Shown: piece after piece, positions 1 through 60,503 of the stretch | Numbering within the stretch: the first letter of the stretch is position 1 | How the letters are laid out: every line of letters begins with the position of its first letter | Virus record (IMG/VR): IMGVR_UViG_3300051212_001597 | Span: 1-60,503 of that record | Length of the DNA: 60,503 bases | Direction: 5' to 3' (one strand) | Source: a virus | Lineage: Duplodnaviria; Caudoviricetes | The notes under the pieces: generated by a model | The model's input: only the letters and a program-made list of their open reading frames with translations | Databases searched by the model: none | Told to the model about the DNA's origin: nothing | Translations under genes and position numbers: made by a program

Positions 1-2
1 CT

Positions 3-257
3 CTGAGTTACAGCGGCACAAACTGGTCAGACTGTGAGTGTGTTCTGAATAACAAAACAGCAAGAGTTGCTGTAGTTTTCAGCAGCTATATTCCAGAAAC
101 ATATAAAGGATTCGTTGTAGTAAATGGAGATCTAGACGACTACAGATTCCTAGATAAGAAGGGGTGTATTGTTGGACTCAAGTACAAGAGCACTGGAAAA
201 AGCAATGACCTGATTGTAAGCGGCTGCGATGACCTTAAGTTTGTGGTAAGAAACTAG
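3..257 (+). CDS. Partial (5'-truncated) phage protein, GP88-like C-terminus
   Basis: Frame 3 reads LSYSGTN...RVAVVF...P.TYKG..VVNGDLDDYRFLDKKGCIVGLKYK to TAG at 255-257. The motif resembles the phage gene-product-88 family. Not in the ORF track. Confidence 0.55.
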   Translation: MSYSGTNWSDCECVLNNKTARVAVVFSSYIPETYKGFVVVNGDLDDYRFLDKKGCIVGLKYKSTGKSNDLIVSGCDDLKFVVRN

Positions 258-275
258 TTTCTAGGGTAAACAAAA

Positions 276-836
276 ATGGAAAAACTGCGCCAAAACTGCG
301 ACGAAAGTGCGGAGTTTATCTCTAAGTTCAAATCCGGAGATCCTGAGGCGTTCAACCAATTTTGTGATAAATATAAGAATGTCATAATAATGGCTGTTTC
401 TAGTAGGTGTCTAAAATCTGATAGAGACGACATCGTTCAGGAAAGCCTGATGAAATGCTTTAGAATGAAAGATAAATACGATAGCGATAAATCTAGATTA
501 GCAACCTGGGTTTCGATGATCGCAAAATCTGTGGCAATGGACCTATTCAGACGCAAGAAGTGCAGACCAGCGCTAGCCATAAGTCCAGACCATCATAACA
601 CTGAAGCAAAAATCGACATAAACATCCTAGTAAGGATTAAGGGTTTGGAGTTTCTAGATGAGTCAGATATCGAACTTCTCAGGTTCAAATATATTGAAGG
701 TATGAAGTTCAGGCATGTCTCTGAGGCTACTGGTTTACCAGAAGGAACTGTAAGATCTAAGCTTTATAGAGCCACGGCAAAGATAAGAGAAAGGATCTCT
801 AGTGCAGAAAATGCCAAAGTACATTCAGACGATTGA
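276..836 (+). CDS. RNA polymerase sigma-70 family factor, ECF-like
   Basis: GDPEAF...DDIVQE...LATWVSMIAKSVAMD (region 2) and YIEGMKFRHVSEATGLPEGTVRSKLYRA (region 4). Confidence 0.9.
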   Translation: MEKLRQNCDESAEFISKFKSGDPEAFNQFCDKYKNVIIMAVSSRCLKSDRDDIVQESLMKCFRMKDKYDSDKSRLATWVSMIAKSVAMDLFRRKKCRPALAISPDHHNTEAKIDINILVRIKGLEFLDESDIELLRFKYIEGMKFRHVSEATGLPEGTVRSKLYRATAKIRERISSAENAKVHSDD

Positions 837-851
837 GACTGTCATAGACTT

Positions 852-1328
852 TTGGATATCCAATACCCCAAAGTTTATGCAGCCAAAGTTTGTTTGGAAC
901 ATCTATTACTTCGTACTAGACAAAGCATGAGACAAGACTTTCTAGATAGGCTGCTCAACATGTCTATGGCTTTGATACCAGAGATTGACTCGGATTCAAA
1001 ACACGTATCCTTTGTAGTAAGGAAAAATAAGATTCTTGGGTTCGGTGTAAACAAAAGCATGCAAACCCATCCTTTGGCAAGCAAGCTTAATTGCAGATTT
1101 GGAACAATACACTCTGAGCTTTCAGCAATACTCAGAGCAAAGAAGATGTCGGATTTTGACAACGCCACGCTTGTAAATATAAGATTGAGTGCTGCATCAA
1201 TGAGGACTGGAGTTCCTATTTTGAGGAACTCAAGACCTTGTCCGTCTTGTCAGAAGCTAATTCTAGCCAATCCAGAGATAAAAGAAGTTATCTACACAAC
1301 AGATAGCGGATGGAGGCACTATGATTGA
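852..1328 (+). CDS. Zinc-dependent cytidine/dCMP-deaminase-fold protein
   Basis: HSE and SRPCPSC motifs (HxE...PCxxC), GFGVN strand, C-terminal IKEVIYT. Start codon uncertain. Confidence 0.75.
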   Translation: MDIQYPKVYAAKVCLEHLLLRTRQSMRQDFLDRLLNMSMALIPEIDSDSKHVSFVVRKNKILGFGVNKSMQTHPLASKLNCRFGTIHSELSAILRAKKMSDFDNATLVNIRLSAASMRTGVPILRNSRPCPSCQKLILANPEIKEVIYTTDSGWRHYD

Positions 1329-1551
1329 AGAGATTGTTATTTATGTAGACTATATCGGGGCTTCTAAATACGGTGTTTTTGTGGATGATCCAATCAAGGA
1401 AAATCCAGACGCCGTCCATAAAACAGTAGACGCAAGCCTCTCCTACATAGCGGACAAATTCGGCATTGATACTCATGTTGAAATCTCTCATTGCGCAGAG
1501 ATTATCTTCAAGCTTGAGAGAAACCTAGACATGGACGAGAATCTGTCATGA
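1321..1551 (+). CDS. Hypothetical protein
   Basis: ORF overlaps both neighbours in a tight operon. Confidence 0.55.
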   Translation: MIEEIVIYVDYIGASKYGVFVDDPIKENPDAVHKTVDASLSYIADKFGIDTHVEISHCAEIIFKLERNLDMDENLS

Positions 1552-1958
1552 GCAAACAATTCTTTGAAACTCTTACAACTGAAGTTTGTGGAAATGTAAG
1601 AGTTGGCGTTTACAGGAATCTTCACAACGACCACTTTAGCGTAATCAACCCAAAAACAAGAACTGTCATTTATCACGCAAATAACATTGTTTTAAGTGAT
1701 GTTGTTTTTCATGTAAGAACTGGCGGCTGGAAGAACGTCTTTGAAACAGGGATAAAGAATGTACACGCATTTGTTTACGGCACTGTTTGCAAAGACAGGT
1801 TAGATCTTGAAAAAGACCTTAAAATTGTTACCTACAGACCAAAAGTTTCTATGTTTTTCTTTTGTCCTCAAATATCAGAAGAACCAGAAAATTCAAAGAT
1901 ATTTTCAAGTGAATACGCCAAAATGATTAACGGAAAGATTATTATGGCTAAAATATAA
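1548..1958 (+). CDS. Conserved hypothetical phage protein
   Basis: VYRNLH...FSV...KNVHAFVYG pattern typical of a widespread phage family; ATGA overlap with the upstream gene. Confidence 0.7.
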   Translation: MSKQFFETLTTEVCGNVRVGVYRNLHNDHFSVINPKTRTVIYHANNIVLSDVVFHVRTGGWKNVFETGIKNVHAFVYGTVCKDRLDLEKDLKIVTYRPKVSMFFFCPQISEEPENSKIFSSEYAKMINGKIIMAKI

Positions 1959-1959
1959 A

Positions 1960-3009
1960 GTGACCGCTATAAGAGCAGCTGGTTGTTGTTGTGGAAAAGG
2001 CAATGTTGGAATATTTTGCCCAAACGATACAATTTTTAGACAAACTGTTAGTCCTGCTTTAGGTGTTCACACTCTTGAGCGTATATATCAATATATATAT
2101 GATGATAGAAAAAAGGGGAAGGTAGTTAGAATAGATTCAGAAGCGACCCTTATGGGTTGCGATGTTGCTTTTTTCGGAGTTTTAACTGGGGCTAACTCGA
2201 CAACAAACGCTGCCTCAGCTAAACTTGTATTTACGCCAGGCACAGGAACAACATCAACAGGATCGACTGGTAATGGTCTTGTTAGGTATCTCTCACCATG
2301 GTGGTCATCACCTTCTCTATCAGAAGCCTTAAGTAAATTCGTAGCAAAAGGAGGCAAGTTAGTGCTGCTTGGCGACGGTCCAGGAGTCAACGCCACGCCA
2401 GCATTTAGGGCTGCCGCTGTTACCGAGTGTAATTCAATATTAGTAGCCGCAAATAACAATAACAATGCTTCAACTTGCGTACAGTTTATCAATCCTCCAG
2501 CTTGTACTAATTGTTTCGGAGAATGTTCTTGTGCATCTCCAAAATGCGCAAAAGGAACAGCTCTTAGACAAGTTCTTCCAAACACGCCTTTTTCTTACTA
2601 CCCAAACAATGGTATCTGGACAGACCCAGAAGGAAGTGGTACGTACTTAGCATTTTTCTACCCTGGAAGCAGCAATGAATTTCAGCTTTTGACTGGTGGC
2701 ATTTCATATTTTTCAGCAAATTCTTGCGGTGGTGGATTACTAGGAACATATTATCCAGCTGCGTATTCACAGCTTTCTGGTGGTTATCACATAGTTATTT
2801 CTGATGTTAACTGTGTTCTCACATCACCAGTATCTATAGCTATGTTTTCTCAATTAGATCCAGATGATGGTGGATGCCCAGGAACTAATCAAGTTCCTGC
2901 AACAATTAATGCTGCTTGCAATCCAAATGGTATGTTCACTGGTCTAAATTTTTTAGATATAAACTTACCATTCTTATGGACATTGGCTCAGCCTTGTACA
3001 ACATGTTAA
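1960..3009 (+). CDS. Cys/Gly-rich protein, possibly virion-associated
   Basis: N-terminal GCCCG, internal LSKFVAKGGKLVLLGD, many cysteines, C-terminal PCTTC. Confidence 0.6.
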   Translation: MTAIRAAGCCCGKGNVGIFCPNDTIFRQTVSPALGVHTLERIYQYIYDDRKKGKVVRIDSEATLMGCDVAFFGVLTGANSTTNAASAKLVFTPGTGTTSTGSTGNGLVRYLSPWWSSPSLSEALSKFVAKGGKLVLLGDGPGVNATPAFRAAAVTECNSILVAANNNNNASTCVQFINPPACTNCFGECSCASPKCAKGTALRQVLPNTPFSYYPNNGIWTDPEGSGTYLAFFYPGSSNEFQLLTGGISYFSANSCGGGLLGTYYPAAYSQLSGGYHIVISDVNCVLTSPVSIAMFSQLDPDDGGCPGTNQVPATINAACNPNGMFTGLNFLDINLPFLWTLAQPCTTC

Positions 3010-3013
3010 CATT

Positions 3014-3610
3014 ATGGAAGAAAATAAATTTACAATAAACAAAGCCACAGAACTGCTGCAATCATTCTCAGGTTTAATGAAAGATGGTTGCGTATCTAGA
3101 GATGTTTACAACGAAAGAAGAAAGCTTTGTGAATCATGTGATCAAAACAACATAAATCAAAGCACAAAGAAACACTTCTGCGGAGGGTGCGGGTGCGGGG
3201 CTAGGCCTATGGCCGCACTTTACATAGAAGGCGTTCCTGTTGAGGAAGACCACAGTGTTAGACTATGGATGCCAAAATCAAACTGCCCAAAGAATCTACA
3301 TAAAGATGAGCGCGGCACTGGAAGCTTTAAAGAGGTTGGTGGTAGAATGAAACAACTAAAGGAGTTCACCCTCTCGACACTTGCTGAATCAATAGGAGCG
3401 TCTAGGAAGGACGACCCCCTTACGCCAGTTAATCAGACTATAGAAATAGTCGAGTCTGTCTCTGTTGACGAGAACGAGCTTGATGAGCTTGCAGACATAA
3501 TGGCTCCAGAAATCGAAAAAATCTCAGGCTCTGCAGCCTACAATGATTCGAAGGAAACAGCAAATGAAAAACACGATACACATTCCGGTAACAAGCAGCA
3601 ATCAGATTGA
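3014..3610 (+). CDS. Cys-cluster (putative Zn-binding) protein
   Basis: ERRKLCESC...CGGCGC...LWMPKSNCP. Confidence 0.6.
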   Translation: MEENKFTINKATELLQSFSGLMKDGCVSRDVYNERRKLCESCDQNNINQSTKKHFCGGCGCGARPMAALYIEGVPVEEDHSVRLWMPKSNCPKNLHKDERGTGSFKEVGGRMKQLKEFTLSTLAESIGASRKDDPLTPVNQTIEIVESVSVDENELDELADIMAPEIEKISGSAAYNDSKETANEKHDTHSGNKQQSD

Positions 3611-3728
3611 TCAAGTTAGAATGATAGTTAGAGCTATCACTAACGGCACAAATCAAAACTACAGAGTTAGAGAACGAAAGAATCGCAAGGGGCGCTATCT
3701 AAGCGTCTCAATTGACAAGAACCGCTGA
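3564..3728 (+). CDS. Small basic hypothetical protein
   Basis: SD-like AAGGA upstream of ATG at 3564. Confidence 0.5.
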   Translation: MKNTIHIPVTSSNQIDQVRMIVRAITNGTNQNYRVRERKNRKGRYLSVSIDKNR

Positions 3729-3996
3729 AATGTACAGACTATTCATCGACTATCCAATCAATGCCTCCTCGACAGAGGAGGCTGTTCTTATCGCACGAAA
3801 GATTATTGAAGGAACTGTTGTTTCAGAAGATAACAAGTCCTTCATGCTGTCTTCTGGTATTGATCAGATCAATTACAGGCTTGGTCATGACGAGGACAGG
3901 CAGAATAGAAATTATCTTGTTATGACAGAATCGGGACACGGCTCCACGAAAAAAACCAAAGTTTTCTTGGAGAAAAAGGTAACAGAAGACGTATAA
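3712..3996 (+). CDS. Hypothetical protein
   Basis: ORF fills the gap before the RNA array; start may be ATG at 3730. Confidence 0.55.
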   Translation: MTRTAEMYRLFIDYPINASSTEEAVLIARKIIEGTVVSEDNKSFMLSSGIDQINYRLGHDEDRQNRNYLVMTESGHGSTKKTKVFLEKKVTEDV

Positions 3997-3997
3997 T
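3992..3997 (+). promoter_or_regulatory. Putative -10 element (TATAAT) for the tRNA/ncRNA array
   Basis: Perfect TATAAT 9 nt before the first tRNA; no convincing -35 element. Confidence 0.45.
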
Positions 3998-4006
3998 AAG
4001 ATGTAA

Positions 4007-4077
4007 GCGCTGTGGGCGGAGAGTTTCGCAGACCGACTTATAATCGGTTCAACAAGGGGCAGCACCTTGACGGCGCA
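4007..4077 (+). tRNA. tRNA-Ile(UAU), non-canonical D and T arms
   Basis: Acceptor GCGCTGT/ACGGCGC, anticodon arm ACCGA-CTTATAA-TCGGT, T arm CAAGG-GGCAGCA-CCTTG, discriminator A. Confidence 0.8.
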
Positions 4078-4084
4078 TTTGGTT

Positions 4085-4157
4085 GCGAGTGTAGCTCAGC
4101 TGGTAGAGCCTTGGTTTTCCAAACCAATTGTCGCGGGTTCAAGTCCCGCCATTCGCT
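4085..4157 (+). tRNA. tRNA-Gly(UCC)
   Basis: Canonical cloverleaf: GCGAGTG/CATTCGC, anticodon loop TTTCCAA, T loop TTCAAGT, U73. Confidence 0.95.
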
Positions 4158-4160
4158 TTA

Positions 4161-4261
4161 AGAGATCGCGTTGATCTCTACTAGACACAGAAGGTTTTAG
4201 CTTTTAAGTAGATTATTCTACAGAATAAAGGTGAGGACGGACGACGCACTTCTGTGTTTAG
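4161..4261 (+). ncRNA. Unassigned structured RNA A (hairpin plus a domain closed by a 13-bp stem)
   Basis: AGAGATC-GCGTT-GATCTCT, then CTAGACACAGAAG (4181-4193) pairing with CTTCTGTGTTTAG (4249-4261); internal GTAGA/TCTAC hairpin. Confidence 0.5.
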
Positions 4262-4263
4262 AT

Positions 4264-4336
4264 GGCTTCCTAGTCCAAAGGCAGAGACAGAAGACTTAAA
4301 ATCTTCACAGTGTGGGTTCGAGTCCCACGGAAGCTA
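4264..4336 (+). tRNA. tRNA-Leu(UAA) with a short variable region
   Basis: GGCTTCC/GGAAGCT, GAAGA-CTTAAAA-TCTTC, GTGGG-TTCGAGT-CCCAC, A73. Confidence 0.9.
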
Positions 4337-4355
4337 CTGTTAGAAATCCCAGTCA

Positions 4356-4455
4356 ACGGAGGGGCGCGCACTCCGTAGAAGAACGCGATTAAGCAAAAAA
4401 TCGAACTCGTCGCAAGGGTTCGCAGAGGGATGCGGGCAATCTGTAGAAGAACGCA
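4356..4455 (+). ncRNA. Tandem H-type pseudoknot RNA (two copies)
   Basis: Units at 4356-4387 and 4422-4455 share an AGAAGAA linker and show compensatory changes in both stems. Confidence 0.6.
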
Positions 4456-4459
4456 AAAG

Positions 4460-4543
4460 GGCGAATGGTATAAAGGACGTGTGAGCCTCTTAGGGTATTA
4501 CCCACGGTTACCGTGGAATGTGGGTTCGAATCCCACTTCGCCA
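4460..4543 (+). ncRNA. tRNA-like RNA or pseudo-tRNA without a regular anticodon arm
   Basis: GGCGAA/TTCGCC acceptor, perfect T arm GTGGG-TTCGAAT-CCCAC, CCACGG-TTA-CCGTGG hairpin. Confidence 0.55.
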
Positions 4544-4551
4544 TTTCGAAT

Positions 4552-4687
4552 CTAGGTTAGTGTTTAACCTAGGTAGCGTGTGCCAAAATCTGTATAGGAA
4601 TGGCAAAAAGCCAAAAGAACCTGTACTTACAATGTAACTAAAGTTATAAAGGAAAACTCCTCCGAGTAACCTTTGGCAACACGCTAT
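4552..4687 (+). ncRNA. Unassigned structured RNA B (hairpin plus long-stem multibranch domain)
   Basis: CTAGGTTA-GTGTT-TAACCTAG, then TAGCGTGT/ACACGCTA and GCCAAA/TTTGGC closing stems; internal GTATAGG/CCTGTAC. Confidence 0.5.
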
Positions 4688-4693
4688 ATTTTA

Positions 4694-4766
4694 GCTCTCT
4701 TAGCTCAGTTGGTAGAGCATTCGGCTTTTAACCGATAGGTCGTAGGTTCGATCCCTACAGGGAGCA
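4694..4766 (+). tRNA. tRNA-Lys(UUU)
   Basis: Canonical cloverleaf GCTCTCT/AGGGAGC, anticodon loop CTTTTAA, T loop TTCGATC. Confidence 0.95.
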
Positions 4767-4781
4767 TTAAAGGAGTAAGTT

Positions 4782-5132
4782 ATGAAATTCAAGAAAATCG
4801 AAACAAACAAAACAACACCTTCTGAGATTACAGAAAAAGACTTCAAAATGATTCGTGTAACAATTAACTTTCCAGTACACAAGTCTTTTGGTCTTCATGA
4901 CATCTTATCAGAACTAGAAGGAATCGTTTCTGCCTATCCTCCAGAAAGGAATAGAGAAGAATTTATGGTCATTGAAGAATCTGAAGTGACAAAGGAAGAT
5001 CTCTCAAAATGGGTATCAACAAGTAAAACAACATCTGGCTGGGTTTGCTATAACCTAGACTCAGACAAAGAATATGAGATTGGAAAAATTTTCAAGAAGT
5101 CTTCGCGGCCGAGTGGGAAACGGCGGAGTTGA
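4782..5132 (+). CDS. Hypothetical protein, paralog of 36248-36553
   Basis: Strong SD AAGGAG; shares MxFKK, KMxxVTxxFPVxK, DILSE and IEESxVT with the 36248 ORF. Confidence 0.7.
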   Translation: MKFKKIETNKTTPSEITEKDFKMIRVTINFPVHKSFGLHDILSELEGIVSAYPPERNREEFMVIEESEVTKEDLSKWVSTSKTTSGWVCYNLDSDKEYEIGKIFKKSSRPSGKRRS

Positions 5133-5212
5133 CAAGACTTGCTCTTGCGTAAAACGATTTATTAAATTAATCGACAAAGCAAATAAACTAGTTCGAATCT
5201 AGTCGAAGACTA
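5098..5212 (+). ncRNA. Enlarged tRNA-like RNA (about 115 nt)
   Basis: AGTCTTCG/CGAAGACT acceptor, D arm GCCG-AGTGGGAAA-CGGC, T arm ACTAG-TTCGAAT-CTAGT, long insertion. Confidence 0.6.
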
Positions 5213-5225
5213 TAAAGGAAACAAA

Positions 5226-5900
5226 ATGGATATTTCAGAATTACTAATAAGCCTATCTTTTAAATCAAACTTAAACGAATTTCCACAAGCAAGACTAGCT
5301 GTCCACAATTCTGCTACCGTGAGATCTGAAGATCTAAACGAGCAAATTTTAATTGGGCCTGCGTTCATTAATATTCAAGAATCTGAAAAGGGATACACCC
5401 TAAATCTCGCAAATTCTTTTGAGTGTCCTTTGTATTTTGTTTTAGACCTCAATATGAAAACTGACTCAGAGCCAAAGAGGGTCCGAATTCAAATTCCAGA
5501 AAGCGTCAAACAACAAATAGATGAACAGAATAAATCTGTTCAAGATACGGCGTCTATTAATTACGTAAAATGTCAAAACGAGTTTTCTTTTGATGGAACG
5601 CAACTAGATACTGTTAAAAGTACAGAAAAATACGTTGATCTTATTTGGGATGGAAGAAAAACATCCACACCTTATATGAAGCATCGTATAGTAACTAAAA
5701 TAGATACTAACGATAATATCGCCTTTAAGGTTGATTTTTTCGATATTACCGATATAAATATGGATGGCCAAACAGACAAAAAAGACGCAGAAATCTGTAT
5801 AGCTAGTTGGAATACAGCTGAAGGCGATGTAAATTTAGATGGAACTACTGACTCTCAAGATGTATCAATTATAATGAGTCGATGGGAAACGCATGAATGA
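5226..5900 (+). CDS. Protein with C-terminal dockerin-like (DxNxDG) repeat pair
   Basis: DINMDGQTDKKDAEICIASW...GDVNLDGTTDSQDVSIIMSRW. Confidence 0.7.
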   Translation: MDISELLISLSFKSNLNEFPQARLAVHNSATVRSEDLNEQILIGPAFINIQESEKGYTLNLANSFECPLYFVLDLNMKTDSEPKRVRIQIPESVKQQIDEQNKSVQDTASINYVKCQNEFSFDGTQLDTVKSTEKYVDLIWDGRKTSTPYMKHRIVTKIDTNDNIAFKVDFFDITDINMDGQTDKKDAEICIASWNTAEGDVNLDGTTDSQDVSIIMSRWETHE

Positions 5901-6129
5901 AGATATTAAATCTGGAGCAAAAACTAGTGAATTTTGGGTATCATTGGCTCCTTTAATTTTGAGCTTTTCAAAAATCTCAGAAGAAAACACAGAGAACTCA
6001 AAGTATATAATGATATGCGGCTGCATTTTGGGATGCTTTTATATAGCTAGCAGAACGGCAATAAAAATAAATGTTAGACGAACAAAAAATAAAGAAGAGA
6101 TACAGGTCGGCTATCAAAGTAATCAATGA
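5893..6129 (+). CDS. Small membrane protein, possibly holin-like
   Basis: KTSEFW motif, two hydrophobic segments, basic C-terminus. Confidence 0.5.
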   Translation: MNEDIKSGAKTSEFWVSLAPLILSFSKISEENTENSKYIMICGCILGCFYIASRTAIKINVRRTKNKEEIQVGYQSNQ

Positions 6130-6571
6130 AGTAATAAAACATAAAAATATCAAATCAATAAAAGCAGAGGAAGTTGTAAACACAGCATATATAGCACTTG
6201 CTTCTACTGGTAAGGATATTAAATATCTTACAAACAAAAGCAAGTTCGTGCTTGTCGATATAATAAGATCAGAGTGCGGTAGAAGTGGGTCTAAAAGATC
6301 AGAAGCAAATAAGAATACAGTTTCAATAAGCGATTTTGATTTGCTAGCGTCGAAAACATATCATGACAATAAACTCAACGAAGATGAAACAAACTTTTTA
6401 AGGGTAGAATACCAGCTTTCGGAAAATGAATTCAAGATTCTATCAATGCGTAATTTAGATATGACGTTTAAAGATATTTCTAAAGTTGTTGGTCTTAGCG
6501 AATCTAGAATTTGTCAAATATCACACAGTTTAGCTGATAGAGTTATTAAGATGAGAAAGGCGAATAAATGA
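6071..6571 (+). CDS. Sigma-70 family factor, FliA/WhiG-like region 4
   Basis: LSENEFKIL...MTFKDISKVVGLSESRICQISH; region 2-like LVDIIRS. Confidence 0.75.
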   Translation: MLDEQKIKKRYRSAIKVINEVIKHKNIKSIKAEEVVNTAYIALASTGKDIKYLTNKSKFVLVDIIRSECGRSGSKRSEANKNTVSISDFDLLASKTYHDNKLNEDETNFLRVEYQLSENEFKILSMRNLDMTFKDISKVVGLSESRICQISHSLADRVIKMRKANK

Positions 6572-6954
6572 AAAAGGTAATGACCACTGGTGAAGTTGCA
6601 AATCTTTTTTCCGTTTCTGCGAGAACCATCTCTAAATGGGGTGATTCTGGAAAACTTAAGCAATGGAAAGTAAATAACGACAGAAGGTTTAATACTTCAG
6701 ATGTTGTAAAATTTGCAATTGATAATGGCATGGAGTCTTTAGTCTCAGACCTTCATATTGTTGAGCCTACAAAAAGTTCATCATCAAAAGATTTTCATAA
6801 AGACTATTTAAATCTATTGTCGAAAATCAAGAGTTTAATAAATACTGGGAAATTTTGCCTTGAAGATAAGACATATAAAATTTCAATTGATAATAAGAAC
6901 GATGTTATTCAATCAATTGAATTGATGGAAAAAACAATTCAAAAATATAATTGA
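6568..6954 (+). CDS. HTH_17/excisionase-like DNA-binding protein
   Basis: VMTTGEVANLFSVSARTISKWGDSGKLK...DRRF. Confidence 0.85.
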   Translation: MKKVMTTGEVANLFSVSARTISKWGDSGKLKQWKVNNDRRFNTSDVVKFAIDNGMESLVSDLHIVEPTKSSSSKDFHKDYLNLLSKIKSLINTGKFCLEDKTYKISIDNKNDVIQSIELMEKTIQKYN

Positions 6955-6963
6955 TAGTGTATA

Positions 6964-7653
6964 TCAAATAGCCGAAGGCCGATTATCGGGTGGACCCTTA
7001 GGATCGTCAAAGTCCACGGAGTCATTAACCCCTTCGGCCTTTTCTATTTTATAGTAATAACTAGAATCTTCTCCCGATATAACCCATCTGTCGCTGACGC
7101 TTTCTGTTTTATATACTTTTGTATCAACCTTGTAATCTGGCTTTTCTGGAAAAGGCTTTGTCGTGAAAGACATGTCTCTCCAGAATATTCTATTATTTGG
7201 TTGTAATGTATAGCAACCGTTGTCTAGCTCAATCATATGCAAGCACTTGTACTGTGTAGGCTCATCTGAAAAAGAGTTTCTATACCAATCGAAAGTCATC
7301 ATATAAGAACCCCAGTGTTCAGACCCGTCTTTAAACACGATCTTACATCTCATCTCCGAAAGATATTCGTATTCAATGACTGTCACATTTTCGCTGTAGC
7401 AGTCCCAAAGTTGAAGGAAATCCAACGGCATTTCATCTGCGTCATCACAAGAAGCTAGCATGTGAATAGGAACCCTGCTGCGAAGAGTTCCATTGTCCAA
7501 CATAACATTAAAAAGAAGCGCTCTTCCAGCATTTGATTGTGCTGAAAAAACACAAACTTTCTCAAACCCATCTATTGATTCGTCTCCTCCGTACAGATGG
7601 CGCTTTCTAAGCAGGCAATAGAAGTGCGGAATGTTTACATTTAACTTAGGCAC
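6964..7653 (-). CDS. Conserved hypothetical phage protein
   Basis: LNVNIP...LQLWDC...YKCLHMIELDNGCYTLQPNNRIFW pattern. GTG start at 7653 chosen because it lies 7 nt after GTGTATT. Confidence 0.75.
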   Translation of the reverse strand: MPKLNVNIPHFYCLLRKRHLYGGDESIDGFEKVCVFSAQSNAGRALLFNVMLDNGTLRSRVPIHMLASCDDADEMPLDFLQLWDCYSENVTVIEYEYLSEMRCKIVFKDGSEHWGSYMMTFDWYRNSFSDEPTQYKCLHMIELDNGCYTLQPNNRIFWRDMSFTTKPFPEKPDYKVDTKVYKTESVSDRWVISGEDSSYYYKIEKAEGVNDSVDFDDPKGPPDNRPSAI

Positions 7654-7657
7654 AAAA

Positions 7658-8194
7658 ATGAATACACCTAAAGAAACTAGAAATATCATAAATCATTACT
7701 GGTATTGGGAACATGAAGCAATTCGTGCTGATCTAGATACCAAAAGGCATAATTTTTCTGTGCTATGCTGCAACCTAGGGCAAGACTTTAATATAAGCAG
7801 CATCATCAGAAACACTGGCGCCTTTCTACCCAAAGAGGTTATTATTTGGGGTTCCAAGCAGTATGATAGGCGTGGCACTGTCGGAACTCATAAATATATC
7901 CATGTAAAGCATTTTAAAGAAGAGTCTCTAGAAGAAATGCTGAAATACTTTGCTGGCTCTAAAATAGTCGGAATAGATAATGTTTCTAGCGCAGTAAACA
8001 TAAAAAATTACGAATGGCCAAAAGAACATTTTGTGATGGCTTTCGGCCAAGAACAGATTGGCCTAGACCAAAATATTATAAACGCATGTTCTGATGTAGT
8101 TTATATTCCTCAAGTTGGTAGTGTGAGGAGTTTGAATGTAGCTTGCGCAAGCGCCATTACTATGTATGATTACTATGTAAAACTTGACAGTTAG
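7658..8194 (+). CDS. TrmH/SpoU-family (SPOUT) RNA methyltransferase
   Basis: NISSIIRN.GAF, FGQEQIGLD and IPQVGSVRSLNVACASAITMY SPOUT motifs. Confidence 0.9.
   Translation: MNTPKETRNIINHYWYWEHEAIRADLDTKRHNFSVLCCNLGQDFNISSIIRNTGAFLPKEVIIWGSKQYDRRGTVGTHKYIHVKHFKEESLEEMLKYFAGSKIVGIDNVSSAVNIKNYEWPKEHFVMAFGQEQIGLDQNIINACSDVVYIPQVGSVRSLNVACASAITMYDYYVKLDS
7661..7667 (-). promoter_or_regulatory. GTGTAT(A/T) putative phage promoter motif
   Basis: GTGTATT on the minus strand, 7 nt before GTG 7653. Confidence 0.5.
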
Positions 8195-8201
8195 GTGTAT
8201 A
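8195..8201 (+). promoter_or_regulatory. GTGTAT(A/T) putative phage promoter motif
   Basis: Intergenic GTGTATA 7 nt before ATG 8209. Confidence 0.55.
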
Positions 8202-8208
8202 CAATATC

Positions 8209-8637
8209 ATGTATAGGATCAGAGTCTTTAATCAAGACGGAACTCTTGGAGGATTTTATTCAGAAAAAGGAATAGTTTCTAGTCCAGACTTGGCTAAGAC
8301 ATATTCCACTGACTCAGAATATCAAAAAGACTTAACTGCGGCCTTTTTCGCTAGCGGTGGATTAAAGTTCCCAAAAGTTAATTACGGAGTTTCTTCTGTG
8401 CCACTAGCCGACGCAGAAAAAACTAGATATGACAGTTTTGTTTCATCTATTGCTTCTCCAAAAACTATATCATACGATATAAACAGGCAAAACTCCTACC
8501 TTCCCCCTTTTGAAGACAAACCTTCTAGATCGCAGCTAGACGAGCCTATTTTCGTTCCTTCAATAGCCGATATTGATATAAATGGCGGCGATCTATCTCA
8601 AGACCAGGATCTAGATATTGACGGCGGTGGTGCGTAG
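8209..8637 (+). CDS. Hypothetical protein preceding the tail fibre
   Basis: C-terminal IDINGG/IDGGGA motifs, often seen beside fibre genes. Confidence 0.6.
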   Translation: MYRIRVFNQDGTLGGFYSEKGIVSSPDLAKTYSTDSEYQKDLTAAFFASGGLKFPKVNYGVSSVPLADAEKTRYDSFVSSIASPKTISYDINRQNSYLPPFEDKPSRSQLDEPIFVPSIADIDINGGDLSQDQDLDIDGGGA

Positions 8638-10802
8638 TGTCAATATATAAGATAAGAGCTAGAAGAGACTTGGCCGCGACCTGGACTTCTAAAAATCCAG
8701 TTCTAGGCCTTGGCGAAATAGGTTTCGAAACTGATACAAGAAAACTAAAGATCGGTGACGGCTCTTCTTCTTGGACAGTGCTTGATTATGTTGCTTATGA
8801 TGTTGGTGCTCATAACCAAGATATATCTACAGTTAACGGACTTCAGGCAGCTCTTAACGCTAAAGCTAATTCATCGCACACACACTCAATCTCTGACGTT
8901 TCTAATCTTCAAAATACGATAAACAATCTTTCGCCATTAGTCCATAGCCACTACATATCTGATGTAACAAATCTTCAAGCATCCCTAGATAATAAGTCAG
9001 ATGTTGGACACGTGCATTCCATATCTGATGTTTCGGCTTTGCAAATAGCACTAGACTCAAAAGCAGATGTTGCACACACTCATGCATACACTCATATAGG
9101 CGCTCCAGGAATAGACAGAAGTGTTCTTTATAACTTCTCTGGTGGAATAGACTCTTCTTCTGGATTTCTTTACGACTACAACACAAGCCATCTAATAGTT
9201 TCTGGAATAATAGAGGCTAGCGGTTCAGTTGTGGCCCCGCATTTTCAAGGTGGTCTTTTAGGGGCTGTTCAGTGTCCAGTCAAAAACACAAGCGGTGGAG
9301 CTATAGGAAAAGGCGTTCCAGTTTACATAACTGGAACTGTAGGCGCAACAACAACCCTAGAAATAGCAATAGCTAGGGCTGATGATCCTACAAAAATGCC
9401 AGCTCTAGGTCTTTTGGAAGCAGAACTTTCCGCAAATGCCACAGGACACGCCACTATACTTGGAACCCTTTCAAATTTAGACACTTCAGTATTTTCCGTT
9501 GGCAACACGGTCTATGTTGGTCCTACTGGCGGCTTAGTAAACACTAGACCAACTGGCGTAAGCATACTAGTACAAAATATTGGCAGGGTCGGAAGAGTAA
9601 ACTCAAACAACGGTGAAATAATAGTAACAGGACCAGGAAGAACCAACGATGTTCCTAACAATATTACGCTAGACAGTCTTTCAGATGTAACATCTAGCGG
9701 GGCGGCTAGCGGCCAAGTCTTACTGTATAACGGTTCTTACTGGTCTTATGGAAATGTGTCTTCTTCAGGACCCGGTGGTTCTGACACTCAGGTACAGTTC
9801 AATGACGGTGGCAATCTAGGCGGTGACTCTGGTCTTACATACAATAAGACAACAGACTCTCTTACTATAACTGGAGATCTTGCAGTAAATGGCGGTGACA
9901 TTACGACCACAAGTGCCACAGGATCTTTATATAATAATACAGCAACAACAATCAATATTGGTACACAGGCAGCAATTACTACAAATATAGGTAAAAATGA
10001 AAGTGGATCGTCGGTAAGTCTTTTTGGTGGAAATATCCAATTTTTAAAAGTGGATACTGGTTCAGCGGTTCATTCCTATATTTTTGATGGTTCTTCTGAT
10101 GGAATGTGGATACAATCTAATGCTCTTGGCGGTCCTATAGAAATAGGTGATCCAGAAGGATTTAGTAACACCACAAGAATAATTGTAACACCAGATTTCG
10201 ACGCTATTCAGTTTTATTTTGCTGGGGGTGCTTACACATTCCCAAATGCCGATGGTAGCAATGGACAAGTTCTAACAACAGACGGGGCTGGTCTTTTATC
10301 GTGGGCAACCGCAAGTGTTGGAACAAAAACATACTCAGTATTCACTCCATTAGACAACCAACCACCAGCGTCCAACTACGCTACAGTTGATACTCGTAAC
10401 TCAATAATGGTTCTTGAGTTTGATGCTGCTACCGACGAATCTGCTGTATTTGTTGGTGTTATTCCAGAAGCAGCCTCTCTTGGTAGTGGACTCAAAGTTA
10501 GAATACACTGGATGGCAGATACTGCAACATCTGGAACTTGTAGATGGGGAGTTCAGATTGAAAGAATGAACACTGATGAAGATTCAGATTCGTTTGATAC
10601 TGCTACTACTGCTGGATCTACAACTAATGGTACTTCTGGTATTATAACAACAACAGAAATTACAATTACTACAATAGACTCTGTTGCTGCTGGTGAACCA
10701 TTCAGACTCAAAGTATACCGTGATGCTGACGGAACTTCGGGAACCGACGACATGACGGGTGATGCTCAACTCGTTGCCGTTGAGGTAAGGAGTGCGTCGT
10801 AA
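8637..10802 (+). CDS. Tail fibre / receptor-binding protein
   Basis: Mtd/hyaluronidase-like N-terminus RRDLAATWTSKNPVLGLGEIGFETDTRKLKIGDG; HxHxISDV repeats; GSDTQVQFND and FPNADGSNGQVLTTDGAG fibre motifs. Confidence 0.85.
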   Translation: MSIYKIRARRDLAATWTSKNPVLGLGEIGFETDTRKLKIGDGSSSWTVLDYVAYDVGAHNQDISTVNGLQAALNAKANSSHTHSISDVSNLQNTINNLSPLVHSHYISDVTNLQASLDNKSDVGHVHSISDVSALQIALDSKADVAHTHAYTHIGAPGIDRSVLYNFSGGIDSSSGFLYDYNTSHLIVSGIIEASGSVVAPHFQGGLLGAVQCPVKNTSGGAIGKGVPVYITGTVGATTTLEIAIARADDPTKMPALGLLEAELSANATGHATILGTLSNLDTSVFSVGNTVYVGPTGGLVNTRPTGVSILVQNIGRVGRVNSNNGEIIVTGPGRTNDVPNNITLDSLSDVTSSGAASGQVLLYNGSYWSYGNVSSSGPGGSDTQVQFNDGGNLGGDSGLTYNKTTDSLTITGDLAVNGGDITTTSATGSLYNNTATTINIGTQAAITTNIGKNESGSSVSLFGGNIQFLKVDTGSAVHSYIFDGSSDGMWIQSNALGGPIEIGDPEGFSNTTRIIVTPDFDAIQFYFAGGAYTFPNADGSNGQVLTTDGAGLLSWATASVGTKTYSVFTPLDNQPPASNYATVDTRNSIMVLEFDAATDESAVFVGVIPEAASLGSGLKVRIHWMADTATSGTCRWGVQIERMNTDEDSDSFDTATTAGSTTNGTSGIITTTEITITTIDSVAAGEPFRLKVYRDADGTSGTDDMTGDAQLVAVEVRSAS
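8811..9083 (+). repeat. Four 22-aa tail-fibre repeats (HxHxISDVxxLQxxLxxK)
   Basis: HNQDISTVNGLQ / HTHSISDVSNLQ / HSHYISDVTNLQ / HVHSISDVSALQ. Confidence 0.85.
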
Positions 10803-11464
10803 TGGCGTATGAATTTTTCAATTCTAGTGGACTGAATCAGACAGACTACATTCAAGGAACGGCATCCTTATTTACTTATCCATTCACAATAAATTTTTGG
10901 TTTTATCCGACATGGACAACCGGTGGAACTTTACAGATGTTTGTTTTACACAATACTACAGACAGTCAAAGACATATTATACAAATAAACACAAGTACCA
11001 CTAGACTTGCATATAACGCATTTACGACAGCAAATGCTGTTGCAGCGACAACTGATGGTTACACCCCAAACGCATGGAATATGGCAACCGCTGTAGGCAC
11101 ATCATCAACAAGTAGAACCATCTATGTGAATGGCGGTGGTGCTGGCAGCAACAACATCGCAAGGGCAATAACAACTCCAACTAAATGGTTAGTTGCTGCT
11201 AATTACAATACAAGCAATTCACCTCCAGAATCACCCATTTATGATGGTAGAATCTGTGAAATTGGAATATGGAATGTTGCATTGGGAGCAGCAGATATCG
11301 CATCCCTTTATAAGGGAACAAAATCACCGTCGATAAAACCTCAAAATCTCAAAGTTTATGTTCCTCTGATAAGAGACATTAAGGACGAGCGTGAGGCGAC
11401 AACTGCTATATCTAGCACCATTTCTGACACCACAATAGTAGAACATGTAAGGAGATATGGATGA
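10802..11464 (+). CDS. LamG/concanavalin-A-like lectin domain protein
   Basis: FTINFWFYP...WNMATAV...IYVNG...YDGRICEIGIWNVAL...IASLY. Confidence 0.8.
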   Translation: MAYEFFNSSGLNQTDYIQGTASLFTYPFTINFWFYPTWTTGGTLQMFVLHNTTDSQRHIIQINTSTTRLAYNAFTTANAVAATTDGYTPNAWNMATAVGTSSTSRTIYVNGGGAGSNNIARAITTPTKWLVAANYNTSNSPPESPIYDGRICEIGIWNVALGAADIASLYKGTKSPSIKPQNLKVYVPLIRDIKDEREATTAISSTISDTTIVEHVRRYG

Positions 11465-11922
11465 GTGTTTATGCACATGTTTACAACAACGAAATAATTG
11501 AGTTCAAAGAAATAGATGACGCTCTGTATCAGTCATGGGTTTCTTCGGACAATCCAAAGAAAGACACATACAGAATTGTTCTATATGCAAATCAACCTAA
11601 TGTTTCTTCAACAGAAACGGTAGATGAATCTTTTACGATTAATATAGATTCTGTTCAACAGGTTTGGACTGTGCGAAACAAGACAGCTGATGAACTCAGA
11701 AAGACATGGACTGCCTATGAGTTTCTTTTGAGGTTTACATCAGCAGAACGAACGGCGTATCGTGCTGCTGCTCAGACAGATGACTTAATCGCTGATTTTA
11801 TGTCGCTAGCCCAAGCAGCTCAAGAAATAATTTCAGACGATCCTACTACAATACAGGGGATGAATTATCTTGTATCTGTTGGTTTGTTGACTCAGCAAAG
11901 ACGAGATGAAATTTTGTCTTAA
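11461..11922 (+). CDS. Putative tail-fibre-associated protein
   Basis: FLLRFTSAER...DP.TIQGMNYLVSVGLLTQQRRDEIL; lies right after the fibre genes. Confidence 0.6.
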   Translation: MSVYAHVYNNEIIEFKEIDDALYQSWVSSDNPKKDTYRIVLYANQPNVSSTETVDESFTINIDSVQQVWTVRNKTADELRKTWTAYEFLLRFTSAERTAYRAAAQTDDLIADFMSLAQAAQEIISDDPTTIQGMNYLVSVGLLTQQRRDEILS

Positions 11923-12675
11923 ATGAAGCAAAAACTTTTTATATCAGACCTTCACATAGCATCCAACAAATGCAAAGCAAAACTCTTATCTGAATTTATT
12001 AAAAAAGATGAGAGTTCTTGTATTTACTTGGTAGGTGATATCATTGATATTTGGCGTTTCAATCAGGCATTCAAGATGGATATTGAAACACAGACCCATC
12101 ATGTAGATTGTATCCGTCGCTTACTCAAGAAATCAAAACATGGAGAAGTCCATTATATTTGGGGAAACCATGACGAGTTCATGCACCGTTTCTCTGAATC
12201 AAAATCTTTCGGTGGAGTTCATCTCCATGAAAGGTGTGATTATGTAGCATCAGATGGTCGCCGTTATCTTGTTCTTCATGGGCATCAATTTGATCTTGTT
12301 TGCAAATATAAGATTGGAACATTCTTATCAAAGATTGGTGATTTTGGTTATGAGTGGTTAATTGATATTAATGAATGGTATAACTGGGTACGCAGAAAGA
12401 TGGGGCTTCAATATTCTTCTCTTTCCAAATATGTGAAAGTAAAGTTTAAGAAGGCAACAATGTTCATTGGAAACTTTGAAAAGCACCTTTCAGAATACGC
12501 AGAGAAGCATGGATATGACGGAGTCATTTGCGGTCATATTCATGAACCAGCCGATAAGATGATTGGTAAGATTCATTATCTTAACTGCGGTTGTTGGACT
12601 GATGAGGCAAATCTCAACTATCTGATTGACAAAGGTGATGGAAGTGGCATAATTCTATGCAGACACGAAAGATAA
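11923..12675 (+). CDS. UDP-2,3-diacylglucosamine hydrolase-like metallophosphoesterase (LpxH-like)
   Basis: ISDLH, LVGDIID, GNHD, HGHQFD, CGHIH and YLNCGCW calcineurin-like motifs. Confidence 0.85.
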   Translation: MKQKLFISDLHIASNKCKAKLLSEFIKKDESSCIYLVGDIIDIWRFNQAFKMDIETQTHHVDCIRRLLKKSKHGEVHYIWGNHDEFMHRFSESKSFGGVHLHERCDYVASDGRRYLVLHGHQFDLVCKYKIGTFLSKIGDFGYEWLIDINEWYNWVRRKMGLQYSSLSKYVKVKFKKATMFIGNFEKHLSEYAEKHGYDGVICGHIHEPADKMIGKIHYLNCGCWTDEANLNYLIDKGDGSGIILCRHER

Positions 12676-12814
12676 ATTACTTTATTGAAGACTATGTTTT
12701 TATCCCCTAGTATATGTGTTGTTGTGTGTTGGAGCACTAGCAGCATTTGTATTTTTAAAGTGTGTGATTTTATTGAATTTTTACTAAATCTTGGAAAAAA
12801 GAAATAAAAATAAA

Positions 12815-13723
12815 ATGCCTATTAGAAATCTTGGATACGCCTGTCAAAATCTAACTATCAATGACAACAAAACTAAAAATGAAAAGGTGCTTACTGACAG
12901 GACTTGCCGTCTTGCTAACTTTAATCTTGATGTCGCTAGCGAGCTGATAAAAAGAAACACAAAAGATCTAATTTCTATTATGAAATGGAACTCTGAAAAC
13001 AACGTAAAGTTCTTCAGGGTGAGCAGCAATCTATTCCCTTTTTACGATCACTCAGAGATTGGATATAAAATCGAGCAACTCAAAGACAAGGAAGAGATAA
13101 TTGAAAATATGATGTTGGCTGGTGCATTAGCAAAAACCTACGGCATCAGATTATCCTGCCACCCTGGGCCTTACACATGTCTAGCATCAAAAGATCCTGA
13201 TGTCTGTATCAAAAGCATAAAGTCTGTCGAGATGCACTACGAGATAGGACAAATGCTAGGAGCTGAAAATTTCTGCATAAATTTTCACATAGGCGGCGCC
13301 TACCTAGACAAGACAGACACTGCAAAAAGATTCTGTAAAAACTTCATGTTACTAGACTCTAGCGTAAGAGATCAAGTGACGATAGAGAATGACGATAAAC
13401 CAGGAATGTGGTCGGTAACAGAGCTTTATGAAAAAATCTATTCGGAATGCGGCGTCAAACTTGTTCTTGACGTGCATCACCATAAATTTAGAAACGACGA
13501 ATCTATTGAGCAAGCTGCCAGTCTATGCTTTTCTACTTGGCAAAAAGAAACTCCTAAGATTCACTATTCTGAGTCTGCTGAAGGAAAAATGCCGCAAGCA
13601 CACTCGGATTTCATAGAATTTCGCATACCAAACGTAAGCGAAAGCGTATATTACGATGTGATGATTGAAGCAAAAGCAAAAGACAAAGCACTTATAAAGA
13701 ATAGAAGCACTTATGTATATTAA
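12815..13723 (+). CDS. uvsE: UV-damage endonuclease
   Basis: LGYAC, FFRVSSNLFP, RLSCHPG, IENDD, LDVHHH, PKIHYS, AHSD, MIEAKAKD. Confidence 0.92.
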   Translation: MPIRNLGYACQNLTINDNKTKNEKVLTDRTCRLANFNLDVASELIKRNTKDLISIMKWNSENNVKFFRVSSNLFPFYDHSEIGYKIEQLKDKEEIIENMMLAGALAKTYGIRLSCHPGPYTCLASKDPDVCIKSIKSVEMHYEIGQMLGAENFCINFHIGGAYLDKTDTAKRFCKNFMLLDSSVRDQVTIENDDKPGMWSVTELYEKIYSECGVKLVLDVHHHKFRNDESIEQAASLCFSTWQKETPKIHYSESAEGKMPQAHSDFIEFRIPNVSESVYYDVMIEAKAKDKALIKNRSTYVY

Positions 13724-13925
13724 TATTGAAATACCAAGAGCGTCAAACGCAGAATCTTTAAATAAAATAACAGCAGCTCTAAACACTGAGCCATTTTTGC
13801 ACGAAAGCATGTCTTGTGGTTACAACACGATAAACGTATCCTATCAGTGTTCTAAGAACGAATATCTTAAGATAAAGAACCACTGGAAGAATATAATTCC
13901 ACACTGCCTAGTTGTGGCCGTTTAA
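13713..13925 (+). CDS. Hypothetical protein
   Basis: Overlaps the uvsE stop and ends just before tRNA-Arg. Confidence 0.5.
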   Translation: MYINIEIPRASNAESLNKITAALNTEPFLHESMSCGYNTINVSYQCSKNEYLKIKNHWKNIIPHCLVVAV

Positions 13926-13931
13926 AAAATT

Positions 13932-14005
13932 ACTCCCGTAGCTCAGTTGGATAGAGCAACGGATTTCTAATCCGTTGGTCAGAGGTTCGAGTCCTCTCGG
14001 GAGTG
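13932..14005 (+). tRNA. tRNA-Arg(UCU)
   Basis: ACTCCCG/CGGGAGT, ACGGA-TTTCTAA-TCCGT, AGAGG-TTCGAGT-CCTCT. Confidence 0.95.
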
Positions 14006-14007
14006 TT

Positions 14008-14535
14008 ATGGCAAAGCCAGACTTTAAATCAATGAGCGATGATGACGCAAAGTCTTTCATTGCCAATCATATAAAAAAACGTTTTACTAAAAACGGGCCT
14101 ATAATCGGAAAGCTTCCAAGGGATCAAAGAGAAGACGCGATAAGTGAAGTTTTCATAGATCTATGGAATAACAGATTCAACTATGACCCATCAAAGGCTG
14201 ATTTTACAACCTATGCCTACAACAGGGGTCGAGGTGTTGTTAAATCTATGCTTCAAAACTATATAAAGATATCTAGAGTAAGGGATAGGATTTCTTCTCA
14301 GAAAAGAAAACCATTCTATGAATCTGAGTCTAATATAGAAGCTATAGAGTCGTTTAATATCCTAGTCTCAATCCTAACAAAGGAGGAGTTTGAGATTCTT
14401 AAAATGAGATTTATAGATTCAATTGATGTGGTTGATATCTCTAAAAAATTGAATTTAAACCCTCAAAAGATATACTCTATGATAAGAGAGGCTAAAATGA
14501 AGTGTATAGAAAACAAATGGAATATAAATATATAG
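14008..14535 (+). CDS. Sigma-70 family factor
   Basis: EDAISEVFIDLW...YDPSKADFTTYAY (region 2); LTKEEFEILKMRF...DISKKLN (region 4). Start moved to ATG 14008 because 13975 lies inside the tRNA. Confidence 0.85.
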   Translation: MAKPDFKSMSDDDAKSFIANHIKKRFTKNGPIIGKLPRDQREDAISEVFIDLWNNRFNYDPSKADFTTYAYNRGRGVVKSMLQNYIKISRVRDRISSQKRKPFYESESNIEAIESFNILVSILTKEEFEILKMRFIDSIDVVDISKKLNLNPQKIYSMIREAKMKCIENKWNINI

Positions 14536-14921
14536 CTAGAACAAGACTAAATAAAGACTACAAGCAGATCATGTCTGCTTTTAGTGCCATATGTACACAG
14601 CTAGAATTTGGCGATGTTTCAAATAAAGAAAAGATTCCTCTTTTTGCTTCGTATTACACTCTCGTGTTTTTAAAGGCTGGCGATATTCCACCAATAGTCT
14701 ACGCTATAGACGCCTACCTAGCTAAAAATCCAGAATTTGCTCTAGACGAAAACGATCTAGATCTAGCTGCTGAGATAATAACAGAAAATCACATACACGA
14801 ACTTAAAACAGAGGGTTTAATAACGATTAAACAAGCAAGCTCTGGCGTATACGAAATTTTCCTCACAGAAAAAGGCAAATCCGACTCTAAAGCTCAAGGC
14901 AAAGATATCAGGCTTATATGA
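14517..14921 (+). CDS. Hypothetical protein, possible winged-helix C-terminus
   Basis: LKTEGLI...IFLTEKG; ATG 14517 lies 8 nt after GTGTATA. Confidence 0.55.
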   Translation: MEYKYIARTRLNKDYKQIMSAFSAICTQLEFGDVSNKEKIPLFASYYTLVFLKAGDIPPIVYAIDAYLAKNPEFALDENDLDLAAEIITENHIHELKTEGLITIKQASSGVYEIFLTEKGKSDSKAQGKDIRLI

Positions 14922-15319
14922 AATCATCCATCCTTTCATCCTTCTTCTTTCTACAACTAGTAGAGAACTTTAAGAAATCCAATGTTAAACTAGCGAGACA
15001 ACCAAAGGTAGATGTTATTGACGGATCTGAACTAAATGCTATAATGAAAGTTTTTTCTCCTGTTTATACGATAATGGAGACTCAGGCGTATGGGCTTCCG
15101 ATTTGCGAAGAAGATCTTGACACTAGCGCAGCTTTGGTTTCGGCTTTCTCTTGGCACTACTGCCTAGGGATAACCGATCCTTACATTATCACACAGATTA
15201 TGTGGGAGGCCTATAGCAACGGAGATCTTTCTTTGTACAGCAAGCACTATAAAAAGATTTCAAATACAACAAGCATAATCCTCTCTGAAATGAGAGCAAA
15301 ATGCGGCAAGAATGCATAA
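14918..15319 (+). CDS. Hypothetical protein
   Basis: ATGA overlap, operonic position. Confidence 0.55.
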   Translation: MKSSILSSFFFLQLVENFKKSNVKLARQPKVDVIDGSELNAIMKVFSPVYTIMETQAYGLPICEEDLDTSAALVSAFSWHYCLGITDPYIITQIMWEAYSNGDLSLYSKHYKKISNTTSIILSEMRAKCGKNA

Positions 15320-15704
15320 GACAAATGTAAAAGGAAAATCTTCAGAAGTATTGTTTGAGCTTATGTGCGTGAACATGGGTTTCCATTGCTGTAAGCCTAT
15401 ATTTGATTTCATGAAGTATGACTACATAACAGACTTTGGGGAAGGTTTTAAAAAAGTACAAATAAAAAGTTTTTATTTAGACGAGAAAATCGGAGAATAT
15501 AGATGCGACCTGCGTAGAAATAACAAGAAGCGCGGTAGCAAGATTAGGTATTTAGACGGCGACTTCGATATTTTGGCCGCTTGCGTATCACCAAATAAGT
15601 GGTTGGTCGTTCCCTGGGAAAGCATCAAGGAAAAAACAGAGATAAGACTTTCGGACAGGAGAGTACACGATGGGACAGCTAAGCTTATCACGTTTCAAAT
15701 ATAG
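15312..15704 (+). CDS. PD-(D/E)XK endonuclease
   Basis: KGKSSE...P...YDYITD...KVQIKS...FDILA pattern of the group-I-intron-associated PD-(D/E)XK family. Confidence 0.75.
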   Translation: MHKTNVKGKSSEVLFELMCVNMGFHCCKPIFDFMKYDYITDFGEGFKKVQIKSFYLDEKIGEYRCDLRRNNKKRGSKIRYLDGDFDILAACVSPNKWLVVPWESIKEKTEIRLSDRRVHDGTAKLITFQI

Positions 15705-16215
15705 AAGCTACGAAGAATGCATTTCTGATTTAGAATCAAGGAAAAATCTCAATATATCTTCAGAGTATATCCTTTCATTTTCGCCGCTTCTAATCGCTGG
15801 CAAAATTAAATGCTACGTAATGTATAACGAGAAAGAAGAAATTTGCGATTCTTTATGTACAAAATGCTTAAGTCGCACTGGACTCTCTCCGATATATAAT
15901 GGAAAATATGTCTATCCTCTTTGCAGGCTGTGTATGCTTGACCTAGAGCATTTAGATAACTCAGACAAAAGGAACGTAAAAATGACGAAGAACAAGAAGA
16001 ACAACGTGTCAGAGACAACAATTGACTGGACCGATTTTGAAAAGTCAGTCAATGAGCGAACCGCAAAGCTAGTAAAGCTTGCTGAAAAGTACAACCTTTA
16101 TCCAGCAGATATGAAGCAAGCAATCATCGATAAGTATGGAAAGGAAATCGCCTTCAAGAAGGGTCGTAACGGCGGTATTTTCTGGTCTGTATCAATGGTA
16201 ACAACAAATGTTTGA
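15670..16215 (+). CDS. CxxC-containing hypothetical protein; probable internal start at 15982
   Basis: CTKC...CRLC; SD-like AAGGA before ATG 15982 (MTKNKK...FKKGRNGG). Confidence 0.5.
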   Translation: MGQLSLSRFKYRSYEECISDLESRKNLNISSEYILSFSPLLIAGKIKCYVMYNEKEEICDSLCTKCLSRTGLSPIYNGKYVYPLCRLCMLDLEHLDNSDKRNVKMTKNKKNNVSETTIDWTDFEKSVNERTAKLVKLAEKYNLYPADMKQAIIDKYGKEIAFKKGRNGGIFWSVSMVTTNV

Positions 16216-16843
16216 TTGGAACAAATCAAAAGTAATAGCTGTAGTTGGTCACACAGGAAGCGGAAAAACCGCTTCCTGTTATAACATTATGGATTCAATG
16301 AAAGGCAGGTCGAAGTACATAGTAGACCATCCGTTTCCAGAGGCTCTAACTGGCACTGGTATAGAGAATATTCCAAACGTTAATTTTGAGGACGTTTGCG
16401 ACAGCGCCGTTTGGATTGACGAGCCTCAATTGATCTTCCCTAAAGGAGAAAAGAAAAGCAACGATGCTCTTATGATGATGTGCTCTTTGGCTCGTCAGCG
16501 CGATGTAACTCTAATGTTTTCAACAAGCGACACAAGATGGATAAACAGGGGCATGGAGTCTTATGTTGACACATGGCTTATCAAGAACCTAGACTTTAAT
16601 CTAGTTAAGCAGGGAAGCATAACACAAAAAATCATCAAGCAAAAATACTATAACATCATGCCTAGCTCGTTCAGGCTTGAGAATTCAGAAGGTATTCTTT
16701 ACAGTCCTAGTCAGCTAGAGCGACCAGTCAAGGTAAACATACCACTACCAAAGTATTGGTCGGAAAAACTAAGCAAGCCATATAAGTTTTCAACGCAAAA
16801 GATAAGTGAGGTGTTTGGAAATGTTTGTGAAAATAGTATCTAA
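16208..16843 (+). CDS. P-loop ATPase
   Basis: Walker A GHTGSGKT, Walker B VWIDE, ARQR. Confidence 0.8.
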   Translation: MFDWNKSKVIAVVGHTGSGKTASCYNIMDSMKGRSKYIVDHPFPEALTGTGIENIPNVNFEDVCDSAVWIDEPQLIFPKGEKKSNDALMMMCSLARQRDVTLMFSTSDTRWINRGMESYVDTWLIKNLDFNLVKQGSITQKIIKQKYYNIMPSSFRLENSEGILYSPSQLERPVKVNIPLPKYWSEKLSKPYKFSTQKISEVFGNVCENSI

Positions 16844-17054
16844 GATAAATCACGACGGCAACCATTATTATGTAACTGTTGTTTCTCCAGAGAGCAAAAT
16901 TCAACAGATCGCAACATCGGACCACCCCCTGATCGAGGGGATGACCTACAGGGCTAATCCAAAAATGCATTGGGTTAGCTATAGGGATTACGAGCCAGAG
17001 CTAGCGCATTTTAGAATATACGGAAGACAAATTCCAATGGAGCAAACCGCTTGA
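16806..17054 (+). CDS. Hypothetical protein
   Basis: Operonic ORF; likely start ATG 16821. Confidence 0.5.
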   Translation: MRCLEMFVKIVSKINHDGNHYYVTVVSPESKIQQIATSDHPLIEGMTYRANPKMHWVSYRDYEPELAHFRIYGRQIPMEQTA

Positions 17055-17356
17055 TAAAGCTAAGTATAGAAATCAACGAGTCTGAAAATTGCGTGGAAGT
17101 AACTCTTCCAGAAAAAGAGCCGTCTATTGACGCGATAATAAAAACCGTTATGATATGTCAATTTGATCATAAGGCGACAGATTCGCTTAATTCTCAGATT
17201 AAAAAAACATATGGTGAAGAGTACCACTCTAAGGTTATAAACTCAATGTCAGAAATAGTTAATAGTTTCCGAGAGCTTGTTCAAAACTCTCTAGCTCTAG
17301 ACCCTGAGGCGCCAGCAACGCCTGTTGTTTTTCTTTCACCAAGGATGCAAAAATGA
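17051..17356 (+). CDS. Hypothetical protein
   Basis: Operonic ORF with overlapping start and stop codons. Confidence 0.5.
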   Translation: MIKLSIEINESENCVEVTLPEKEPSIDAIIKTVMICQFDHKATDSLNSQIKKTYGEEYHSKVINSMSEIVNSFRELVQNSLALDPEAPATPVVFLSPRMQK

Positions 17357-17781
17357 AAAAGGTAGACTGGACAAAAGAGCCTGAGATACGTTGGGAAAAG
17401 AAAATATGCCCAGTTTGCAGGGAGCCTACTGGCGAGTCTAGCATGTGCTACAACATGTTAGATAGATCTGGAGATATTCTTGGCGGCCCAGACGAAATAG
17501 ACGCAAAAACTATAGAGGTAAACGGTGAGATATTTCCTTTGTTTTCACAACAGTGCTATTATAGAACAAATAATGACTACTGGGTTTTTTTCAATTATCC
17601 GGTTTCTGTAGCTTTAGCAAATGTTATTGCCGAAACCGAAGGTGTAGAATCGGTAATTATAAGATCACCGTATAAAATAACCGTAACAATCGGTGAACAA
17701 TTTGATGATACCCAAGTCAGATCTTCAATCAATAAAAAATATCGTGAGTTCATAAATGGGATTAGAAAGCAAAAAATTTGA
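17353..17781 (+). CDS. Hypothetical protein (CxxC N-terminus)
   Basis: CPVC; C-terminal EGVESV...ITVTIG weakly resembles the Nfu N-terminal domain. Confidence 0.55.
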   Translation: MKKVDWTKEPEIRWEKKICPVCREPTGESSMCYNMLDRSGDILGGPDEIDAKTIEVNGEIFPLFSQQCYYRTNNDYWVFFNYPVSVALANVIAETEGVESVIIRSPYKITVTIGEQFDDTQVRSSINKKYREFINGIRKQKI

Positions 17782-18457
17782 TGTGCTAGACAACGGATTT
17801 GTTAGATACATAGACCATATGGGTTCTGATCTAACTGTTGTTAACTCCGCTAGAGTTTCTTTCAGCAAAGAAAGTTCTTGGGAGAAGTCGGAAAATAATG
17901 CGACAGGATTGTGTCTTTCTGAAAAAGACAAAAAGCTAGTTAAATATCTAGCAGATCACAAGCACTGGACGCCATTTGCGCATCCGCAGATTTCTCTTCA
18001 TTTTAAGGCGCCCATATTCATAAGAACTCAACTTTTTAAGCATAAAGTTGGATTTGTTGAAAATGAAATATCAAGAAGGTATGTAAAAGAAAAACCCGAA
18101 TTTTATGTTCCTTTTTGGAGATCTGCGCCTACAAATGGGGCTAAACAAGGAAGTTCTGCCCCAATGAAGTATACAGAACATATAACTGGTTACTATCAAA
18201 ATATTTGTGATGATGCTGTCGATCTATACCTTCATCTGATGGAAGAAGGCGTTGCTCCTGAGCAGGCTAGATCGGTTTTGCCTCAGGGTACTTATACTGA
18301 ATGGTATTGGACTGGAAGTCTAGCTGGCTATTCAAGAGTGTACAAACAAAGGGTTGATAGTGGCGCGCAATGGGAGGCTAGAATTTACGCCGAGACTATA
18401 GGAAAAATATTAAAAGAACTATTTCCAGTTAGTTGGGAGGCTTTAGTTGCCGACTGA
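17756..18457 (+). CDS. thyX: Flavin-dependent thymidylate synthase
   Basis: MGSDLTVVNSARVSF, HWTPFAH, NEISRRY, APEQARSVLP, AQWE. Confidence 0.95.
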   Translation: MGLESKKFDVLDNGFVRYIDHMGSDLTVVNSARVSFSKESSWEKSENNATGLCLSEKDKKLVKYLADHKHWTPFAHPQISLHFKAPIFIRTQLFKHKVGFVENEISRRYVKEKPEFYVPFWRSAPTNGAKQGSSAPMKYTEHITGYYQNICDDAVDLYLHLMEEGVAPEQARSVLPQGTYTEWYWTGSLAGYSRVYKQRVDSGAQWEARIYAETIGKILKELFPVSWEALVAD

Positions 18458-19100
18458 TATAAGAGATAGGATAATATGCACTGCTTTTTCAGCAATCGCT
18501 TCTGAGAAAGAAATAAGATCATCTATGGCTGTAGCCTCAGAACAAGACCTTAGGGGTTGTGTTTTGGACTTGTCATCAATAGTCCGCATGAAAAATGAAG
18601 CCTCTGAGCATAAAAACATATTTTTAGCAATAAATTTTCCTTTTTCTGGCGGAGACGAAGGATCTTGCCTGGAGCTAATTAAAAAAAGTTCTGAGTTTCC
18701 ATTTGTTAAAAATATCTACGTATCTCTAGATAAATTTATTATACAGAAGCCAAACATAGGCGAGTTGAGGTCTTTTATACAAAAGACTTCAGTACTATAC
18801 AAGCATGAAATAAACTATTGTTTAGAGTACTGTTGGCTAAAAAATAAAGAAACTGTAGATAAAGTTTGCTCTATATTAGAACCCTACGAAAGACACGGTC
18901 TAGTTATATCAACTTATTCAAAAAAACCAGACAAGCTTTCAGAAATAACCGCTATAGGCAAACATTTAAACTCTAACGGTTCTTGTAAATATTCTTATTT
19001 TGGCGCTATGCCATCAAAAAAAGAAGGCGTCGTAGAGATACTGAGTAGTGGATTTGCCTATTGCGCAATGCCAAGACAGTTTTTAGGACCACTGATTTAA
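18447..19100 (+). CDS. Degenerate DeoC/aldolase-like TIM-barrel protein
   Basis: ASEKEI...GCV...AINFPFSG resembles the DeoC N-terminal half; catalytic lysine motifs not seen. Confidence 0.4.
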   Translation: MPTDIRDRIICTAFSAIASEKEIRSSMAVASEQDLRGCVLDLSSIVRMKNEASEHKNIFLAINFPFSGGDEGSCLELIKKSSEFPFVKNIYVSLDKFIIQKPNIGELRSFIQKTSVLYKHEINYCLEYCWLKNKETVDKVCSILEPYERHGLVISTYSKKPDKLSEITAIGKHLNSNGSCKYSYFGAMPSKKEGVVEILSSGFAYCAMPRQFLGPLI

Positions 19101-19115
19101 GTATCACTTTTATTT

Positions 19116-19122
19116 GTGTATT
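19116..19122 (+). promoter_or_regulatory. GTGTAT(A/T) putative phage promoter motif
   Basis: Intergenic GTGTATT, followed by SD GAGG and ATG 19139. Confidence 0.5.
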
Positions 19123-19138
19123 TAATTCAGAGGTAAAA

Positions 19139-19639
19139 ATGGCAACTACTGGAACAAACAACAACACACCCGCAGTCGTAAGAAGAGTTGGCGCTTCAAG
19201 CAATAAAAATACTATGACGTTTACTAGCGTGGCTCAAGGTCAGCTAGAAACTCCCGATGCTAGCGCAAACAAAACTACAGATAGCGTTATATCTAAAATT
19301 GATTACGCGCTTGGCGGATTAAGACAGGCGTCAAAACTTGGCGGAAAAAGAGACTTTACATTTATAACAACTGAAAAGGATTACAACCTTACAGGAACAG
19401 GAGCCACAAAAGTTCTTGATCAGTATGGTAGAGTTCTTGTTATAAACGGTGCAAATATTGAGGTTGAAAAAACCGCTGCTGGTCAGCCAAAGTTTTCGGC
19501 TACATCAACAACTTTCTCCGCAGACCTTGCGCCTGGAACAAAGTCTTACGAAGACAACAATGGCCTTGTGTACTATACAAAAATGACTGCTGGAAGCTCG
19601 GTAACAACACTAACAGTTGGAGATCAGCTAGCTAGCTGA
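19139..19639 (+). CDS. Putative virion structural protein (Thr/Gly-rich)
   Basis: MATTG start after the SD; beta-rich composition. Confidence 0.6.
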   Translation: MATTGTNNNTPAVVRRVGASSNKNTMTFTSVAQGQLETPDASANKTTDSVISKIDYALGGLRQASKLGGKRDFTFITTEKDYNLTGTGATKVLDQYGRVLVINGANIEVEKTAAGQPKFSATSTTFSADLAPGTKSYEDNNGLVYYTKMTAGSSVTTLTVGDQLAS

Positions 19640-19647
19640 TAAATAAA

Positions 19648-20262
19648 ATGTCCGTATCTGGAACACAATCAACAACTTATTCATTTCAAAAAGGCGGCGG
19701 CTCAATGGCGGTTTCTAGCGCTGTGTCGCTAGGCAACGATATTGTTTCTAACGAGGCAAATCCGCAAAACCTTTCTCTCGGTCAAAACGTGCCTAGAATA
19801 CCAAAACTAGTAACCCCAGTTACTGGAACACAAGAGGTGTTTGATGTAAGACCAACAATGTTTGAAGATGACAACGAGGTATACTCGTTTTCATTTGCTG
19901 CGGCAGCAAATTGCGTAGATACACATGTAATGGTAGCGAATTACCAATACATAGTAGACTCGGTTAAAGCTAAATTCGTAACAGCTTCAACTTCTGGCAC
20001 AATAGACGTTAAAATCTGTGATGACGGAGAAGCTCCCTCGGCAGGAACAAGCGTTCTATCTTCAACTATTTCAATATCTGGAACTGCTGATACGTCTGTT
20101 TCTGGTACACTAACCACAACAGAGGCGGACAGAAAAATATCGAAGGGACAGTCGATAGCCCTTGATTTTGGTGGAACAATCACAAACATAGCAGGATTAG
20201 TGGTCACTTTAGTTCTCAGAAGAGTTATAGCTCCTGGTAGAAATGAAAATTATTTAGAGTAA
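19648..20262 (+). CDS. Putative virion structural or decoration protein
   Basis: Ser/Thr-rich beta-sandwich-like C-terminus (GTSVLSSTI...GQSIALDF...GLVVTL). Confidence 0.6.
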   Translation: MSVSGTQSTTYSFQKGGGSMAVSSAVSLGNDIVSNEANPQNLSLGQNVPRIPKLVTPVTGTQEVFDVRPTMFEDDNEVYSFSFAAAANCVDTHVMVANYQYIVDSVKAKFVTASTSGTIDVKICDDGEAPSAGTSVLSSTISISGTADTSVSGTLTTTEADRKISKGQSIALDFGGTITNIAGLVVTLVLRRVIAPGRNENYLE

Positions 20263-20266
20263 TAAA

Positions 20267-20686
20267 ATGAAAAAAGAAAAACTTTTAGCGTCTCTTAGAA
20301 GAGTAATAAAAGCCGCAGATGAGATTATGTCTCAAATGCCAGAAGACCAATCATACTCAGGGACTATGGTAAGTCAAGATGGCAGTTCTTCGAAAGTCAT
20401 TGTAAAAAAAGCCGACTTTTCAAATGGAAGAATTAACTCATTAGTTCTTCAGGCATGTCCAGACGGCAAATGCCCACCATCAGAGTTCGAAGGTAGATGC
20501 TGCACTTTTGATCCAACTCTTGGTTGGAACTGCCAAGATGGAGTAATGGCTGGAGAGTGTGCTTCTCAAGGTGGAATATTTGAAGCAAATCTAAGTTGCG
20601 CAGATAAACCAGCATGTGGTGGAGGTGGTTTATTAGATAGTACTAATCAACAAACACCCATGCCAACCACAATGACGGAAATGTAA
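20267..20686 (+). CDS. Cys-rich protein with basic leader and GxCC module
   Basis: MKKEKLLASLRRVIKAA; GRCC...C...ECASQGGIF...SC. Confidence 0.7.
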   Translation: MKKEKLLASLRRVIKAADEIMSQMPEDQSYSGTMVSQDGSSSKVIVKKADFSNGRINSLVLQACPDGKCPPSEFEGRCCTFDPTLGWNCQDGVMAGECASQGGIFEANLSCADKPACGGGGLLDSTNQQTPMPTTMTEM

Positions 20687-20687
20687 A

Positions 20688-22139
20688 ATGAAAAAATTAG
20701 ACAGTCTTCTAAAAAGACTTTCAGAGGCGCTCTCTGAGAGAATGGCTGTTGCTGAATCAACAGGAACAACTCCTGGGGACGGAGACAGTCCTAGAGATAA
20801 GTCTAATACATTTGGTGGTTGTATATTTCAAGTTGGTCCAGCTAGAGTTTATATGCCTGCATATTCTGAAGAAGAATGTGCTGGATTTGGTGGTGAATTC
20901 ACATTAAGACAATGCAATGACGATACAGAGTTTTGTTATAGAGGACCACTAAATGAAGACAACAGATCTTCAGGATCTCAAATAGTTAAAGCTCAAGATT
21001 GCGATCTAAGGTTTAACAACCCTCCTCAACCACCATTCACAGATCCTGGCCCAATACCAGGTGGTTGGTACGGCGGTGGCAATACTTGTGGGGATCCTTA
21101 TATAGGTTGGCACCCTGATTGTAAACTCTATTTTGATAACCCAGTTACAAAAAATAGTAAAGCAAAAGGCGTTAACGGTTTTGTTACCTTGCACAGTTGT
21201 GTTGACAAAGACGGTAATCCTGTTAAAATGCCAGAAGGCGAAGTTCCAATACCATTAATACCAGTGGTTATAGACACTAGAACGCTTCCATTATCACCAG
21301 AAGGAAGTAGATACCCGCCTCCTGGTACGCATCTAAAGCCTGGCCCAAGAGGATCCCCTTGGGACGGTGGTATATGGCGAGGATTTAGGCCAGTAGCTAC
21401 TATAGCTAATCCTGAATTTATAAAATATATAAAAGAAAAAGTTCCTCAGTGCAAGCAGTATATTTGCGGCGGTTCACTTAATGGGTCAATAAGATTTGAT
21501 AGATATATACAGAACAGAAGGATGCCTCCTTTTGGTGGCCTTATAGTCAACAGGTGTATTATGTCTAAATTTGGTCTTTGTGACGACGATGCAAAATTTG
21601 AAGATTACTTTGAGAGAACATTTCCAGAAATAATAGCTGGCGGCACAGGCATTAGAGATTGCGAAAAGTCTATATGCTCTCTTTTAGAGAAGTATATATC
21701 TGATATTGAGTCGGGCCAAGATAATATATATAATTGGGATTCTAATTACGGCCCAGAAATATTTGACCCAAGAACCATGTGTCCAATATTAACTGGTTTA
21801 GGAAATTTAAATCCAGCTCAAGAACAAATTAAAAATGCTTGCGCTGGAAGTATGAAGTTCTTGGCTAATTTGTTTAATATTTCTAAACCACAAGCTGGAA
21901 ACCACCCAAGAGGCGGCGGCGCGGTAGACCCTGAAACCTGGAGTAAAGGTTGTTATAACTGTATGATATGGCTAAACCCAATAAATGGTCAATGGCTACC
22001 TGCAGATTTTCCTTGGCCTAAAGGTGATGGTGAACAGCTAGATGCCCTGTATCTTCTAGAAGAACAAGGCTTAGATATCTCTTGGTTTTGCGAGCAGGGA
22101 TGCAATTTTGATGCTCTTTGCGGAATAGAGGTGCCGTGA
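20688..22139 (+). CDS. Cys/Pro/Gly-rich protein with basic leader
   Basis: MKKLDSLLKRLSEA; GGC...EEECAGFGGEF. Confidence 0.7.
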   Translation: MKKLDSLLKRLSEALSERMAVAESTGTTPGDGDSPRDKSNTFGGCIFQVGPARVYMPAYSEEECAGFGGEFTLRQCNDDTEFCYRGPLNEDNRSSGSQIVKAQDCDLRFNNPPQPPFTDPGPIPGGWYGGGNTCGDPYIGWHPDCKLYFDNPVTKNSKAKGVNGFVTLHSCVDKDGNPVKMPEGEVPIPLIPVVIDTRTLPLSPEGSRYPPPGTHLKPGPRGSPWDGGIWRGFRPVATIANPEFIKYIKEKVPQCKQYICGGSLNGSIRFDRYIQNRRMPPFGGLIVNRCIMSKFGLCDDDAKFEDYFERTFPEIIAGGTGIRDCEKSICSLLEKYISDIESGQDNIYNWDSNYGPEIFDPRTMCPILTGLGNLNPAQEQIKNACAGSMKFLANLFNISKPQAGNHPRGGGAVDPETWSKGCYNCMIWLNPINGQWLPADFPWPKGDGEQLDALYLLEEQGLDISWFCEQGCNFDALCGIEVP

Positions 22140-23221
22140 CAAATTTTAAAAATATTATAAATAAAAATATAAATAAATTTGTAATAAAAAATTTGCAAGA
22201 AAACAAAGTAATTGCGCAGTACAATAATGAGACGCTATACGCTTGGGGTAGCGATAAGATTGTTAGAGAATACAAAAAAATTATAAATAATTACTCAAAC
22301 TTTGCAAATGAATTTTTCAGAACAGGTAGCCCAGATCCTTTATTTGAAATTACAACCTCTGGTACGAGTGTAGTTTTTAAGTTTTCTATTCCTGCCAATC
22401 TGCCAAACGCCCCTGTTGGAAAATACTGTAAACATTACTACTCTTTCTCTAGCACTGAATTTTTAAGTACATATAGAGGATTTGATCCTATTGAAATTGA
22501 AGCTCCAGAAAATTCTTTTTACATTATTGCTGGCAGAAAATCAAACAAAATTAAGATAAAAAAACAAGCAGTTTTAGACTCGAATAAAAAAGAAATATAT
22601 ATATCAGCGATTGTGGAGCTAGTTCCTCCAGCCCCATTTATTACTGGAGCGCCTTTTAGTGGATCAAATTATAGACCCCCAATATACATATTGCCTGATA
22701 TGGTTTTTATCACTGGTAGTGATATAAATGCGCAAACATTAGAGGACTACATAAAGCAGCTTAAAGAAAAAATTGACAATTCAAGGCAGCAAATCCTTGA
22801 TCGTCTAACAAAAGAAGACGTCATAGAATCCCTGTCAGAGTTAGAAGATAGCATAAAAAGACAAACCGAAAATATATCAGATAATATAGTAGTCTTACAA
22901 GATTTAGAATACACTTACGCAAAAGTCGCTGAATACATATACAGCAAGGGACTTGCGAGAGATTGGCTTATAGAACTATGGGACAGAACTACTTATGACT
23001 CATGGTGGGTTGGGTTGGGTTTACCCGGAACTGGTTCTGGTATTAACTGTACTAATGGAATAACAGCCTTGGCGGAAGCTGTAATGACCGCACTGAACTC
23101 TGAGATCAGAGATAAACCTTGCAACACTATTACTGACGAATTCCTTTTCAACAGATGGAAAGAACTAGCAGAAGAAATAGTTAGAACTCCAAGATTTATG
23201 GAATGGGAAGACTGCGAATAA
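22136..23221 (+). CDS. Hypothetical protein with coiled-coil segment
   Basis: Probable GTG start overlapping the upstream TGA. Confidence 0.65.
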   Translation: MTNFKNIINKNINKFVIKNLQENKVIAQYNNETLYAWGSDKIVREYKKIINNYSNFANEFFRTGSPDPLFEITTSGTSVVFKFSIPANLPNAPVGKYCKHYYSFSSTEFLSTYRGFDPIEIEAPENSFYIIAGRKSNKIKIKKQAVLDSNKKEIYISAIVELVPPAPFITGAPFSGSNYRPPIYILPDMVFITGSDINAQTLEDYIKQLKEKIDNSRQQILDRLTKEDVIESLSELEDSIKRQTENISDNIVVLQDLEYTYAKVAEYIYSKGLARDWLIELWDRTTYDSWWVGLGLPGTGSGINCTNGITALAEAVMTALNSEIRDKPCNTITDEFLFNRWKELAEEIVRTPRFMEWEDCE

Positions 23222-23233
23222 CTAAAATAGTGT

Positions 23234-24136
23234 GTGAAAAAAGCGGCAATATATACTATAATAAAACCAAATAAGCCCGACAGTCACATGTCGGGCGGTT
23301 TTGCAGCTATAAATACTATAGCAAAATCACTTGAGGACATAGGTTATTTAGTTCAAGTAATAACTCCAGAGGACGAGTTCATTGATTGCAAAAATTTTGA
23401 CTTGTCCGTTTACGCCGATATATTTAATGACCCAGAAGGCTCAAAGTGGTTTGAAAACTATCAGTACTCTAGCTTTTTAGATTGCAAAAACTATTTAGTT
23501 GTTGAGTGCGCGTATACTGGCTGCACACCTAATCCTTACGGTCTTGGCGGCAAGGTTGATGGTGGTTCTTACGAACCAAACAAGATATCTGAATATATGT
23601 CAATGCTAATGAGCGGATCTAAACTTAACATATTCTTAAGTCCGCTTCACAGTCTAGAATTCTCAAAGTTTTTAGGCTTAACACCACCCAACATATATCA
23701 CTTCTTTCAGCCAATAGACACAGAGCTTTTTTACGATAAAAAGCTCCAAAGAGACATACCTTATCTTTTTGTCGGAGCCTTAAATTGGTTCAAAGGTCTT
23801 GGTGACGCTATAACAATGTTTGGGGATAAAGGACTACACATAGTTGGAAGAAATACTGGGGTAATTGAATCGCTTCCAAAATCTATAGTTTATTTGGGCG
23901 AGAAAACCCCAAGCCAACTTTCTGAAGTATACAATAGAACCCAAAAATTTGTTCATATACCAAAATGGCAAGAGCCTTCTGCTAGAACTGTTGTTGAGGC
24001 AGCATTATGCGGCTGCGAACTTATACTAAACGAAAATGTTGGAGTGCTTAGTTTTGGATACGATATTAGAGACCCAAGCCTAGGAAATACGTCTATGTTA
24101 GAGTTAATGAACAAGATCATGGATATAATAAAATGA
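23234..24136 (+). CDS. Glycosyltransferase, GT-B/GT4-like
   Basis: LFVGALNWFKG...EPSARTVVEAALCGC. Confidence 0.85.
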   Translation: MKKAAIYTIIKPNKPDSHMSGGFAAINTIAKSLEDIGYLVQVITPEDEFIDCKNFDLSVYADIFNDPEGSKWFENYQYSSFLDCKNYLVVECAYTGCTPNPYGLGGKVDGGSYEPNKISEYMSMLMSGSKLNIFLSPLHSLEFSKFLGLTPPNIYHFFQPIDTELFYDKKLQRDIPYLFVGALNWFKGLGDAITMFGDKGLHIVGRNTGVIESLPKSIVYLGEKTPSQLSEVYNRTQKFVHIPKWQEPSARTVVEAALCGCELILNENVGVLSFGYDIRDPSLGNTSMLELMNKIMDIIK

Positions 24137-24684
24137 TTGATCATATTTATAATCAAGAAAAATTCGGAGAAGACTGGTTTAACTTTAAAGAGCTGTATAA
24201 ATTTTTTGTTGACTCTCACCACGACGAATCTCATTTTGTTGAGGTTGGAAGCTGGAAAGGTAAGAGCGCAGCTTTTATGGCTGTTGAGATAATAAACTCT
24301 CAAAAAAATATAAAATTTGACTGTGTTGATACTTGGTTTGGCAGTGTTGAGCATAAGGATTATTTATGCGTCAAAAATAAAGAGTTATACGACATATTTA
24401 TATCAAACACAAAAGAGCTTAATCATATAATAAATCCAATAAGACTCCCTTCGATTGAGGCGGCAAAACAATACAAAGATAAATCAATTGACGTTGTATT
24501 CATTGATGCTTGCCATGAATATAAATGTGTCATCGAAGATATAGACGCATGGTTACCAAAAGTAAAAAATGGAGGTATTCTTGCCGGTCACGATATACAT
24601 CATCCTGACGTTTTGAATGCCGTCAAAGAAAAATTACCAGGATTCTATTCAAGAGATGAATGCTGGGTTTTTGAGAAAAAATAA
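24133..24684 (+). CDS. Class I SAM-dependent methyltransferase (Methyltransf_24-like)
   Basis: VEVGSWKGKS, VDTW, VFIDACHEY, GGILAGHD. Confidence 0.9.
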   Translation: MIDHIYNQEKFGEDWFNFKELYKFFVDSHHDESHFVEVGSWKGKSAAFMAVEIINSQKNIKFDCVDTWFGSVEHKDYLCVKNKELYDIFISNTKELNHIINPIRLPSIEAAKQYKDKSIDVVFIDACHEYKCVIEDIDAWLPKVKNGGILAGHDIHHPDVLNAVKEKLPGFYSRDECWVFEKK

Positions 24685-25416
24685 ATGAGAACTAACGAAA
24701 TATCAGCATCTTTTTTTGTCGCGCCCTCTAGACCAGCATACTTCATAGAAGCCGTCAATTCTTTGATGCAAGGATCATTTATTCCTGAGCAAATATCAGC
24801 CTACTTTAATCCAATAAATCCATCAGAAGATTTAAATAAAGCCATAGATCTATGCAGTAGCTTGGGTATTTCAAAATTTGAATTTCAAGAGTTTCAATCT
24901 CTTTCAAAGCTATGGAATCATTCAATTAAAAACTCAAATTCAGAATATCACCTATTATCTAGCGATGATGTTATTTTTGAGCCTTTCGCTATAAAACAAA
25001 TAATAGACGCCCATAAATCTGGAGCTAAAATCGTTAAAGGCGCTGAAGCCTTTTGCAGTGTTAGTCTGTCAAAAAATCTTATAAATTCTATTGGATTGTT
25101 TGATGAAAATTTTGTGTGGTCTTGGGAAGATGCCGACTACAGGCTTAGATTATGTAAATTTGGTGTAATTCCATACGAAATAACCCCATATCCAATAACA
25201 CATCTTAGAATTCAAGCAGATAGAAATGACGAATACTGGGATAGAAGCTCTGATTATTTTTTCAAAAAGTGGAATGTAGCAAAGCTTCTAGTTGATCTAG
25301 GAATCTTAGAGAAAGAAAGAGAGCTTAACGCTGAAGAAAGAAGATCTCTTTTAATGAATGGATTTTTTAATGATGGTTTTTATGAAAACTATAGCAGAGG
25401 ATTGGATCTGAGATAA
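24685..25416 (+). CDS. Glycosyltransferase, GT2-like
   Basis: LSKLWN, SSDDV, GLFDENF..WEDADY. Confidence 0.75.
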   Translation: MRTNEISASFFVAPSRPAYFIEAVNSLMQGSFIPEQISAYFNPINPSEDLNKAIDLCSSLGISKFEFQEFQSLSKLWNHSIKNSNSEYHLLSSDDVIFEPFAIKQIIDAHKSGAKIVKGAEAFCSVSLSKNLINSIGLFDENFVWSWEDADYRLRLCKFGVIPYEITPYPITHLRIQADRNDEYWDRSSDYFFKKWNVAKLLVDLGILEKERELNAEERRSLLMNGFFNDGFYENYSRGLDLR

Positions 25417-25417
25417 T

Positions 25418-26332
25418 ATGAAAATACTATTCATATCCTCTAACGAGCCTGATTATCAAAATGATGTGACCCTGCACGGCCTCAAGAGTTTATTTGGCGA
25501 TTCCGTTGTGGATATTCCTAAAAAGCCATGCATGTACACCAACGAGCACGACACCCAGCCAATATACGGAAATGGCTTTACAATATTTAAAACGCTCCAA
25601 AGTGATAGAGCTGACAGAACAGACATATCAAACAAAATCAAAGGCAAATTTTTCGACGCTATTGTTTACGGATCGGCTAGAAGAAATCTGCAGTTTGTAA
25701 ACGAGGCGTTCGCCGCCTACGATAAATCAAAAATAGCATTTATTGACGGGGAAGACGACACATATATTGGCTTTAATCTAGCAGATAGGGGAGTTTATTT
25801 TAAGCGTGAACTAGGAAATACAACTGAGGGCGTATACCCAATATCTTTTGGTTTTCCTGCTGAAAAAATACCTGCTATATTTATGGAAAAGACAAAGTTA
25901 ATATCTGACACTGTCCCAGGCATAGATCCGTGGAATAGATCTAGCAATGGTAAAAAGAATTACGCGTTCACTAAAGAGGAAGACTACTACGCTGAATATC
26001 AAAAATCAAAATTCGCATGGACATGGAAGAAGGCTGGATGGGACTGTATGAGACATTACGAAATAATCTTTAACAGATGCCTACCGCTTTTTTTCGAGCT
26101 GCAAAAGATGCCAACACAGACAATGGAAAAATTTCCTAGAGAAAAAATTGAAGCTTACCAAGATAAATGGTTTGAAAAATTGACCGAAGGATACGACAAA
26201 TCTCTCAGGATAAAGTGCGACATAGATAAAAATGAATACGATGATGTCGTTGAGTCAATATTTGAGTACAGTAAAAATAATTTAACAACAATAAACACAG
26301 CTAAATCCGTTTTGAATCTTTTAAAACTATGA
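25418..26332 (+). CDS. Putative glycosyltransferase
   Basis: DYQND.TLHGL, IDGED, YFKREL, KKAGWDCMRHYEI; sits within the glycan cluster. Confidence 0.65.
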   Translation: MKILFISSNEPDYQNDVTLHGLKSLFGDSVVDIPKKPCMYTNEHDTQPIYGNGFTIFKTLQSDRADRTDISNKIKGKFFDAIVYGSARRNLQFVNEAFAAYDKSKIAFIDGEDDTYIGFNLADRGVYFKRELGNTTEGVYPISFGFPAEKIPAIFMEKTKLISDTVPGIDPWNRSSNGKKNYAFTKEEDYYAEYQKSKFAWTWKKAGWDCMRHYEIIFNRCLPLFFELQKMPTQTMEKFPREKIEAYQDKWFEKLTEGYDKSLRIKCDIDKNEYDDVVESIFEYSKNNLTTINTAKSVLNLLKL

Positions 26333-27177
26333 CCATGCTATCAGTCTTCGGGTCTTCTGGATTCATAGGCTCTAGATATTCTGAGCTTTACGCTTCAGAA
26401 GCAATACAGATCAAAAGAGATGTGAACCGCCCAGCTACTCCAGAGCTGCTCTATTTAATCAGCACTGTCGATAATTACAATGTATATACCGATCCATATT
26501 TAGATATAAATACAAATCTAATAAAACTTGTAGACGTATTAGAGGAATGCAGAAAAATAGAAGATAAAGATTCTGTTGTATTTAATTTCATAAGCTCTTG
26601 GTTCGTGTACGGAAAAACCAATGACTTCCCAGCTAATGAAGATTCAGTTTGCAATCCGAAAGGGTTTTACTCAATAACTAAATACGCCGCTGAAAACATG
26701 CTAGCTTCGTATTGCAATACATATGGTATAAAATACAGAATATTGAGGCTAACAAATATAATAGGCAAGCACGATAAGAAAATATCAAAAAAGAAAAACG
26801 CAATACAATTCATGATAGAACGTCTGAAACGTAATGAAGATGTTGAGCTTTATAGTTCTGGAAACGTAGTTAGAGACTACATGTTTGTTGATGACTGCTG
26901 CCGAGCAATAAACATGTGCGTCAAAACAGCTCCATATAATGAAATAATAAATATATCGAACTCTGAGCCTATAGAAATAAAAGAAATTATAGAATACGCA
27001 AAAGCTAAAATAGGCTCATCAAGCCGTCTAAAATCCATAGATACGCCGGCGTTTCATAGCAAAGTTCAAATTGCAAACATGTATTTAGATAACACGAAAT
27101 TGCTGAAACTAGGATACAAACCAAGCATGACCGTCTACGACGCTATCGATGAAATATTAGAGATCACCAATGATTGA
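26329..27177 (+). CDS. NAD-dependent epimerase/dehydratase (extended SDR)
   Basis: GSSGFIGS, ISSWFVYG, YSITK, RDYMFVDD. Confidence 0.9.
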   Translation: MTMLSVFGSSGFIGSRYSELYASEAIQIKRDVNRPATPELLYLISTVDNYNVYTDPYLDINTNLIKLVDVLEECRKIEDKDSVVFNFISSWFVYGKTNDFPANEDSVCNPKGFYSITKYAAENMLASYCNTYGIKYRILRLTNIIGKHDKKISKKKNAIQFMIERLKRNEDVELYSSGNVVRDYMFVDDCCRAINMCVKTAPYNEIINISNSEPIEIKEIIEYAKAKIGSSSRLKSIDTPAFHSKVQIANMYLDNTKLLKLGYKPSMTVYDAIDEILEITND

Positions 27178-28513
27178 TTTAAACCTAAATCACTATAAAG
27201 AACAAATAAAAAAAAACGTAGAGGCTATAGTAAACGCAAAAAGTAAAAAGTGGATAGCTGGTAAGGACTGGGTGCAATACTCTGGGTCCTATTTTACAAA
27301 AGATGAATATATAGCTGCGATAGAAAGTCTTCTAGACGGCTGGTTAGCGCTTGGCGATTCTGGAGTGAAGTTCGAAAGATCTTTCAGGGGACGATTAGGA
27401 AAAGCTCGCGGCGCCCTTGTTAATAGTGGATCTAGCGCAAACCTTTTGATGGTATCTGCCCTCAAATCAAAAAGACTTTATAACCTTCCATCAGAAACTA
27501 AAATAATAACGCCAGTAGCAGGATTTCCAACAACTATAAATCCAATAATCCAAAATGGTTTTGTGCCATCCTTTGTAGATATTGAGCTTGACACCCTAAA
27601 TCTAAACCTTGATCAGGTAGAAGAATCGGCTAAAAATGGCGCTAAGGTGTTGATTTTTGCTCACGTATTAGGCAATCCTCCAAATATGGATCGTCTTATG
27701 GAAATAGTAAACAAATACGATCTAATTTTGCTTGAAGATTGCTGCGATGCGTTGGGCGGTAAGTACGGTGGCAGACTACTAGGTTCGTTTGGTAAGTTTT
27801 CGTCTTGCTCATTTTATCCTGCGCACCATATCACTATGGGAGAAGGTGGTTTTGTTGGCTGCAACTCCGAACACGACGAGACCGTGATTAAGAGTCTAAG
27901 AGAGTGGGGAAGAGGTTGTTATTGTTACGGAAAAGGCTCCGCATGTCTTAGGAACGGAATGTGCAAAAGAAGATTTAGCAACTGGCTGCCTAGCATGCCT
28001 GATGAGATATTTGACCATAAATATGTTTATGAAGAGATCGGATATAACCTAAAGCCCTTAGATATGCAAGCGGCAATTGGACTTGTTCAGCTAGAAAAAT
28101 TAGATGAAATAATAAGGATAAGAAACAAAAATTTTGACAGACTGTATAGTATATTTTCCAAGTACGAATCGGTGTTTCATTTGCCAAAGGCGACTGAAAA
28201 GTCAGAACCTTCATGGTTTGCCTTTCCGTTAACTATTCGCGATAAAACATATCTCAAAAGGAACAACTTCACCAGCTTTCTGGAAGATAATAAAATTCAA
28301 ACAAGAAACTACTTTGGCGGCAACATTTTGCTTCAGCCAGGATATTCACACGTATACCATGGCAATGCCAAGCTAGATTTTCCTGTGGCCACAAAAGCAA
28401 CGACAGACACCTTTTTCCTAGGAACTAGCCCTATAATAACCGAAGAACAACTAGACTATATAGAGGTAGTAGTAAAAGACTATTTTGACAAAGCGGAGAA
28501 TATAAGGGTTTGA
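27170..28513 (+). CDS. rfbH: CDP-4-keto-6-deoxyglucose 3-dehydrase-like PMP enzyme (RfbH/DdhC)
   Basis: VNSGSSANL, AGFPTT, AHVLGNP, EDCCDALG, SFYPAHHITMGEGG, WGRGCYC...C, GYNLKPLDMQAA. Confidence 0.9.
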   Translation: MIDLNLNHYKEQIKKNVEAIVNAKSKKWIAGKDWVQYSGSYFTKDEYIAAIESLLDGWLALGDSGVKFERSFRGRLGKARGALVNSGSSANLLMVSALKSKRLYNLPSETKIITPVAGFPTTINPIIQNGFVPSFVDIELDTLNLNLDQVEESAKNGAKVLIFAHVLGNPPNMDRLMEIVNKYDLILLEDCCDALGGKYGGRLLGSFGKFSSCSFYPAHHITMGEGGFVGCNSEHDETVIKSLREWGRGCYCYGKGSACLRNGMCKRRFSNWLPSMPDEIFDHKYVYEEIGYNLKPLDMQAAIGLVQLEKLDEIIRIRNKNFDRLYSIFSKYESVFHLPKATEKSEPSWFAFPLTIRDKTYLKRNNFTSFLEDNKIQTRNYFGGNILLQPGYSHVYHGNAKLDFPVATKATTDTFFLGTSPIITEEQLDYIEVVVKDYFDKAENIRV

Positions 28514-28514
28514 A

Positions 28515-28997
28515 ATGTATTTAAAAATCCGCCTATCTGAGTCAGAATTAAAAATTTGCGAGTGGTTAGCAAAAAATCGTTATAAAAACAACAGAAAAGA
28601 CAATGTTTTAGATAAAAAAATTGGGCCTCAGAGTTGCGACATAACTGATTTAGATGGAATCTGTGGAGAGTTTGCATTTTGTAAAGCGTTTAATCTATAT
28701 CCAGACATGTCTATAGAGCCTAGAAAAGGCGGATTTGATTTAATTTGGAATGGTAAAAAAATAGATATAAAAACAACTAGATATAAAACTGGTAAATTGT
28801 TAGCAACAAAAGATAAAAAATTAGAGGATTCAGATATATACGCTCTAATTATTAAAAACGATCAAAACTACACAATTGCTGGCTGGTGTTATTGTGAAGA
28901 GTTAATAAAAAACAGTAACCTAGTTGATCTAGGTTACGGTTTAACTTATTGTTTGTCTCAGGAAAAGCTTAGAGATATATCTAAACTTACAGTATAG
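28515..28997 (+). CDS. Putative PD-(D/E)XK-fold nuclease
   Basis: GEFAF...FDL...IDIKTT. Confidence 0.5.
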   Translation: MYLKIRLSESELKICEWLAKNRYKNNRKDNVLDKKIGPQSCDITDLDGICGEFAFCKAFNLYPDMSIEPRKGGFDLIWNGKKIDIKTTRYKTGKLLATKDKKLEDSDIYALIIKNDQNYTIAGWCYCEELIKNSNLVDLGYGLTYCLSQEKLRDISKLTV

Positions 28998-29003
28998 TAT
29001 AGT

Positions 29004-29396
29004 TTATATAATCGATCCTACGGGTCCTACCTTTAACCAGATATCTGCTGAGTTTGGCGGATTCGATCCATACGCTAACACAACTTGTAAAGAAGGAATT
29101 GGTAAACCTTGACTACTATTTGCCATAGTACACGTAGCCCAGTGATTAGTTCCGGTAGGGGTAGCTGGAACATTTCTGCTAGCGTTCCATCTTCGCGCTG
29201 GATTTGGGCAAGGGGCGCCAGAAGCAACAACTGCTAAGTTTTGCGGTTTAAAAAACCCAGTAGCAGCACCTCCACCTGGCGCGTTTCCACAAACGGCACA
29301 GGCTTTTCTTGGTGGATAGGGGATACTATCAGCTCTTGCAAAATTTCTTGCAATATCGTTTAATGCTTGATTTAGAATTGAATTATTAAAACACAT
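29004..29396 (-). CDS. Cys/Pro-rich hypothetical protein
   Basis: Start moved to ATG 29396 (MCFNNS...), 10 nt after GTGTATA on the minus strand. Confidence 0.6.
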   Translation of the reverse strand: MCFNNSILNQALNDIARNFARADSIPYPPRKACAVCGNAPGGGAATGFFKPQNLAVVASGAPCPNPARRWNASRNVPATPTGTNHWATCTMANSSQGLPIPSLQVVLAYGSNPPNSADIWLKVGPVGSII

Positions 29397-29398
29397 AC

Positions 29399-29413
29399 TA
29401 TAATAGTATACAC
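29399..29413. promoter_or_regulatory. Overlapping divergent elements: TATAAT (+, 29399-29404) and GTGTATA (-, 29413-29407)
   Basis: The 17-bp gap between divergent start codons contains both motifs. Confidence 0.5.
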
Positions 29414-30421
29414 ATGCGAATAGTCTTTGTAAACAACTTCTACAATGCCGGAGGATCAACAAAAACCGCTTACGCACTAGCCGAAAACTTCTCTAAAAAT
29501 CACGAAATGCAGTTTTACGGATTTTGGGATGGTATATACAGAGAAAAATTTTCTGAACTTGGTGAGACCTTTTTATTAAAATCAAATAATTTTGATTATG
29601 ACGATCTAATGGTTGAAAACATAAGAGTTTTTAATCCTGACATTATTCACATATTTATTCCTGGCAATCAAAATCCTAGCTATTTTAAAAAATTGCCAGA
29701 GAAAGCGAAAAAGTTTGTTACTGTTCTGTGTAATCAAAAACTAGGCTTTGAAAGCAGTAATTTTACTAAAGTTTTCTTTCTATCTAAGTACGGAGAATTA
29801 TTCAGTGGGCCGATTGAAAATGGCATGGTATTGAGGCCTGGTTTTGATTACTCTTTTGAGCACAAGCCGCAAAGACAAAACCCCGTAATCGCAAGAGTTT
29901 CTGCATTCTGCCCATCAAAGCTCGTAGATCACACTGTTTTTGCCGCAAAGAAATTTCCAAAAAACAATTTTATAATTGCTGGAGAAGTTCAAGACTTAGA
30001 ATACTATAAGTACATAATCTCTTTAAAAGAGACCGAAAACATAGATAATCTTAGAATTTTCTCAAACGCCTCAGACGATCTCGTAGCAAAAATTTTAGAA
30101 GAGTGTGACATATGGCACTACCCAACTTCATCAGAAGTTTTTTGTTTCTCTGTACTAGAAGCGATGGCGGCTAAAAAGCCTGTTATATCATATAAACTAG
30201 ACGCGGTAAAGGAATTTTTTGATTACAACGACTGGCTAGCTGATGATGTTGATGACATGATAAACAAAACTGCTGCAATGATAAACCTCGCCCCTTCGGA
30301 AAGAGAGGAAATAGGAGAAAAAAATTATGACTTATATCTGGAATACGGATCAAGAATCTTTTCTGAAAAAGTAATGAGACAATATCTAGAAACTGAATCC
30401 GAAGAAGACTTAGCGCTATAA
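29414..30421 (+). CDS. Glycosyltransferase, GT4
   Basis: MRIVFV...GGS; EVFCFSVLEAMAAKKPVI. Confidence 0.9.
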   Translation: MRIVFVNNFYNAGGSTKTAYALAENFSKNHEMQFYGFWDGIYREKFSELGETFLLKSNNFDYDDLMVENIRVFNPDIIHIFIPGNQNPSYFKKLPEKAKKFVTVLCNQKLGFESSNFTKVFFLSKYGELFSGPIENGMVLRPGFDYSFEHKPQRQNPVIARVSAFCPSKLVDHTVFAAKKFPKNNFIIAGEVQDLEYYKYIISLKETENIDNLRIFSNASDDLVAKILEECDIWHYPTSSEVFCFSVLEAMAAKKPVISYKLDAVKEFFDYNDWLADDVDDMINKTAAMINLAPSEREEIGEKNYDLYLEYGSRIFSEKVMRQYLETESEEDLAL

Positions 30422-30422
30422 T
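30417..30422 (+). promoter_or_regulatory. Putative -10 element (TATAAT)
   Basis: 10 nt before the RNR ATG; no SD and no clear -35 element. Confidence 0.35.
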
Positions 30423-30432
30423 ACATACTAAC

Positions 30433-32361
30433 ATGCAAGAAAAATCACTTCCAACAGAATACCAGAGCTTCATACATATGTCTAGATACTCTAAATGGGT
30501 TCCTTCTGAAAACAGAAGAGAATCATGGGAAGAGACTGTCTCTAGATATTTTAGGTTTATGAAAAAGCACTTAAAAGAAAACCAAGGGTATGAACTTACC
30601 CAAGAGACGGAAAAAGAACTTTTTAATGCGATTCTAAATCTAGAGGTAATGCCTAGTATGCGAGCTTTAATGACTGCTGGTGAAGCTCTCTCTAGAGACA
30701 ACACTGCTGGCTACAATTGCTCTTATGTAGCAGTTGGTAATTTAAGAGTTTTTGATGAAATTCTGTATGTATTGATGTGTGGTACTGGTGTAGGATTTAG
30801 CGTAGAGCGTCAATATGTTGAAAAGCTTCCAACAATCAGTGAAAACTTTAGTCAATCTGATACGACAATTGTCGTTCAAGATAGCAAAGCTGGTTGGAAG
30901 AACGCCTTCAGAGAACTTATCGCTCTACTTGTTGGCGGCCAGATACCGAAATGGGATCTCAGTAAGGTTCGTGCTGCAGGAGAAAGACTTAAAACTTTCG
31001 GAGGAAGAGCGTCTGGACCCGAACCTCTTAATGAACTCTTCAAGTTTACAACAGAAACTTTTAAAAAGGCTGCTGGAAGAAAACTCAATTCCATTGAGTG
31101 CCACGATATTGTTTGTAAAATTGCAGAAATTGTCGTTGTCGGAGGCGTCAGAAGATCCGCTCTTATATCCCTTAGTAATCTCACTGATGAAAGAATGCGA
31201 GACGCAAAAAGTGGGGCCTGGTGGAATGAAAATCCTCAACGCGCACTGGCAAATAACTCGGTCGCCTACAAAGAAAAACCAGACGCCACAATCTTTATAG
31301 AAGAATGGCACTCGTTAATAAAGAGTAAGAGTGGTGAGCGCGGTATATTTAACAGAGATGCCTGTAGAAAGACTGTAGCAAAGCTTGGAGAAAGAAGAGA
31401 TCATAACCATGACTTCGGAACAAACCCATGTTCTGAAATAATCTTGCGAGACAAGCAATTTTGTAATCTTACAGAAGTTGTGGTACGCTCGGATGATGAC
31501 GAAAAGTCTTTAGCCAGAAAAGTAGAGCTAGCCACTATACTAGGCACTTGGCAAGCTTCACTTACTTATTTTCCACACCTGTCTTCTGCTTGGAAAAAGA
31601 ACTGCGAAGAAGAGGCATTACTTGGGGTGTCCTTAACTGGAATATTAGACAATGAAATGATGAGAACAAATAATCAAGAACTTTCAGGATTACTCACTCG
31701 TCTAAAAAATGTTGCTGTAAAAACCAACTCTATTTGGGCTAAAAATATTGGAATAAACAGGGCGGCCGCGATAACATGCATCAAGCCGTCTGGTACTGTT
31801 TCTCAACTTACAGATTCCGCGTCTGGAATACATCCTAGACACAACGAATACTATATAAGAACTGTTAGGGCTGATAGAAAAGATCCGCTTTGTCAGATGA
31901 TGTTAGATATGGGTTTTCCTGCTGAGCCTTGCGTTATGAAGCCAGACAGTGTTATGGTTTTTTCATTCCCGATGAAGGCTGTTGGATCTGTCACTAGAAA
32001 CGATATTGCTGCTATTGATCACCTAGAGTTATGGCTTGCTTACCAAAAGCATTGGTGTGAGCACAAGCCATCAATAACAATAACCGTTAAAGAAAATGAG
32101 TGGTTGGATGTAGGGGCGTGGGTCTACAAGCATTTTGATGAGATTAGCGGAATTTCCTTCTTGCCACATTCAGATCACTCATATAGACAAGCCCCTTATC
32201 AGGACTGCTCAAAAGAAGAATACGAATCTCTCCTTGTTAAAATGCCTAAGGGTGTTGACTGGTCAAATCTTAAGCTTTATGAAAAAGAAGACAGAACTTC
32301 TAGTTCGCAAACTTTAGCTTGCTCCGCAAATGGTTGTGAACTAGTTGATATAGGAGGATAA
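30433..32361 (+). CDS. nrdJ: Class II (B12-dependent) ribonucleotide reductase
   Basis: RESWEETVSR, MPSMR, GYNC, GGVRRSA, GTNPCSEI, FCNLTE, TCIKPSGTVS, C-terminal ACSANGCE; no class I beta subunit nearby. Confidence 0.9.
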   Translation: MQEKSLPTEYQSFIHMSRYSKWVPSENRRESWEETVSRYFRFMKKHLKENQGYELTQETEKELFNAILNLEVMPSMRALMTAGEALSRDNTAGYNCSYVAVGNLRVFDEILYVLMCGTGVGFSVERQYVEKLPTISENFSQSDTTIVVQDSKAGWKNAFRELIALLVGGQIPKWDLSKVRAAGERLKTFGGRASGPEPLNELFKFTTETFKKAAGRKLNSIECHDIVCKIAEIVVVGGVRRSALISLSNLTDERMRDAKSGAWWNENPQRALANNSVAYKEKPDATIFIEEWHSLIKSKSGERGIFNRDACRKTVAKLGERRDHNHDFGTNPCSEIILRDKQFCNLTEVVVRSDDDEKSLARKVELATILGTWQASLTYFPHLSSAWKKNCEEEALLGVSLTGILDNEMMRTNNQELSGLLTRLKNVAVKTNSIWAKNIGINRAAAITCIKPSGTVSQLTDSASGIHPRHNEYYIRTVRADRKDPLCQMMLDMGFPAEPCVMKPDSVMVFSFPMKAVGSVTRNDIAAIDHLELWLAYQKHWCEHKPSITITVKENEWLDVGAWVYKHFDEISGISFLPHSDHSYRQAPYQDCSKEEYESLLVKMPKGVDWSNLKLYEKEDRTSSSQTLACSANGCELVDIGG

Positions 32362-32799
32362 ATGCAGGTAAATCTTAAATTTGTTGATGATAAAAAACTA
32401 AAGCAAATACCAAAATATTCAACAGTTGGCTCTGCTGGTATGGACGTTTGCTCTTCTGAAGAAATTATTATTCATCCAAAATCAATAGCTTTGGTAAAAA
32501 CAAATCTTTCACTAGAAATACCAAGCGGCCATGAAATACAGATAAGATCAAGGAGCGGTTTAGCCGCAAAAAGCGGTATTTTTGTTCTGAATGCTCCAGG
32601 TACTATAGATTCTGATTATAGAGGAGAATTAGGGGTAATACTTTATAACATAAGTGATAAGGAATTTATAATCAAACCAGGAGATAGAATAGCTCAGGCC
32701 GTTCTTTCTAAATACGAAAGAGCTGAAATCATAATCGTAGAATCGATTTCTGAAACAGAAAGAGCCGATGGCGGCTTTGGTTCTACGGGTATAAAATAG
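32362..32799 (+). CDS. dut: dUTP diphosphatase
   Basis: SAGMD, RSRSGLA, GTIDSDYRGE, GDRIAQ, GGFGSTG. Confidence 0.97.
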   Translation: MQVNLKFVDDKKLKQIPKYSTVGSAGMDVCSSEEIIIHPKSIALVKTNLSLEIPSGHEIQIRSRSGLAAKSGIFVLNAPGTIDSDYRGELGVILYNISDKEFIIKPGDRIAQAVLSKYERAEIIIVESISETERADGGFGSTGIK

Positions 32800-32805
32800 T
32801 GTATA
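32799..32805 (+). promoter_or_regulatory. GTGTAT(A/T) putative phage promoter motif
   Basis: GTGTATA 7 nt before ATG 32813. Confidence 0.5.
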
Positions 32806-32812
32806 TATTTTC

Positions 32813-33190
32813 ATGGCAATCAGCGCAGAAAAATATATAATGAAAAATAAAGTTGAATTGCTCAAGCTGTACTCGGCATTTTATGCTGGTCTTGAATTAG
32901 ATACATATATATACGAAAACGTCTTAGAAAAAGACATAAAAAAGAAGGCTTGCGAACTAGCCTCTCTTTGCCACAAGTATGCAAATAGCGATTTGGAATT
33001 TTCTATAAACAAGAATATTCTAATTACAAAAACAGACGAGTATATAATAGAGGAGCTTTACTCTGTCGTGCTATGCGAAGAGCAAGTAAAAATAGGAAAT
33101 CTAACTAGAGAAGGCGATTTCTATATGTCTTCCTCTTCAGAAGATTTTAAGACTATTCCTAGGTACAAAAAATATATAAGAGTTAAATAA
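32813..33190 (+). CDS. Hypothetical protein
   Basis: ORF track; operonic position. Confidence 0.55.
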   Translation: MAISAEKYIMKNKVELLKLYSAFYAGLELDTYIYENVLEKDIKKKACELASLCHKYANSDLEFSINKNILITKTDEYIIEELYSVVLCEEQVKIGNLTREGDFYMSSSSEDFKTIPRYKKYIRVK

Positions 33191-33540
33191 TGCCAATATA
33201 CCCATTTTACTGTGACACTTGCGGTTTCTCAGAAGAGCTTTTTTTAAAAATGACAGACGAAAAACCAACCACTTGTCCCAAAAAATGCGGCGGAAAATAC
33301 ATAAGAGACTACTCTGGAATAAATACTGTAATAGACGCTAGTCAACCTAAAACAATTGGTGATTTAGCAAATAAAAATACTGAAAATCTTGTGAAAGAAG
33401 GCAAACTTCCCAAGTCTGCGCTAGAATTTGACTCTAAAAAGAAAGCCCTTAGAAAGAAGAGGGAGCACATGCGAGATTTGGCCAAAATGACTCAGGCGCA
33501 AAAGACTCATTATATAATGACAGGAGAGAAAAAAATTTGA
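33190..33540 (+). CDS. FmdB-family zinc-ribbon protein
   Basis: MPIYPFYCDTCG...CPKKCGG. Confidence 0.8.
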   Translation: MPIYPFYCDTCGFSEELFLKMTDEKPTTCPKKCGGKYIRDYSGINTVIDASQPKTIGDLANKNTENLVKEGKLPKSALEFDSKKKALRKKREHMRDLAKMTQAQKTHYIMTGEKKI

Positions 33541-33836
33541 GCTTTAAAGTTGAACAAATAAAAAAAGAAGGATTTGAAGCAACTGTTGGAACCTTAATAT
33601 GTGACAACACAGGTCTTAAGATGGCTGAAATAATAATAAGACCTTCTGATATGGATAATTATATCGAGGCTCGTTGGCAAAATGAAAAGCTTCCAACTTC
33701 TGGCACGCATCTTGTTAAAGGAAAACTTTCTTGTAGCCCAATAGAAACTCCAACACAAAAAACGGCTATAATAAAATCAGTTGTAATAAACAAGGACGAC
33801 AAGCAAATAAATAGGCTTGTTGTTAAAAAAATATGA
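33537..33836 (+). CDS. Hypothetical protein
   Basis: Operonic ORF. Confidence 0.5.
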   Translation: MSFKVEQIKKEGFEATVGTLICDNTGLKMAEIIIRPSDMDNYIEARWQNEKLPTSGTHLVKGKLSCSPIETPTQKTAIIKSVVINKDDKQINRLVVKKI

Positions 33837-34171
33837 AATTTATAAGCGAACAAAAACAAATAATGAATAATGATAGCCCTTCCGTTGAATACTACAATGA
33901 ACAAGGCATTGGTTGTGAAGCAGAAGAAAGCGCGGCAGCAAAAAAGACGCTAGCCGGGTCTACAACAAAACACTTTGTAAAGCAATCAAAAAGACAAAGA
34001 AGACTATTTAATCCTATAATAGACAAGATAGATCAGAAAAGCGTTCTCAGAACTGAAAATGAGTTTCTGTTCCAAGAAGTTAACAAGGAGTGTTTTGAGG
34101 AATATTTAAAGTATCTAAAAAATAGAAATAGTTACTTTTTAATGCAGGCAAACACATTTTGGAAAAGATAA
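33833..34171 (+). CDS. Hypothetical phage protein
   Basis: Operonic ORF; LFNP...VNKECFEEYLKYL. Confidence 0.6.
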   Translation: MKFISEQKQIMNNDSPSVEYYNEQGIGCEAEESAAAKKTLAGSTTKHFVKQSKRQRRLFNPIIDKIDQKSVLRTENEFLFQEVNKECFEEYLKYLKNRNSYFLMQANTFWKR

Positions 34172-34422
34172 TGAACAAGACAAAAATAACGAAGTTAAAA
34201 AAAGACGTATTTAATGCCGTGTCTAACAATTGCAGAGATTCAGATTCGGAGATTCTTTGTGAAAAAATTGCAGCAATTTTAGACGAACACTTTAACCCAG
34301 TTGAGCAGAAGGCGTCAGGATCTAAGCCATATCTAGCATCGACTGGATCTACTGAAAAGCAAACCTTTGCAATAAGAACCAAAGGCGAATCTCAGAGAGC
34401 TGATGGAGCGAGGGGGTTATAA
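34159..34422 (+). CDS. Hypothetical protein
   Basis: Operonic ORF. Confidence 0.5.
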   Translation: MEKIMNKTKITKLKKDVFNAVSNNCRDSDSEILCEKIAAILDEHFNPVEQKASGSKPYLASTGSTEKQTFAIRTKGESQRADGARGL

Positions 34423-34901
34423 TGAGAACAGAACCACACCAATCACTAGAAGTTTTTTGGGGTATTAAGTTTAATGATGGTTCTCATGCTCTTGAGGATG
34501 TAAAAACTGCTGGAGAAAAATCTGAATGGTTCTGCATTCAAGATTTAGTAAATAAAGAAAAATATCCAGTATTTCTTAAGTTATTTAAAAGAACTGGTCA
34601 AGGTAATAAAGATTATAAGAGCGTTTGCGTTGGAAATGGAACAGCTAAAAGCTTCTTCTTTTCAAAAAGGGCGTCTTTAATTCTCGGAGAAGATTCATCA
34701 AAAGAAAATTATGGCATAGGCTATCATGATAGTGAGTCACGCAAGGTTTTGATATCCTGGTATGACTCAAATTTGAATCTCGTTGAAAAAGAAGAAAGAG
34801 AAGCTTACATATGCCAGGATATATTGATCCCAAAGATTACGACAGTATCTTCGTACCAAAACTCAAAGTACCAATATCCGCCCACATCACAGAAATTATA
34901 A
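34422..34901 (+). CDS. Hypothetical protein
   Basis: SD-like GAGGGGG and TAATG overlap. Confidence 0.6.
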   Translation: MRTEPHQSLEVFWGIKFNDGSHALEDVKTAGEKSEWFCIQDLVNKEKYPVFLKLFKRTGQGNKDYKSVCVGNGTAKSFFFSKRASLILGEDSSKENYGIGYHDSESRKVLISWYDSNLNLVEKEEREAYICQDILIPKITTVSSYQNSKYQYPPTSQKL

Positions 34902-35269
34902 TTGATAATAAAATTAAGTGGCGGGCAAAATCAGGGGCTGAAATAACAAGGCCCCTGGTTCCTTTTTGGAGAAAGTCTGTTTGCAAGGAAAATCCTGCGC
35001 TTAAACAATTATCCGAAGAGTACGGCTTAGAAATTTCGTACGTCAAAAACCTTCTTAAGGTGTTCAGTAGCAAAAACGTTTTATCATATGTTAAAGACAG
35101 GGGAATTGTAACATTTAGATTCTTGCCTTTAGATAAGCAAAAAACTGTTATATATAACCTATACCAATCAGAGCTTTCTAGCTCAAATGAAGAACAAGAA
35201 AAGAAAGTTGTCGATATCCCGAAGGACCTAACCTTTACTAGGAACACAAAGAAAGAATCAATAATATGA
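34811..35269 (+). CDS. Hypothetical protein
   Basis: Precedes recA with an ATGA overlap. Confidence 0.55.
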   Translation: MPGYIDPKDYDSIFVPKLKVPISAHITEIIIDNKIKWRAKSGAEITRPLVPFWRKSVCKENPALKQLSEEYGLEISYVKNLLKVFSSKNVLSYVKDRGIVTFRFLPLDKQKTVIYNLYQSELSSSNEEQEKKVVDIPKDLTFTRNTKKESII

Positions 35270-36237
35270 GTAAATCAGATCTAACTCTAGAAAACTTTTT
35301 AATACCAATAACGTCGCTCAAGGAAGAGCAGGGAAGAACATTCAAGACAACACTATCTCTTGATATAGCCTTATCTGGCGGCATACCAGAGGGTTCTAGC
35401 GTTTTGATGAGTGGCAAGCCGAAGGTTGGAAAGACGACTCTTGCTCTGCATTACGTTCAACAATGTCACAGAGAAGACCCAACTAAAAAGGCATTCTTTT
35501 TTGATGTTGAGGGTCGTCTTAGAACAGAACTTCTAGACTGTTTTCCAGATTTGAACAGAGAAAATGTTGCAATAGTCAGATCAAATGAAAATAAGATACT
35601 CAGCGCCGAAGACTTTCTTAATCTGCTGTACACTACGCTCAAAGACTACCCTAGATGCATTTGCATATTAGATTCGATAGCAGCACTATGCCCTGAGGCT
35701 GAGCTTTCTTCAAATATAGGCGATGGCGTTAAAATGGCTGGAACTGCTAGTCTAATGTATAAAATGTTTAGACGAGTAAGCCAAATATTACCTGTCACAA
35801 AAAGCACCTTCATAGCACTCACTCACATGATTGCTAATCCTAATCCTGGGCCTGGGAAAAAGAGTTACGGGGTGGGTGGAAACGCACCTCAATACGGGGC
35901 GTCTGTTTGGCTTGAGGGCGGATGGAAACAGGATATAGAGGACACAAACAGTAAAACAATAGGCCAAAATGCGCATTTTTACATAGTCGCTTCGGCTCTT
36001 GGTTCGCCAGGCGCCGATGTGTCTATACCTATAATATACGGAAAGGGCGTAGATGAAACTATGGATCTTTTCAATCTAGCCTGTGAGTTTGGTATAATAT
36101 CAAAATCTGGAGCATGGTATACAGTTCCAGGAAACAAAGAAAAACTTCAAGGCCAAATGAATGTAATAGATCACTTGAGAAAAAACGAACAGCTAAGCAA
36201 AGAAATTTACGATCAAATAAGAAATATGGCGATATAA
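35266..36237 (+). CDS. recA: RecA/UvsX-like recombinase
   Basis: SLDIALSGGIPEG, Walker A GKPKVGKTT, ILDSIAALCP, GGNAP, GIISKSGAWY, KLQG. Confidence 0.92.
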   Translation: MSKSDLTLENFLIPITSLKEEQGRTFKTTLSLDIALSGGIPEGSSVLMSGKPKVGKTTLALHYVQQCHREDPTKKAFFFDVEGRLRTELLDCFPDLNRENVAIVRSNENKILSAEDFLNLLYTTLKDYPRCICILDSIAALCPEAELSSNIGDGVKMAGTASLMYKMFRRVSQILPVTKSTFIALTHMIANPNPGPGKKSYGVGGNAPQYGASVWLEGGWKQDIEDTNSKTIGQNAHFYIVASALGSPGADVSIPIIYGKGVDETMDLFNLACEFGIISKSGAWYTVPGNKEKLQGQMNVIDHLRKNEQLSKEIYDQIRNMAI

Positions 36238-36247
36238 GGGGGTCTAT

Positions 36248-36553
36248 ATGAACTTTAAAAAAGTAAACAAAAATAAAGTAAAAGATTTTGATGCCGACAG
36301 TGTAAAAATGGTAAAAGTCACCCTTATGTTTCCAGTGTGGAAACATGCTTCAGAAAAAGACATTCTATCAGAATTTAATGATATGAATACAGATTTTACA
36401 GAACGAAGTATAGAAGAGTCTCCGGTTACTGTAGCGGATCTAGAAAAATTTAAGGATAAAATCCCAGGGGATTGGCTTTTTTACCACAGAGATTATGAAA
36501 TATATCTAAGTGATATAATCAAAAACTCAAAGAAAAAGAGCGGCAATAAATGA
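36248..36553 (+). CDS. Hypothetical protein, paralog of 4782-5132
   Basis: Shared motifs KMVKVTLMFPVWK, DILSE and IEESPVT. Confidence 0.7.
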   Translation: MNFKKVNKNKVKDFDADSVKMVKVTLMFPVWKHASEKDILSEFNDMNTDFTERSIEESPVTVADLEKFKDKIPGDWLFYHRDYEIYLSDIIKNSKKKSGNK

Positions 36554-36945
36554 AAGTAAAATCTGTGAACGATCCGACCAAGATAATAACTTGGGATCTT
36601 CGAGAAAGTTCATGGCCAATGAAATCATCCTATACTTGCAGGTCTAAAATACAACATGAGATAGGCAAGGTTATAAAGGGTAGATATCCGCTAGACCCAG
36701 TTCTTGAAGATATAACAATACCAGACACTAGACTTTCGTTAGATTTTTATATTCCACACAGGAAGATAGCAGTTGAAGTTCAGGGCGAACAACACGACGA
36801 AATGAATCCGTTTTTTCATAAATCTAATGCTGAGTTTGAAGATCAGAAGCAAAGAGACGAAACAAAGAAATTCTTCTGCGAGCTTAATAATATAAGACTA
36901 ATTGAGATCAGGAATATTAAAGATGCAGCAAAATACTTCTTCTGA
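36550..36945 (+). CDS. Vsr/DUF559-like PD-(D/E)XK endonuclease
   Basis: LDFYIP..KIAVEVQGEQH...QKQRD..K...CELNNIRLIEI. Confidence 0.8.
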   Translation: MKVKSVNDPTKIITWDLRESSWPMKSSYTCRSKIQHEIGKVIKGRYPLDPVLEDITIPDTRLSLDFYIPHRKIAVEVQGEQHDEMNPFFHKSNAEFEDQKQRDETKKFFCELNNIRLIEIRNIKDAAKYFF

Positions 36946-37399
36946 AGACAAGTCAATAAAAAATAAGATTCTGGAAAAGATAAACCAGATGCAAGGAACT
37001 GTCTCTTTAAATTTTACTGTTCCAGAAGAAATTGATACTATAATAAATCTATCTAGACAACAGCTTAAGAGCATAGGAGGCGAAGAGCTTTCTATAAACT
37101 GTATAAGACTAGCTCAATACGCGCTCTTTATAAAGACTGAGATAAATAAAATGAAATCAGCTAGGGACTGGTGTGAGGCAAACATAGATAGTATAATTGG
37201 AAGAGAGATATCAAATACAAACGGATACGGCTTGGGCGAGAAAAGTCTTATAATTAAAAGAAATGATCCCGTGGCTAAGGAATTAGAGTCTGCAAAAATA
37301 CAATTTGCCTCCAAAGTTACGATGCTTGAAGACATAGATAGAAAGATTGAATTTTTAGCAAACTCAATGAAATCTCTAGCTATAGAAAAGAGAGTTTAA
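36902..37399 (+). CDS. Helical hypothetical protein
   Basis: Coiled-coil-like C-terminus; lies in the recombination cluster. Confidence 0.55.
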   Translation: MRSGILKMQQNTSSEDKSIKNKILEKINQMQGTVSLNFTVPEEIDTIINLSRQQLKSIGGEELSINCIRLAQYALFIKTEINKMKSARDWCEANIDSIIGREISNTNGYGLGEKSLIIKRNDPVAKELESAKIQFASKVTMLEDIDRKIEFLANSMKSLAIEKRV

Positions 37400-37400
37400 A

Positions 37401-37901
37401 ATGAATGACAGAAAAGAACAATTACAAAAAGCAATAATGACGAATGATATGGAGCTTGTCAGGGATTTTTATGAATATGTGTTTGGAGATAAGCCGCCGA
37501 AGACTCTAGCATCTACAAATAAAAGCTCTGTGGCTGAAGACTATCGTAAAAAAATTCAAATGGCGATTCAGATACTTTCAGATGAAGAAGAAAATTCAGA
37601 TTATGTAGACATTTCTGAGACCATTAAGGAAAAACCAAAACCCACATTTACTAGCGGCTCTGATATGCAATTCATATCTAGCAAGGACTTTGAGCTTCCA
37701 GAAGATAATAATCCAGAGTACGAAAAACTAGCTAAATCAATCCCAAAAAGAAAAAAAGAAAAAAGACCAGAGTATAAAGCAAATGTAGTTAAGTGTGCGT
37801 TGTGTGGTTCTGATTTTGATTTCAATAAAGAATACCCAGTTGGTATGCTAGAATCGGGCGCAAATGCCAAGATCAAGTGCAACAAGTGTCGTGCAGGATA
37901 A
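37401..37901 (+). CDS. Hypothetical protein with C-terminal zinc ribbon
   Basis: CALCG...CNKC. Confidence 0.6.
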   Translation: MNDRKEQLQKAIMTNDMELVRDFYEYVFGDKPPKTLASTNKSSVAEDYRKKIQMAIQILSDEEENSDYVDISETIKEKPKPTFTSGSDMQFISSKDFELPEDNNPEYEKLAKSIPKRKKEKRPEYKANVVKCALCGSDFDFNKEYPVGMLESGANAKIKCNKCRAG

Positions 37902-39327
37902 GTCTTTCGATATAGACTCTGAGGTATCAATTCTGGGATACGCTGTCAAATGCGGATCTCAGAATTTTTATTCTGGCATATCAGATATAGACTCTTCCTT
38001 TTTCAAAGATAAAGATCACGGTCTTATTTTTGAATCTATCAAAAATTCATACGAGTCTCGCCATTCAGAAGAACCGTCAATAGAGGCCGTGGCAAATTTT
38101 GCTAGAAATTCCGCATCATGGACGACCCATGACAAAGAAACTTTCCTAGAAAAATTGGAAGCCTGTTACTCAAAGAATGTTAGCGAGGCCGATGCCAATC
38201 TCGCACTTAGGCGTGTCAAGTATTGGCATATAGTTAGAAAGCTAGGCAGTAAGCTAAAGGAGTCTTATTCAGATCTCTGCAAGACTAGCGGCGACGAAGA
38301 CATAGTCGAAATAGTAACCAAGGTAGAAGAGACCATATTTAGTTTCATTCCAGAGATAAAGAAGGAAAACGATTATGTAAATATATGTGACTTTGCTCTT
38401 GGGCATATAGAGTATATTAAAAATAATCCAGTAAGCTATGCTGGTATGCCGACAGGATTCCCTAGGTACGACCAGTGCATAGGTGGTGGATATAGGAGAG
38501 GAACGGTTAATGTAGTTGGCGCTAGACCAAAGGTCGGTAAAAGCACCTTTTGCCTTAACGTTGCAAAGAATGTTGCCTCAAACGGCGTTCCTGTTCTTTA
38601 CCTAGATACAGAGATGAAGAAAGAAACACAGACTGTAAAATGGGTTTCTCTTTGTTCTGGAATACCACAATCTGAGATCGAAACTGGCGCTTTCGCCTCT
38701 AGTGAGAGATCTTCATTTATAATTAAGGAAACTATAGAGAATCTTAAATCAACCCCTTTTTATCACACGTCTGTAGCAGGACTTAAGCCACAAGAGATAT
38801 TCTCGGTTTGCAGAAGATGGCTAGCTAGTGTTGTTGGTAAAAACAAAGATGGATCGACTAAAGACTGCCTAATTATTTTGGATTATCTAAAAACAATGGA
38901 TCTAGGAGACTTGGGCGATTTTCAGGAATACCAGTACCTAGGAGATTTTATAACAAAGCTTCACAACTTCGCCGTGAAAAGCGATGTTCCAGTTCTAGCA
39001 ACGGTTCAGTTGAATAGAGATGGAATAAACAAAGAAGACACTAGTGTTGTTTCTGGAAGTGATAGAATTCTTTGGCTTTGCTCAAGTTTAGCTTATCTAA
39101 AGAAGAAGACCGACGAAGATATAGCCGCCGGTGACAGCAAGGCTAACGGCGACAGAAAAATGGTTGTTGTTGAAACTAGATACGGAAAAGGCATGGACTC
39201 TTCGTCAGAGTACATAAATGTAGTTTCAAACATGGACAAGTCACAATTCACAGAAGGAAAGTTTAACTTTGAGGTTATTGGTGAAGGTCTAGAAAATGAT
39301 GACGACGACGAAGATCTCCAGTTCTGA
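37864..39327 (+). CDS. dnaB: Replicative DNA helicase
   Basis: GMPTGFPRYD, GARPKVGKST, YLDTEM, ILDYL, VQLNR, SGSD, RYG. Confidence 0.93.
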   Translation: MPRSSATSVVQDKSFDIDSEVSILGYAVKCGSQNFYSGISDIDSSFFKDKDHGLIFESIKNSYESRHSEEPSIEAVANFARNSASWTTHDKETFLEKLEACYSKNVSEADANLALRRVKYWHIVRKLGSKLKESYSDLCKTSGDEDIVEIVTKVEETIFSFIPEIKKENDYVNICDFALGHIEYIKNNPVSYAGMPTGFPRYDQCIGGGYRRGTVNVVGARPKVGKSTFCLNVAKNVASNGVPVLYLDTEMKKETQTVKWVSLCSGIPQSEIETGAFASSERSSFIIKETIENLKSTPFYHTSVAGLKPQEIFSVCRRWLASVVGKNKDGSTKDCLIILDYLKTMDLGDLGDFQEYQYLGDFITKLHNFAVKSDVPVLATVQLNRDGINKEDTSVVSGSDRILWLCSSLAYLKKKTDEDIAAGDSKANGDRKMVVVETRYGKGMDSSSEYINVVSNMDKSQFTEGKFNFEVIGEGLENDDDDEDLQF

Positions 39328-40372
39328 ACTTAAAAAATTAGCAGATTCATACGATCTTCCAATCCTAGAAGCTCTAGGTTTTGATTCTATAACACCGAGA
39401 GGAATTCAGCAAAAATGCATCATACACGGCGGTGATAATCCAGCCGCATTTTCTTTTGACAGAAGAAGAATGTGTTGGTCGTGCTTTACTCACGGTTGTC
39501 ACAAAAAATATGGAAACGACATAATAGGCTTGATAAGAGCCGTAAAGAACTTCGGCTACAATGATTGCGTTGATTGGATTCTTCAGATTGTCAACAATCC
39601 AGAAATAAACGCTGGATATACACCTGAAGAAAAAGTCTTCACTTCAAATCCGCCAAATAAAATACTAGACGAATCAATATTAGAAAATCTAGAGGCTGAC
39701 TTTTCAAGCATATCTGATAGAAGGTTCTCGGAAAAGACTTTGTTTCATTTTCAGTCTGGGGTTCCCAAAAACAAAGTTAAAATGCAACACAATAGATTGA
39801 TGATACCCATAAGAAATGAGGACGGGCAGCTGGTTGGTTTTACTGGCAGAAGCGTTTATGAAAAAAGTGATAGAACTGGCGGATACCATCCAGAATGGGC
39901 AAATGCTGAGGGTAATTTCACTGCAATTTTTTCAAAATGGAGACACTACCCAAAAGGTCTTAACAAGAGCGGGGAGCTTTATAATTTTCACGAAGCAAAA
40001 AGATGGGCCGAAAGACTAGGATTTCTTATAGTAGTCGAAGGCCCATTTGACGCCTGGAGACTTTGGGAGTTTGGTGTTAAAAATTGCGTAGCTTCTTTTG
40101 GCTGCTCATTATCAAAGGATCAGTTTGATAAAATAAAGAAACATAATTTTAAATGCATAGCCCTAGCTTTTGACTCTGATCTTGCTGGTAAATCTGGCTT
40201 TGAAAAAGCTGATTCTATTTTTAAAGATAGAATTTCATTAGAAAAATTAACACTTCCTGACAACAAGGATCCTGGAGATCTTAACACAGAAGACTATAAT
40301 ATGTTCATAAGACCTCAACTATCAGTATTGAGAAGGCGCTATGAATACAAAGATAATAATCATAACGGGTAA
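39296..40372 (+). CDS. dnaG: DNA primase
   Basis: CIIH...CFTHGC zinc finger, RLMIPIRN..G..VGFTGR, TOPRIM VVEGPFD and AFDSDLAG, KDPGD. Confidence 0.93.
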   Translation: MMTTTKISSSELKKLADSYDLPILEALGFDSITPRGIQQKCIIHGGDNPAAFSFDRRRMCWSCFTHGCHKKYGNDIIGLIRAVKNFGYNDCVDWILQIVNNPEINAGYTPEEKVFTSNPPNKILDESILENLEADFSSISDRRFSEKTLFHFQSGVPKNKVKMQHNRLMIPIRNEDGQLVGFTGRSVYEKSDRTGGYHPEWANAEGNFTAIFSKWRHYPKGLNKSGELYNFHEAKRWAERLGFLIVVEGPFDAWRLWEFGVKNCVASFGCSLSKDQFDKIKKHNFKCIALAFDSDLAGKSGFEKADSIFKDRISLEKLTLPDNKDPGDLNTEDYNMFIRPQLSVLRRRYEYKDNNHNG

Positions 40373-40994
40373 AGCACAAAGCGGAAAAGACACATCTGCG
40401 AATTTAATTAAAAAAAATCTGTGTTCTCTTGGTAAAACTTGCGATATATACGCATTTGCTGGAGAATTAAAAAATATATGCGAGAACATATTTGGGCTTG
40501 CTAATCATCAGTGTTGGGGTTCTGATTCTGATAAGAACACCAAAACAAATTTTAAGTGGCGAGATCTACCTTTACCAAAAGACAGATTAGCTATTATAAT
40601 GAATAAACCAAGTGCGCCAAAGCTAGACGATAGCCTAACTGCTCGTGAAGTTATGCAAATATGGGGCACAGATATATTTAGAAAATTTGACAACGATTGT
40701 TGGGTTCGCTCTACAATAAACAGAATCAAAAAAGAAAATCTTGATTTTGCGATTATTGCAGATGCTAGATTTCCAAACGAAATAGAGTATTGTTTGAAGT
40801 ATAAGCCTACAGTAATAAGATTGACTAGAAACGTTACATCAAACAATCACGAAAGCGAAGTGGCTTTAGATAATTACAATTTTGACGCCCTAAAAAGCTA
40901 CACTATAGACAACCAACTCATATCAATAGAAGAGCAGAATGAAAAACTAAAAAATATAATGAAAGAGATAATTAATGATAGTTGCGATGAATGA
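40341..40994 (+). CDS. Deoxynucleoside monophosphate kinase
   Basis: ITGKAQSGKDT, FAGELK, REVMQIWGTD, DARFPNE, HESE. Confidence 0.88.
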   Translation: MNTKIIIITGKAQSGKDTSANLIKKNLCSLGKTCDIYAFAGELKNICENIFGLANHQCWGSDSDKNTKTNFKWRDLPLPKDRLAIIMNKPSAPKLDDSLTAREVMQIWGTDIFRKFDNDCWVRSTINRIKKENLDFAIIADARFPNEIEYCLKYKPTVIRLTRNVTSNNHESEVALDNYNFDALKSYTIDNQLISIEEQNEKLKNIMKEIINDSCDE

Positions 40995-41415
40995 GTCGTC
41001 AACACTGTCTGATATATACGACAGCGATAACCCAGCAAGGATTAAGATATACAATTCCATAAGAAAATTTCTTGCCTCATTCCCAAAAGGAACCGTTTAT
41101 TGTATAGGAAAATACAAAAATGGAATATCAATGGATTTTTGCGAGGCTTGTTCTGAAATAGGTATTTTAAGAGAAGTAGCCGTTCCTTACGAAGACAATG
41201 ATCATAATTGGCCAGATCCTATAAAGAACAAGTTCAAAAAAATAATAAAAAGCTCTAGTTCTGTTGTTTTGGTTTCTACTGGCGGGTTTAATCCAAAAAA
41301 AATAAAAGATATGGATAATTATGTTTATAAAAAATCAGATTATATAATTAACATAGTTTCATCCGAAAAAAACTTAGAAATCAAAATGGTTAAAAATGGA
41401 CATAAAATTTCTTAG
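40975..41415 (+). CDS. YspA/SLOG-like protein (divergent)
   Basis: AVPYED...WP...MDNYVYKKSD pattern. Confidence 0.4.
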   Translation: MIVAMNESSTLSDIYDSDNPARIKIYNSIRKFLASFPKGTVYCIGKYKNGISMDFCEACSEIGILREVAVPYEDNDHNWPDPIKNKFKKIIKSSSSVVLVSTGGFNPKKIKDMDNYVYKKSDYIINIVSSEKNLEIKMVKNGHKIS

Positions 41416-42376
41416 AGCGTCTTCAATAAACTCTTACAGAGGATGTGAGTTTGCTTTTTTTATGGAGCAAATATTGGAGATACCAACAAAGAGCGGAAAA
41501 AAAGCCTTATTAGGAACTATCACGCATCATGTGCTAGAACTAATGGCAAAAGCAAAAAAGCTAGGCCACGAAGGCGGCTTGCTTTTTGACCATGAAAAGC
41601 TTCTCGATATATGTTGGAATAGATATACAAGAGAAAATCCAGAAATGGATTTAAAAAAGGGCGACAAAAAATTTTGTCTTTCATCAATTCAAAAAGTTAT
41701 AAATACTTTTTATGATCCAAAAAATCTCAACGTTCTACACACAGAAAAACAGTTTAGGATACCATTAACAGATCCTGTTTTTAAATATGAATACTATGAT
41801 ATAGTAAAAGGGGTTGTTGAAAAAGGAAATTACGAGATAAGAGGAACGATAGATTTGATAACCCAAGTTGACAACGAAACTATTGAAGTTGTTGATTGGA
41901 AGACGGGGTCTAGAAAATGTTGGAACACAGGAGAGAATAAGGAGTTTGATTATCTTCAATCAAAAGATATTCAGCTAAGAATGTATGATCTTGCCTGCTA
42001 TTTAATGTTTCCACAGTACAAGAACAGGCTTCTAACTATTCATTTTATCAATGATGGTGGGCCTTTTACTGTTGCTTTTTCCGACGAAGACAGAAAAGAG
42101 ACCCTAGCCATAATAGAAAAAACATTTAAAAATATTAAATGGAACCAGCTTCCAACTAGACTAAAAGAAAGCAACGCTAGCGACAGATGGAAATGTAAAA
42201 GTGTTTGCCACTTTGGCAAAACAAAAACAGCAGCTGGCTGCAGCATTTGCGACACAATACATTCTTACGTTGTTGGAAACGGTATAGACCAGACGATACT
42301 AGAGATAGATAAGCTAAAGAAATCTAAGCAAGAGCTAAAAAACAAGACTAGCGATAGGAGAAACGTTTTTGAATAA
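41396..42376 (+). CDS. Cas4/RecB-like PD-(D/E)XK exonuclease
   Basis: SSINSY..C, GTITH, RGTIDLI, VVDWKTG, QLRMY, C-terminal cysteine cluster. Confidence 0.85.
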   Translation: MDIKFLRASSINSYRGCEFAFFMEQILEIPTKSGKKALLGTITHHVLELMAKAKKLGHEGGLLFDHEKLLDICWNRYTRENPEMDLKKGDKKFCLSSIQKVINTFYDPKNLNVLHTEKQFRIPLTDPVFKYEYYDIVKGVVEKGNYEIRGTIDLITQVDNETIEVVDWKTGSRKCWNTGENKEFDYLQSKDIQLRMYDLACYLMFPQYKNRLLTIHFINDGGPFTVAFSDEDRKETLAIIEKTFKNIKWNQLPTRLKESNASDRWKCKSVCHFGKTKTAAGCSICDTIHSYVVGNGIDQTILEIDKLKKSKQELKNKTSDRRNVFE

Positions 42377-44237
42377 TATGAACTACACACCACTACACGT
42401 ACATACATGCTGGTCACTATTAGACAGCACGGTTGATGTAAATGAATATGTCGCAAAAATAAAAGAGGCTGGAGGCTCTGCTTGCTCAATAACCGACCAT
42501 AATAATTTAAAAGCGGTTGTCCCATTCTTCAAAGCATGTAAGGCTAGGGGGATAAAGCCAATAATAGGCGTCGAAGTGGACGTTTATTTAACGGACGAAA
42601 AATTTATTGGCAGACTAACACTGATAGCCAAAAACAAAGTTGGCTACAAAAATCTAGTAAATATAGTCTCAAACGCTAGATCAGAGTCTGTGTTTAAAAA
42701 AGAGACTACGCCAAAAACTCTTTTCAAAGATCTTCACCAATACTCTAGCGGGATCATATGCATGATCGGTGACTTAAGAAGCGAAATTTTTCATTCTTGC
42801 TTTGTTAATTTTGAAATGGCGTATGGCTCAAATAGCGAGGAGGAGTGCGAAAGCCTTCTTAGGCAGGACTGGAAAGAAAAGGTAAATGAGTTATTAGAAA
42901 AATACAGGAGGGTATTTAGCGATGTATTTTTGTATTTTGATTATTCAAAACTTCCAATTATTAAGGTTTTAGGCCAAAAAATAAAACAAGAATTTGATGA
43001 AGCTATACCCTCTGTAAATGTTCACTACATATCAAAAGAAGATTATCAGATTCACAGGCTTATATCAAGCGACTCAGAGGCTTTGTCTTCAAACATAGAT
43101 GATTCTAGGATTTTTGAAGAAGAGTATTGCTTTTGCCATCTTACAAAAACAATTCCGTCTGGCGAAAAGACCAAATTGGTTGTAGATTTGGTTGAGGACT
43201 TCTCAATAGAAGAACGCCCTATGATACCAGATTTTAAGATTAAAGGACATGAAATACAGGATCAGGACGAGTATCTTAGAGATATTTGCAGAAAGGGATT
43301 CTTAGAAAAGATATCGCCAAAGATTTCTTCAGACGCAAACCTTAAAAACATCTACCTAGACAGGATTAGGCACGAGTTAGGTGTTTTCAAGCAGGCTAAG
43401 ATATCGGGCTATTTCTTAATCGTCAAAGACATTGTTGATCACATTAGGCAAATGGGCTTTCCAGCAGATAGCCGCGGCTCGTCTTCGGGCTGCTTAATTT
43501 CCTACCTAATAGGCGTATCGTCAATTGATCCAATAGTGCCAGATGCATCACTTGCATATGCAAAAGAAAGAGAGCTTCCTTTTGAAAGATTTTACAACGA
43601 AGGAAGAAATACCGCTAGTAACGTTTCTTTGCCAGACATTGATATGGACGTGCCTCCTTCCATAAGAGACGATGTTATTAAATATCTTCGCGAAAAATAC
43701 GGAAAAGATCAAGTTGCTCATATAATCACGCATTCTAGGTTCAAAGGCAAGGGTGCAATAAAAGAAGCTTTTAGAATATTAAAACCTGTTAATAATTACT
43801 TTGATGTATCCAATGAAATAACAAAGCTTTTTGTTGATGAGAGCAAGATATCAGATGAATTAAGTGAACTTCAAGAAGAAGACCCGTCATATGGAATCAT
43901 AAGATGGAATATAGATAATATTACTGATGTAAATAAGTTTTACAATCAGTACAAAGAAGCTTTTGATTTTGCTATAAAAATAGAAAAGTTGCCAAAAAAC
44001 GAAAGTGTTCATGCTGCTGGTATAATAATAGGCGATAGACCGTTATATAAGCACTTTCCAATGACATATTCAAGCAAGTTAGGTCAGATGGTGATTGATA
44101 TCGAAGGTTCAGATTTAGAAATTCTTGGAGGCGTTAAGTTTGATATATTAGGAGTTTCTGCTATAGAAAAGGTTTTCCAGATAGAGAAAATGATAAATAA
44201 AAAACTTAATGAGGTTAGATTTGGAGAATTAAATTGA
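42369..44237 (+). CDS. dnaE: DNA polymerase III alpha, N-terminal part (PHP, palm, thumb)
   Basis: LHVHT.WSLLD, ITDH, GIKPIIGVE, RGSSSG, FERF, PDIDMD, HAAG, KFDILG, then a stop. Confidence 0.92.
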   Translation: MNNMNYTPLHVHTCWSLLDSTVDVNEYVAKIKEAGGSACSITDHNNLKAVVPFFKACKARGIKPIIGVEVDVYLTDEKFIGRLTLIAKNKVGYKNLVNIVSNARSESVFKKETTPKTLFKDLHQYSSGIICMIGDLRSEIFHSCFVNFEMAYGSNSEEECESLLRQDWKEKVNELLEKYRRVFSDVFLYFDYSKLPIIKVLGQKIKQEFDEAIPSVNVHYISKEDYQIHRLISSDSEALSSNIDDSRIFEEEYCFCHLTKTIPSGEKTKLVVDLVEDFSIEERPMIPDFKIKGHEIQDQDEYLRDICRKGFLEKISPKISSDANLKNIYLDRIRHELGVFKQAKISGYFLIVKDIVDHIRQMGFPADSRGSSSGCLISYLIGVSSIDPIVPDASLAYAKERELPFERFYNEGRNTASNVSLPDIDMDVPPSIRDDVIKYLREKYGKDQVAHIITHSRFKGKGAIKEAFRILKPVNNYFDVSNEITKLFVDESKISDELSELQEEDPSYGIIRWNIDNITDVNKFYNQYKEAFDFAIKIEKLPKNESVHAAGIIIGDRPLYKHFPMTYSSKLGQMVIDIEGSDLEILGGVKFDILGVSAIEKVFQIEKMINKKLNEVRFGELN

Positions 44238-44440
44238 AACCTATATCTAGCGCTTCAATATCGATAAAAGAAGATAGCGATAGGATATTAATGCAACAAA
44301 ATGGTCAAACTATAGCTATATCTAATATAAATGATGTGATGTTGGCAATAGAAATTTTAAGCGCTTTTAAACACAGATTTTTTATCACCAAATCCTGTAA
44401 TTATAATTTTGTGTATAATAACAATAATGGATCGTCTTAA
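44234..44440 (+). CDS. Hypothetical protein
   Basis: Small ORF overlapping the dnaE-N stop. Confidence 0.4.
   Translation: MKPISSASISIKEDSDRILMQQNGQTIAISNINDVMLAIEILSAFKHRFFITKSCNYNFVYNNNNGSS
44411..44417 (+). promoter_or_regulatory. GTGTAT(A/T) putative phage promoter motif
   Basis: GTGTATAAT 9 nt before ATG 44427. Confidence 0.55.
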
Positions 44441-45557
44441 TTTAAATAAGCACTTAAATTTAGCAGCAAAAGCTTACTTCATAGCTAAAAGCGAAGAAGG
44501 AGATACGTCTACTCCGCCTACACCTGAGGAAGAGGCTTTGTTTGAAGCTATTAGGCAGAGCATGAATCCTGAGACGGAGGAGGGTGTTTGGGAATTTATA
44601 CAGCAAAATCTTGCGTCTATTTTGGGTGGAAGTAGCATCGCGCTGACATTACTGCTTAATCAAAACTTTAGAAATTGGATGAAGAGAATAAGCATTAGTT
44701 TGTGGAATATGTTTAAAAGATCTGGTCTTTCTTCTTCCCAAGCATTACAAAAAGTAATCCTCTTCTTAAGAGACCTATTTAGAAGCGGTCCAAACAATCC
44801 AGATAATCCTTTATCGCAAGATTGCATGGACGCTCTCAGAGGTCTAAAGGATATATTCTTAACGATATCTCAAATGCCTGCCGAAACATCGATTACCGCA
44901 TTGATAGACGCTCTAACTGAAGCTGTTTCTTTAGCGGCTAGCATAGTAGCTAAACTAGCCTCTTGCACTGGTATTGGGGCACAATACGCGTATAATTTCA
45001 TATATGAATGGCTACTAACCTTGCTAGGTGATGGGCTATCAGCAATGGGACTTACTCAAGATCAAATAAAGCAATTTATAAAGAAACTGGTAGAATGGAT
45101 TCTTAACGGAGCTAAGGTTCCAGAAATTCCACCTCTGCCATACGTTGTACCATTTAGTCTTCCAAGATTAGATCCAAATTGTATAAATCCTAGAGACTAT
45201 CTAAAAGATTTAAGAATTCACAGAATGGAAAATAGTGAATATGTCGCGCCATTCTTAGCTGGATTAGCTTGGGCGGCGCTGATAGCGGCTGCTGTTGCCG
45301 CTGTTGTAGTTGCTCTTCCCGCAATATTGGCTGGATCAACAGCGGTTGGGGCCGTTTTAGCTGCTGCTGGTATAACGGCGCTAGGACTATCACAAACAGC
45401 CTCGGCCGCTGGCTATGAAATGACGGAAGAACAAATTGAGGCATTTATATTAGAAAAGGCTAAAGAAGCCGCTAAATGTAAGGGCGTAAGTGTTGAAGAA
45501 AATCCAGACACGCCAGAAGACAATCAAACAAACCCAGCACTTAGTCCTTCGAGATAA
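44427..45557 (+). CDS. Helical protein with long hydrophobic C-terminal hairpin
   Basis: AGLAWAALIAAAVAAVVVALPAILAGSTAVGAVLAAAGITALG. Confidence 0.7.
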   Translation: MDRLNLNKHLNLAAKAYFIAKSEEGDTSTPPTPEEEALFEAIRQSMNPETEEGVWEFIQQNLASILGGSSIALTLLLNQNFRNWMKRISISLWNMFKRSGLSSSQALQKVILFLRDLFRSGPNNPDNPLSQDCMDALRGLKDIFLTISQMPAETSITALIDALTEAVSLAASIVAKLASCTGIGAQYAYNFIYEWLLTLLGDGLSAMGLTQDQIKQFIKKLVEWILNGAKVPEIPPLPYVVPFSLPRLDPNCINPRDYLKDLRIHRMENSEYVAPFLAGLAWAALIAAAVAAVVVALPAILAGSTAVGAVLAAAGITALGLSQTASAAGYEMTEEQIEAFILEKAKEAAKCKGVSVEENPDTPEDNQTNPALSPSR

Positions 45558-45843
45558 ATCTAAGATTTAATCTAAAAAGAATTTTCGCAATTGCTGAAGC
45601 TGTTTCAGAAACGCTTTCTTCTGATAATTCAGGGTGGGTTGCGTGCAACATTTCATGTATAATTGTATCTAACTTATCTTTTTCTGATAAATTCCTATTT
45701 ATCCAAATCTCTGGTTTCTTGTATCTGTGATCATCACATTCTCCAAAAGATCGTGGCATATCCTTAGATTTTACAAATCTAATAGTCCAATGCTTTCCAT
45801 TAAACTTAAATTTTACTTTTTCTTCTTTCTTTGCGGGTGGCAT
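45541..45843 (-). CDS. Zincin-like (HExxH) metallopeptidase-fold protein
   Basis: FGEC...IWIN...DTIIHEMLHA...EE.V. Confidence 0.75.
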   Translation of the reverse strand: MPPAKKEEKVKFKFNGKHWTIRFVKSKDMPRSFGECDDHRYKKPEIWINRNLSEKDKLDTIIHEMLHATHPELSEESVSETASAIAKILFRLNLRFISKD

Positions 45844-46196
45844 GATGGTAAAAGATCTACATCAAATGGCTTTCTCTTGAAAGACCCTGTCCTTAGAGCA
45901 TGAAGAAAACCGTTAACTCTACCATATCCCCACTGCTGTGGCCCTGTAACGTTTGGTCTTACACTTTCAGGATTGGTTTTATATGCACCAACGCCTCTTC
46001 TAAAAACGGCCATTAATGTTTTTGTAGATGTTTTTTTGCAAGAATCTTGACCATGTTTTTCATTATGGTCTGCCGCCTTTTTAGCTAGAGTTTCTCTAAC
46101 TGACTTGCTCTGCTCTTCGCCTAAGGCAAAAAAAATAACATCTAAAAAACTTAGATTCACTTCTGACATCGGTACTTCTATATCTTCATTGTTCAT
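45813..46196 (-). CDS. DUF5824-like protein
   Basis: VFRRGVGAY...RP...QQWGYGRVNGF. Confidence 0.6.
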   Translation of the reverse strand: MNNEDIEVPMSEVNLSFLDVIFFALGEEQSKSVRETLAKKAADHNEKHGQDSCKKTSTKTLMAVFRRGVGAYKTNPESVRPNVTGPQQWGYGRVNGFLHALRTGSFKRKPFDVDLLPSCHPQRKKKK

Positions 46197-46425
46197 TTTT
46201 ATTGTTTCTTTTAATCAATTCTTTGTAAGCCCAAAGTAAAGCTATTACAGCAACAGGAGCATACCAAAAAATCCAACCGTAACTATTACCACCCTGACCA
46301 GAATCTATACCCTTTTTAATTGCATATGTCATAGGCGAATCATTTCTTTCATCTGGAATGAATTGTGGTCCAGAAAAACAAGAACTCATAATTAGTGTTA
46401 GATAAATTATTGTTAGCTTTTTCAT
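46186..46425 (-). CDS. Small membrane or lipoprotein-like protein
   Basis: Signal-like N-terminus ending MSSC; C-terminal transmembrane segment. Confidence 0.55.
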   Translation of the reverse strand: MKKLTIIYLTLIMSSCFSGPQFIPDERNDSPMTYAIKKGIDSGQGGNSYGWIFWYAPVAVIALLWAYKELIKRNNKNEQ

Positions 46426-46859
46426 GTTTTATTTCCCGCAGAGGCGCTTCCAAAATAAAAACCAACAATACTCAAAAGTATTTGCCTGTATTCTCCAGCA
46501 TACAGATATCCGTTTATCTCAACGAAAAAAGTTTTATTAAAACTAGGTATAAATCCTAAGAAATATTCTGGAGACTCTGTTTGAACTTCTACGAAAGTTG
46601 GTATTCCAAAAAACGGTAAAACGAATGGCGCGGCTAATGTGGCAAAAAGAACAGTAAGAACTATAAGTTGTCTTACGCCCTTTCCAATATCTATTGGCAC
46701 TCTTTTAACAGCGTTGTCCTTAGCTTTTTCTTTTTGTTCGTTTAAAGCTATAAGCCTCTCAAAAAGCTGCTTGTCGTTATCTCTTTTCTCTGCTAGATAA
46801 CGAAAAACAAAGCCTGTTATTCCGCCACCCAACATAGAAAGGAGTTCTACAGGTATCAT
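46422..46859 (-). CDS. Putative holin-like membrane protein
   Basis: Three hydrophobic segments, C-terminal IVGFYFGS. Confidence 0.55.
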   Translation of the reverse strand: MIPVELLSMLGGGITGFVFRYLAEKRDNDKQLFERLIALNEQKEKAKDNAVKRVPIDIGKGVRQLIVLTVLFATLAAPFVLPFFGIPTFVEVQTESPEYFLGFIPSFNKTFFVEINGYLYAGEYRQILLSIVGFYFGSASAGNKT

Positions 46860-47374
46860 GATTTATCTTTATTGAATTTTGATATTTTTTTATGCATCTG
46901 TTGTCTATTTGAGCAAGGCATAAAATAATTTGTGTTTGGTTTCAAACCAGGCTGTTTCCCATCTATATTAAAAAATCTTTGTATTGTATCGCAGCCTAAT
47001 TTTCTTGCGAGTTTTCTAGCTGCTTTTTTCTTCGTAAATGTATATGATTTATAATCTTCCTTGTCAATTTCTGAAGATGTATAATCAGTTACACTCTTTT
47101 TCTTTTCCCACATTCTGCAAGACCAGTATCTAGCCTTCCACTTTGGACCTGGATTGTCATCACAGCTGTGTCTCGATCTAAAATTCTTTCTCCTGTTGTC
47201 GCTGTCTCTTTTTATTTCCATGTTTGGATCGCCAAACATAACACGAACAACGTTTCCTTTATCATTTTTCACATAAACGTAAAATTTTTTCTTTCCGTAG
47301 CCAGGATCGCCTTTGCCTATCCGCCTAGGCTTGTTTAAAGTTACATTTTTCTTATCCATTTTTGACCACCTCAT
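46856..47374 (-). CDS. DUF5754-like basic protein
   Basis: KKFYVYV...FGDPNM...RRKNFRSRH.C...KARYWSC. Confidence 0.65.
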   Translation of the reverse strand: MRWSKMDKKNVTLNKPRRIGKGDPGYGKKKFYVYVKNDKGNVVRVMFGDPNMEIKRDSDNRRKNFRSRHSCDDNPGPKWKARYWSCRMWEKKKSVTDYTSSEIDKEDYKSYTFTKKKAARKLARKLGCDTIQRFFNIDGKQPGLKPNTNYFMPCSNRQQMHKKISKFNKDKS

Positions 47375-47681
47375 TTATAAATGAAATAAACGAATTTGCT
47401 TTGGATTTTTTAATCTTTGCTAGTATATTTCTAGCCCTGTTTTGCAGCTTAGATTTTAGCGCCGCTGGTATCTTTGCTTGTGGTATTCTAGCAATAGCAT
47501 TTCTCACATGTATAATATCTATCTTTCCGCTAGCATCCTTATAAGGAAAGTGTCTTAACGACCTTGGGGTAGTCTTCCCTTCCGAGTCTTTCTTACCACC
47601 AGGCTCAATGTACATGAATGCCGAGTCTGGCAAATCGTTTTTATATTTTGTTGTCCATACTGCCGATATAGATTTATCCAT
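47352..47681 (-). CDS. DUF6582-like protein, probably head-associated
   Basis: NDLPDSAF...LRHFPY.D...HVRNAIARIPQ. Confidence 0.65.
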   Translation of the reverse strand: MDKSISAVWTTKYKNDLPDSAFMYIEPGGKKDSEGKTTPRSLRHFPYKDASGKIDIIHVRNAIARIPQAKIPAALKSKLQNRARNILAKIKKSKANSFISFINEVVKNG

Positions 47682-48606
47682 TTAATAAAGCCTGTTGTTG
47701 CTGAATTCTTTCTTGTATTAACTGCTGTATTTCACTATCAGGCATATCGGCCAGAGCCGCTCCTGAACAAGTAAGCGCTGCCCCGCCAGTTACCGCAAGT
47801 GCTATTGGTGCGGCTGCTCCACCAGTAAAGACTATTATTGCAACCGCACCCACACCAAGCGTAGTCCATAGAGCCACTTGACCCCAATCTACACCTGCCG
47901 TTGGTCCTTGCGTAGTTTGACAACCGTACTGGCGCACCACACAATCTGTAGCCCAAGCAGCCGCAAACTGTTCATTAAATTTTGTGAAAATAGCACCTAA
48001 GGCTAAACCAGGCTCTAATACTCCATCAAGCACTTTTTCAAAGTTTCCAAATACATCCACATCTTCAATACCACCAAAAGGACTAAATTCTATCAAAAGC
48101 TTTAAAAACTTTTTAAACTCTAGATTACAGTTCCCATCAGAAATTATGTTTAAAAGATCGCGCATCTCTTCAAGAATCTGTGCTATTGTTCTAGCAAACA
48201 ATACAAGTGATCTACTTGATGCTTCTCTAGGGTCGTTCAGAACTGTGTAAAATTGTCCGGCTAGATTATTTCCTGACATTGATTGTCTAAATAGATTGAA
48301 AAAAGCCTCTAGCTCATCAATAATTTTTTTCATTCTTGGATCTTTAAAATACTTTAAACAATTTGGTGGTAAATTTCTTAACCATTCAACGATTTTAGCA
48401 ATAGCCGCCATGCCGAAAAAAGCAAGAGAGCCTATAATCCAACCCCCTTCAACCTCAATATTACTTATTATTTCATTTAAGCCCAAAAACGGATCTTCTA
48501 CAACTTCCAAACTTGGTAAAGCTGTGATACTATCAATGCTGACATCTTCATTCGCGGCAGTGTTAAGTAAGAATTTAATATTTAATTGTTTTTTATTGTT
48601 TTTCAT
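47674..48606 (-). CDS. Helical protein with hydrophobic C-terminal hairpin
   Basis: VDWGQVALWTTLGVGAVAIIVFTGGAAAPIALAVTGGAAL. Confidence 0.7.
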   Translation of the reverse strand: MKNNKKQLNIKFLLNTAANEDVSIDSITALPSLEVVEDPFLGLNEIISNIEVEGGWIIGSLAFFGMAAIAKIVEWLRNLPPNCLKYFKDPRMKKIIDELEAFFNLFRQSMSGNNLAGQFYTVLNDPREASSRSLVLFARTIAQILEEMRDLLNIISDGNCNLEFKKFLKLLIEFSPFGGIEDVDVFGNFEKVLDGVLEPGLALGAIFTKFNEQFAAAWATDCVVRQYGCQTTQGPTAGVDWGQVALWTTLGVGAVAIIVFTGGAAAPIALAVTGGAALTCSGAALADMPDSEIQQLIQERIQQQQALLNG

Positions 48607-48860
48607 AAAACCTGCTCTAGTTGATCCTCTGTTTTTACCAAAACATCCCCATTTTTGTAAGTATTTCCAAAGTTTTCAACTTTATAGTGGATTAAGTACC
48701 CAGAATTGTTTGGCAGACTTTCAATCTTTACGACCTTTCCAACGCTTCCATAATGTAAACACTTCGTATTTATGTTCTTAACAGTATCGCCAACCATGAA
48801 TCCTTTATAGCTAGCGGTTAACTTGTTAAGGAGTTTTTGTATTGATCTTGATAGGGACAT
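48603..48860 (-). CDS. Small KOW/SH3-like protein
   Basis: FMVGDTVKNIN..C.HYGSVGKV. Confidence 0.6.
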   Translation of the reverse strand: MSLSRSIQKLLNKLTASYKGFMVGDTVKNINTKCLHYGSVGKVVKIESLPNNSGYLIHYKVENFGNTYKNGDVLVKTEDQLEQVL

Positions 48861-48875
48861 TTAACTAACCCAATA

Positions 48876-48885
48876 GTGTATACAC
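48876..48885. promoter_or_regulatory. Palindromic GTGTATACAC, bidirectional copy of the motif
   Basis: Lies in the 29-bp gap between divergent genes 48860(-) and 48890(+). Confidence 0.6.
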
Positions 48886-48889
48886 AATT

Positions 48890-49501
48890 ATGCCAACACA
48901 TCAGATCCCAGGTGATTTCTTAGATTTTGTTAAAGAAACTTGCGCTAGAAATGGCATTAAGCTTAAGATAGGCAGGGGCAAGTCTGTTGTTATGAAACCT
49001 TTTGGGTTTAGAGTTTTAGGATATTTTGACGAAGGCGGTTCAATACTTGCATGTGCCAGCGGAGGGTCCGCACAAGATTTTCTTTCAACACTAGTTCATG
49101 AGTTTGCGCATGTTTTACAGTGGATTGAGGGAGACAAAACGTACAAGTTCTGCGATCATAGAAAATATGGCAGTGTTCAAAATGCGGTTTGTATGTGGAT
49201 AAATAATGAGATAACTTTGAATAATAAAATCTTAATTAGGTACACTCAAAAAATGATCGATTGTGAATTAAACGCAGAGAGAAGAGCAGTAAAACTAATA
49301 AAAGAATTCAATCTTCCAATTGATCTAGACATATATAAATCTAAAGCTTCAGCCGTTCTTTATAGTTATTGGGTTTCAATAAAAACCAAAAAATGGGACG
49401 CTGAGATAGGTAAAAAGCAAATGGCTGCCAGTGGAAGATCGCTTAAAAGGTCTTTTAGGAGTCTTCCAAAAAACGTCGAAAGATCCTTCATAGGCGCCTA
49501 A
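48890..49501 (+). CDS. HExxH metallopeptidase-fold protein
   Basis: GYF...LVHEFAHVLQW...CELNAERRA. Confidence 0.7.
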   Translation: MPTHQIPGDFLDFVKETCARNGIKLKIGRGKSVVMKPFGFRVLGYFDEGGSILACASGGSAQDFLSTLVHEFAHVLQWIEGDKTYKFCDHRKYGSVQNAVCMWINNEITLNNKILIRYTQKMIDCELNAERRAVKLIKEFNLPIDLDIYKSKASAVLYSYWVSIKTKKWDAEIGKKQMAASGRSLKRSFRSLPKNVERSFIGA

Positions 49502-49509
49502 AATGATTC

Positions 49510-50160
49510 ATGGCGAACAATAAGAATTTCGTTGTTTTTGACTTAGAAACTAGCGGGTTAGATCCTAAAGACGGCGCTGAGATTGTTCAGATATCAGCTG
49601 TTGCTTTAAAATATTCTGACTACTCTGAAATAGAAAATGGTAGGTTTGATATACTTATAAAGCCCCAAAAGCCTGAAAAGGCTAGCCCAGACGCCATAAA
49701 GGTGATTGGAGAAGATCTCTGGAATAGGGCTAAATCTGACGGCCTTCACCCAAAGGTTGGTATAAGAAAGTTCAAAGAGTTTTTAGACTCTGTTAATCAG
49801 ACAAAGAAGTTTTGGACATCCCCAGTTCTTGTTGGCTTCAACATAGTAAACTTTGACATACCATTCCTTAAGCACCAGATGCTTGAATACAAGATAATAT
49901 CAGAAAAAGATGATTTGCCCTGGTCTAACATGCAAATAGACATGTTTCCCTTGATGTTTTGCATATTTGGAAGAGACGGTTTGAAAAACAACAAGATGGA
50001 CACGTATGCAGAGATAATAGGACTTAAGAGAGCAACCGCAAATCACGACGCTGCTGAGGATGTAGACATAACAAAAAAGATGTTCCAAAGATATATGAAC
50101 TTCATGAACTTTAAAATAAGACCAAAAATAAACGCTCAAAAAGAAACCCAAGCAAATTAA
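49510..50160 (+). CDS. dnaQ: DnaQ-like DEDDh 3'-5' exonuclease
   Basis: VFDLETSGL, GFNIVNFDIPFL, HDAAEDV. Confidence 0.9.
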   Translation: MANNKNFVVFDLETSGLDPKDGAEIVQISAVALKYSDYSEIENGRFDILIKPQKPEKASPDAIKVIGEDLWNRAKSDGLHPKVGIRKFKEFLDSVNQTKKFWTSPVLVGFNIVNFDIPFLKHQMLEYKIISEKDDLPWSNMQIDMFPLMFCIFGRDGLKNNKMDTYAEIIGLKRATANHDAAEDVDITKKMFQRYMNFMNFKIRPKINAQKETQAN

Positions 50161-50161
50161 A

Positions 50162-51679
50162 ATGACATTTGAGACATCAAACATATCGTTAAAAAACGAC
50201 AAGGCTTGGCGGCTAATACAGAATGGTCACACTATAGGCGTATTCCAACTAGAGAGTGATCTAGGCAAGAAATGGTCTGCTACAATAAAGCCCTCTAATA
50301 TAAATGAGCTTAGCGCCGTAATATCATTGATAAGACCTGCATGCCTAGAATCTGGAATGACTGAGACTTATTCAAAGGTAAAAAGTGGCTTAATTGAGAA
50401 GCCCGATTACAATGATGAGTCTGTTAATTCGATACTGTCCCCGACAATGGGCGTTCTTATATATCAAGAACAGCTTATGAAATTTGGTGGCGAAATAGCT
50501 TGGAAGGATCTTCCATACCTTGATAGACTTGTGATTGTTGATAAGCTTAGAAAAGGCATTGGTAAGAAGGATCAAAAAATAATTATTGATCTTAGAGACA
50601 AATTCATAGCAGGATGTCTTAAGAACGGCAGATCAAAAGAAATGGCTGAAAAGCTTTTTTCTCTTATCGAAGGTGCTGGCAGATATGCTTTCAACGACGC
50701 TCACGCTAAAAAATATGCGCTTTGGGCTTACAAAACAGCCTACGTAAAAGCCAACTTTCCACTTGAATTTTATTGCGTCTATCTAACCTACAGCAAAGGT
50801 AAACAGAAGCCTAGAGAGGAGATAGAGGCTTTGATAAACGAGGCTAAGATGCTTGGGATAAGCATAGAAAAACCTTCTGTTTCAAATTCAAATTTTGACT
50901 TCTCAATAAAAGATGGCGTCATTCACTATGGCCTATCTCATATAAAACAGGTTGGTGAGTCTGATGCCGAACTGATAGAATCTCTTAGACCAGCTAGTTT
51001 TACTAGTTTACTTACCACACACTTCGCGTCTTCAGAAAAAATAAGATCACTAGCCCTAGAAAGCCTTATAAATTGTGGGGCTTGCGATGAATACGGACTA
51101 TCTAGATCGTGCATGCTATCTGTCTACAACATGCTTAAGCAATTAACTCAAAAAGAGATCGAGTTTATTTTCTCAAAAATAAATTCAGAAAGCGGAGTTC
51201 TAGATTTGATTGAGGCTGTTAAAAAATGTTCTGTTGAACAATGCGTAAAGAAAAGAAAAGACATAGTTATGTCAGAAGCTTTGTCAATTGACATAAAGTC
51301 TAGCGACTCTGCAGTGATTAAAAATTCTGTTGAAAAAGATCTTCTTGGAATAGCCTTTAGTTATGATTACAATGTAAATGTCGAAGACGACTGGAGTTGC
51401 AAGGAGTGTTTCAATAAAATGCGTGTCAACAAAAACATGATTGCGAATCTAACTGTAAAAATAAACGATATCAAGATTACAAAAACAAAAAAGGGCAAAG
51501 ATCCTGGCAAGGATATGTGCCAACTTTCTATTGCAGATAACACTGGTTTTATAAACGTGGTTTGCTTCCCCGACACATACGAGAAATTTAAAAACTCTAT
51601 AGCGGTTGGTTCATACTACTGCGTAGTGCTTAAGGGAACTGGATTCGGTTGGTCTGTAAATTCAATTAAAAACGTATAA
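50162..51679 (+). CDS. dnaE: DNA polymerase III alpha, C-terminal part (fingers, HhH, OB)
   Basis: GVFQLES, LIRP, LIYQEQLM, LRKGIGKK, YAFNDAHA, YVKANFP, YGLSHIKQVG, OB-fold end. Confidence 0.92.
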   Translation: MTFETSNISLKNDKAWRLIQNGHTIGVFQLESDLGKKWSATIKPSNINELSAVISLIRPACLESGMTETYSKVKSGLIEKPDYNDESVNSILSPTMGVLIYQEQLMKFGGEIAWKDLPYLDRLVIVDKLRKGIGKKDQKIIIDLRDKFIAGCLKNGRSKEMAEKLFSLIEGAGRYAFNDAHAKKYALWAYKTAYVKANFPLEFYCVYLTYSKGKQKPREEIEALINEAKMLGISIEKPSVSNSNFDFSIKDGVIHYGLSHIKQVGESDAELIESLRPASFTSLLTTHFASSEKIRSLALESLINCGACDEYGLSRSCMLSVYNMLKQLTQKEIEFIFSKINSESGVLDLIEAVKKCSVEQCVKKRKDIVMSEALSIDIKSSDSAVIKNSVEKDLLGIAFSYDYNVNVEDDWSCKECFNKMRVNKNMIANLTVKINDIKITKTKKGKDPGKDMCQLSIADNTGFINVVCFPDTYEKFKNSIAVGSYYCVVLKGTGFGWSVNSIKNV

Positions 51680-51696
51680 AAAACTTTTAGGCTTAC

Positions 51697-51702
51697 TATA
51701 AT
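51697..51702 (+). promoter_or_regulatory. Putative -10 element (TATAAT) upstream of ssb
   Basis: Intergenic; followed by SD GAGG. Confidence 0.4.
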
Positions 51703-51719
51703 CTTTCACGAGGTAAAAC

Positions 51720-52145
51720 ATGGCAAATTACAATAAAGTTATTCTTGCAGCAAACTTAGTTTCAGATCCAGAGCTTAAGAACGTTGGAGACTCCAATGTT
51801 GTTAGATTTAGAGTGGCTATTAATAGAAAGTTCACGACTAAGTCTGGCGAAAAGAAAGAAGAAAGCACATACATTGATTGTGAGATGTGGGGTGCTAGAG
51901 CTAGTGTCATTTCTGAGTATATGACAAAAGGCGACCCAATTCTTATTGACGGAATTCTAAAACAAGAGAATTGGGAAACAAAGGATGGAGAAAAGCGAAG
52001 CAAGCACATCATAAGCATTCAGGATTTTGAGTTTATGAGCAATAAGAAGACTGCCGCAACAAGTTCGTCTTCTAACCATGCAGTAAAAGAGAATAAGCGG
52101 CCAACAAGAGAAGCAGCAGCGCAGCTAGAAGATATTCCATTCTGA
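51720..52145 (+). CDS. ssb: Single-stranded DNA-binding protein
   Basis: NKVIL..NL..DPEL, W..KDGEKRSK, acidic tail EDIPF. Confidence 0.95.
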   Translation: MANYNKVILAANLVSDPELKNVGDSNVVRFRVAINRKFTTKSGEKKEESTYIDCEMWGARASVISEYMTKGDPILIDGILKQENWETKDGEKRSKHIISIQDFEFMSNKKTAATSSSSNHAVKENKRPTREAAAQLEDIPF

Positions 52146-52241
52146 TGAGCGAAGTAAAACTAGAAAAATTTTTAGAATTTTTAAGATCTCAGGGGCTGTT
52201 GAAAAATACGGCCCCTGATAACATGGAAATAATAAAGCAAT

Positions 52242-53960
52242 ATGCAAATCACGCAACAGCAGGACAACATAAAAGAGTTTTACCAGGGTACGAAGGATTC
52301 ACACAAGGATCGAAAAAAGCGGGTCCTACTAGTAGGTGAATTTAGTCAATTAAATACTGGCTTCGCTGTTATGGCGAACGATCTATTGAAAGAGCTTCAC
52401 GCTAGTGGAAAATACGAAGTTGCTGAGGTTGCTTCGTATATTCAAGATGACGACGCTAGAATAGCAAGCCTTCCTTGGAAGGTTTATCCTGTAATTCCAA
52501 CAAACCCTCAAGATAGAGAAAACTATAATAATAATTATAGGACTGCGCAGTTTGGTTCTTTGGTTTTTGATAGAGCCGTGCTTGACTTTAAGCCAGATAT
52601 TGTTTTCTCATTCAGAGATTTTTGGCACGATGAGTGGATTACAAAATCTCCGTCTAGATATTTATTCAACTACGTATGGTCTGCATGTGTTGATTCGGAG
52701 CCACCAAAGTTAGAGTGGATAGGCGTTTATTCTAGCGTAGATATGATGTCTTCATATACAAATTGGGGCCTTTCTGTTCTAAAGGAATACTCTGGAAGAA
52801 AAATTAGAACAGCAAATGTAAACACAATGCCAGGTGTAGATAGGGATATATTTAAAAAATCTGACAAAAGCTTAGCTAGAATGAAGCTAGGTCTAAAAGA
52901 TGATATAAACATCGTTTTGACTGTAATGAGAAATCAACCTAGAAAGCTTTTTCCAGACTTGATGTACGCATTTTCAAAGGCCTTAGACGATTGGAAAAAT
53001 GCAGGTAGAGATGATATAGCTGAGAAGACTTATCTGTATCTCCATACTAGTTACCCAGATGTTGGCTTTGATATCGGAAAAGACATTATAAAGTATAAGC
53101 TTGGATCAAAGGTTGTTATGACTTACTGCTGTGAATACTGTAAGTCATTCTTTGCTTCATTCTTTAATGGAGAGGTCTGTACTTGTAATAACTGCGGAAA
53201 CTTCACTGCTCACGCTCCAAATACCGTTTTAGGTTTATCTAGACAAGATTTAGCTACAATATATAATTGCGCCGATCTTTACTGTCAACTCAGTGTGGCT
53301 GGCGCCTTAGAGATCCCTCTAATAGAAGCTAAGGCTTGTGGCGTACCTACTATCTCTACAGAGTACGCTGCAATGAAGGAAGTAAGCTCTTTAGGCGGAT
53401 CTTATGCTGAAGTCCCAGTCGCTTATTGGAGAGAGGAGTCTACCAATGAAACTGGTCAAATACGAGCAATGCCAGATCCAGATTATTGTGGAGAAAAGAT
53501 ATTTTCTTTCTTCCAAGAGTCTTCGGAGTTTAGAGATTATATCTCAAATGAAGCTTTAAAAACCGTAAATACCTACCATAAAAATCATACAACTTATGAA
53601 AAATGGGATCATATTTTTGAATCAATGCCAAAACTACCAGATGCTAGATGGTATTTGGAGCCAAATATTATCGATACATCTAGAATTGAAATTGATTCTA
53701 TAAACAACGATGAAGATTTTATTGATTATTTAATAATGAATTTTTCACCACCAAAATCTTCTCTTAAGTCATTTGCTGGAAGAAAAGAGTTTCACACAAT
53801 GCTAAAAAGCAAAGTAAAGAACTCACAAGAAAGATTTTCTAGAAATGATATAGCTGATATGATTAAAGGTATTGCTAATCAATTCAATATATTTGAACAA
53901 TACAGATATAAAATTTGTAATAATATCTTAGAGCAACCAAAGAGGTTTGAAATAGTATGA
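52242..53960 (+). CDS. GT4-like glycosyltransferase with CxxC-CxxC insert
   Basis: TGFA, VMRNQPRK, CEYC...CNNC, IYNCADLY, IPLIEAKACGVP. Confidence 0.85.
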   Translation: MQITQQQDNIKEFYQGTKDSHKDRKKRVLLVGEFSQLNTGFAVMANDLLKELHASGKYEVAEVASYIQDDDARIASLPWKVYPVIPTNPQDRENYNNNYRTAQFGSLVFDRAVLDFKPDIVFSFRDFWHDEWITKSPSRYLFNYVWSACVDSEPPKLEWIGVYSSVDMMSSYTNWGLSVLKEYSGRKIRTANVNTMPGVDRDIFKKSDKSLARMKLGLKDDINIVLTVMRNQPRKLFPDLMYAFSKALDDWKNAGRDDIAEKTYLYLHTSYPDVGFDIGKDIIKYKLGSKVVMTYCCEYCKSFFASFFNGEVCTCNNCGNFTAHAPNTVLGLSRQDLATIYNCADLYCQLSVAGALEIPLIEAKACGVPTISTEYAAMKEVSSLGGSYAEVPVAYWREESTNETGQIRAMPDPDYCGEKIFSFFQESSEFRDYISNEALKTVNTYHKNHTTYEKWDHIFESMPKLPDARWYLEPNIIDTSRIEIDSINNDEDFIDYLIMNFSPPKSSLKSFAGRKEFHTMLKSKVKNSQERFSRNDIADMIKGIANQFNIFEQYRYKICNNILEQPKRFEIV

Positions 53961-55054
53961 AAATAGCCTATATATCCGTATATAAAGACGGCACTGGTTA
54001 TGGTAATGCCGCATTATCTATGATAGAGTCGATAAGTAAGGCTGGACATGATGTTGTTCCAATCTGGATAACTTTAAATAAGACTCCATTTAAAAATAGT
54101 GATTTTGTTTCTAAATTGGAGAATAATAATTTAGACGATTGTGATATCGTAATACAACAATGTTTACCAGATATGTTTGTTAGAATATCTGGAGTAAAAA
54201 ACATAGGCTATTTCTTCTGGGAAACTGATAGTTTTAATTCTTCTGGATGGAAATCTGGATGCGAGTTGATGGACGAGATTTGGGTCACAACTGAAGAACA
54301 GTTTTTAGCTTGTGTCAATTCAGGTGTTAGTAAATCAAAAATCAAAATAGTAGACCAGCCAAAGGAAAAACCAAAAACAAGCAACTATTTGTTTGATCTT
54401 GGAAAAGAAGTTAAAAATACATATAAATTTTATACAGTATCTGATTACTCAAATAAAAAGAATGTAAACGCACTTATACATGGGTTCCTTACAGAATTTT
54501 CTGTTCACGATAATGTTTCTTTAGTTATAAAGAGCTATGTCAGCGGTAAAAGTAAATCAGAATCATCCGCTTACATAAAAAACGTAGTATCTGAGCTTAA
54601 AAAGCAAATAGGTAAGCGCGAGCAACTTTATCCCAAAATAGTTTTGATAACTGAAATGCTTTCTGATGACGATCTTTGTAGTCTAGAAGATACTTGTGAT
54701 TGTTTTGTGTCTATGTCTAGAGGTGAAGGGGAAGGCTTACCGCTTTGCTCTGCTGCCATGCGAGGTAAGCCAGTGATAGCTCCCAAAATATCTGGAATAA
54801 AGAAAAACTTTTTATATCAAGACATTTTAATATCTTCATTCACTCCTAAAAAGGTTTTTGGAATGAATTCGGATCCTTACTACAATTGGCAAGAAAACTG
54901 GCTAGACCCATCTACAACCGAACTATGTGAAAAAATGAGGTTTGTTTTAGACAATCCTGAATTAGTTAAAAACATAGTTGAAGAAAATAGAAAATTTCTA
55001 GAGGACAATTTTAGCATAGAAGCTTGTGCTAAAAAAATGGAGGCCTTGATATGA
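53957..55054 (+). CDS. GT4-like glycosyltransferase
   Basis: TGYGNAA, FWET, KKN, SRGEGEGLP. Confidence 0.85.
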   Translation: MKIAYISVYKDGTGYGNAALSMIESISKAGHDVVPIWITLNKTPFKNSDFVSKLENNNLDDCDIVIQQCLPDMFVRISGVKNIGYFFWETDSFNSSGWKSGCELMDEIWVTTEEQFLACVNSGVSKSKIKIVDQPKEKPKTSNYLFDLGKEVKNTYKFYTVSDYSNKKNVNALIHGFLTEFSVHDNVSLVIKSYVSGKSKSESSAYIKNVVSELKKQIGKREQLYPKIVLITEMLSDDDLCSLEDTCDCFVSMSRGEGEGLPLCSAAMRGKPVIAPKISGIKKNFLYQDILISSFTPKKVFGMNSDPYYNWQENWLDPSTTELCEKMRFVLDNPELVKNIVEENRKFLEDNFSIEACAKKMEALI

Positions 55055-56070
55055 ATCCAGTATTGTTTGTTTCAAATAAAATAAATAGAAAATCTAAAGA
55101 GAAATACGATATATTAACATTCTCTACACACGAAGCTTATCAAGAGGCGATGGCTAGAACTGGCCATAACTTCTTCTTGCTTGAGATGCCAGGATCTAAG
55201 AAATGGAATGAAGAGTTTAGAAAGCTTCCTAAGAACTGCGTTATAGTTACCGATTTCGAAAAGATACCATCCTCGATAGATTTTATAATCTCACAAGAGA
55301 GATATTCTCAAATACAAAACTCAAAAAACCTAGCCAATGCTCTTAGACTTCCTTTGATACATATAGATCATGTTGAGCCTATTAATAATCCAGCCTTGCT
55401 AGAGACGATTAATATAAAAGCAGATTTAAATGTCTGTATAACAGAACACAACAAAGAAAGCTGGAAAAACAAAGACGCTATAGTCATAAATCACGGAATA
55501 GATACTAATGTCTTTTCTGGCTGGAAACCAAATGGTAGCAAAGAGGTTGTGTACACCGTAAATTATCTAAGAGATAGAGATTTCTTTTGTGGTCATTTTG
55601 AATGGGAATATGTTAAAAACAAAGCAACGTCTATAGATCCAAAAATCAAATTTACTCTTATTGGAGATAATCCTGGGATAAGCAGGCCTATATCAGATCC
55701 AAATAAAATTGCAGAAAAAATTAAAAATTCTGCCTGCTATATAAACACCTCAAAATTTTCTCCTGTCCCAATGTCTCTTCTTGAGGCTATGTCTTGTGGG
55801 GCGCCTATAGTTTCGACTAGATATCAAGAGGTTGCTAAGATATTAAATGAGGAAAACTCTGTTTCATCGAATGACTTAGATGTTTTGGCTGAAGCGGTTG
55901 TTAAAATTTGCAATAATGAGGAAGGATTTGAAAGCATTGGCTCAAACGCTAGAAGGTTTATTGAATCCAACTATTCTATGGAAACTTTTATTCATAATTG
56001 GAACTCAATATTTAATAAGGCCTATAATCAAAGACTAGGAACTGTAAATGAAATATTTCATATCAAATAA
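55051..56070 (+). CDS. GT4-like glycosyltransferase
   Basis: HGIDT, SPVPMSLLEAMSCGAPIV. Confidence 0.85.
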   Translation: MNPVLFVSNKINRKSKEKYDILTFSTHEAYQEAMARTGHNFFLLEMPGSKKWNEEFRKLPKNCVIVTDFEKIPSSIDFIISQERYSQIQNSKNLANALRLPLIHIDHVEPINNPALLETINIKADLNVCITEHNKESWKNKDAIVINHGIDTNVFSGWKPNGSKEVVYTVNYLRDRDFFCGHFEWEYVKNKATSIDPKIKFTLIGDNPGISRPISDPNKIAEKIKNSACYINTSKFSPVPMSLLEAMSCGAPIVSTRYQEVAKILNEENSVSSNDLDVLAEAVVKICNNEEGFESIGSNARRFIESNYSMETFIHNWNSIFNKAYNQRLGTVNEIFHIK

Positions 56071-56455
56071 AGAATCAGAACATTTAAACTTTACAAAATT
56101 AACCGAGCAGGAATTTTTAGAAACAGTCGATACAGCAATAGATGAATTCTATATATATCCTGGAACTTTTGAAACTTCTGAGGCGCCAGAGGCGCTGCTT
56201 GCAAAAATTAAAATGCACTGTAAAAAAGACTCCAAAATAACAATTGGTTTTATAAATATTTATCAAGTTTTTGTAAATGTTGCAAATCATAAAATAGACC
56301 TAGGTATAGGTCACGCTACCTGTAAGTCGATAAAAAACGCATTTAATGTTCAAGCGGCTAGCAATTTCATTTTATCGTCTGGATTAGATATTTCTAAGGT
56401 CTACTTAGAAGATGGTTGCTCAATAATAAAGGTTGAATGCAATGTTAAATCCTGA
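56048..56455 (+). CDS. Hypothetical protein
   Basis: Operonic ORF within the GT cluster. Confidence 0.5.
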   Translation: MKYFISNKESEHLNFTKLTEQEFLETVDTAIDEFYIYPGTFETSEAPEALLAKIKMHCKKDSKITIGFINIYQVFVNVANHKIDLGIGHATCKSIKNAFNVQAASNFILSSGLDISKVYLEDGCSIIKVECNVKS

Positions 56456-57149
56456 AGTTTCTGTAGTGATAACTACATATAATGAAGAGAATTTTATAGA
56501 AAAAGCTATCAAAAGTGTTTTGAACCAAACGCTGCCAAAAAACATGTATGAATTGATAGTTATAGACGACGGTGGCGTAGATTCAACTCAGGACATTATT
56601 TCTAATCTTCAGTCAAAAACAGACTTTGAAATAAAGTATACAAAGAAAAATAATGGCGGAACGGCTTCTGCTAGAAATCTTGGTGTGAGCAAATCTTCTG
56701 CACCATTCATATCTTTCTTAGATGGAGATGATTTTTATGATCCAAGAAAACTTGAAGAATCTTTAAAGTTTATGCGAAAAGGTGATAGCGTTGGTATTGT
56801 TTATAGCGACTATATAGAACGTTATCCAGACAGAGCGCAACTAAGATTAAAGATGAATTTTGATAGAGAGCTTCTATTCAAAGAATGTATTGTATCAACC
56901 AATTCGATGGTTAGAAGAAGTGCTATTGAAAGAGTTGGCGGCTTTGATGAATCTTTTAGATATATAGAAGATTACGATCTTTGGTGCAGAATAATCCTAT
57001 CTGGCTACTTTGCGCTAAGAGTTCCAATTCCATTATTTACATACAATAACCACAAAGCAAGTAAAACTAATTCAACGAATGTAGAAAAGATAAATCCAGA
57101 ATGGGAAACTATATATGGAAGGATCAAAAAAAATGAGTGGAAAATATAA
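56433..57149 (+). CDS. GT2 glycosyltransferase
   Basis: VSVVITTYN, VIDDG, NGGTASARN, FLDGDD, GGFDE, EDYDLW. Confidence 0.93.
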   Translation: MNAMLNPEVSVVITTYNEENFIEKAIKSVLNQTLPKNMYELIVIDDGGVDSTQDIISNLQSKTDFEIKYTKKNNGGTASARNLGVSKSSAPFISFLDGDDFYDPRKLEESLKFMRKGDSVGIVYSDYIERYPDRAQLRLKMNFDRELLFKECIVSTNSMVRRSAIERVGGFDESFRYIEDYDLWCRIILSGYFALRVPIPLFTYNNHKASKTNSTNVEKINPEWETIYGRIKKNEWKI

Positions 57150-57651
57150 CCAGGATCCGATAAAAGAAACGTTTTTATTAGGAACTAGATTCCCAAATAG
57201 AAAATCAATTGCTATATGCATGGATTCGGTTAGGAGTCAAGAGTACTACGAAATAGTAAGCGCTCTATACAAGAAGAATACATATGATTACGATTATATG
57301 ATATTTACATCTGATAATAATTCACCAGCTCTTGTGAATCCTTGCGCTTTATATTATTACAATTATATAGAGCACTATAGAGGTGATGCTTTAGCGTTGA
57401 CAATAAGATCTGCTATAAATCTAATGCAGTCTGGATGCATTTTAAATAAAAAGGTTTGGTATATTTCAGACATAACTGGAATGAAAGAGATATCAAAATC
57501 TCTTCCAGCTATTTGCGATTTTTTTGATGAGATTGTTTTTGTAAATGAGCATATAAGAACAATTTTCCTTTCATTTTTCCCATTTTTAAATGAGTCTAAA
57601 ACCTCGACCGACGAACTAGATATAATGCTTTTGGAGAAACGCTTCACATGA
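57115..57651 (+). CDS. Hypothetical protein
   Basis: Operonic ORF at the end of the GT cluster. Confidence 0.5.
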   Translation: MEGSKKMSGKYNQDPIKETFLLGTRFPNRKSIAICMDSVRSQEYYEIVSALYKKNTYDYDYMIFTSDNNSPALVNPCALYYYNYIEHYRGDALALTIRSAINLMQSGCILNKKVWYISDITGMKEISKSLPAICDFFDEIVFVNEHIRTIFLSFFPFLNESKTSTDELDIMLLEKRFT

Positions 57652-58445
57652 AGAAAGAAGAAATTATAAACGCAATTGTAGAAAACAGTGATATGCTTTT
57701 GGATGATCTTAAGACTAAGAAGGTTTCTGAGCTTAAGGAAATTTATTCAGAAGTAACTAAGAACATAAAACCAATTATTTGCGGAGTTTCAGAAACAGAT
57801 CCGGGTTGGTCAGACTATGTTATGTCTAACTTTTCTGAAAACGAATTAAAAGATGGGATGCCTACTTGCGATGGGCTTAGAAGAGTTTTTAAGAAACTTG
57901 TTGGTCAAATAATAAGCTGCTATATGGATGTGATAAAGGCTCCAACGCTTTCAGACCCGACAGCTACCGTGTCTTGCAGTTTAACTTTTCAAAGATTCGG
58001 AAGCTCAAAGTCGTGTTCTATTGGAGATGTGTTTGATGTTAATCCAGACAATACTCCTTGGCCCTATTGTAAGGCTAGCACCGCAACAGCGGCTACTAAA
58101 GCTGAAGCTAGAGCATTAAGAAAGGCGCTTGGATTAGTTAAGGTTTATTCCGCAGAAGAAATACAGGAAGGTATGGATGTTAACGACATATCAATGTCTT
58201 CATCTGACGGAAACAAAAATATCTCAGATAGCGCTAAGATAGCAATAAATACTATGTCAAATAGACTTGGTATAAAGCCTGTAAAACTCTTTGCTGTTAT
58301 GGGGATAGATAAGCAAGACGTTTCGACATTGACGTATTCAGAGGGCCATGCTGTGCTTTCTAAGCTAAACGCCTTCACCAGAGGAGAGGCTAACGGCGGA
58401 GAATCTATACCACAAGAAATCAAGTCATCGGAGATCATAATCTAA
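57648..58445 (+). CDS. Putative single-strand annealing protein (Rad52/ERF-like)
   Basis: PTCDGLRR...AATKAEARALRKALGL...YSAEE and a C-terminal helical domain (LTYSEG). Confidence 0.5.
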   Translation: MKKEEIINAIVENSDMLLDDLKTKKVSELKEIYSEVTKNIKPIICGVSETDPGWSDYVMSNFSENELKDGMPTCDGLRRVFKKLVGQIISCYMDVIKAPTLSDPTATVSCSLTFQRFGSSKSCSIGDVFDVNPDNTPWPYCKASTATAATKAEARALRKALGLVKVYSAEEIQEGMDVNDISMSSSDGNKNISDSAKIAINTMSNRLGIKPVKLFAVMGIDKQDVSTLTYSEGHAVLSKLNAFTRGEANGGESIPQEIKSSEIII

Positions 58446-58933
58446 TGGAGCCTAAGAAATATAATCCGTCATATAAAATATATAAGCCAAATCAAAAAGA
58501 ATTTGCAAAGGGTTCTGCCACTTCGTGGGAGTATAATCCTACAACAAAAAATTTCTTTCTGACAATTGCCAAGCAGCTAGAGTCTAAAGATCAAAATGGA
58601 AACGCTGTTTTTGATTGGAAAGAAAACCATGAAACGGTAAAACTAGACTTGGAAGAGCTTGCAGAGATAGCCTTGGTGCTTTCTGACAAAAAGGACCATT
58701 TAGGAAATAGCGATGGTCAGACTCAAAAAGGTAAGGGTCTTTTTCATCAGACCAAGGACGGTAATACAATAGTAAAGCTGTATAGAATTGATAGTGCGGA
58801 TCCAACATACGGCTTAGAAATAAGCTCTAAAAAGTCATCCAATCAATTTTGGTGCGGGCAAAGAATAACTCTAGCCGAAGCTAGAGTATTATTCATAATG
58901 TGTAGTAAAGCTATAGAAGATAAGATTTTTTAA
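58445..58933 (+). CDS. Hypothetical protein, possible Whirly/PC4-like ssDNA-binding fold
   Basis: IYKPN...FLTIAKQ...FDW...VKLDLEELAEI...LFH...ITLAEARVL. Confidence 0.45.
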   Translation: MEPKKYNPSYKIYKPNQKEFAKGSATSWEYNPTTKNFFLTIAKQLESKDQNGNAVFDWKENHETVKLDLEELAEIALVLSDKKDHLGNSDGQTQKGKGLFHQTKDGNTIVKLYRIDSADPTYGLEISSKKSSNQFWCGQRITLAEARVLFIMCSKAIEDKIF

Positions 58934-59289
58934 TCGTCTTCCATTTCTAACTCTTCAGTTTCGTCTTCCATCTCTAATTCTTCAGTATCAACAGAATCTA
59001 GGATCTCGTATCCTGGATTTTGTTTTTCTGACTTAATATAGTTTGCAGCATCAACAATGTAGTCTGAAGCTAGTGTTATTTTTGATTGAACATGCTCTGG
59101 TAGATCTTCATTATCTGAGAGAAGGTCGTGCAACTCTTGCGCGTTTCTTATAATTGTTTTTAGGTCAGATTTTGCCATTCCCCCCTCTTCGCCGTATTCA
59201 CCACTATCTTTTTGAGGATTCATCATTGGCATTTCTACATCTTCATGCTCAGTGGCCTTTAAGAAATATTTTATAAAATTTGGTTTCAT
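58930..59289 (-). CDS. Acidic phage protein, probably head-associated
   Basis: EGGMAKSDL...LPEHVQSKITLASDYI motif seen in large-phage proteins. Confidence 0.65.
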   Translation of the reverse strand: MKPNFIKYFLKATEHEDVEMPMMNPQKDSGEYGEEGGMAKSDLKTIIRNAQELHDLLSDNEDLPEHVQSKITLASDYIVDAANYIKSEKQNPGYEILDSVDTEELEMEDETEELEMEDD

Positions 59290-60083
59290 TAGTCAACCCT
59301 CTTTATTCCGCAATTAAGCGATAGCGAATTGTCTGCGTCTTTAATTGGATCTCTAGGTAATCCGTCACCTCCAGCGCATCTATTTCGCGCTAGTTTAAGT
59401 TGTTTGCAAAGTTTTGTAAGTTCTCTTCTTACTTTCTCACCACTACTATTTCCATCGCAGAACTCCTTAACTATTTTCTTTAGTCCCTTCCAATACTCTT
59501 CATGAATTCTGCAGTAGCATTTCATATCGGTTATTGTCATACCAGGATAACATCCGACATTGCCTTGTTCTGTGTGATAGCATAGAGACCTTACTTCTGG
59601 ACATCTATATGTACCCCAGCCAACAACTAGACCCCTGAGTAGCTTGGCTGTTGGATGATCTGCATTACTTCCAACCATTAATGTGTCTAAACATGCGGTA
59701 ACATCAGAAGCTTCTCGTTCGCAATCTGTTGGTATATTTATTGGAGAAGCTGGGCACGGAACTGGTCCGCCTCCACCACCACCGCCACTAGAGCCAGTGT
59801 CAATAATGCTTCCGTTGGGATCAACGGTAATTTCTTCTGATTCTATCGATGGTTTAGGCTTTGTGCCTCCTGGATATGAGTCATAACACGTATCTTCACA
59901 AGAAAGATTTGGATAAAAAGTACAAACCCAGTTAAAATATGGGTAATCTCCACAGGCTAATCCTTCTGAATAACCGCAGTGTTTGACTTCGCCAGTTTTC
60001 GGATCTCTACAACAACAAGCTCCGTATTCTACACCAGCTGAAACGGTTCTGAGCTTAGCTAAAATTTTTGATAGTTTTTTCAT
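59289..60083 (-). CDS. Cys-rich protein with basic leader and GACC module
   Basis: MKKLSKILAKLRTVSA-GVEYGACCC...PNLSC; poly-Gly linker. Confidence 0.7.
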   Translation of the reverse strand: MKKLSKILAKLRTVSAGVEYGACCCRDPKTGEVKHCGYSEGLACGDYPYFNWVCTFYPNLSCEDTCYDSYPGGTKPKPSIESEEITVDPNGSIIDTGSSGGGGGGGPVPCPASPINIPTDCEREASDVTACLDTLMVGSNADHPTAKLLRGLVVGWGTYRCPEVRSLCYHTEQGNVGCYPGMTITDMKCYCRIHEEYWKGLKKIVKEFCDGNSSGEKVRRELTKLCKQLKLARNRCAGGDGLPRDPIKDADNSLSLNCGIKRVD

Positions 60084-60084
60084 T

Positions 60085-60297
60085 TTATCCCTTAATCACA
60101 TGATTAATAAAAGTAACGCCTATAGATATAAATACCGCTATTATGGCTGATCCAAAGTACATTTTAGTCCTTAGAACAGCCAGCTCCTCCTTTATCGAGG
60201 ATAGGTCAGCCTCTATCCTAGACAATCTATCATTACTTCTAGTCAGTTCTGCGAGAATTAGTTTTTTATACTCAAGCCAACCATTATCTTCTGACAT
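60085..60297 (-). CDS. Small coiled-coil protein with C-terminal transmembrane segment
   Basis: NGWLEY...LSRIE..L...AIIAVFISIGV. Confidence 0.6.
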   Translation of the reverse strand: MSEDNGWLEYKKLILAELTRSNDRLSRIEADLSSIKEELAVLRTKMYFGSAIIAVFISIGVTFINHVIKG

Positions 60298-60303
60298 ATT
60301 TAC

Positions 60304-60501
60304 CTACAGATACTCTATAATACACGCGAGTATTATAAAAGGCGCAACGTTTATGTCTGTTGGCTCTATGCACATGCCAATATGCCAATCGTGTTGATTT
60401 GATGGTATTCCTGTAGATCCTACCGCTGCATAAGCCCCGCTAGGGCCGGGGTTTCTAGTTAAATTTAACGAGTTTTTAGATAGATGGTAAAAGCTAGTCC
60501 A
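60304..60501 (-). CDS. Partial CDS (3' end), possibly structural
   Basis: Open frame WTSFYHL...NPGPSG...HDWHIGMCIEP...IIEYL to TAG at 60306-60304; runs off the window. Confidence 0.55.
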   Translation of the reverse strand, partial: WTSFYHLSKNSLNLTRNPGPSGAYAAVGSTGIPSNQHDWHIGMCIEPTDINVAPFIILACIIEYL

Positions 60502-60503
60502 AT

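Follow-up and report, generated by a model that had tools for sequence, protein, structure and literature searches.

Are the sequences between the tRNA genes of a phage cluster leftover spacers, or are they RNAs in their own right? This question is raised by a 60,503-nt stretch of DNA, the IMG/VR virus record IMGVR_UViG_3300051212_001597 (Caudoviricetes), which in its full length is called the window in the following. Between positions 4007 and 5212 of its plus strand, to which all coordinates refer, there follow one another a tRNA-Ile, a tRNA-Gly, an element termed RNA A, a tRNA-Leu, two pseudoknots, a tRNA-shaped RNA (TLS1), a further element termed RNA B, a tRNA-Lys, one open reading frame (ORF116) and an enlarged tRNA-shaped RNA (TLS2). 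The original prediction had described nearly complete pairing between the tRNAs, interrupted by short gaps. Indeed, as read from the sequence and the folds, unpaired gaps between the elements do not exceed 18 nt. The units are set a few nucleotides apart and a CCA end is encoded in none of them. Probably the array is a unit of the tRNA-operon type and belongs to an uncultured lake phage, and RNase P and 3' processing would release the exchangeable RNA cassettes that are interleaved with its tRNAs.

The array and its decoding tRNAs

Four tRNAs, one of them putative, probably serve decoding. Three of them, predicted as tRNA-Gly, tRNA-Leu and tRNA-Lys, were called both by ARAGORN and by Rfam at the gathering threshold, with 55.7–71.3 bits: tRNA-Gly(UCC) at 4085–4157 (69.6 bits), tRNA-Leu(UAA) at 4264–4337 (55.7 bits), which has a short variable arm and hence a class I shape, and tRNA-Lys(UUU) at 4694–4766 (71.3 bits). 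The latter is 100% identical in the metagenome contig L015. The fourth is a putative, deviant tRNA-Ile(UAU) at 4007–4077. It folds into a cloverleaf (z -2.28), in which the anticodon loop reads CUUAUAA, the D loop is short and lacks GG, and the T loop is GGCAGCA in place of the T-Psi-C sequence. This element can be aligned with tRNA-Ile(UAU) genes in six related contigs, with compensatory changes in 10 out of 23 pairs, and ARAGORN calls other members of the family as tRNA-Ile(UAU). The deviant type is also found in contigs L027 and L028, and canonical relatives with an identical acceptor occur in L023, L025, L026, L035 and L036. The predicted tRNA-Ile thus stands as a conserved cloverleaf with this anticodon loop, but not as a gene that standard tools call, for neither ARAGORN nor Rfam (at the gathering score or at E<=10) reported it. 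Both the tRNA-Ile, without the motifs for D-loop/T-loop contacts, and the short-armed tRNA-Leu should be of interest to tRNA biologists.

The remaining elements had been predicted to be structured RNAs of new types. The Rfam and ARAGORN scans agree with this, as they called only tRNAs, plus, in Rfam, TLS1 as a marginal one. No Rfam 15 family was matched by any non-tRNA cassette, either at the gathering score or in a scan at E<=10, and GOLLD, ROOL and riboswitch pseudoknots (preQ1, glutamine and others) are absent from the 13 Rfam matches at E<=10. When positions 3900–5300 were compared by blastn with 50,697 phage records, only matches of tRNA length were obtained. A survey of inter-tRNA spacers took in just five distinct qualifying ones.

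Conservation of the spacer elements in other phages, which the original prediction had made a test of the idea, was found for a part of them. The pseudoknot, TLS1 and TLS2 are kept in other phages, and for TLS1 and TLS2 covariation is borne out by the counts of compensatory pairs; RNA A and RNA B, however, have no homologues beyond near-identical strains (blastn, 20 loci and 12 whole records, and for RNA A also the phage collection). Near relatives are about 97.5% identical in the array (15 changes in 595 nt) versus 96–97% in the flanking genes, so that conservation at this distance is no higher than background, a comparison of little power. Altogether, the non-decoding cassettes, namely the pseudoknot in its two copies, TLS1, TLS2, RNA A and RNA B, are probably selectively maintained.

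Pseudoknots, TLS1 and the two orphan RNAs

The predicted double pseudoknot turned out to be two copies of one H-type pseudoknot. The first, PK1 (4356–4387), consists of stem 1 (4356–4361/4371–4376), stem 2 (4365–4368/4384–4387) and an A-rich loop 3, and scores 55.8 bits with the family model R3. The second, PK2 (4422–4455), is recognized as a paralogue of PK1 by direct repeats and by 52.2 bits with the same model; it differs by a change from G-C to A-U in stem 1 and from C-G to U-A in stem 2. Between the two, folding gives a 7-bp hairpin (4402–4422), in which the change G4417A in a relative turns a U.G into a U-A pair. Together with three orthologues there are five strong copies, in which 35 out of 36 cells are paired and each stem has one compensatory pair, although with four distinct sequences this covariation is not significant (59 of 500 shuffles). 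Pseudoknots are invisible to minimum-free-energy folding (z -0.99). The end of the pseudoknot is always found 3–14 nt 5' of a hairpin, TLS1 or a tRNA, and in contig L159 a variant is located 5' of a true tRNA-Gly. A pattern search for the two-copy arrangement gave no matches. Likewise, a scan of IMG/VR with a 17-nt pattern of the pseudoknot tail yielded no new member and mostly matched a conserved coding stretch, which from its translation appears to belong to a recombinase-like gene.

A tRNA-like fold had also been predicted, and TLS1 (4459–4544) agrees with it. It has a 6-bp acceptor stem, a canonical T arm, a D loop into which a hairpin of 18 nt is inserted, and a hairpin with a loop of 3 nt replacing the anticodon arm. 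In its orthologues the loop at this position has 5 nt, thus none of them has the 7-nt loop of an anticodon arm, and position one of the acceptor is mismatched in all members. The Rfam tRNA model just accepts TLS1 (29.3 bits, gathering score 29), and the family model R2 gives 82–98 bits for the four members (the window, L018, L019 and L020) versus less than 40 bits for true tRNAs. All 54 cells are paired in these four members and 6 of the 18 pairs are compensatory. The T arm of TLS1 is near-identical to that of the adjacent tRNA-Leu, TLS1 thus being derived from a tRNA.

In the three related IMG/VR contigs L018, L019 and L020, the order is the same as in the window, a pseudoknot followed after 3–9 nt by TLS1. 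The window is a member of the family defined by an H-type pseudoknot with A-rich loop 3 and TLS1 (PK2 52.2 bits, TLS1 82 bits). This order resembles that of the triple helix and mascRNA in MALAT1. There, as in mitochondrial tRNA punctuation, RNase P and RNase Z are drawn to a non-decoding tRNA shape, which thereby sets the ends of the neighbouring RNA; in MALAT1 the resulting 3' end is protected by a triple helix immediately upstream. However, those systems are eukaryotic, the pseudoknot follows a tRNA or a hairpin and not an mRNA in four out of five loci, and the Rfam mascRNA model, which has a gathering score of 42.5, reaches only 15.6 bits, on tRNA-Gly. Another non-coding RNA with a tRNA-like domain is the bacterial Y RNA YrlA, a tRNA mimic that is bound by Ro60 (PMC4201824). 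Its Rfam model gives 17.4 bits versus a gathering score of 69, and the match is located elsewhere (4033–4137), not on the tRNA look-alikes.

RNA A and RNA B, which had been proposed as structured RNAs, are supported as such by their folding energies. RNA A (4158–4263) folds into a 7-bp hairpin (4161–4179) followed by a long stem-closed hairpin (4181–4261), with -36.5 kcal/mol and z -5.22; RNA B (4545–4688) consists of a hairpin (4552–4572) followed by a stem-closed domain of three hairpins (4573–4687), and when folded as 4545–4693 has -48.7 kcal/mol and z -6.83. In both cases none of 200 shuffles was equally stable. In a lake relative, changes at 4203 and 4228/4229 replace U-A by C-G and the change at 4232 replaces G.U by G-C in RNA A. 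An alignment of RNA A with RNA B revealed no convincing homology. A complementarity between RNA A and the pseudoknot tails was rejected, as by estimate a sequence of 1.4 kb should contain about two 12-nt inverted repeats with one mismatch by chance, and the complementarity is not kept in L018–L020.

RNA B is also delimited by a clean insertion/deletion of 144 nt between near-identical lake strains. Contigs from two DNA runs of different studies join 4544 to 4689 and thereby skip exactly 4545–4688, and in these strains without RNA B the array is otherwise intact. In contig L015 a third, different sequence is located 5' of tRNA-Lys. Comparison of such loci, those of TLS2 (below) included, shows that slots bounded by predicted processing sites hold the cassettes as exchangeable cargo.

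TLS2 and the spacer of permuted tmRNA genes

The predicted enlarged tRNA-like fold (5098–5212) was confirmed with a family model of its own (R1, 96.5 bits, E 3e-20). TLS2 consists of an 8-bp acceptor stem, a D arm, a 4-bp stem whose 7-nt loop, UGACAAG, is invariant, an extra arm that is long and has an internal loop likewise without variation, and a T arm with the loop UUCGAAU. The copy in the window covers the full model, forms all six helices and has both invariant motifs. In total 20 members were found among 54 sources, the window and 19 further contigs; in L015, 113 out of 115 positions are identical. Within the alignment, which was fitted to the model, 98.7% of the cells are paired and 17 out of 30 pairs are compensatory, most of these changes coming from three divergent lineages, versus 3.1 +/- 1.4 in shuffles. 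None of 500 shuffles reached this count, and slid controls gave 1–4. The loop UGACAAG has a G at the position of U33, and TLS2 was called as a tRNA neither by ARAGORN nor by Rfam.

In 19 out of 19 other loci, TLS2 is located directly 3' of a tmRNA acceptor piece and fills the excised spacer of a permuted (two-piece) tmRNA gene; in 17 of these 19 the tmRNA_permuted model of Rfam reached its gathering score. In phages of aquatic habitats, two-piece tmRNAs are a common feature (PMC9004378). The spacer of the permuted tmRNA is cut out by tRNA-processing enzymes and bacterial two-piece tmRNAs are matured likewise; one case with an intact tRNA-Ala in the spacer has been reported as unique (PMC11915505). 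TLS2 resembles such cargo (RF04321) in that it lies between the acceptor and coding pieces in all of the 19 loci. However, it is a conserved family and not a decoding tRNA, and the window is devoid of tmRNA halves: no tmRNA piece was detected, neither in the window at the gathering score nor within 3900–5350 at E<=10. Here TLS2 stands alone between ORF116 and ORF224, the only copy to do so. In the available passages of the literature on two-piece tmRNAs (PMC11915505, PMC9004378), TLS2 is not described.

Thus, the same tRNA-shaped RNA occupies a slot of a tRNA cluster in one phage and an excised tmRNA spacer in 19 others, and TLS2 connects the small RNAs of phage tRNA clusters with the spacer cargo of two-piece tmRNAs. 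Together with the pseudoknot, for which covariation is not significant, and TLS1, it makes up at least three uncatalogued RNA families, for which coordinates and searchable models are now at hand. A complement of the TLS2 loop was not found at any consistent position near TLS2, and a scan of the GTDB genomes with two exact TLS2 patterns gave no exact matches. A DNA promoter inside TLS2 was considered and rejected; TTGACA and TAAAAC lie 15 nt apart and the promoter scan gave no site.

Processing, function and neighbouring genes

An array whose units are released by RNase P and 3' processing should have just this layout, from which such a release of the cassettes is likely. The region would be transcribed together with its co-directional neighbours. 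Acceptor stem and T arm, kept in the tRNA-shaped units, would be the determinants for RNase P and for 3' processing with CCA addition, and since each unit keeps them, host enzymes would cut at each unit. These cuts would free the tRNAs, TLS1 and TLS2, and in addition three RNAs of about 106 nt (RNA A), about 120 nt (the pseudoknot RNA) and about 145 nt (RNA B). The evidence from four sequencing runs consists of assembled contigs, in which read ends are not visible, and the RNA-library runs (X21 and X24) cover only small parts by two short contigs. One of these (4529–4666) spans the junction of TLS1 and RNA B and the other (5101 to beyond 5250) the 3' end of TLS2. Both cross predicted cut sites, which counts against the release, and may represent precursor RNA or DNA.

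Small non-tRNA RNAs interleaved with phage tRNA genes have a precedent in the RNAs C and D of phage T4, which are processed by RNase P. Their function is unknown (PMC3014915), and their expression has been detected by Northern blot (PMC9697503). The likeness lies in this description; in contrast to T4, there are at least five distinct cassettes here, two of them tRNA-shaped, and slot exchange is documented. GOLLD and ROOL, too, are structured RNAs that are carried by phages and prophages and whose function is unknown; they are often located near tRNA islands, and GOLLD sometimes has embedded tRNAs (PMC12286853). They are, however, single cage-forming RNAs of 580–800 nt, whereas the modules in this array are separate, 35–145 nt long and without a match to them in Rfam at E<=10. 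Should the cassettes indeed be released in this way, phages would have in nature what has been engineered as arrays of RNAs flanked by tRNAs, and the 50-year-old question about the function of RNAs of the T4 type would gain many comparable cases.

It is conceivable, though unlikely, that the look-alikes and pseudoknots are pure punctuation and act in cis only. The tRNA shapes would then recruit RNase P and 3' nucleases, so that adjacent tRNAs, tmRNA halves or mRNAs are cut apart, pseudoknots and closed stems would block exonucleases at the ends thus formed, and the freed pieces would be idle. This would fit the position of TLS2 between tmRNA halves, where two cuts are needed, and between two ORFs in the window, the start of tRNA-Ile 10 nt past an ORF stop codon, the constant placement of the pseudoknot end and the maturation of bacterial two-piece tmRNAs by tRNA-processing enzymes (PMC11915505). 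However, a processing handle needs only acceptor stem, T arm and elbow, whereas TLS2 keeps its invariant 7-nt and internal loops on covarying stems. Typical spacers of permuted tmRNAs are short, with about 25 nt in the Rfam model itself, and the otherwise intact array of the strains without RNA B equally speaks against this reading.

Even less probable is a function as anti-defence decoys, with look-alikes or hairpin RNAs either serving as bait for toxins and defence nucleases that attack tRNAs, or imitating RNA antitoxins. In its favour, tRNA-Lys(UUU), which anticodon nucleases are known to target, is part of the array, acceptor and T arms are retained in the look-alikes, and cassettes are gained and lost from strain to strain, as is typical of genes in an arms race. 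But TLS1 has a loop of 3–5 nt in place of an anticodon loop and the loop of TLS2 is not anticodon-like, therefore neither could bait anticodon nucleases; moreover, no cassette has tandem repeats like those of known RNA antitoxins and the neighbouring genes show no defence or toxin context. A reading of the look-alikes as tRNA genes in decay, and of the hairpins as chance or leftover sequence without function, is highly improbable and for TLS1, TLS2 and the pseudoknot largely refuted: in spite of the tRNA-derived T arm of TLS1, the orphan status of RNA A and RNA B and the background level of conservation in near relatives, compensatory changes keep the helices of TLS2 (17/30), TLS1 (6/18) and tRNA-Ile (10/23) across contigs with 43–94% identical proteins, and the folding energies of both orphans were matched by no shuffle.

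Returning to an array of released and maintained cassettes, our guess is that a trans-acting role on a tRNA- or translation-related factor should be favoured over mere punctuation, because the stems of TLS2 covary while the loops they carry are invariant, and because TLS2 is found in the company of tmRNA, tRNAs and a TrmH methylase. One may go further, although we hold this to be unlikely as a whole, and imagine that aquatic phages keep a toolkit of exchangeable RNA effectors riding on host tRNA processing. TLS2 would in that case be a trans-acting tRNA mimic that captures a host translation, tRNA or ribosome-rescue factor or a defence enzyme, and the pseudoknot, RNA A and RNA B would act as effectors too, exchanged between strains when the host changes.

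The single ORF predicted within the array is real. ORF116 (4782–5132) codes for a hypothetical protein with homologues at 77–78% and 36% identity, and TLS2 contains the final 35 nt of the frame together with its stop codon. It matches neither Pfam nor PHROG, and its AlphaFold model is unusable (pLDDT 41.7). A protein search of IMG/VR with ORF116 and ORF224 returned two 36% relatives without tRNAs, or nothing, and the metagenome scan at least one contig, L015 (1.5 kb). Upstream of the array, the predicted TATAAT hexamer exists (3992–3997, with a weak -35 TGGAGA at 3968; 10 of 12 consensus matches) and overlaps the stop codon of an upstream ORF (3712–3996). A promoter role found no support, with 3 promoter-like sites in the region versus 4.5 +/- 2.1 in shuffles. 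The methylase announced downstream is present at 7631–8194 and belongs to the TrmH/SpoU family of RNA 2'-O-methyltransferases (PF00588, E 2.5e-22). Its link to the array is only contextual, and a homologue with 60% identity is located inside the tRNA array of contig L036.

Inventory of the array

The region 4007–5212 (+) had been proposed to be a tRNA-punctuated array of new structured RNAs, and ARAGORN, Rfam and folding located all ten listed elements where they had been placed. Three tRNA genes are called concordantly by ARAGORN and, at the gathering threshold, by Rfam: tRNA-Gly(UCC) (4085–4157, +), tRNA-Leu(UAA) (4264–4337, +) and tRNA-Lys(UUU) (4694–4766, +). The non-tRNA elements have no Rfam family. 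A permissive Rfam scan of 3900–5350 (E up to 10) returned 13 matches, either tRNA-related or weak and far under the gathering score of their own family, with no riboswitch, ribozyme, GOLLD, ROOL or tmRNA among them. TLS1 (4459–4544), a tRNA look-alike without anticodon loop, is a borderline match to the Rfam tRNA model (29.3 bits versus a gathering score of 29); its D loop has a 21-nt insertion and its anticodon arm is swapped for a hairpin with a 3-nt loop. The orphan structured RNAs, RNA A (4158–4263) and RNA B (4545–4693), fold with z scores of -5.22 and -6.83, and for neither was any of 200 dinucleotide shuffles equally stable. The Ile-like element (4007–4077) has a z score of -2.28. Values of about -1 for the pseudoknot region, TLS1 and the enlarged tRNA-shaped TLS2 (5098–5212) are expected for pseudoknots and tRNA shapes. 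A TATAAT hexamer is present at 3992, yet the region has no more promoter-like sites than shuffles do.

Related phages and conserved elements

The array lies on a 60.5 kb IMG/VR record with an estimated completeness of 39%, and the DNA runs containing it originate from metagenomes of freshwater and lakes. Among the products encoded on the record are a split DnaE-type polymerase, for which the closest named phages show only ~30% identity, a ribonucleotide reductase, tail-fibre proteins and a SpoU/TrmH methylase. Contigs bearing TLS1, TLS2 or the tRNA-Ile are relatives of this phage and share proteins with it at 43–94% identity. These are the product of the ORF 11923–12675 (94% to L019), the reductase (77.5% to L018), a phrog_3704 protein (65% to L030, where it adjoins the tmRNA), TrmH (60% to L036, where it lies within the tRNA array) and ORF94 (43% to L025, where it is upstream of tRNA-Ile). 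The polymerase (PHROG 405), whose nearest named matches are annotated as DNA polymerase III alpha, is divided into two ORFs (42369–44237 and 50162–51679, ~6 kb between) of which one matches the N-terminal and the other the C-terminal half of the family profile. A 721-aa tail-fibre-like protein (8637–10802) combines an Mtd N-terminal domain with phage tail repeats; in diversity-generating retroelements, Mtd is the protein that varies.

The element at 4007–4077 (+) combines an acceptor of 7 bp with an anticodon stem of 6 bp that carries the loop CUUAUAA; D-loop GG and T-Psi-C loop are missing. The same deviant type occurs in L027 and L028, with different anticodon-stem and T-stem sequences and the pairing kept, and five further contigs (L023, L025, L026, L035, L036) hold a canonical tRNA-Ile(UAU) whose acceptor begins in the same way. 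RNAalifold folds seven sequences of the family into a cloverleaf with compensatory changes in 10 of 23 pairs. We therefore read the element as a putative working tRNA-Ile(UAU) of unusual structure. The tRNA-Leu genes of the window, L019 (33–105) and L021 (258–331) measure 73–74 nt and have a short variable arm, and L031 has an 85-nt version; a long variable arm is the norm for bacterial tRNA-Leu.

One H-type pseudoknot is present twice (4356–4387 and 4422–4455), recognisable by a 12-nt repeat at 4375 and 4443; it has a stem 1 of 5–6 bp, a G+C-rich stem 2 of 4 bp and an A-rich loop 3. When IMG/VR was searched for the repeat tail followed 55–85 nt further downstream by a T loop, three contigs were found (L018, L019, L020), each with tRNA-Glu, tRNA-Gly(UCC), a variable element, a single pseudoknot, a TLS1 orthologue and tRNA-Thr. 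Across the four distinct sequences of the pseudoknot, pairing holds in 35 of 36 cells, with one compensatory pair per stem (slid controls 0); since 59 of 500 shuffles equal this, the covariation is only suggestive. A pseudoknot model detects a weaker variant in L159/L160 (19.8 bits, E 0.005), which directly follows an ORF and sits a few nt ahead of a true tRNA-Gly. For TLS1, three distinct sequences give 54/54 paired cells and 6/18 compensatory pairs, a count reached in none of 500 shuffles (slid controls 1). Its model, run against 54 sources, scores the window, L018, L019 and L020 at 82–98 bits and true tRNAs below 40. TLS1 probably derives from a tRNA, because its T arm and the one in the adjacent tRNA-Leu share 94% identity.

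Another conserved tRNA-shaped element, with an acceptor of 7 bp and two internal hairpins whose sequences vary and whose pairing is retained, is present in L018 (2192–2288, between tRNA-Gly and pseudoknot) and L025 (6692–6784); neither ARAGORN nor Rfam calls it. In L020, tRNA-Glu and an apparent duplicated 3' fragment of it are separated by ~600 nt (9735–10335, -) that contain an open frame on the opposite strand, suggestive of an insertion into the array.

TLS2 and two-piece tmRNAs

TLS2 has a clear homologue in L018 also. Its two invariant segments, used as an exact pattern, occur at 18 IMG/VR loci and, exact matches only, in none of 185,579 GTDB species genomes; L020 is a 19th locus with one mismatch. 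In all 19 of these other loci TLS2 begins 3 nt past a T arm and 3' acceptor strand, and a 5' acceptor strand follows it. Seventeen of the 19 attain the gathering score of Rfam tmRNA_permuted (L031 and L034 fall below), and TLS2 aligns as a ~125-nt insertion in the spacer separating the two tmRNA pieces. The spacer of L036 (529–916, -) contains a complete tRNA-Pro(UGG) besides TLS2. In the window, TLS2 has no tmRNA halves and is flanked by ORF116 (4782–5132) and the downstream ORF224. The final 35 nt and stop codon of ORF116 fall within TLS2; homologues of ORF116 at 77–78% identity exist, and since its 36% homologues align to residues 1–95 only, the overlapping C-terminal residues are without counterpart.

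The TLS2 covariance model finds its 20 members, the window at 96.5 bits, and a sole other among the 21 matches listed, at 16.4 bits. With 18 distinct sequences, 98.7% of 538 cells are paired. Compensatory changes affect 17 of 30 pairs in an alignment fitted to the model, most of them from three divergent lineages (window, L030, L020), compared with 3.1 ± 1.4 in shuffles (0/500 as high) and 1–4 in slid controls. Two loops are invariant, the 7-nt UGACAAG and the internal loop in the long arm, which argues for specific recognition of TLS2 rather than mere punctuation. A UGACAAG-loop hairpin on the same GUCU/AGAU stem, followed by a T-arm-like hairpin, is found in the tRNA-Gly/tRNA-Thr spacer of L037 (7690–7797); the motif may be a portable module.

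Two-piece tmRNAs occur frequently among aquatic phages (PMC9004378). Permuted tmRNA transcripts are cleaved by the enzymes that process tRNAs, and a tmRNA whose spacer carries a tRNA-Ala is described as unique (PMC11915505). GOLLD and ROOL are located near phage tRNA islands (PMC12286853). Searches of open-access main texts yielded no description of TLS1, TLS2 or the pseudoknot.

Exchangeable slots and proposed release of the RNAs

Judged by sequence comparison, tRNA-Ile, pseudoknot, TLS1 and TLS2 are conserved with compensatory changes and match no Rfam family, and cassettes occupy exchangeable slots with tRNA-type ends as borders. The observation behind the original prediction is confirmed, and its interpretation is borne out in part only. 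RNase P and 3' processing would free the array RNAs, since every tRNA-shaped unit retains acceptor stem and T arm, no unit encodes CCA and the usual site of TLS2 is a spacer known to be excised. The suggestion that they serve as decoys found no support and is unlikely for anticodon nucleases. Two RNA-library contigs, one spanning 4529–4666 and one starting at 5101 and extending beyond 5250, give a faint hint of expression; either may be DNA or precursor RNA.

Logan contigs from two lake DNA runs of different studies retain 3950–4544, one with 15 substitutions and 3 indels (~97.5% identity), and in both 4544 is joined straight to 4689, omitting RNA B exactly. The JGI contig L015, overlapping window 4689–6100, differs again, with an unrelated third sequence preceding tRNA-Lys. 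The slot before tRNA-Lys therefore exists in three states among close strains. L015 is identical to the window in 73/73 positions of tRNA-Lys, 113/115 of TLS2, 96.6% of ORF224 and only 88% of ORF116; hence, the array RNAs are not clearly better conserved than the 96–97% background. At the DNA level ORF116 (4782–5097; flanks 96–100%) is a local divergence hotspot within the array.

Among the changes listed for the lake relative, small in number, those at 4203 and 4228/4229 in RNA A can be interpreted as replacement of U-A by C-G together with one bulged U, and one at 4232 converts G·U to G-C. In the hairpin separating the pseudoknots, G4417A replaces U·G by U-A, and in TLS1 U4496C replaces G·U by G-C. 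Two changes disrupt pairing: G4481A at a terminal pair and U4347C at a long-range pair from the energy fold that we judged untrustworthy. The RNA B insertion opens with 11 nt (4545–4555) identical to the T loop and 3' T stem of TLS2 (5192–5202), perhaps a remnant of recombination between tRNA-like modules.

Follow-up and report, generated by a model that had tools for sequence, protein, structure and literature searches.

We found that two pseudoknots in the tRNA array of an uncultivated phage are the two pseudoknots of one conserved RNA domain of ~100 nt, and that the family to which they belong is present, always within tRNA arrays, in dozens of contigs of uncultivated phages, where the pseudoknot may be single, tandem or embedded. 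The window, that is, the whole stretch of DNA that was analysed, is a 60.5-kb piece of an uncultivated virus genome whose completeness was estimated at 39%. The initial annotation of this DNA had described a duplicated pseudoknot; the pseudoknots stand, and what it had overlooked is the tRNA array that surrounds them and a tRNA-like domain directly downstream. The element represents an RNA family absent from Rfam 15, and we infer that it is a non-coding RNA gene co-transcribed with the tRNAs and matured by tRNA-processing enzymes.

Both units are housed by a four-gene tRNA array on the + strand (ARAGORN and Rfam), in which they occupy the 121-nt spacer at 4338-4458. The features of this region are as follows.

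4085..4157, + strand: tRNA-Gly (UCC), the first gene of the array (ARAGORN, Rfam)
4264..4337, + strand: upstream tRNA, called Leu (anticodon UAA) by ARAGORN; Rfam tRNA 55.7 bits; without a long variable arm
4356..4387, + strand: pseudoknot unit 1 (U1), read from the sequence and matched by covariance model R1; orthologues in 7 tandem loci, with stems 1 and 2 covarying
4388..4401, + strand: single-stranded linker AUUAAGCAAAAAAU; AAGC and AAAAU invariant in 8 of 8 tandem copies (alignment A3)
4402..4422, + strand: middle hairpin CGAACUC/GGGUUCG with a 7-nt loop, present in the MFE fold and abutting stem 1 of unit 2
4422..4455, + strand: pseudoknot unit 2 (U2), read from the sequence and matched by R1; its stem-2 form recurs elsewhere
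4459..4544, + strand: tRNA-like domain lacking a usable anticodon loop; Rfam tRNA score 29.3 bits (cut-off 29); not called by ARAGORN
4694..4766, + strand: tRNA-Lys (UUU), the last gene of the array (ARAGORN, Rfam)

The 3' end of the UAA tRNA lies 18 nt upstream of unit 1, and a counterpart of this tRNA precedes the module in one related contig (L170) and comes after it in another (L069). The next ORF downstream of the array begins at 4782, and no terminator-like site was found on the + strand between 4150 and 5500. The phage genes of the window include those for an Mtd-like tail protein, DnaB, a split DnaE, a class II ribonucleotide reductase and two sigma-like proteins, and Pfam searches of neighbouring ORFs revealed sigma factors, a deaminase and HTH domains.

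In unit 1, stem 1 is formed by ACGGA (4356-4360) with TCCGT (4372-4376) and stem 2 by CGCG (4365-4368) with CGCG (4384-4387), and the unpaired stretches are GGGG (4361-4364, loop 1), CAC (4369-4371) and AGAAGAA (4377-4383, loop 3). The corresponding parts of unit 2 are GCAGA (4422-4426) with TCTGT (4440-4444), with a core pairing of 4423-4426 with 4440-4443, then TGCG (4431-4434) with CGCA (4452-4455), and the loops GGGA (4427-4430, loop 1), GGCAA (4435-4439) and AGAAGAA (4445-4451, loop 3). Rereading of the sequence confirmed every coordinate and base that had been assigned to the units, together with the differences proposed between them, namely G-C to A-U and A-U to G-U in stem 1 and C-G to U-A in stem 2. 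The layout of unit 2 needed one amendment: the knot itself is sound, but G4422, which had been counted in stem 1, is better regarded as the last pair of the conserved hairpin (4402-4408 with 4416-4422) that abuts the unit, and stem 1 of unit 2 therefore comprises 4 or 5 pairs. The UGCG/CGCA form of stem 2 seen in this unit has recurred independently in L135, L136, L138 and many metagenome copies. Within the 60.5 kb, the two units are the only perfect matches to the 12-mer GTAGAAGAACGC, and when up to 2 mismatches were permitted, 8 matches were found in the window vs. 3.95 +/- 2.0 expected. The two-copy repeat measures 23 nt at 87% identity, with the copies 68 nt apart. Two further candidates, a degenerate third copy (4587-4614) and a stretch resembling TCTGTAGAA in inverted orientation (4213-4224), were considered and not counted as family members, as model R1 had no match at either.

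The proposal that selection has acted on the pseudoknot fold was supported, far more by orthologues than by the two units alone. Alignment A4 contains 34 distinct copies of the pseudoknot, all from non-window contigs. Model R1, built from 34 non-window copies, was used to scan the full window on both strands with filters off, and it matched the window exactly at the two units, at 4419-4458 for unit 2 (51.9 bits, E 1.8e-13) and at 4353-4390 for unit 1 (50.5 bits, E 4.8e-13); the third-ranked match in the window reached only 11.6 bits (E 0.18). The homologues retain the pairings: in the 34 distinct non-window copies, 98.0% of the cells of A4 are standard pairs, vs. 83.7 +/- 1.4% in shuffled alignments (0 of 500 reached the observed value) and no more than 48% with slid partners. 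Double changes were found in three of the five stem-1 pairs and in one of the four stem-2 pairs. The stem-1 pairs are, in order, G-U, A-U or G-C; C-G, A-U or U-A; G-C or A-U; an invariant G-C; and U-A or A-U. Stem 2 varies only in its first pair, for which 18 copies have C-G, 12 have U-A and 4 have U-G, and a single A-G mismatch in stem 1 is present in two cores of the main clade (L117 and L138). The 16 G-U and 4 U-G cells of A4 would be A-C mismatches if read on the opposite strand, and the fold is thus that of the + strand, the one that encodes the tRNAs.

The nested MFE fold of 4338-4458 is unexceptional, with a z of -0.99 on the + strand (33 of 200 shuffles were as good) and -0.44 on the - strand, so that the support for the fold is comparative, not thermodynamic; nested-fold thermodynamics is uninformative for a pseudoknot. 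This nested fold contains the pairing of ATCCC (4346-4350) with GGGAT (4427-4431), which had been raised as a competing structure. However, inspection by eye revealed that this pairing is kept, in a shifted register, only in L165 and that the upstream CCC is missing from L170 and L172. The competing pairing is thus not conserved.

Relatives of the element were sought in several databases. A blastn search with 4000-4800 against deposited phage genomes returned tRNA parts only, with no record covering at least 80% of the query, the exact tandem pattern gave 0 stretches in IMG/VR, and no relatives were found for the ORF at 5226-5900. IMG/VR loci were also fetched around homologues of the neighbouring gene at 6964-7689 (phrog_3704), and 15 of these 59 loci carried one copy of the motif on the same strand as the gene. 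A pattern scan of IMG/VR yielded 58 stretches, 42 of which form no fewer than 4 of the 5 stem-1 pairs and belong to the family; the other 16, with 3 such pairs at most, were set aside as chance matches in G+C-rich coding DNA. A search anchored on the upstream hairpin returned 50 stretches, of which 38 were already known from the knot pattern, and by eye the 12 new loci comprised 3 family copies, all with the knot, and 9 unrelated stretches. When the search was anchored on the T arm, 6 of 8 stretches were judged by eye to be ordinary tRNAs of unrelated phages with no knot, and they were discarded. Further family copies were found by pattern scan in 11 metagenome contigs. Across ~185,000 bacterial and archaeal species, represented by one genome each, there were 22 pattern matches and none is a family copy. 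They look like chance matches in G+C-rich DNA, as at most 3 of the five stem-1 pairs can form in 21 of them and the remaining one has all five and no tRNA-like context visible in its flanks; one of the 22 is a plain hairpin. All known members of the family thus come from phage or metagenome contigs. A same-strand tRNA called by ARAGORN lies within 120 nt at 51 of 56 family loci, and no opposite-strand tRNA was seen near any of the 56. We propose to define the family by an H-type knot with a covarying stem 1, a G+C-rich stem 2 of 4 bp, loop 1 GGGN and loop 3 AGAAGAA. The window belongs to it, as both units score above 50 bits and lie on the tRNA strand of the array, directly 5' of the tRNA-like domain.

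Rfam searches with 4330-4470 and with a copy from the main clade gave no family match at E up to 10. All 34 copies have a loop 2 of 3-5 nt, and the unpaired GGGG and AGAAGAA are strictly conserved among them, an invariance that is partly built in, as most copies were found with patterns fixing loops 1 and 3 together with part of stem 2, and only 3 family copies, those from the hairpin-anchored search, are independent of the knot sequence. The conservation of these unpaired bases speaks for a new class of small self-cleaving ribozyme that would process the tRNA-array transcript. Nevertheless, we know of no self-cleaving ribozyme as small as the 32-nt core, no Rfam ribozyme matched at E up to 10, and the distances to the flanking tRNAs vary. 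The short loop 2 excludes a P3 helix, and for this reason, together with the lack of an Rfam match, we also rejected an HDV-like or theta ribozyme by topology; moreover, unit 1 starts 18 nt after the tRNA, outside the +/-5 nt from a tRNA 3' end within which theta ribozymes cleave. A precedent is provided by the theta ribozymes, pseudoknotted self-cleavers described as minimal HDV-like ribozymes beside Caudoviricetes tRNAs, on the same strand, mostly in gut phages, with a proposed role in processing the tRNA transcript (3' trailer), and as having a nested double pseudoknot with a P3 hairpin (P2 5' to P1 3') and a catalytic C in J4/2 (bioRxiv 10.1101/2023.06.13.544163). Our element is like them in being a small pseudoknotted RNA beside phage tRNA genes on the same strand and unlike them in its simple H-type knot, its loop 2 of 3-5 nt, its position 5' of a tRNA-like domain and its occurrence in lake phages. 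We consider a new ribozyme class very unlikely.

The conserved loops would also suit a ligand-sensing pseudoknot aptamer, that is, a riboswitch of the preQ1-I, SAM-II and guanidine-III size class, and the H-type topology and dimensions fit: the phage knot shares with these RNAs and with tmRNA pk1 a stem 1 of 4-5 bp, a short loop 1, a G+C-rich stem 2 of 4 bp and an A-rich loop 3 of 7 nt. Tandem aptamers exist in other riboswitch classes. However, no Rfam riboswitch matched, there is no ORF, ribosome-binding site or terminator where stem 2 could act, the genes downstream are tRNA-like, and the pseudoknot of the main clade is embedded in a larger RNA, all of which makes an aptamer highly improbable. 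The kinship with preQ1-I that had been suggested was likewise abandoned, given the lack of an Rfam match at E up to 10 and of a gene to control; what follows the units is the tRNA-like domain and tRNA-Lys, with no terminator-like site, whereas a preQ1-I riboswitch sits in the leader of a queuosine-related gene and controls its ribosome site or a terminator. As for tmRNA, the phage knot presumably resembles pk1 of Escherichia coli. Kinship with pk1 found no support, as neither ARAGORN nor Rfam detected a tmRNA in the window, and the tRNA-like domain at 4459-4544 closes on itself, unlike the split tRNA-like halves of tmRNA. The absence of a covariance-model match, a regulated gene and a tmRNA sets the element apart from preQ1-I, SAM-II, guanidine-III and pk1 as a group.

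The module is arranged in the order pseudoknot 1, A-rich linker, hairpin, pseudoknot 2, and this order recurs in 7 other contigs (L162, L165, L168, L169, L170, L171 and L172). In these tandem loci, unit 2 was fixed by the search pattern, and unit 1 and the middle hairpin covary across the loci. Among the 8 distinct sequences of the module, 97.9% of the cells are paired and 6 pairs show double changes; all 7 pairs of the middle hairpin are 100% paired in the 8 sequences, 3 of them with double changes. Because the tandem order is found in 7 contigs and each unit has separate orthologues, the pair does not represent a recent duplication. The two units are old, diverged paralogues with orthologues of their own. 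A search of the window for a complementary (antisense) site for the linker gave no minus-strand match, with four matches vs. 2.1 expected. A tmRNA-like tag starting from GCA at 4412-4414 was also considered and rejected, as the loop is not conserved in L165, L168, L169 and L170 and the frame crosses unit 2.

A phage that carries a tandem pair of pseudoknots, each about as large as an antitoxin unit, calls to mind a phage-borne pseudo-ToxI, namely a mimic that neutralises a ToxN-like endoribonuclease of the host. Antitoxin mimicry of the phiTE type is known, and ToxI, CptI and TenpI also consist of pseudoknot-forming units of 30-45 nt in more than one copy. The resemblance ends there, as the array has the wrong form, no toxin gene is adjacent and no antitoxin model matches. 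First, type III antitoxin arrays are head-to-tail, near-identical repeats of 34-45 nt, whereas the present units lie 68 nt apart around a structured linker that is conserved and unrelated to them, and are diverged paralogues most of whose relatives are single-copy. Second, Rfam includes a ToxI model, and it gave no match. Third, the ToxN/CptN/TenpN/AbiF-like gene that might have been expected nearby was not found, as 0 of the 10 neighbouring ORFs matched a PADLOC toxin model and the only PADLOC match among them was an HTH (mad1); such a neighbour is not required of a phage antitoxin mimic. Fourth, none of the 22 bacterial or archaeal pattern matches is a family copy. Kinship with ToxI is therefore not upheld, and we regard a pseudo-ToxI role as extremely improbable.

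The domain at 4459-4544 folds with an acceptor stem of 6-7 bp, a D region with GG and a ~21-nt hairpin inserted in the D loop, and a canonical T arm (GUGGG UUCGAAU CCCAC). Its arm at the anticodon position is a 6-bp hairpin with a 3-nt loop rather than the required 7-nt loop on a 5-bp stem. The orthologue of this domain in L165 shows, by eye, compensatory changes in the T stem and acceptor. ARAGORN called the L165 copy 'tRNA-Stop (tta)', a reading that we rejected, as there is no fitting 5-bp anticodon stem and the long open frames of the window, under the standard code, give no sign of stop-codon recoding. A weak Rfam likeness of the domain to the SpF41 sRNA (17.8 bits vs. 52, E 1.9) was put down to the tRNA-like D and T arms that both possess. 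In six relatives, a loop of 5 nt takes the place of the anticodon loop. In this 68-nt form, the acceptor covaries (5 of 6 pairs), a 5-bp stem carries the 5-nt loop CNNCA, the T arm has a canonical T loop, and compensatory changes are present in 8 of 16 pairs. Judged from their sequences, these domains appear to be conserved tRNA look-alikes unable to decode. The conserved 5-nt loop and the D region suggest that the tRNA-like domain does more than recruit RNase P.

A tRNA or tRNA-like domain lies 3' of the last knot throughout, at a gap of 2-10 nt, or of 28-50 nt in L168 and L171, in which an extra hairpin stands between the pseudoknot and the tRNA-like domain. The distances from stem 2 to the acceptor are 3 (window), 2-3, 8, 8-9, 8, 9-10, 3, 5 and 5 nt. 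A hairpin, one knot and the 68-nt tRNA-like domain are combined in L100, L110, L163, L164, L166 and L167. L069 likewise has a hairpin and one knot, followed by a Sec-like tRNA of 92 nt whose acceptor is 8 bp long; in L172, the knot precedes a class II tRNA-Tyr. In L172, L069 and L165, the module stands behind a same-strand ORF (of 129, 92 and 44 aa, respectively) with nothing or just a hairpin between, and several relatives have no upstream tRNA. All relatives of the main clade and of the 68-nt type have one copy only. In the largest clade (55 copies, 30 of them distinct), the knot is the core of a ~135-nt double-pseudoknot RNA, and across the 30 distinct sequences of this embedded form, 96.3% of the cells are paired and 10 pairs show double changes, those of a second, loop-linker pseudoknot included. 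In this main clade, the loop of the upstream hairpin pairs with the linker (CUGAU/AUCAG, or CUAAU/AUUAG in L099), a 7-bp hairpin has four covarying pairs, and the closing stem GGGC/GCCC is invariant. The main-clade RNA lies after a tRNA-Gly or a sigma-70-like promoter (by eye) and before a tRNA-Tyr, Thr or Val. The downstream tRNA-like part of the main clade is degenerate, with the 4-bp invariant GGGC/GCCC stem and no clean T arm.

These architectures bear on the possibility that the element is simply a cis leader for an odd downstream tRNA or tRNA-like RNA, which would guide its folding, fix the RNase P site or shield its precursor from 5'-end-dependent nucleases and would have no later role. 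The element is always 5' of unusual tRNAs, such as the 92-nt Sec-like tRNA of L069, the class II tRNA-Tyr of L172 and the anticodon-less domains, and the hairpin abuts stem 1 in every case, as a leader would have it. However, the spacing to the tRNA ranges from 2 to 50 nt, ordinary tRNAs of the same arrays (4 nt apart in L069) do without such a leader, and the invariant linker and the tandem form are hard to account for as folding help only. We consider a leader role unlikely.

The explanation that we place first, tentatively and in part by analogy, is that RNase P may cut at the tRNA-like handle and leave a pseudoknot-capped small RNA resistant to exonucleases; it is possible rather than probable. 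RNase P reads the acceptor/T-arm stack, and 3' exonucleases require a single-stranded tail of roughly 7-10 nt. The tRNA-like domain would act as a processing handle for RNase P, with a cut at its 5' end, after ~4458. After this cut, a ~120-nt RNA would end ~3 nt beyond the compact pseudoknot, which probably contains base triples and which, so close to the new 3' end, would block 3'-to-5' exonucleases, and unit 1 would shield the 5' side. The product would be a stable small RNA, with the invariant single-stranded linker as its likely working surface. Such a handle would explain the fixed order of knot and tRNA-like domain, the short spacing and the placement after ORFs in L172, L069 and L165, as well as the loss of the anticodon loop with the parts read by RNase P kept. 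The idea is weakened by the main clade, in which the tRNA-like part is degenerate and the knot perhaps internal: whether RNase P would cleave beside the knot in that clade is doubtful, and the RNA may instead run to the next tRNA, with a length of ~150 nt and the knot inside it. The extra hairpin before the tRNA-like domain in L168 and L171 was also counted against it, as was the outcome that no target or partner emerged for the RNA that would be released.

The chief rival to the handle model is that the two parts stay joined and the pseudoknot or pseudoknots with the tRNA-like domain form one tRNA mimic, in which the knot would stack by the acceptor, prevent or modify RNase P cleavage and let the RNA act in trans, as a decoy or regulator, on some tRNA-binding factor of the host or phage, for example an elongation factor, an enzyme of tRNA processing or a defence nuclease directed at tRNAs. 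Pseudoknot and tRNA-like domain are found together in every architecture, 2-10 nt apart, and the tRNA-like domain is itself under structural selection, with a conserved non-anticodon loop. The main clade forms one conserved ~135-nt unit, and by eye a sigma-70-like promoter lies just upstream of it in L007, L012, L035 and L036. Inspection of the window by eye also suggests that the acceptor helix could be lengthened by pairing of AAA (4456-4458) with UUU (4545-4547). On the other side, the tRNA-like domain has everything normally needed by RNase P, this acceptor extension is not conserved among the 68-nt forms (by eye), and no candidate partner protein is conserved beside the element across classes. 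A joined mimic is thus a real but rather improbable alternative.

For the mechanism placed first, RNase P cleavage at the handle, the closest analogue is MALAT1/mascRNA. MALAT1 and MEN-beta are eukaryotic nuclear lncRNAs in which a 3' triple helix of U-rich and A-rich strands is followed by a tRNA-like mascRNA. The phage element likewise has a compact, A-rich, probably triplex-type structure, followed directly by a tRNA-like part whose anticodon loop is reduced, and an RNase P cut between the two parts, predicted in the phage case, would place the structure at the new 3' end. Unlike MALAT1, the phage element is an H-type pseudoknot, and there is no sequence relation; the mascRNA-menRNA model gave weak matches on ordinary tRNAs and not on the phage element. 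That lake phages use a counterpart of MALAT1/mascRNA from the bacterial world, with an RNase P handle making a pseudoknot-capped small RNA or mRNA 3' end, is a bolder proposition, and we would not count on it. Pseudoknots directly 5' of a tRNA-like structure are also known from the 3' ends of the RNA virus genomes of TMV and TYMV, where upstream pseudoknots precede an aminoacylatable tRNA-like structure. Here too there is no sequence relation, and the biology of plant RNA virus 3' ends differs from that of a phage tRNA array.

By context, the closest analogues are the theta ribozymes and RNAs C and D of phage T4. RNAC and RNAD are small stable non-tRNA RNAs of the T4 tRNA region, co-transcribed with the tRNAs, whose role is unexplained (PMC3014915). 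The present element is likened to them as a non-tRNA RNA within a phage tRNA cluster, by context and not by sequence. The literature that we searched contained no description of the motif, which may already be listed among the 10,006 candidate RNAs of PMC10690425. We therefore regard the element as a new RNA family of a known general kind, for which a new mechanism is plausible but unproven. That small RNAs of unexplained role accompany the tRNAs in phage tRNA clusters is long established, and the element adds a clean, covariation-supported case with three architectures, in which a pseudoknot is coupled to a tRNA look-alike that has lost the decoding loop and kept the parts used by processing enzymes. 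If the handle model is true, it would reveal a new, terminator-independent principle of 3'-end formation and stabilisation of bacterial RNA and provide a compact tool for synthetic biology; if the RNA is a joined tRNA mimic, it would point to phage decoy RNAs of a new kind. Under either model, the family is a candidate for inclusion in RNA family databases.

Two RNA-library runs had coverage limited to tRNA-like stretches, probably from reads of other organisms. The source phage or its near relatives are present in freshwater and lake DNA sequencing runs. In L110, one of the contigs with the 68-nt form, a separate permuted tmRNA was observed 1.8 kb away from the element.

The spacers of the window's tRNA array were folded, and two of them proved to be strongly structured:

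Window 4545-4693, hairpin spacer between the tRNA-like domain (a tRNA-like fold in the same array that lacks a usable anticodon loop) and tRNA-Lys
Window 4158-4263, structured spacer between tRNA-Gly and the following tRNA

The first folds into a long and very stable hairpin (-48.7 kcal/mol, z -6.8). In contigs of related lake strains from two DNA runs, this hairpin is absent: position 4544 is joined to 4689, and 144 nt are missing. The hairpin is likewise missing from L165, another contig carrying a copy of the pseudoknot family. The segment looks like an inserted hairpin element, and it is possibly mobile. The fold of the second spacer revealed a strong structure too (z -5.2), with inverted arms of 13 nt at 4181-4193 and 4249-4261; this spacer is retained in the related strains, with small indels.

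The arrays also contain unusual tRNAs:

Window 4264-4337 (+ strand), L069 1744-1816 and L170, tRNA of 73-74 nt called by ARAGORN as tRNA-Leu (anticodon UAA)
L069 1821-1912 (- strand), 92-nt tRNA with anticodon UAU

The UAA tRNA is without the long variable arm of bacterial tRNA-Leu, and it is conserved across three related contigs. In the 92-nt tRNA, which is positioned directly after the pseudoknot of L069, the acceptor stem is 8 bp long, the D stem has 5 bp and a loop of 3 nt, and the variable arm is long. Among the Rfam families, this tRNA matched tRNA-Sec best, scoring 32.5 bits where the cut-off is 47, and the molecule is an allo-tRNA-like oddity.

A further structured RNA was found in a related phage contig:

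L110 7416-7734 (- strand), permuted (two-piece) tmRNA, RF04321

The match to the family scored 48.7 bits, with the cut-off set at 47, and the tag frame ends in ...MAA. About 1.8 kb separate this tmRNA from the pseudoknot module of the same contig.

Inspection by eye of the regions downstream of the tRNA arrays in four related contigs (L163, L166, L169 and L172) revealed a basic protein of small size that carries the motif HSAGKGD..RP.DY.KWS.NWD.IF; the listed ORFs of window 2000-7500 showed no such protein. Two other protein features of the window were recorded:

Window 8637-10802, protein of 721 aa containing an Mtd N-terminal domain as well as phage-tail repeats
Window 42369-44237 and 50162-51679, DNA polymerase III alpha subunit, in two ORFs

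The polymerase subunit is split between ORFs lying approximately 6 kb apart, one of which encodes the PHP and NTPase domains, while the other encodes the finger, HhH and OB domains. Other genes, part of them on the opposite strand, occupy the interval between the two.
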